From Candidatus Hermodarchaeota archaeon (GTDB lineage Archaea > Asgardarchaeota > Hermodarchaeia > Hermodarchaeales > Hermodarchaeaceae), in NCBI GenBank assembly GCA_016839365.1, contig JAEOUH010000026.1, positions 1 to 20,746 of the forward strand: a stretch of DNA of 20,746 nt, written 5' to 3'. Made by a program: the position numbers and the translations under genes. Position 1 is the first letter of the stretch; each line of letters begins with the position of its first letter. This document shows positions 1 through 20,746 of this stretch, one piece after another. The notes under the pieces are model-generated. The model saw only the letters and a list, made by a program, of their open reading frames with translations. It ran no database searches and was not told the DNA's origin.

Positions 1-33
1 AGGACTATTATCGAATTTGTTAATACATTGTAA
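1..33 (+). CDS. Probable 3' end of an upstream gene (partial; ...RTIIEFVNTL*)
   Basis: Frame 1 is open from base 1 to TAA at 31-33, 9 nt before the next start, which fits an operon. It is too short to assign a product. Confidence 0.35.
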   Translation, partial: RTIIEFVNTL

Positions 34-42
34 AGGGTGTGA

Positions 43-1443
43 GTGGTCTCTATCATGTTTCCTGCCGTGTTTGCCATAATCTTGTTCGTGACGATAATTC
101 TTCTTATTATGCTAGACGTGATGGACCACACAGCTGCCGCCCTCATTGGAGGGGTAATTGCAATTTTCTATATGGCAATGATCTGGCCAGCATGGCGAGA
201 CGTAGTGATCACCTCTCATCCAGAAGCCAACTATGACCTTCTCCCTCCCAACTTCAGTGTTGTTGTTTTCGCTTTCTTTTTCAATAAATGGGTCGACCTC
301 CCCACGCTCATACTTATCCTTTCAATGATGGTCATCACTGAAATCGCAAAAGATTCTGGCGTCTTTCAATTCATCTCAGTACATGCAATCAAATTCACAA
401 AAGGCGATACTCGCAAGCTGCTGATTATTTTATGTGCCTTAAGCTTCGCCATGACCACCGTTCTAACTCAAATAACTACAATCTTGATTATGGGGACTTT
501 GACCTTTCTCGCCTGCGATGCTTTAGAAATTAATCCTGTGCCGTTTCTCATATCCATTGCTCTTGCCTCCAATGTCGGTGGAATTACATCGATGATAGCT
601 AGTGTCCCTGCGATGCTAGTTGCTGGAGCTACCCTCTATAGTTTCCCCTGGTTCATCATCAACATGATGCCATTAGGGCTGATATTAATCGCAGTCATGC
701 TGTTTGTGGTCCTGCGTCTCTTCCGTAAAGATCTCATCAAACCTCGACGCGCTCGGATTGAGGATCTCATGGAGCTTAATCCTTGGGAGATGGTTCCAAG
801 TCGCCCAGTATTTTACCGCACAGCCTTCCTCCTAATTCTCATCATTGCTGGATTCATTATCCTGGGATCAGCAGGACTTACATTTCTGGTTGCCCTGGGA
901 GGTGCACTCCTTTTTGTTGTGTTAAGCGGTATTCGACCTAGTCAAGTGTTTAAAGAAATTGAATGGTCTGCATTATTCTTCTTCATCGGCTTATTCTTTC
1001 TCGTGGGACTACTCGAGGAGTTCGGGGTACTACATGCAATAGGGTATGGAATACAAGCATTGACATTAGGTAATCCGTATATTGCTGCCACCTTGATGGT
1101 GTGGATCGCAGGAATGACCAGCGGGTTCGTCGATAATATTCCAGTGACTCTCACCTTCATACCTGTAGTTAATGTTCTGGCATCGGGTCCTACCCCGATC
1201 CCCGCAGGTGCCTTATGGGCATCCTTACTTGCTGGAGCTGTGTTAGGCGGCTGTCTTACCCCAATAGCCAGCGCGGCTAACGTCCTTGTCGTAACAATTT
1301 CCGAAAAAGAAGATCGTCCAATTCCCAAGAATCGGTTCCTATTTACTGGAGTGGTTCTAACTCTGTTGTTTCTTTTATTCAGCACGCTCTATTTATTACT
1401 CAGGATATTTCTACTACCCATCGCTGCTCCTTTCGGGCTATGA
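43..1443 (+). CDS. ArsB/NhaD/SLC13 (IT superfamily) anion/cation permease, P-protein-like; paralog 1
   Basis: 466 aa, highly hydrophobic multi-TM protein. Motifs MMVITEIAKDSGVFQ, ASNVGG, EIEWSALFFFIGLF, SGFVDNIP and LGGCLTPIASAAN are typical of this family. GTG start preceded by GGGTGTGA. Confidence 0.88.
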   Translation: MVSIMFPAVFAIILFVTIILLIMLDVMDHTAAALIGGVIAIFYMAMIWPAWRDVVITSHPEANYDLLPPNFSVVVFAFFFNKWVDLPTLILILSMMVITEIAKDSGVFQFISVHAIKFTKGDTRKLLIILCALSFAMTTVLTQITTILIMGTLTFLACDALEINPVPFLISIALASNVGGITSMIASVPAMLVAGATLYSFPWFIINMMPLGLILIAVMLFVVLRLFRKDLIKPRRARIEDLMELNPWEMVPSRPVFYRTAFLLILIIAGFIILGSAGLTFLVALGGALLFVVLSGIRPSQVFKEIEWSALFFFIGLFFLVGLLEEFGVLHAIGYGIQALTLGNPYIAATLMVWIAGMTSGFVDNIPVTLTFIPVVNVLASGPTPIPAGALWASLLAGAVLGGCLTPIASAANVLVVTISEKEDRPIPKNRFLFTGVVLTLLFLLFSTLYLLLRIFLLPIAAPFGL

Positions 1444-1456
1444 CTTTGGTAAATTC

Positions 1457-1490
1457 TTCGTCAAATCTAGTGAAAAGCTTATTTGACGAA
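1457..1490. promoter_or_regulatory. Perfect 10-bp inverted repeat TTCGTCAAAT-N14-ATTTGACGAA between the transporter paralogs
   Basis: Arms at 1457-1466 and 1481-1490, read directly. Could be an operator or an RNA hairpin. Confidence 0.45.
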
Positions 1491-1559
1491 TTACCCTTAA
1501 GAAATAATAAGAGACCTGACTATTAGCAGTCAGACCGTCCACTTTAGGGCGACGATAAT

Positions 1560-3029
1560 ATGCTGATGATTTATCCGGCTGTTTTCATCAGTCTGTTGTT
1601 TATCGCAGTCATTTTGATGATTACATTCGATATGACCGACCACACTATTGCCGCCCTCATTGGTGCATCAATCGCCATTATCTATTTTGCTCAGATATGG
1701 GAACCCTGGCGCCTATCACAGATTCAGATCTATACGGATCTAGCAAACGGTTTCCTTCCTGGCAGTCCTGAATATGAGCATTTCATGGAACAAGCGCTAG
1801 GCTATCAGTTTTTACCCATCGTGTTCAATGCTGAGGTTTTTGCTCACTTCTTCGGAGAATGGGTCGACCTGTCCACCATCATCGTGATTCTTTCTCTCAT
1901 GGTCATTACCGAGATTGCCAAGGACTCAGGGTTGTTTCAATTCATTGCAGTGAAAGCTCTCCGATTCAGTAAGGGATCACCCAGAAGGTTGTTGCTCATA
2001 TTTTGTGGACTTACCTTCGCCATGTCGACCGTACTGGCAACAACAGTTCTGATCATCGGTCCATTGACGATTCTTGCCTGTGATGCTTTGGAACAGAACC
2101 CTACACCCTACCTTATTGCGAATGCGATGTGTGGAAATGTAGGTGGTATTACCACCGTAATTGCGAGTGTTCCATGCATGTTAGTCGCTGGGGCAACATT
2201 CTATGACTTTGTTTGGTTTGCAGCCACCCTGCTCCCCTTAGGCTTAATCCTGCTTGGTGTAACGGGTATGGTTGCAATCAGGTTTTTCCGACGAAAGTTT
2301 TCCAAACCACGACCCAGTCGGGTTAATGATCTCATGGCCCTTGATGCCTGGACGATGGTAGAAGACCGTAACGTCTTCTACCGCACTGCCATCTTGTTTG
2401 TGGCGATGATTATTGGTTTCATCGTATTCGGGGTGGCAGGATTTACTTGGGTAGTAGCCTTTGTTATGGCCCTCCTTTTCGTTCTCCTCAGTGGGATTCC
2501 GACTGATCGCGTTTTCAAAGAAGTTGAATGGACGTCCTTATTCTTCTTCATTGGGTTATTCTTGATTGTTGGATGCATGGAAGAGGTTTGGGTCCTGACA
2601 TTCATTGGAGGGGTGATTTCTATACTCACTGGAGGCAGTCCAGCTGCTGCAACCGTGTCAATGCTGTGGTTAACCGGGTTTACCAGTGGAGCCATTGACA
2701 ACATTCCGGTGACAGCCACCTTAATACCTGTTGCCGACTCACTAACCCGGTTCCAAATGCTTCAAGGGGCTAATCCTGGCGGAGCCATTTGGTCAGCCCT
2801 TGTTGTAGGGGCCGTCTTGGGAGGTGCTTTAACTCCAATTGCTAGTGTGGCCAATGTGATGACCATGACTGTGGCTAATAAGGAGAATCGACCAATCTCC
2901 TACGGTGAATTTCTCCGAGCAGGGGCGCTCATGTTCTTCCTATACCTTCTGATCGGGACAGGCTATCTCCTCTTACGACTATTCTTCCTACCTATTCCTC
3001 TTCCACCCGCCTATTTCATCGGGGGCTAA
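1560..3029 (+). CDS. ArsB/NhaD/SLC13 (IT superfamily) permease, P-protein-like; paralog 2
   Basis: 489 aa, colinear with paralog 1 (LMVITEIAKDSGLFQ, GNVGG, EVEWTSLFFFIGLF, SGAIDNIP, LGGALTPIASVAN). The loop after TM2 is longer. Confidence 0.88.
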   Translation: MLMIYPAVFISLLFIAVILMITFDMTDHTIAALIGASIAIIYFAQIWEPWRLSQIQIYTDLANGFLPGSPEYEHFMEQALGYQFLPIVFNAEVFAHFFGEWVDLSTIIVILSLMVITEIAKDSGLFQFIAVKALRFSKGSPRRLLLIFCGLTFAMSTVLATTVLIIGPLTILACDALEQNPTPYLIANAMCGNVGGITTVIASVPCMLVAGATFYDFVWFAATLLPLGLILLGVTGMVAIRFFRRKFSKPRPSRVNDLMALDAWTMVEDRNVFYRTAILFVAMIIGFIVFGVAGFTWVVAFVMALLFVLLSGIPTDRVFKEVEWTSLFFFIGLFLIVGCMEEVWVLTFIGGVISILTGGSPAAATVSMLWLTGFTSGAIDNIPVTATLIPVADSLTRFQMLQGANPGGAIWSALVVGAVLGGALTPIASVANVMTMTVANKENRPISYGEFLRAGALMFFLYLLIGTGYLLLRLFFLPIPLPPAYFIGG

Positions 3030-3038
3030 TTCAAATAA

Positions 3039-3710
3039 TCAATGGAAGAAGAACCAGAGCAACCCGCCATACCCGCCAAAGACAAACCACACAATAGGTA
3101 GTGCAATTGCTTGGGCAAGGGCAAGGAAGGTGAGGACCAACAGGAAGGGCCGCGACCCCATGATGGTTGTAATCAAATCGAGGATGTTTTCAGCCCATTT
3201 GAAAAGGGTGAACACAACAACACCCACAATGATGAAGATGCCAATCAGGATATACTTCAATGGGATTTGCTGTGTAATGATTTCGGGTATGATCGGTGCT
3301 AGTGCAACGACTGCAACAACGGCAATGAGGCCTGCTGCAAGACCGATAAGGGCAGCCCAAGGCAATTTGTTGATGGGTGTAAGAAAGAGTGCAATTCCCA
3401 TCCATGCTAGGAGAAAGAGTGTCAGTGGATCACCGTAGATGTTAAGGCCAGGTGTAAGGAGTATTGCGGCAAAAGATACGAAGCATAGGATGCCCATGGG
3501 AATCCCAATTAGCCCAATAAGGCGGACCATGCCCCGACGCCAATCAATGGTTGGTGTGGCTTCACCTTTTCCTTCTTCGTCGTCTTTGTTAGAGCTGCTG
3601 GGTTGATAAGTATCACCCATAAGGTTGTCTAAGAACCAAGCGAATGCAGCCATTGCTCCTAAACCAAGGAACACAGGTGCAAGGTTTGCTAGAATTATTG
3701 TCCATGACAT
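3039..3710 (-). CDS. Hypothetical integral membrane protein (~6-7 TM)
   Basis: 223 aa ORF with alternating hydrophobic segments and an acidic loop after TM1. SD GGAGGT upstream of ATG. Converges on transporter 2 with a 9-bp gap. Confidence 0.8.
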   Translation of the reverse strand: MSWTIILANLAPVFLGLGAMAAFAWFLDNLMGDTYQPSSSNKDDEEGKGEATPTIDWRRGMVRLIGLIGIPMGILCFVSFAAILLTPGLNIYGDPLTLFLLAWMGIALFLTPINKLPWAALIGLAAGLIAVVAVVALAPIIPEIITQQIPLKYILIGIFIIVGVVVFTLFKWAENILDLITTIMGSRPFLLVLTFLALAQAIALPIVWFVFGGYGGLLWFFFH

Positions 3711-3824
3711 GCAGGCGAACCTCCAGTCTATTGGTCGTTTGTGAATTGAGCCTAAAAAGGATTTGCAGTGTGGTAAATAGCTAATGACTTTCTACAGTTT
3801 CTTTTACTTCGCTAAAAACAAGCT

Positions 3825-5579
3825 CTATTTGACAATAGCCGAAACAATCTTCATTTCTTTGGCATCCACCATGCCCTTATCAGTAATCTTCAAAGCGGGA
3901 ATTACTGGCAGCGCCATGAAACTCATCGTTAAGAAAGGGTGTTCAAGGGTGCAGCCAAGGCTATGTGCTGCTGCCCGTACAGCCTGAAGCTGTTTCGCGA
4001 CTTTTTCCACTGGTTCATCGGTAATAACCCCCGCGATGGGCAACGGCAGACTAGCCAGGTTCTTCCGGCCACTAACAGCCGCTATTCCACCCATCGTCTG
4101 AGATACCGTACTTACCGCCATCAAGGCGTCCTCAGGACTCGTTGCAACACTAATGATATTGTGACTGTCATGAGCGATACTGCTCGCGATGGCTCCTTCT
4201 TTTAATCCAAAGCCTTGAATGAAGCCCACTCCGATGTGACCTCCTTTCATGTATCGCTCAGTAACTGCGATTGTAAGAATATCCCTTTCAGGATCAGGGT
4301 GCACGTACCCATCTGAGGCGTTAAGTGTGAAGATTTTAGATCCCGTAATGAGGCTGCCTTCATGTGCGATGATCACTCGAACCTTATGGTCTCCATCATC
4401 AGCTGGAATCATATAATTGAGGACTGTCGGAATCCCGCCAAAACGAATAGTACTGCGCATATCGGGGGGATACCCATATTTGGCGATTTTCACTGTCAGC
4501 CTTCCATCCTTTGCAACCACATTTCCTCGAAGAATGACTAAATCTACGTTGATTTTCTTCAAATCATCAATTAAGACGATATCCCCAATGTTTCCGGGAG
4601 CCAGATGTCCCACTCGGGGCAACTTGAAGAAACTAGCAGGATTTGCTGTCACAAGCTGTATGGCGACCAGCGGGTCGATGCCAGCATCTATTGCTCTCCT
4701 CAGACTTCGATCGAGATGGCCAACATCCGCTAGTTCAACCGGTGATAAATCATCTGAACAAATGGTTGCTCGACGAAGGTCCCGCCCTTCTTTGTAAAGA
4801 GGGAGCAAGATATCAATCATATTTCGAACAATGGATCCTTCCCGTGCCATAACGGTCATGCCGAACCGGAGACGATCCACAGCTTCTTCTGCAGTTTCTG
4901 ATTCGTGGTCCGACATAATTCCAGCAGCAATGTAGGCGTTGAGTTTCTTCCCCTTCAAACCTGGCGCATGCCCTTCAACCACCTTGCCTTGACTCCGGGC
5001 AAATTGGATTTTCAAGTGAATGTCTTCATCATTATTCAGTACAGCCGGGATATTCATGACTTCACCAAGACCAATGACCATGGGATCTTGAAGCAAGCGG
5101 TCAATGGTGAATGCATCTAGCTTGGCTCCAGCAGTTTCCAGTTCGGGTGATGCAGCCGGAACGCAACTTGGGACTTCAATGAGGATATGGAGAGGTAAAT
5201 CTCGGGCTTCTTCCATGAAAATCTCTAACCCTCGGATTCCCGTCACATTGGCAATTTCATGGGGATCAATGATTGCAGTACCTGTGCCGTGGGGAATGAC
5301 GGCTTTAGCGAATTCAGTGAGGGTGAGCATTGTGCTCTCTACATGGATGTGGGACTCGATGAAGGCTGGAGCAGCATATCGTCCTTGTCCTTTAATGACC
5401 TTGGTCTTGTTTCCTATCAGATCAGAGACATCGCCAATCCGACAGATCACCCCTTCTTTAACAGCGATGCCTCCTTCCAAGATTTCTCGGGAAATCACAT
5501 CGATTGGTTGTACATCTGTGATGACCAAATCCGCTTTGATGCGACCCATACTTGCGTCAATTAGCGTTCGCTGACTCAT
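3825..5579 (-). CDS. ade: Adenine deaminase (amidohydrolase superfamily)
   Basis: 584 aa. Signature motifs ESHIHVES, DPHEIANV, GLGEVMN, EGHAPG, SDHE, CSDD, AHDSHN and SFMALPVIP.LKITD.G. SD GGAGTGA upstream. Confidence 0.96.
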   Translation of the reverse strand: MSQRTLIDASMGRIKADLVITDVQPIDVISREILEGGIAVKEGVICRIGDVSDLIGNKTKVIKGQGRYAAPAFIESHIHVESTMLTLTEFAKAVIPHGTGTAIIDPHEIANVTGIRGLEIFMEEARDLPLHILIEVPSCVPAASPELETAGAKLDAFTIDRLLQDPMVIGLGEVMNIPAVLNNDEDIHLKIQFARSQGKVVEGHAPGLKGKKLNAYIAAGIMSDHESETAEEAVDRLRFGMTVMAREGSIVRNMIDILLPLYKEGRDLRRATICSDDLSPVELADVGHLDRSLRRAIDAGIDPLVAIQLVTANPASFFKLPRVGHLAPGNIGDIVLIDDLKKINVDLVILRGNVVAKDGRLTVKIAKYGYPPDMRSTIRFGGIPTVLNYMIPADDGDHKVRVIIAHEGSLITGSKIFTLNASDGYVHPDPERDILTIAVTERYMKGGHIGVGFIQGFGLKEGAIASSIAHDSHNIISVATSPEDALMAVSTVSQTMGGIAAVSGRKNLASLPLPIAGVITDEPVEKVAKQLQAVRAAAHSLGCTLEHPFLTMSFMALPVIPALKITDKGMVDAKEMKIVSAIVK

Positions 5580-5684
5580 GCTACTTCACTCCTGCTGTTC
5601 ACCGAACCCCACCAAAATGATGATGGTTCTGATTACCGTTCCATTCTGCCATTAAAATCTAACGTAGAAACATGGATGATGACT

Positions 5685-6368
5685 TTAGAGAGTAATAAGT
5701 TGATAAAATTCCACAAGTGGTGGAAGTAAATCTAAAGCGTCTTCACTGACGATGATTGTGCTTGCGGCTTCAGCCACCTCTTCATTAGAGGGGTTGAATG
5801 CAATAGAGAAACCTGCTGCCTGAAACATCGGAATATCATTCCGTGAATCACCGACAGCGGCACACTGAGTGAGGGGTACACCCAACTCTTGTGCGATAAC
5901 CCCTAACACTTGGTCTTTATTGTCAAACGCAACGTGAACTTGCACTCCACAGATCTTGCCGTCTTCATCAATAAGTAATTCGTTGGCTTTGCTTACATCG
6001 ATGCCAAGGACTTCTTGCACACGATTGGCAAACACTGTTAGTCCTGAACTGATAATTGCTGTTTTCAGACCATGCTTACGCAACGTATCAATAAGGGGTT
6101 TCACGTTCGCAATGAACACCAAACCCTGATCGATCGCCTCCTCGATGCGGTTGAGGGGAACGCCATGCCAGAGTGCGACATCAAGTTCAGCCCATTGGAT
6201 ATAGTCAATCTCTCCTGCATAATATTTGTCAGCATTCGGTTTTGCTGGTTCGATGGTTCCAAGCAGCTTGTGGATCCAACTCCAAGCACTCCAAATCCTG
6301 ACCAAAGTTCCGTCCAAATCAAAGGCGATTAATCCAGGGGCAGGCATTGTATATTCTGTCGACATCAT
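5685..6368 (-). CDS. HAD-IB phosphatase, archaeal phosphoserine-phosphatase-like
   Basis: Motif I AFDLDGTL followed by SAWSWIH, motif II ISSG, Lys (DNKD), motif IV VGDSRND, and a SIAFNP tail typical of SerB-like HADs. Confidence 0.88.
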   Translation of the reverse strand: MMSTEYTMPAPGLIAFDLDGTLVRIWSAWSWIHKLLGTIEPAKPNADKYYAGEIDYIQWAELDVALWHGVPLNRIEEAIDQGLVFIANVKPLIDTLRKHGLKTAIISSGLTVFANRVQEVLGIDVSKANELLIDEDGKICGVQVHVAFDNKDQVLGVIAQELGVPLTQCAAVGDSRNDIPMFQAAGFSIAFNPSNEEVAEAASTIIVSEDALDLLPPLVEFYQLITL

Positions 6369-6412
6369 GCCCTGAGAACGAAATAAAGCTTTGGAACCGC
6401 AAAACCGTTACC

Positions 6413-7924
6413 CTAAATCCAGGGAAAGAAGTAATTTGGATAATAGGCGGGATAAAAGAGGTAAACATAGAAGTACAGATAGATAATGAGCAGAAAGAAG
6501 AGAAGATAGGTAACTTGCCGTCCTTGTTTTTGGAATTGATATAATATTGCGGGACGTTTTTCAGAGGCCTGTTGCCATGCACGAAGTTGTTGAAAAAGAG
6601 CAAAGAATGGCAAGCCGAGAAAGATTAGTAAAAAAATCGTTTTGTATTTGAGTAGACCATACCAAAACAAGTGCGTGAATAATCCCACAGTAGCATACAA
6701 CAATAAAAAACCAACTCCAATTAGTATCACCCCTAATCTTGATGCCTTCTTAGGTCCGATGAATACTGCAGTTGTCTTTATTCCTGCTGCCGCATCTGCC
6801 GAATAATCTGAGGCTGTATGAATGCAATGTGTTCCTGCGTAAAACACCCCTGCACCAATCACCAAGGAGATGGGTAACACTGGTGCAGTAAGTAAGGTAA
6901 TGGGCGCAAAGGTGTAAAACCCAAACGCAGTAAAAACAGCCCACGAACCAAACCCAATTCCAATAATTGCCAAATCAAGGAATGGGCGGCTTTTCAGATG
7001 GATGGGAGGAAATGAGTAGATAAAGGCAAAAAAGTATGTCATCAAGAGAATGATTAAGAATATCATGCTAACGAGACTGGCAAAAATTATGCCAGCAATA
7101 ATGAAGGAAATGGCTATCAAGATTGCTTCTGTTTTTGTTAATCGACCTGAACTAATTGGTAAGTTAGCCTTCACATGATGGAGTCGATCGGTATCAAGAT
7201 CACTCAATTGGTTAATGATGAATATCGCCGAGTTAAAGCAACAAATCGCAATGATCCCAATAAGAAAGTATTCCCAAATATGGGCAAAATTACGGATACT
7301 CCAGGGAGACAGATTCAAAGGGGGACTCCCGAGCAGAAAGAATGAAAGAATAAATAGAAACAAAGATCCTGCCCACACAGAAATTCTGGTCAACCTTGCC
7401 AGGACTTCCCACCATAATTCAGAGCCAGACTTTTTTACCTCGAAATCAACGTTCTTAGAGATTTTTTCAGAAGTGGGAGTGTTCCGAAAATTCAGCAAAG
7501 CAATGAAGATGAAACAAGCGCTGATTAGTATAGTTATCCAAGGATTCATCGGTGGTAAGACAAACATCCAAAGAATATTCAATAGTACTGGATTTGTTTG
7601 GGCTAAATCGAGCCACGGATGTCCAATCTGTAATCCGAAAATCGTTTGTCCAGCAGAAGCAAGACAGATAATGGCAGCTATCAAGTAGACGATACTATCA
7701 TAACGATACCTCAATCCCCTAAACAGTGCTAGACGAATCAAAATCACTCCCCATACAAAAAAGAAAATAATGATAACAAGAAATCCACCATTAGCATACA
7801 GGTTCTGCATCACCTCACTTGGAAGGAAATAGCCAAGTACAAATTCGCTTAGCATTCCAAAAATAATGAAAACCAGACCAGGCAGAATAAGGGGCCAATA
7901 GGTTAACTTGGAACCAGACTTCAT
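6413..7924 (-). CDS. UbiA-family prenyltransferase with ~165-aa N-terminal multi-TM extension
   Basis: Asp-rich motif 1 INQLSDLDTDRLHHVKANLPISSG, YSFPPIHLKSRPFLD, and motif 2 HTASDYSADAAAGIKTTA. At 503 aa it is well over the ~300 aa of a normal UbiA. Confidence 0.85.
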   Translation of the reverse strand: MKSGSKLTYWPLILPGLVFIIFGMLSEFVLGYFLPSEVMQNLYANGGFLVIIIFFFVWGVILIRLALFRGLRYRYDSIVYLIAAIICLASAGQTIFGLQIGHPWLDLAQTNPVLLNILWMFVLPPMNPWITILISACFIFIALLNFRNTPTSEKISKNVDFEVKKSGSELWWEVLARLTRISVWAGSLFLFILSFFLLGSPPLNLSPWSIRNFAHIWEYFLIGIIAICCFNSAIFIINQLSDLDTDRLHHVKANLPISSGRLTKTEAILIAISFIIAGIIFASLVSMIFLIILLMTYFFAFIYSFPPIHLKSRPFLDLAIIGIGFGSWAVFTAFGFYTFAPITLLTAPVLPISLVIGAGVFYAGTHCIHTASDYSADAAAGIKTTAVFIGPKKASRLGVILIGVGFLLLYATVGLFTHLFWYGLLKYKTIFLLIFLGLPFFALFQQLRAWQQASEKRPAILYQFQKQGRQVTYLLFFLLIIYLYFYVYLFYPAYYPNYFFPWI

Positions 7925-8065
7925 TATGATAAACAGGATATGGAAGCCATATTTAATTCAGCAAGTCAAAGCCTTATTGAAGAGTCTTGTTGTCGAATAG
8001 CAGGAACTTAAATACAGCCTCTCAATTCCTTATCGCAAGCACAGATACTGGGTTGCTGGTGAAAG

Positions 8066-9409
8066 ATGAAACGTGATGCAGAAGAGCTGTTAAAAGAACT
8101 TTGCCCCGACTTGACTATCACCAAAAACATGAAAGAATGGGTGCAACGTGCCGAACAAGTGGTTGCTAAGACGACCCAAAGCCGTGATATCTTCCCTGTA
8201 GTTGACCACACACAAGGCGAAGGTCCTTGGATTTATGACTTGAAAGGAAACCAATATCTGGACGTGACAGCAGGAGTCGCAGTACGCGCCCTAGGAATTC
8301 GAAACCCTGTTGTAAAGGATTTCGAACAACGTATTAGCGATTATCTACGTCAAGTCCCAGGTCACGATTTCGACCTCATTCCCCAAATCCTTCTCGCTGA
8401 AAGGCTAACAAGCATTACACCAGGAGATCATGCCAAAGAAGTCTTCTTTACCACTAGTGGTGGACGGGCAGTTGAATCCGCACTTAAGTCAGTAATGGAT
8501 AATAGTCACCGCTTCCGCTTCGTTGCCTTTCGTCCCGCCTTCCACGGACGAACCGGCTATACACTAGCTCTGACCGCTAGCAAACACATCCAAAAGAATT
8601 TCTTTCCCCAAGGATTAGATGTGATTCGTGGACCTTATCCCTACTGTTTCCGTTGCCCATTCAAACAAGAAGAAAAAACCTGTAATCTCGAATGCATCGA
8701 TTATCTGCGTGACAGCATTGAATACGGCGGAACCGACATCGCTGCAATCGTCTTAGAACCTATCTGTGGTGAAGGCGGAATCATCCCCGCACCCGTGAAA
8801 TGGTTCAAAGAAATCCGCAAACTAGCCGATGAACTCGACACCAAGATTATTAGTGACGAAATCCAAGCTGGGCTAGGTCGCACGGGAAAGTGGTGGAGTA
8901 TCGAGCATGGTGGCATTGTCCCCGAATATATTTGCACAGCTAAAGCCTTAGGCGGAGGATTCCCCTTTGGCGCTGCCATCGGACCCAAACCCCTCTTCAC
9001 AGATTACAGTCGTCATTCAGAAACCTTCGGGGCAGAACCATACGTTTCCCTTCTCTCCTTATCTGTCCTCCGAACCATTGAAAGCGATGGACTACTCGAC
9101 AATGCGACTAAGCGTGGTCGACAACTCATCAAAGGTCTTACTGAGATTCAAGAATCAAGTAACATCATCGGTGATGTACGTGGACGGGGTCTGATGTGTG
9201 CCGTTGAAATCGTAACCGACAAAACAACGAACACCTATGATCCAAAGAAACGCCATGCGGTCATAAACAATGCTGTTAATAAACAACGACTCTGGATTCT
9301 GGGAGCTGGTCGAAGCAGTATTCGCTTCATCCCACCATTAAACATTACGGCGGAGCAAATTGACATCGCCCTCGAACGCTTTGGCAAAGCGGTGAAATCC
9401 GTTAAATAA
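8066..9409 (+). CDS. Class III PLP-dependent aminotransferase (4-aminobutyrate/ornithine/acetylornithine aminotransferase-like)
   Basis: Motifs GPWIYDLKGNQYLD, AFHGRT, LEPICGEGG, SDEIQAGLGRTG, PLP Lys in TAKALGGG, GDVRGRGLM and IRFIPPL. SD GGTGA. Confidence 0.93.
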   Translation: MKRDAEELLKELCPDLTITKNMKEWVQRAEQVVAKTTQSRDIFPVVDHTQGEGPWIYDLKGNQYLDVTAGVAVRALGIRNPVVKDFEQRISDYLRQVPGHDFDLIPQILLAERLTSITPGDHAKEVFFTTSGGRAVESALKSVMDNSHRFRFVAFRPAFHGRTGYTLALTASKHIQKNFFPQGLDVIRGPYPYCFRCPFKQEEKTCNLECIDYLRDSIEYGGTDIAAIVLEPICGEGGIIPAPVKWFKEIRKLADELDTKIISDEIQAGLGRTGKWWSIEHGGIVPEYICTAKALGGGFPFGAAIGPKPLFTDYSRHSETFGAEPYVSLLSLSVLRTIESDGLLDNATKRGRQLIKGLTEIQESSNIIGDVRGRGLMCAVEIVTDKTTNTYDPKKRHAVINNAVNKQRLWILGAGRSSIRFIPPLNITAEQIDIALERFGKAVKSVK

Positions 9410-9433
9410 TCCATCTAAAGAGGATGCATACCC

Positions 9434-9649
9434 ATGAAATTGAATCCAAGTCAGCTTATCTATGTCGCTGTAACCTTTGCTATCATAGGGATTATCATCT
9501 TCATCGCCGGACCCTTTCTCCCCATACCCGCCATCATCACATTAACCATTGGCTCCATCTGCTTTGTCATTGTCATCGTGGCTGCGATTCTTGCTATGTG
9601 CACCTATCAACGTGGCTACGCCCAATCCCGTGGCCGCGAAGTCTTTTAG
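9434..9649 (+). CDS. Small two-TM hypothetical membrane protein
   Basis: 71 aa with two clear hydrophobic helices and a basic C-terminal tail. Starts 24 nt after the aminotransferase stop, with a GAGG SD. Confidence 0.7.
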   Translation: MKLNPSQLIYVAVTFAIIGIIIFIAGPFLPIPAIITLTIGSICFVIVIVAAILAMCTYQRGYAQSRGREVF

Positions 9650-9687
9650 TTTTAGAATTCACTAGCAAACGCGTTGGTCCTTAAAGT

Positions 9688-9733
9688 AGAGAAAAAGATG
9701 AGTAGAAGGGTGGGTGTAATTCCACCCCTACTC
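9688..9733 (-). terminator. GC-rich hairpin followed by a pyrimidine/U tract downstream of the SCP2 gene
   Basis: The minus strand reads GAGTAG-GGGTGG-aattacac-CCACCC-tt-CTACTC-a-TCTTTTTCTCT, a 12-bp stem with a 2-nt bulge. It lies between convergent genes. Confidence 0.6.
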
Positions 9734-9794
9734 GAATCCAAGCATCGAAAACAACGGTGCGTTGGTGATAAGAGTTTCAGAACAGTTGACCGGT

Positions 9795-10115
9795 TTAGCC
9801 GAGTTTGAAGACGCTTTGGAGCTTCATCAGGTGGCTCATGTCACCCTGTGACTTGAGTTTGCCTGACATGAAAGCGGCTACGGCGTTGAGCTGGCCGTTA
9901 GTGATGGCCATCCAGTCGTCTTTGCTGATGGTGATGATCAGATCTGCTTTGGTGGCAGGGCCTTCGCCCCAGTCAATTTTCTGGTCTGCGATGGTGATGT
10001 TGTATTTGGCGTCGCCTTGGATGTCCATTTCGATTACGCAATTCCAGCCTGCAGCCGCGGCGGAGTCAAATGTTCCAACCATGGCTTCTAAGCCTTCTTT
10101 TGGAGTGTCTACCAA
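9795..10115 (-). CDS. SCP2 (sterol carrier protein 2) lipid-binding domain protein
   Basis: 106 aa. ADLIITISKDDWMAITNGQLNAVAAFMSGKLKSQGDM..LMKL is the SCP2 signature. TTG start with SD AGGTGA. Confidence 0.92.
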   Translation of the reverse strand: MVDTPKEGLEAMVGTFDSAAAAGWNCVIEMDIQGDAKYNITIADQKIDWGEGPATKADLIITISKDDWMAITNGQLNAVAAFMSGKLKSQGDMSHLMKLQSVFKLG

Positions 10116-10212
10116 TAGAATTCACCTATGAATATAGGAAGTTCTGCCAATGTTGAGTCGGGATGGTTTAAAAGCATAACTTACCGGTTAGAATTTTACA
10201 GAATTGAGAAAA

Positions 10213-10902
10213 TTATCGGTGAGAAATGATATACCGGCAGTTATGAGCTCCTTTTGCTATGGCTTGATCGTGTATTACAGTGAGTGCTTTATCATGATAA
10301 TTGGCTAAGTGGGATATGAGACTTTCATGGAATCGACAGATTGTTCCAGGATACTCTGAGGACACAGCATAATAGACACAATTGTTCACGTGGACATAGA
10401 ATCCATTTTCGAATGGTGTATGTTCAGCATAACATCCTTGTTCGTTAATGTAGCCACAAATAGCTTGCACTATCTGTTCAAGAGTTTTAGGCTGGATTTC
10501 TTCCTTTTCCCACTCCATTGAAAGTCGTTCTGCTTCAACCTTTGCTGCTCGATCAAGAAGCCCTGCAACATGCTCAGGACCGTCCTCTTTCATAATTTGA
10601 CTAACCAGTGTCAATGCGAGATGTTTAAACTGACGAGGTGGAATGAAGAGCTGCAAACCTTTATCGATACGAAAATATGTGGCAGGGCGTCCCCGTTGTA
10701 CATGTCTCTCTGTGTCAGTAGCTTCAACGACGACACCCAAATTGAGAAGTCGCTGAAGGCTGTTACGGACGGCGGTATAGCTTAATCCAGTCTCTTTGGC
10801 TATTCCATCTATGGTCACTTTCGGTTTCACGACGATGGTTTCCACGATTCGTTGATCGATTTCGTATCGGTCCATCTCGCGACCGATTGCACGTTTTGAC
10901 AT
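10213..10902 (-). CDS. Winged-HTH transcriptional regulator with Cys-containing C-terminal domain (SufR/COG2345-like, V4R-like fold)
   Basis: HTH TIDGIAKETGLSYTAVRNSLQRL, wing RGRPATYF, C-terminal NNC-x13-CRFH-...-GAHNCRY. ATG at 10902 with GGGTGT upstream is preferred over TTG at 10914. Confidence 0.85.
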   Translation of the reverse strand: MSKRAIGREMDRYEIDQRIVETIVVKPKVTIDGIAKETGLSYTAVRNSLQRLLNLGVVVEATDTERHVQRGRPATYFRIDKGLQLFIPPRQFKHLALTLVSQIMKEDGPEHVAGLLDRAAKVEAERLSMEWEKEEIQPKTLEQIVQAICGYINEQGCYAEHTPFENGFYVHVNNCVYYAVSSEYPGTICRFHESLISHLANYHDKALTVIHDQAIAKGAHNCRYIISHR

Positions 10903-11009
10903 GAATACACCCAACCAGCCAGAGGAGAAACTGACGAAAGAGTTGTCTGTAATTTATCTAAGTCAGACTCTAGAGTTTCTATTTCTTGTCTTCCTGCAAT
11001 TAAATTCTT

Positions 11010-12203
11010 CTATTTTGCCACCGGTACACGTTCAAGTTCAGAGATAGCGTTGATGACCATTTCAGGGATGTTTAAGGCTGCTTCTGCTTCATGGATTTGG
11101 TCCAAAAGTGCTGCAATGCTTGGTTGTTTTGGTACTGCAAAGCAATCGCCCACATCTTGACTCGAAACATCGTAGCTTCCGATACGACGGGCTAAATCCA
11201 TCGTCTGACTTTTATCTATTCCAATCAAGGGACGGAAGATGGGTAAAGCAACCACTGAATCCAACACGGCTAGATTATCTAATGTTTGTGAGGCTACCTG
11301 ACCCAAGGTTTCACCAGTCACCAAAGCCTTCGCCCCCTCTTGGGCTGCCACAATGGCTCCCATCCGATACATCATCCGTTTACACAGGATACAAGTAATC
11401 TTTGGATGCTTGGATTTTGATAATTGGCGAAGAATCTCATAATAAGGCATAATTAGTAGTTCTACTTTGTTGTGCGGAATCCACTCCGCTAGTATCTTGG
11501 CACTTTGTAAAGCTCGGGTTCGCAAGGATTGCTGTGGGGGAACATCGGAATCAAAGTATAACGGAATAACCCGTGCTCCACGTTTCATCATGAGCCATTG
11601 TGCGACGGGGCTATCGATCCCTCCTGAATGAAGGCCCAGAACCGTGCCTTGAGACCCATAGGGGAGACCCCCTGGTCCTTCAATAATGGTGTTAAAGATG
11701 TAGCTTGATTTCTCACGGATTTCGATATGTATTTCAACATCTGGATTATTCAGGTCAACGGGGGCTGCTGGTTGATTCTTTCCTGTCACCTCGATGATGG
11801 CAGCTCCGACTTGGGATGCAATTTCCTGACTCGTAAAGGGGTGGGTTTTAACGCGTCGGACTCTAACGGCAAAGCTCTGCCCCTCTGAAATGAAACTAGG
11901 AGTGAGTTCCTTAACCTGATTGATAATCTTATCAGGATTGGATGAAACCGTCCAGACTGGGCTCGTCGAGACAACGCCAAAAACTCGCGATGCCGCATGT
12001 GCCACCACTTCAGCATCTGTTGTCTGGATGAAAAAGCGTCCACGCTCACGAATGATCATAGAATAGCTCGCTGCTTGACGTGTTAACATAACACCTAAGT
12101 GATTACTTAGTAAGCCCTCAAGGTGACGGCGAATACCAGGAGTTTTCAAACCGATTTCGCCATACCGAACAAGGACACTATCGGGATTCGAAGGTGTTGA
12201 CAC
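11010..12203 (-). CDS. thiI: tRNA 4-thiouridine(8) synthase ThiI
   Basis: N-terminal VRYGEIGLK, THUMP domain (SFAVRVRR, VDLNNPD), GPGGLPYGSQG, PP-loop SGGIDSPVA, CILC, TGETLGQVASQTL, RPLIG and GDC. No rhodanese domain. GTG start with GGTGA SD. Confidence 0.96.
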   Translation of the reverse strand: MSTPSNPDSVLVRYGEIGLKTPGIRRHLEGLLSNHLGVMLTRQAASYSMIIRERGRFFIQTTDAEVVAHAASRVFGVVSTSPVWTVSSNPDKIINQVKELTPSFISEGQSFAVRVRRVKTHPFTSQEIASQVGAAIIEVTGKNQPAAPVDLNNPDVEIHIEIREKSSYIFNTIIEGPGGLPYGSQGTVLGLHSGGIDSPVAQWLMMKRGARVIPLYFDSDVPPQQSLRTRALQSAKILAEWIPHNKVELLIMPYYEILRQLSKSKHPKITCILCKRMMYRMGAIVAAQEGAKALVTGETLGQVASQTLDNLAVLDSVVALPIFRPLIGIDKSQTMDLARRIGSYDVSSQDVGDCFAVPKQPSIAALLDQIHEAEAALNIPEMVINAISELERVPVAK

Positions 12204-12250
12204 AGCGGGTTCACCAGGATCTCATAACATCTTGAAGGAAGGCAGCAGGC

Positions 12251-12260
12251 TTTTTTTATA
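12251..12260 (+). promoter_or_regulatory. Candidate archaeal TATA box for a leaderless methyltransferase transcript
   Basis: TTTTTTTATA ends 21 nt before the ATG at 12282, and no SD precedes the ATG. Confidence 0.45.
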
Positions 12261-12281
12261 CTTTCTTTATTTTCATTACTT

Positions 12282-13586
12282 ATGACTTCTTCAGAGCGTG
12301 TTTCGTGTTTCTACTGTTCCAAATATGCCCACGTGGTTAAGGGGTATCCTTTGAACGAAGCATCCCATGACGCAAGCTCATTTACTCCTCGTTGTTCCCT
12401 CCACTGGAAATATGAGTGCAATACCTGTGGGGAACTGAAACACTTCAACGGGATTGCCTGGTGTTCTACGTGTGAGACGTTTACCTGTTTAACCTGTGTT
12501 GAAGAAAGAATGGTCCAAAAAGAATTCCTAATCTATGATTACTACTACACCATTCCCTGTGCAAATTGTGGGAACATGAATCCGGCATTAGATTTCGCAG
12601 AATACGACGGAGCTCATCCCTTTCAAGTGGGAGCGCTTCAATTTGAAGAAGGTATTGATATTTGGAAGCCTAGCCCGACAGATGAGATTGTCATGCAAGA
12701 GTTTCCTCATAAGGCTTGGGGGCGTGAAAGAGTTCTTTCACTTGGAAAACGTGGACACTGGAAGAGGCTAGACTCGCTTGACGATATCAGTCCAATAACC
12801 CTATGGGACGAGGCAGCTCCCGTTTGGGTGTCCTTTATGGAGGAGGGCGGAGATTACCATCACAAATACATCATTTTGCCTGAAGTATATCGCCTGATTG
12901 ATGCACAGCAAGACGAGAAAATTTTAGATGTTGCCTGTGGCGAAGGAACTGTAGCCCGGCATCTAGCCAAAAATGGAGCAAAGGTCACCGGGATAGACAT
13001 GTCTAAAATGCTGGATTTTGCCATTAAAAGAGAAGAAAAGGAGCAACTGGGCATTAGCTTTGTGAGGCTCAACGCCACACAGCTTTCGGAGAAGTTCAGC
13101 GCAGGCTCTTTTGATAAAATAATGTGCAATATGGCGTTAATGGACATTGATGATTACGAAAGGGTACTCCAGCAGATATCTCAGGTGTTAAAGGAAAATG
13201 GCATCTTCGTGTTTAGTATTCTCCATCCAGCATTCAGTTGGCCTGCATGTAACACGATTAGGGTTCCTGGTGATAGCCAAAGAAATGAAGATCGGATGAA
13301 AGTTGTCATCGATTACTTCGATGAAAGACCGGTGCTCTATACCGATACACCACCAACGATTCAATTCACCAGACCGATAAGTGCATACTTCAATGAACTG
13401 GTTACCAACAATTTCGCGGTTGTTGAGATGAGTGAACCAAAGGCCTCTGAAGAAGTGGTTCAACAATTCCCAAGAAAAGCCTACCTCGATGATCAAATGG
13501 TACCCGACTTTCTCATCGTAAAGGCGATGAAGAAATCAGCTTCTAGTCAGAATCCAAAAAATCCAGCTTTTGTCAATTACAGGTAA
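12282..13586 (+). CDS. Class I SAM-dependent methyltransferase with N-terminal Cys-rich (multi-zinc) domain
   Basis: SAM motif I ILDVACGEG, VTGIDMS, SFDKIMCNMALMD and LKENGIFVFSILHP. The N-terminus carries five CxxC and one CxxH. Confidence 0.9.
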   Translation: MTSSERVSCFYCSKYAHVVKGYPLNEASHDASSFTPRCSLHWKYECNTCGELKHFNGIAWCSTCETFTCLTCVEERMVQKEFLIYDYYYTIPCANCGNMNPALDFAEYDGAHPFQVGALQFEEGIDIWKPSPTDEIVMQEFPHKAWGRERVLSLGKRGHWKRLDSLDDISPITLWDEAAPVWVSFMEEGGDYHHKYIILPEVYRLIDAQQDEKILDVACGEGTVARHLAKNGAKVTGIDMSKMLDFAIKREEKEQLGISFVRLNATQLSEKFSAGSFDKIMCNMALMDIDDYERVLQQISQVLKENGIFVFSILHPAFSWPACNTIRVPGDSQRNEDRMKVVIDYFDERPVLYTDTPPTIQFTRPISAYFNELVTNNFAVVEMSEPKASEEVVQQFPRKAYLDDQMVPDFLIVKAMKKSASSQNPKNPAFVNYR

Positions 13587-13671
13587 ATCCATTTATTAGC
13601 CCAAATGTGCTGTTGATGAGAAAAGGACCTTCTTACCTCGTAAGGTCTGAATTATCAAAGAGTGGTCAGTA

Positions 13672-15087
13672 ATGGATTCAATTGAAACACAAATCGATCG
13701 CTTCTTTAATCCAAAAAGCGTCGCAATCATTGGAGCATCTCGACGTCCAGGACGCATCGGGCATATCATCATCGAGCAAATGGTCGCTGCCAAATTCCCT
13801 GGACGAATATACCTAATCAATCCCGAGGCAGCCAAGAAAGGACACCATATCCTTGGCATCAAAACCTATGGCTCCCTTAAAGACTGTGGAGGGCCAGTAG
13901 AATTAGCAATCATCGTTATTCCTGCCAAGTATGTCCCATTGGCCATGAAGGAGTGCGTTGAGAAGAAGGTCCCCAATGTCATCATCGTCTCTGGGGGATT
14001 CCGCGAATCGGGACCCGATGGTGTAAAACTCGAAAATGAGGTCCTTGAGCTAGCGAATCAAGGGAATATTCGGATTCTTGGACCCAACTGCTTAGGTACA
14101 TTCAGTCCTAGTACTCATATTGATACGCTATTTCTTCCTGCAAGTACCACACCTCGACCCGATATTGGGCGAATATCATTTCTCTCCCAGTCAGGGTCTG
14201 TCGGTGGTTCGGTGATGAGTTTCGCCTATAACGAAAAAATTGGATTCAGTAAATTTGTTAGCTTTGGAAACGCCATTGACGTCGACGAAGGAGATCTCAT
14301 CGATTACCTAGAAGATGATGAAGATACTCAAGTGACCGGACTTTACTTAGAATCCATTAACCGTGGGCGAAAATTCATCGAGATCTGTAAACGCGCCTCG
14401 AAAATTAAACCTTTCATTGTCATCAAAGCCGGACGCAGTGAGGCCGGCACACGAGCCGTTTCCAGCCATACCGGCTCCCTCGCCGGTACTGACCGAATCT
14501 ATGATGCCGCCTTTGAAGCCGCAGGCATTATTCGTGTAAAAACCATCGGTGAGTTTTTTGATGTTGCGCGTGCGCTTGCTAACCAACCACCGGCTAAAGG
14601 AAAACGCATTGGGGTTATTACCAGTGGAGGAGGTTTCGGTGTGATGACCTTAGATGCATTGGCAGATTATAACCTTGAAGCCCCTGAACTCTCAAAAGAT
14701 TTGCAGAAGCGCCTTCATACAAAGTTACCTAATTTCTACTCGGTTCGAAATCCCGTTGACCTGACTGGATCAGCGACGGCAGAGCAATTTGCTTTTTCGA
14801 TGAACACACTTTTAGATAGCGATGAAATTGATGGGATTATTGTGATTCCTCTCTTCATGACTCCCTTACTTGATGCTGAACAGGTGAGTCAAGCGATTGT
14901 CGAAGCCTCTGAACAACGCAAGAAACCTGTCGTGGTGGTCTCGGTTCCCTCAACAAAGGAAATTCGTGAGCGGATGTTTAAACTCCGATTAGCCGGTGTT
15001 CCATCCTATCATCTTCCCATGCGTGGAGCCCGAGGCATGGCAGCACTTGTTGAATACGGAGAAATACTGCAACGGCCCACAGAATAG
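13672..15087 (+). CDS. acdA: ADP-forming acetate/acyl-CoA ligase, alpha subunit
   Basis: FFNPKSVAIIGAS, ILGPNCLG, SQSG, phospho-His motif SHTGSLAG, ITSGGGFG and NPVDLTG. 471 aa with no ATP-grasp (beta) domain. Confidence 0.92.
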   Translation: MDSIETQIDRFFNPKSVAIIGASRRPGRIGHIIIEQMVAAKFPGRIYLINPEAAKKGHHILGIKTYGSLKDCGGPVELAIIVIPAKYVPLAMKECVEKKVPNVIIVSGGFRESGPDGVKLENEVLELANQGNIRILGPNCLGTFSPSTHIDTLFLPASTTPRPDIGRISFLSQSGSVGGSVMSFAYNEKIGFSKFVSFGNAIDVDEGDLIDYLEDDEDTQVTGLYLESINRGRKFIEICKRASKIKPFIVIKAGRSEAGTRAVSSHTGSLAGTDRIYDAAFEAAGIIRVKTIGEFFDVARALANQPPAKGKRIGVITSGGGFGVMTLDALADYNLEAPELSKDLQKRLHTKLPNFYSVRNPVDLTGSATAEQFAFSMNTLLDSDEIDGIIVIPLFMTPLLDAEQVSQAIVEASEQRKKPVVVVSVPSTKEIRERMFKLRLAGVPSYHLPMRGARGMAALVEYGEILQRPTE

Positions 15088-15093
15088 CTCAGA

Positions 15094-15774
15094 TCACAGT
15101 GAGGTGAACTGGAGAAGTTCAACAAGATTAGTAATTGTCAAATTAGGTGGTGGTTTAAGATTAGTGGGTGTCTGTTGTCCAGGTCGATCAACTAATACAG
15201 TAATCATACCCACGCGATTTCCCCCAATAATATCACTGCTTGAATCGCCGACCATTACTGCTTCTTTTGGATTTGCTTGGAGATTACGTAAACAACGGAG
15301 AAAGCCATCTGGCTCTGGTTTGGCAATATGTTGTTCTACAGTCCCCAACATCACAAAATCATCGAAGAATCCTTCCAAATTAAACGCTTTCACTTCCAAC
15401 CAAGCAATATCAGGTGGCGTGTTCGTGAGGAGTCCCAGAGAAAACCGTTCGGCAAGGTTTTCTAATATGTCAACATCATCAAAGAGTTGAATTTCTCCAT
15501 CTTCGATTAGTGCCTTTCGCTGTTCAAAATCGAGGACATCAAACCGATGGATAAAGCTTGAGTAATCCTCTACTCCCCAGCTTTTAATCTCCGACTCAAA
15601 ATTGCTACCCGTATGCCAAATAGCTTTACGAGTATCTTGTGGAGGATGAGGAATCCCAAACTCATCTAATGTTTCAATTAGTAACTGGTCGAAATGTTGC
15701 CACATTTCAGGAAGCTTCACTAATGTTCCATCTAAATCAAACAACATCGCCTTTATTGAAGTTTGATACAGCAT
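15094..15774 (-). CDS. HAD-IA hydrolase (phosphoglycolate-phosphatase-like)
   Basis: Motifs LFDLDGTL, LLTN, AKPEPDG and MVGDSSSDIIGG...GM.TVLV. Confidence 0.9.
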   Translation of the reverse strand: MLYQTSIKAMLFDLDGTLVKLPEMWQHFDQLLIETLDEFGIPHPPQDTRKAIWHTGSNFESEIKSWGVEDYSSFIHRFDVLDFEQRKALIEDGEIQLFDDVDILENLAERFSLGLLTNTPPDIAWLEVKAFNLEGFFDDFVMLGTVEQHIAKPEPDGFLRCLRNLQANPKEAVMVGDSSSDIIGGNRVGMITVLVDRPGQQTPTNLKPPPNLTITNLVELLQFTSL

Positions 15775-15883
15775 CCTTTGAACTCCTGCGAAGCAATCCG
15801 TTGCAGCCGAGTTAATCCGATACCGATTCCCAAAACTCTTTTGGTCTCTTGATTCGATTATTTGAATATTTGGAGGTTAGATA

Positions 15884-16978
15884 ATGCGAGTTCGAATTGA
15901 AGGGCAGACATTGGATCTTCTTGCTGTTCAAATGGAAGATTACATTGTGACCATGATTGATCAAAGATGGTTACCGTTTAAATTTGAACTTAGGCGTCTG
16001 ACTTCTTGGCAGGATACAGTAAAAGCGATTAAAGACTTGGTCACTCGTGGGGCTGGTTCTGTAGGAGTCGCAGGTGCGTTTGCTATGGCACAAGCTGCTC
16101 ATGAGATTCAAACCACATTAGTGTTAGAATTTAACCATCTATTTCAGGAAGCTGCAAAGGTTATACTAAGCGCACGGCCAACTGCAGTAACCCTATCAGC
16201 AGCAGTATACGCTTGTCTTTCAGCTGCTGAAAAAGGGACAACAATAGCGGAAAAACAGGCAAATGTTGACAGAGTTGCCAATCAGATTTTAGCCTCGGAT
16301 ATTTCTGCATCGCAGGCGATGGGAAAACATGGATCAGCTCTGCTAAAACCCCAGAGCCGAGTTCTTACTCATTGTAATACCGGTGGACTTGGTATACAGG
16401 ATCATGGATCTGCCCTTAGTGTCATTAGGCAAGCATACGAGATAGGAAATCTGGCACTGGTCTATGTATCTGAAACCAGACCCTGGCTTCAGGGAAGCCG
16501 CCTAACAACTTGGGAGTTACAACAATATGAAATCCCCCATCAGTTGCTCGTCGATAGTGCCTGTGGGCACCTTTTTAGAAAAGGTGTGGTCGATGCTGTT
16601 ATTGTGGGGGCCGATCGAATTGTTGCTAATGGTGATGTAGCAAATAAAATCGGGACTTATGAGAAGGCGCTCCTTGCCCATGTTCATAATGTTCCATTCT
16701 ATGTTGCCGCTCCTCTTTCTACTTTTGATTTTGATATTTCCACTGGCGATCAGATTCCGATTGAAGAGCGTCCTGCAAAAGAGGTACGAACTGTAGTTGG
16801 GCGACTTCCAAATGGAGGAATAGGTCCTGTGCAAGTTGCGCCAGATCGAACTGAAGCACTCAATCCCGTTTTTGATGTGACGCCTGCAAGGTATGTGACA
16901 GGTTTCATCACTGAAAAAGGAGTCTTAACAAAAATCAAACCCAAACAAATATCAAAATTCGTAAGGAAAATGGGGTAA
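15884..16978 (+). CDS. mtnA: S-methyl-5-thioribose-1-phosphate isomerase (eIF2B-related family)
   Basis: DQRWLP, RGAG, RPTAV, LTHCN, ETRPWLQGSRLTTWEL, GADRI..NGD.ANKIGTY, IPIEER and NPVFDVTP. SD GGAGGT. Confidence 0.92.
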   Translation: MRVRIEGQTLDLLAVQMEDYIVTMIDQRWLPFKFELRRLTSWQDTVKAIKDLVTRGAGSVGVAGAFAMAQAAHEIQTTLVLEFNHLFQEAAKVILSARPTAVTLSAAVYACLSAAEKGTTIAEKQANVDRVANQILASDISASQAMGKHGSALLKPQSRVLTHCNTGGLGIQDHGSALSVIRQAYEIGNLALVYVSETRPWLQGSRLTTWELQQYEIPHQLLVDSACGHLFRKGVVDAVIVGADRIVANGDVANKIGTYEKALLAHVHNVPFYVAAPLSTFDFDISTGDQIPIEERPAKEVRTVVGRLPNGGIGPVQVAPDRTEALNPVFDVTPARYVTGFITEKGVLTKIKPKQISKFVRKMG

Positions 16979-17012
16979 TCATCTCAAGAGAAAGGCATTT
17001 AGGGAATAGCTA

Positions 17013-17489
17013 ATGAAGAGGGAAGAATTTGGAGGTTTTCTCTTGTCAGATCCAATGACCCGAATAACTAAGGCAACGATGGATTTGAAGAAATTCACCA
17101 GTGTGTTTAATTACTGGACTTTCCTTATCATTGTCATCTATGCAGTGCTTTTGTTTGGCAGTTTCCTCCTTCCCTTTGTCTTCGTAGAACCCTTTGTCGC
17201 CATTGTTGCAACTGTAACCTTGTTCTTCATCATAATTGCTTTTCTTGCCGTTCTTTTTGTTAAGGACACGCAGAAGGCAATTCTACTAACAATCATTCGA
17301 GCTTTCATCGGTGCAGTTCTACCCATAGCATTAATTGTCCTTAGTGTTGGTCCACTAAGCGTATACATCAAGCTCCTAGGAGTTGCACTGTTGCTCGTTG
17401 GGTTAATCATTCTCTACTTCCTTCTACGCCCATTGCTAACCATGAATGCTGCAACAAAGGAGCTGCTTAAAGGCCTAAAACCCAAGTAG
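17013..17489 (+). CDS. Hypothetical four-TM membrane protein
   Basis: Four hydrophobic helices and a basic C-terminus. The true start may be the in-frame TTG at 17043, 6 nt after GGAGGT (17031-17036). Confidence 0.78.
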   Translation: MKREEFGGFLLSDPMTRITKATMDLKKFTSVFNYWTFLIIVIYAVLLFGSFLLPFVFVEPFVAIVATVTLFFIIIAFLAVLFVKDTQKAILLTIIRAFIGAVLPIALIVLSVGPLSVYIKLLGVALLLVGLIILYFLLRPLLTMNAATKELLKGLKPK

Positions 17490-17536
17490 GCCCACCATCA
17501 GAAACTCCTAAAGGGTACGACAGCGTCCTATTCAAT

Positions 17537-17781
17537 GAGCATGCGGACGTCAACGATGACGAACATGCACCTAACCAGAGCCACTCATCACGGCGTATGA
17601 CGGAATTGATCTGCTCGGAGGTTAGCGTCCGCAGCTCGCATTTTATAAACAGAATTTAATGGGATTGAGGCTAGAAATGGCTCGATCTCAATGCATGAGC
17701 TGTGCAAACATCGGGAGCACAACTGGTTATTCTTCTCGGGTTCAAACATGTCAAGGACTTTTGTAGTGCTCCAAATTTGCG
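17537..17781 (+). ncRNA. Candidate structured non-coding RNA / cis-regulatory element of unknown family
   Basis: Several hand-found helices of 7-13 bp in a 382-bp intergenic gap. G-U pairs and a GAAA tetraloop favour the + strand. I recognise no known family consensus. Confidence 0.4.
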
Positions 17782-17816
17782 AGTAACAATGTTTCAAAAC
17801 CTCTAGCGTACAGTGA

Positions 17817-17850
17817 ATAAAACTTGAATAGTTAACGACAAGTTTTATAT
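17817..17850 (+). promoter_or_regulatory. Perfect inverted repeat ATAAAACTTG-N12-CAAGTTTTAT overlapping the TATA box (TTTTATAT) of the PRTase gene
   Basis: Arms at 17817-17826 and 17839-17848. TATA at 17843-17850 ends 21 nt before ATG 17872 (leaderless spacing). Confidence 0.55.
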
Positions 17851-17871
17851 CTAGGATAGATATCTAGCAAT

Positions 17872-18483
17872 ATGGCAATCACGTACGAATTCGTTTGGTG
17901 GGAGCGGCTCTACGAACTGTGTTTTTTGCTCTATGAGATGATCGTAGATTCAGGATATCAACCTGATGTCATTGTCGGGGTTGCACGTGGAGGGTGGATT
18001 CCCGCTCGAATTCTCTCTGATCTCTTTTTCACACGGGATACTGCAAATGTTAAAGTGGATTTGTATCGGGGAATCTATGCAAGGGATCAAGAGCCCCAGA
18101 TCAGCCAAAAAATCCCACGTGATATGAAGTGGGAAAGCCCCCTACTAGTTGATGACATTTCTGATACAGGGGACAGTCTGACGGTGGCTGGAGAACATCT
18201 GAAACAACGAGGTTATAAGAATCCCCGAACAGCGACGATGCACATGAAACCATGGACAAAATTAGTTCCAGACTATTATGTGGTGAAAACCGAAGCCTGG
18301 GTTGTCTACCCCTGGGAGTTAAAGGAATTTACATTTAATTTGTCGTCGCGTCTAGCGAAAGAGGGGAAATCCCGGCATGAAATCGCTGGACACTTATTCG
18401 AAGTTGGAGTGCCTATCCACTATGCGAAGCTTTTCCTTGAACAGTGGTTTGAACTAAATGAGCAAAGAGCTTCCAGGGAATAA
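17872..18483 (+). CDS. Type I phosphoribosyltransferase, archaeal hypoxanthine/guanine/xanthine PRTase-like
   Basis: VIVGVARGGWIPARILSD, PRPP-binding LLVDDISDTGDSL, PDYY and WVVYPWE. Confidence 0.9.
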   Translation: MAITYEFVWWERLYELCFLLYEMIVDSGYQPDVIVGVARGGWIPARILSDLFFTRDTANVKVDLYRGIYARDQEPQISQKIPRDMKWESPLLVDDISDTGDSLTVAGEHLKQRGYKNPRTATMHMKPWTKLVPDYYVVKTEAWVVYPWELKEFTFNLSSRLAKEGKSRHEIAGHLFEVGVPIHYAKLFLEQWFELNEQRASRE

Positions 18484-18533
18484 CCGTAATCTAAAGTTAA
18501 GGCAAAGAAATCAAAATAGGTAAGGACTCAGCT

Positions 18534-19721
18534 TCATTTGGATGGCTCCTTGTCGACCTGTTTGAACGAATACTCTTTGCTTCCAACACCTAGTTCCGCG
18601 GCATAGTCTAATTGAAGCAGATGGCATTGAGTTGGCGTCTTTTCACCAGTATGTGGATCAGGCCAAGGTGTAGCAACCGCTAGTTTATCCTCACCTGGGG
18701 CAATGTCTCCACATGCCGAACTCGGAATTGGGAGCGCCTCATTCAGCTTGTCGATGCTGGCAGCATCAATAGCTACGGGATCTCTGGAGGCAAAAATCCC
18801 AAGATCAGGCACCATAGCCTGTGGTCCGACCGGCATACAATCACAAAATTCGCTGATATCCAAAGCGACATTGAAATAAAAGAAACGATCACGGCCCACC
18901 CCTTCCAGCACACCAAGGGCGTTTTCTATCATCCGTTCGGTTGATGCAGGTGGGTTCTCCCCCCATTTCGCTGTGATGGCTTTCGCTTCGGCTTGGCGAC
19001 ACGCAGAAACACAATGGATACAATGAACACACCGATCAAAATCAATGACGACCTTGGGATCCACAGTAATACAACGAGTGGGACAAACGCGTTCACACTT
19101 TCGACAATCAGGTCCTTTGCACTCTTCAGCATTGACTATTGGGTTATCCGGGCCATGCATCATGGTCTTACTATATTTGCCCACACAGCCAATCCCGAGA
19201 TTCTTCAAGGTTCCACCCATCCCGGTGCCTCCGTGCCCTTTGAAGTGGGTCATCACAACGACAACATCGGCATCGCGGAGTGCCATGGCGACTTCGACTC
19301 GGTCCAGGTGCTTCCCTTTGATAGGTACAGTGAAGGTGTCTGCACCCCAATACCCATCAAGGAGTACAATGGGAGCCCCCATCGTCCCAATAGTATACCC
19401 GTTTGCTGCCGCCATCTTGTAATATTCAGCGGCTGTGGTCCGTCCGCCGTATAAACCAGCTCCATATCCTAATCCTGCAGTTTCGGCGAGAATCGGCCAA
19501 CCTTTCAGGGCTTTCACTAAGTCCACAACTTTACGCATCAAAGCTGGACGCATATACATGAGATTGCCATAAGCACCAAAATGGGTCTTGATGATAACCC
19601 GGTCATCTTCTTTGATAGCCTTATTGAGCCCGATTTTTTTCCAAAGAACTTCAAGTTTGTCAAGCATGGAATATCGTGGCCACACAGTTCGATCCACGAA
19701 TAATACATCAGGTGTTGTCAT
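18534..19721 (-). CDS. DUF362 family protein with inserted 2x[4Fe-4S] ferredoxin domain
   Basis: IKTHFG, THFKGH, GGTLKNLGIGC, CKGPDCRKCERVCP, CVHCIHCVSAC, CDC and ASRDPVAIDAAS. Confidence 0.9.
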   Translation of the reverse strand: MTTPDVLFVDRTVWPRYSMLDKLEVLWKKIGLNKAIKEDDRVIIKTHFGAYGNLMYMRPALMRKVVDLVKALKGWPILAETAGLGYGAGLYGGRTTAAEYYKMAAANGYTIGTMGAPIVLLDGYWGADTFTVPIKGKHLDRVEVAMALRDADVVVVMTHFKGHGGTGMGGTLKNLGIGCVGKYSKTMMHGPDNPIVNAEECKGPDCRKCERVCPTRCITVDPKVVIDFDRCVHCIHCVSACRQAEAKAITAKWGENPPASTERMIENALGVLEGVGRDRFFYFNVALDISEFCDCMPVGPQAMVPDLGIFASRDPVAIDAASIDKLNEALPIPSSACGDIAPGEDKLAVATPWPDPHTGEKTPTQCHLLQLDYAAELGVGSKEYSFKQVDKEPSK

Positions 19722-19879
19722 CGATACCTAACCTCTATGAGATCACAAGTAACCGTTCTATCAAGCTTAGATGGCTTCCTTTATTCAATTTACCCTTTTT
19801 TCATTGAATCTCGTACAAAAGGACATGAGGTCCTCCCAGCAGCAAGATTTTTGGCAAGTTAGAACATGGCTGACCAGTA

Positions 19880-20470
19880 ATGAAATCACTCTTTTTTTCA
19901 GATCTCCATGGAGACCAACAAGCAATTACTCGCATCAAGACTCTATTAGCAAAAGTTGATGTGGGGTTTGGGCTTGGGGATTTCGCCACTTTTGGGAAGG
20001 GGCTCCCTCAAACCATTCAACCCCTCGTAAGCGGCACTGAGGTGTATTTTGTTCCAGGGAATCACGATGACGCAGAGGAACTCAATTGGCTGTGCGAAGA
20101 GCATGAGGTATTCCATTACCTCCACGGAGAACACGTAAGTCTGGATAATAAGACGTTTGCTGGGCTAGGCGGGGGGTTACCTGGGCTACCCTTTGGGCTG
20201 ACGGAAGAAAAGCTTCAACAGGTTCTAAACCGCTTCTACTATCTTGAAAATCTGGTGTTATGTACCCATACTCCACCCTTCGGGACGAATGTGGATGTAA
20301 CGTGGGGTGGTAGTCATATTGGGTACCGGGCTCTTCGGGACTTTGTCACAGAAGTGCAGCCTTTAGCTGTCTACAGTGGACATGTCCATGAAGCTGAAGG
20401 GAAAACAGATCGCCTTGGGGTCACCGAATTAAAGAGTGTAGGCCCGAATGGGTTGATTGTCGACATCTGA
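19880..20470 (+). CDS. Calcineurin-like metallophosphoesterase (Icc-related)
   Basis: All five motifs are present: SDLHG, LGDF, PGNHD, HTPP and GHVHE. Confidence 0.92.
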   Translation: MKSLFFSDLHGDQQAITRIKTLLAKVDVGFGLGDFATFGKGLPQTIQPLVSGTEVYFVPGNHDDAEELNWLCEEHEVFHYLHGEHVSLDNKTFAGLGGGLPGLPFGLTEEKLQQVLNRFYYLENLVLCTHTPPFGTNVDVTWGGSHIGYRALRDFVTEVQPLAVYSGHVHEAEGKTDRLGVTELKSVGPNGLIVDI

Positions 20471-20666
20471 CGAACAGTCCACTAATACACGATACCAGCC
20501 GGCTTTCGTTCCTTGCCGGGAATGTCTATATTTTTATACCTCTTTGAATCTATTCTCGCTTAGCTCTCAACCCCAATCAGAAATGAGTCGGCTTCATCGA
20601 GATTCGTATTTTCTCAATGTAGCTGAAAACTTTTCTGAGGACGGTCTCTTGGAGGAGCCGAATAAA

Positions 20667-20746
20667 ATGGAAAGAAACGAGATATGTGCACTTGCACTCA
20701 TGATAATCCTTGTAGTAGCTACTATTGGCATTACTGCTTGGGTACT
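20667..20746 (+). CDS. 5' end of a membrane-anchored or secreted protein (partial; MERNEICALALMIILVVATIGITAWV...)
   Basis: ATG 20667 is preceded by GGAGG, encodes an N-terminal hydrophobic helix and stays open to the window end. An in-frame upstream ATG exists at 20583. Confidence 0.6.
   Translation, partial: MERNEICALALMIILVVATIGITAWV

Follow-up and report, generated by a model that had tools for sequence, protein, structure and literature searches.

A conserved RNA gene of Hermodarchaeia is a probable double-guide box C/D sRNA directed to helix 34 of 16S rRNA

We analysed a stretch of 20,746 nt (the window), which is contig C82 of the source genome (G000, 2.2 Mb, 84% complete). Our results suggested that positions 17537-17644 of the plus strand form an independent gene of this Hermodarchaeia archaeon that encodes an atypical box C/D sRNA with two guides, and we put the probability of this reading at about 0.82. 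The two guides are complementary to the two strands of helix 34 in 16S rRNA, and the sRNA probably directs 2'-O-methylation of both strands. Methylation of at least the site equivalent to yeast Gm1428 is somewhat favoured.

The RNA lies in the gap 17490-17871, between a gene for a 158-aa protein (orf158) and a phosphoribosyltransferase (PRTase) gene. A gene of the IF-2B/MtnA family (mtnA) sits upstream of orf158. The main features of the locus are as follows.

17013-17489: orf158, 158 aa, hydrophobic and without a Pfam match; the product looks like a multi-pass membrane protein
17500-17513, plus strand: BRE/TATA-like box AGAAAC TCCTAAAG, putative promoter, 23 nt upstream of the terminal stem
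17641-17644, plus strand: T-run, putative transcription stop
17832-17871, plus strand: promoter-like block of the PRTase gene itself, with a TATA-like TTTTATAT at 17843-17850, about 21 nt before the ATG
17872-18483: PRTase gene (PF00156), ATG at 17872

When the genomes of the genus were searched with the DNA, only about 17498-17645 was conserved across relatives (77-93% identity in 13/14 genus genomes), and the remaining gap sequence had a match only in the closest relative among these 14 genomes. The mean column identity of the RNA was 89% over 14 species, with invariant runs of 40 nt, whereas the neighbouring orf158 protein was 46-86% identical; the RNA is far better conserved than the genes flanking it. 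An earlier note on this DNA had described an element of about 250 nt. About 105 nt of it, from stem to stem at 17537-17637, is conserved, but its downstream parts (hairpin B, element C and helix A'') were found in the closest relatives only. Both DNA and model searches gave a single copy of the RNA in the genome, and the region is therefore not a MITE.

To describe the distribution, a covariance model was built from 14 sequences and run on Asgard genomes. The model found the RNA in 13/14 genus genomes and in one of the four genomes of the sister genus (G017, whose sequence is L046, 82.7 bits). The class-level and the order-level genome sets were identical, with the same 19 genomes in each. No convincing match to the model was observed in 132 other Asgard genomes, a sample of incomplete assemblies, and because the genomes searched are incomplete samples, the RNA is described here as not found in those searched rather than as absent. 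Weak matches in G037 (26 bits) and G148 (21 bits) had neither the hairpin P2 nor the boxes described below, and were taken as chance. When genome and metagenome collections were scanned with patterns and then with the model, 22 matches were obtained, 19 of them distinct, GC-richer variants included. Several metagenome contigs also carry the RNA, and all carriers belong to Hermodarchaeia (Asgard).

The conserved RNA is about 105 nt long and contains two helices that are kept across the homologues.

17537-17550, plus strand: 5' strand of the terminal stem P1, GAGC-a-UGCGGACGU; 13 pairs with 17625-17637 and one bulged base
17625-17637, plus strand: 3' strand of P1, pairing with 17537-17550
17580-17594, plus strand: hairpin P2 between boxes D' and C', with a GCCA/CGGC stem and the 7-nt loop CUCAUCA

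P1 was paired in 97.6-98.7% of cells over the 19 distinct sequences, with changes on both sides at 3 pairs. Several of its G.U wobbles would be A.C mismatches on the minus strand, which places the RNA on the plus strand. The claim of the earlier note that the gap contains an unannotated structured ncRNA, with G.U pairs that favour the plus strand, was thus borne out. The closing pair of P2 is A-U in 12 of the distinct sequences, G-C in 5 and C-G in 1, and it is an A.C mismatch in the source genome. The loop CUCAUCA is identical in 19/19.

Folding statistics were calculated against shuffled sequences. The region 17537-17781 (z -2.33) and its part 17537-17637, called element A (z -2.47), folded better than shuffles, as did hairpin B and element C downstream, but the whole gap 17490-17871 did not (z -0.93 on the plus strand and -0.13 on the minus strand). 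All of the helices listed in the earlier note were present at their positions, and they differ in conservation. The helices inside P1 (CTAACC/GGTTAG and GAGC/GCTC) were paired in just 80-83% of cells, with two positions broken in more than half of the sequences. Covariation was therefore seen for the outer part of the proposed fold, with the three both-sided changes of P1, but not for these inner helices, which showed no compensatory change. The competing hairpin A' was paired in 92% of cells, a value reached by 43/500 shuffles, and its single double change occurs together with unrelated changes in the same lineages, so that it is confounded by phylogeny. The conserved bases of A' can be explained by box C and the first guide. 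Helix A'' falls beyond the conserved block, and its pairing is disrupted in the relative G007. An all-against-all test of column covariation was too noisy at the available depth; alignment position 31, for example, 'covaries' equally with 8, 57 and 114, which reflects phylogeny.

The spacer downstream of the RNA (17646-17830) is common only to the source genome, the metagenome contig L070 (91% identity) and G007 (83%). Two of the earlier structures lie here.

17660-17690, plus strand: hairpin B, outside the sRNA; z -4.2 on the plus strand only; found in G000, L070 and G007 only
17704-17781, plus strand: element C, z -2.46; 2-3 of its 7 core pairs are broken in the two close relatives

The spacer had no other copies in the genome, and tblastn against the PRTase paralogue and the HAD gene, one or other of which occupies its place in other lineages, detected no coding remnant. 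A multi-copy MITE or a decayed coding sequence, either of which the earlier note had named as possible refutations, was thus not what the region turned out to be. The pairs of hairpin B are kept in its three carriers through two one-sided changes, and it is possibly a lineage-specific, very local feature of the spacer. Element C and helix A'' are regarded as chance.

The surroundings of the RNA bear on whether it is a gene of its own or the leader of the PRTase gene. The genes mtnA and orf158 are its invariable 5' neighbours, on the same strand in all homologues. The downstream gene differs among genomes: it is a PRTase paralogue (about 60 nt 3' of the RNA), the PRTase of the window (40-230 nt 3') or a set of three opposite-strand ORFs. 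A box of the form RAAAC-NNN-TWAA stands in every homologue at a fixed distance of about 23-25 nt 5' of the terminal stem, divergent members included. It resembles the boxes found 5' of tRNA genes in this genome, for instance AAATCTTTAAAGG before tRNA-Ser, and may well act as promoter. Almost every homologue has a T-rich stretch after P1, and the T-run at 17641-17644 is likely to be the transcription stop, of the archaeal oligo-T type. The promoter-like block of the PRTase gene is kept across the genus wherever the PRTase of the window occurs, independent of the sRNA. As the RNA has its own box and T-run, the PRTase gene has its own block and the downstream gene varies, the simplest view is that the RNA is a gene in its own right rather than a PRTase leader.

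The earlier note had proposed a two-state switch instead, possibly a riboswitch for a signal related to purine, PRPP or SAM, and a cis-acting riboswitch or leader with two folds would control the purine PRTase downstream. The PRTase, be it the paralogue or that of the window, does follow on the same strand within 40-230 nt in many genomes, the T-run comes right after the terminal stem, and the pairing of the alternative hairpin A' would agree with a second fold. However, in at least six species genomes the opposite-strand ORFs come next and the conservation of the RNA is undiminished; G014, which had the best model score of all, is one of these. The RNA and the PRTase have separate promoter-like elements, and the helices that a switch needs are either unconserved (A'' and the inner helices) or barely above shuffles (A'). 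No riboswitch of Rfam matched at E<=10, and the invariant segments of the RNA are accounted for by the boxes and guides set out below. The two-state switch found no support in these results, and we consider control of the PRTase by a riboswitch hardly credible.

Known classes of RNA were also compared with the region. Rfam release 15, which includes C/D sRNAs and riboswitches, gave no match at the gathering score in the window, nor at E<=10 in 17400-17950, and ARAGORN found no tRNA; both agree with the earlier view that no tRNA, SRP RNA, RNase P RNA or known riboswitch is present here. The RNase P, SRP and 5S RNAs were all located elsewhere in the genome. An H/ACA sRNA does not fit, as there is no pseudouridylation pocket and RCN rather than ANA follows the stem. 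A tRNA-like RNA or tRNA-Sec reading through the CUCAUCA loop was rejected as well, since the 13-bp closing stem is no acceptor or T arm and the loop lacks the register of U33 and anticodon. The core motifs of the hammerhead and other small ribozymes were unfit and Rfam was silent on them. A SECIS element was discarded in view of the normal end of the upstream gene and the RNA's own promoter-like box.

The order of boxes points to a box C/D sRNA. Archaeal RNAs of this class have the consensus RUGAUGA for box C and CUGA for box D, and their spacers from C to D' and from C' to D measure about 12 nt. The corresponding elements of the source genome are listed below.

17556-17562, plus strand: box C, AUGACGA (consensus RUGAUGA); AUGANGA in all homologues
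17563-17575, plus strand: D' guide, 13 nt, ACAUGCACCUAAC
17576-17579, plus strand: box D', CAGA; CUGA, CCGA or UUGA in relatives, with GA invariant
17597-17603, plus strand: box C', AUGACGG; an AUGACGR motif like box C, with AUGA invariant
17604-17615, plus strand: D guide, 12 nt, AAUUGAUCUGCU; AACUGAUCUGCN in most relatives
17616-17619, plus strand: box D, CGGA in the source genome

One register of boxes fits 19/19 sequences: C, guide, D', P2, C', guide, D, a 5-nt linker and the stem. The spacers are 13 nt (C to D') and 12 nt (C' to D) in the source genome and most relatives. The second is 17 nt, with 5 extra nt, in the GC-rich metagenome variants L063, L072 and L066 and in G017 (L046). All four boxes of the source genome are off consensus (AUGACGA, CAGA, AUGACGG and CGGA). 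Box C is the canonical AUGAUGA in 2 of the 19 distinct sequences (L072 and L046), and box D is CUGA in 9, CGGA in 7, CCGA in 2 and UUGA in 1. Each of the four boxes keeps its tandem G-A bases in 19/19 sequences. An alternative register, with GAUGA as box C and CUGA at 17606-17609 (UUGA in the source genome) as box D, leaves a 'guide' of 5 nt and no stem. A minus-strand reading (AUGAUGA ... CUGA) was rejected, as the wobbles are valid on the plus strand only and its spacing is wrong.

The bases around the boxes were examined for kink-turns. In the C'/D' motif, the position after the G-A bases is never a Watson-Crick pair. C 17576 of box D' pairs with G 17602 of box C', and this pair is U-A in G017, which is a both-sided change. 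This is the pattern to be expected of a kink-turn, save for a bulge of 4 nt instead of 3 nt. At the terminal motif, G 17617 of box D can pair with C 17560 (position 5 of box C) in place of the usual U.U, and no clean stem adjoins the putative kink-turn, as only a 5x5 internal loop stands before P1. The genes for fibrillarin (292 bits) and a Nop-domain protein, Nop5 (225 bits), are adjacent on contig C15 of the same genome. A search of this genome with a strict pattern gave just one canonical C/D sRNA.

Taken together, the features suggest how the sRNA would work. It would be transcribed from its own BRE/TATA-like box at 17500-17513, would end in the T-run after the terminal stem, and would be closed by the 13-bp stem. 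Boxes C and D would form the terminal kink-turn, boxes D' and C', capped by P2, would form an internal one, and L7Ae, Nop5 and fibrillarin would assemble on both. Of the two strands of helix 34, the 5' strand would then be bound by the 13-nt D' guide and the 3' strand by the 12-nt D guide. Counted upstream from each D-type box, the fifth base of the guide would mark the rRNA base that fibrillarin 2'-O-methylates. Holding both strands may also aid the folding of helix 34.

The targets were identified on L038, a 16S fragment from the relative G007 and the sole fragment of the genus that covers the region. In the D' guide, CAUGCACCU forms 9 Watson-Crick pairs with AGGUGCAUG at 810-818 of L038. 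This duplex spans guide positions 4-12 instead of 2-11, and the fifth base points at G811. The D guide pairs with GGCAGGUCAGU at 964-974 of L038 by 11 bp, 3 of them G.U in the source genome (10 bp with 1 G.U for the consensus guide). Its duplex begins at position 1-2 from box D, and the fifth base is opposite G968. From the standard 16S secondary structure, we take 810-818 and 964-974 to be the 5' and 3' strands of helix 34. The UGAUCUG of the D guide is invariant, and the C after it is replaced by A in L057 only. The paired cores of the guides showed only A to G and C to U substitutions, by which pairing with a fixed target is kept through wobbles. Three other Asgard genomes likewise have the D-guide target GCAGGUCAGU in their 16S rRNA.

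In the box-anchored search, both guides had their best match in helix 34 of the Hermodarchaeia 16S fragment, one on each strand; LSU and parts of SSU of the genus were unassembled, and better guide targets elsewhere are possible. For the D' guide, a 10-bp LSU match with two G.U scored equally well. When the 6.9 kb of rRNA is taken as a whole, neither match by itself exceeds chance, as 55/300 and 47/300 shuffles equalled them, and a blind antisense search of rRNA with the whole RNA gave nothing above shuffles. The informative test of the targets was the one anchored to the boxes and restricted to helix windows. Here, shuffled guides matched the two 45-nt windows of helix 34 equally well with frequencies of 3e-4 and 1e-3, jointly 3e-7, and allowing for an estimated 100-150 rRNA helices the joint chance would be about 1e-5 to 1e-4. 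These numbers bear on the idea that the RNA belongs to some other, undescribed kink-turn RNP and that its box order and its complementarity to helix 34 are coincidental. Such an RNP would suit the missing Rfam family, the unusual size and shape (105 nt, a 13-bp stem and an invariant hairpin loop) and the fact that each guide match is singly within chance. But it leaves the low joint chance, both over the two windows and over all helices, and the 13-nt and 12-nt spacers with four ordered boxes would all have to be accidents. We regard this coincidence as very unlikely.

The box C/D reading can be compared with the archaeal double-guide sRNAs that act with L7Ae, Nop5 and fibrillarin, such as the Pyrococcus and Sulfolobus sR families in Rfam. 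The RNA shares with them the order C-D'-C'-D, spacers of 12-13 nt and two guides to one rRNA region, its D guide obeys the fifth-base rule, and fibrillarin and Nop5 are encoded. Archaeal C/D sRNAs are about 50-70 nt long with short D'-C' loops. Unlike them, the RNA described here has about 105 nt, a 13-bp terminal stem set off from the C/D motif by the 5x5 loop, and a 15-nt hairpin with invariant loop between D' and C'. Its boxes, AUGACGA/CGGA and AUGACGG/CAGA against RUGAUGA/CUGA, also differ, and no Rfam model matches. In its larger size (about 105 nt) and its structured D'-C' stretch, the RNA is more like a eukaryotic snoRNA.

The eukaryotic helix 34 is methylated at two sites, which in human have the snoRNAs SNORD25 (Gm1490) and SNORD32A (Gm1328). 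In yeast, Gm1271 of helix 34 is guided by snR40 and has the equivalents Gm1328 in human and Gm1272 in Arabidopsis, and Gm1428 is guided by snR56 and has the equivalents Gm1490 and Gm1431 (PMC2794176). The base after G1271 is U, because the same snR40 guide pairs its A26 with U563 next to G562 (PMC4344503). The sites were mapped with the tiled antisense oligos 18S-32 to 18S-36 of yeast 18S rRNA (PMC5199042), whose table was machine-read and two of whose 49-mers were corrected to 50 nt. From the G just before UGCAUGG to the first G of CAGGUC the distance is 157 nt, which equals 1428-1271, and no neighbouring pair of G fits. The 157-nt spacing and the U after G1271 together put the fifth base of the D guide opposite the exact equivalent of Gm1428/Gm1490, which is the first G of CAGGUC.

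The D' guide is less exact. In the source genome and 15 other variants, its fifth base is opposite the G immediately 5' of the equivalent of Gm1271/Gm1328. The exact equivalent is targeted in three variants whose D' guide is one base shorter (L057, L042 and L068). Compared with snR56/SNORD25 and snR40/SNORD32A, the D-guide site is thus the same, and the D' site is the same G or its 5' neighbour. Eukaryotes use two separate snoRNAs for helix 34, whereas in Hermodarchaeia both guides are on one RNA. The likeness to these snoRNAs is one of target sites, and shared ancestry is speculation.

The inexact D' guide is also what might be expected of a box C/D-type RNP that binds helix 34 without methylating it, either as a folding chaperone or as a guide for another enzyme, for example a cytidine acetyltransferase. 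Yeast snR4 guides ac4C1280 in helix 34, and snR4 and human SNORD13 are box C/D snoRNAs that guide cytidine acetylation. The present RNA, too, would bind helix 34 near a CCG motif, which lies directly 3' of the D' target (L038 820-822). The degenerate boxes, the offset D' duplex with its site one base off, the pairing with the two strands of a single helix and the unexplained invariance of the hairpin loop would agree with such a role. Nevertheless, the D guide is canonical, with a 12-nt spacer, a duplex starting at position 1-2 and the fifth base at a conserved Gm equivalent. For acetylation in particular, snR4 and SNORD13 use two antisense elements that flank the unpaired C of the CCG motif on one strand. 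In contrast, the antisense elements of the present RNA pair with opposite strands and end beside D-type boxes, with no unpaired C of a single strand between them. The only pairing that reaches CCG uses bases of box C and leaves G819 and C820 unpaired, not the middle C. We therefore judge a non-methylating RNP to be improbable, and keep the methylation guide as the preferred reading.

For these genomes, in which almost no small RNAs have been described, the present work adds an unannotated RNA gene and a search model. It also removes a false lead, as nothing here supports an archaeal purine riboswitch. Degenerate boxes and an unusual shape can hide box C/D RNAs of these archaea from standard detection. 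It is conceivable, though unlikely, that the RNA shares descent with the eukaryotic snoRNAs and that one Asgard RNA thus installs both helix 34 methylations, Gm1428/Gm1490 and Gm1271/Gm1328 or its neighbour. If it were true, the long stem, the structured D'-C' insert and the length of about 105 nt would represent a form ancestral to the eukaryotic helix 34 snoRNAs, and the CUCAUCA loop would serve an extra pairing with pre-rRNA or a regulated masking of the RNA's own C box. In conclusion, our results predict two rRNA modifications in the decoding region of the Asgard ribosome, at or beside positions that are conserved in yeast, human and plants, and they are relevant to the question of which part of the rRNA modification pattern of eukaryotes is older than the eukaryotes themselves.

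The loop of P2, the hairpin between the D' and C' boxes of the proposed atypical double-guide box C/D sRNA, is the 7-nt CUCAUCA (window 17584-17590), and it was the same in 19 of the 19 distinct homologues. The guide model left this invariance unaccounted for. CUCAUCA can pair with UGAUGA of the 16S rRNA, at 782-787 in the 16S fragment L038 from the relative G007; this site precedes the D' target by some 25 nt on the 5' side, and a match of six bases within such a distance could be due to chance (roughly 0.06). The loop is also complementary to GAUGA within the sRNA's own C box.

Downstream of the sRNA, the spacer holds a second structure:

17660-17690, plus strand: hairpin B, 10 bp including three G.U pairs, z -4.2 on the plus strand only

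Its pairs were preserved in the window's genome, the close metagenome contig L070 and G007, with two one-sided changes, and the stretch holding it was missing from the other genomes.

More distant relatives have the gene order mtnA-orf158-sRNA-PRTase paralogue-(HAD)-second PRTase, as in two homologous contigs:

L042 (oriented) 1364-3427: layout with two PRTases
L063 2064-3364: layout with two PRTases

The first paralogue shared 48-51% identity with the window PRTase (17872-18483) and the second 67-76%. The first paralogue is lost from the window; in other species its place is taken by three opposite-strand genes.

In another Asgard family, a 77-nt stretch (L031, G037:C269:3601-3677) matched the covariance model weakly (26 bits). 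It has the closing stem and GACGAACAUG in common with the sRNA and is without P2 and boxes. The match is probably due to chance, though L031 could be a remote relative.

No rRNA genes were detected in the window's genome. Some Asgard rRNA genes far exceed the span of the Rfam model (1560 nt for 830 LSU model positions in the G007 LSU 3' part, L037; 2426 nt for the G029 SSU, L079), and these lengths suggest insertions or introns.

The strict double-box pattern returned just one canonical C/D sRNA candidate in the window's 2.2-Mb genome and 0 matches in its reversed-sequence control. The genome also carries the genes for Nop5 and fibrillarin:

C13:1498-1553, minus strand: canonical C/D sRNA candidate
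C15:8299-9797, same strand, adjoining: Nop5 (Nop domain) and fibrillarin genes

Further guides may be as degenerate as the window sRNA.
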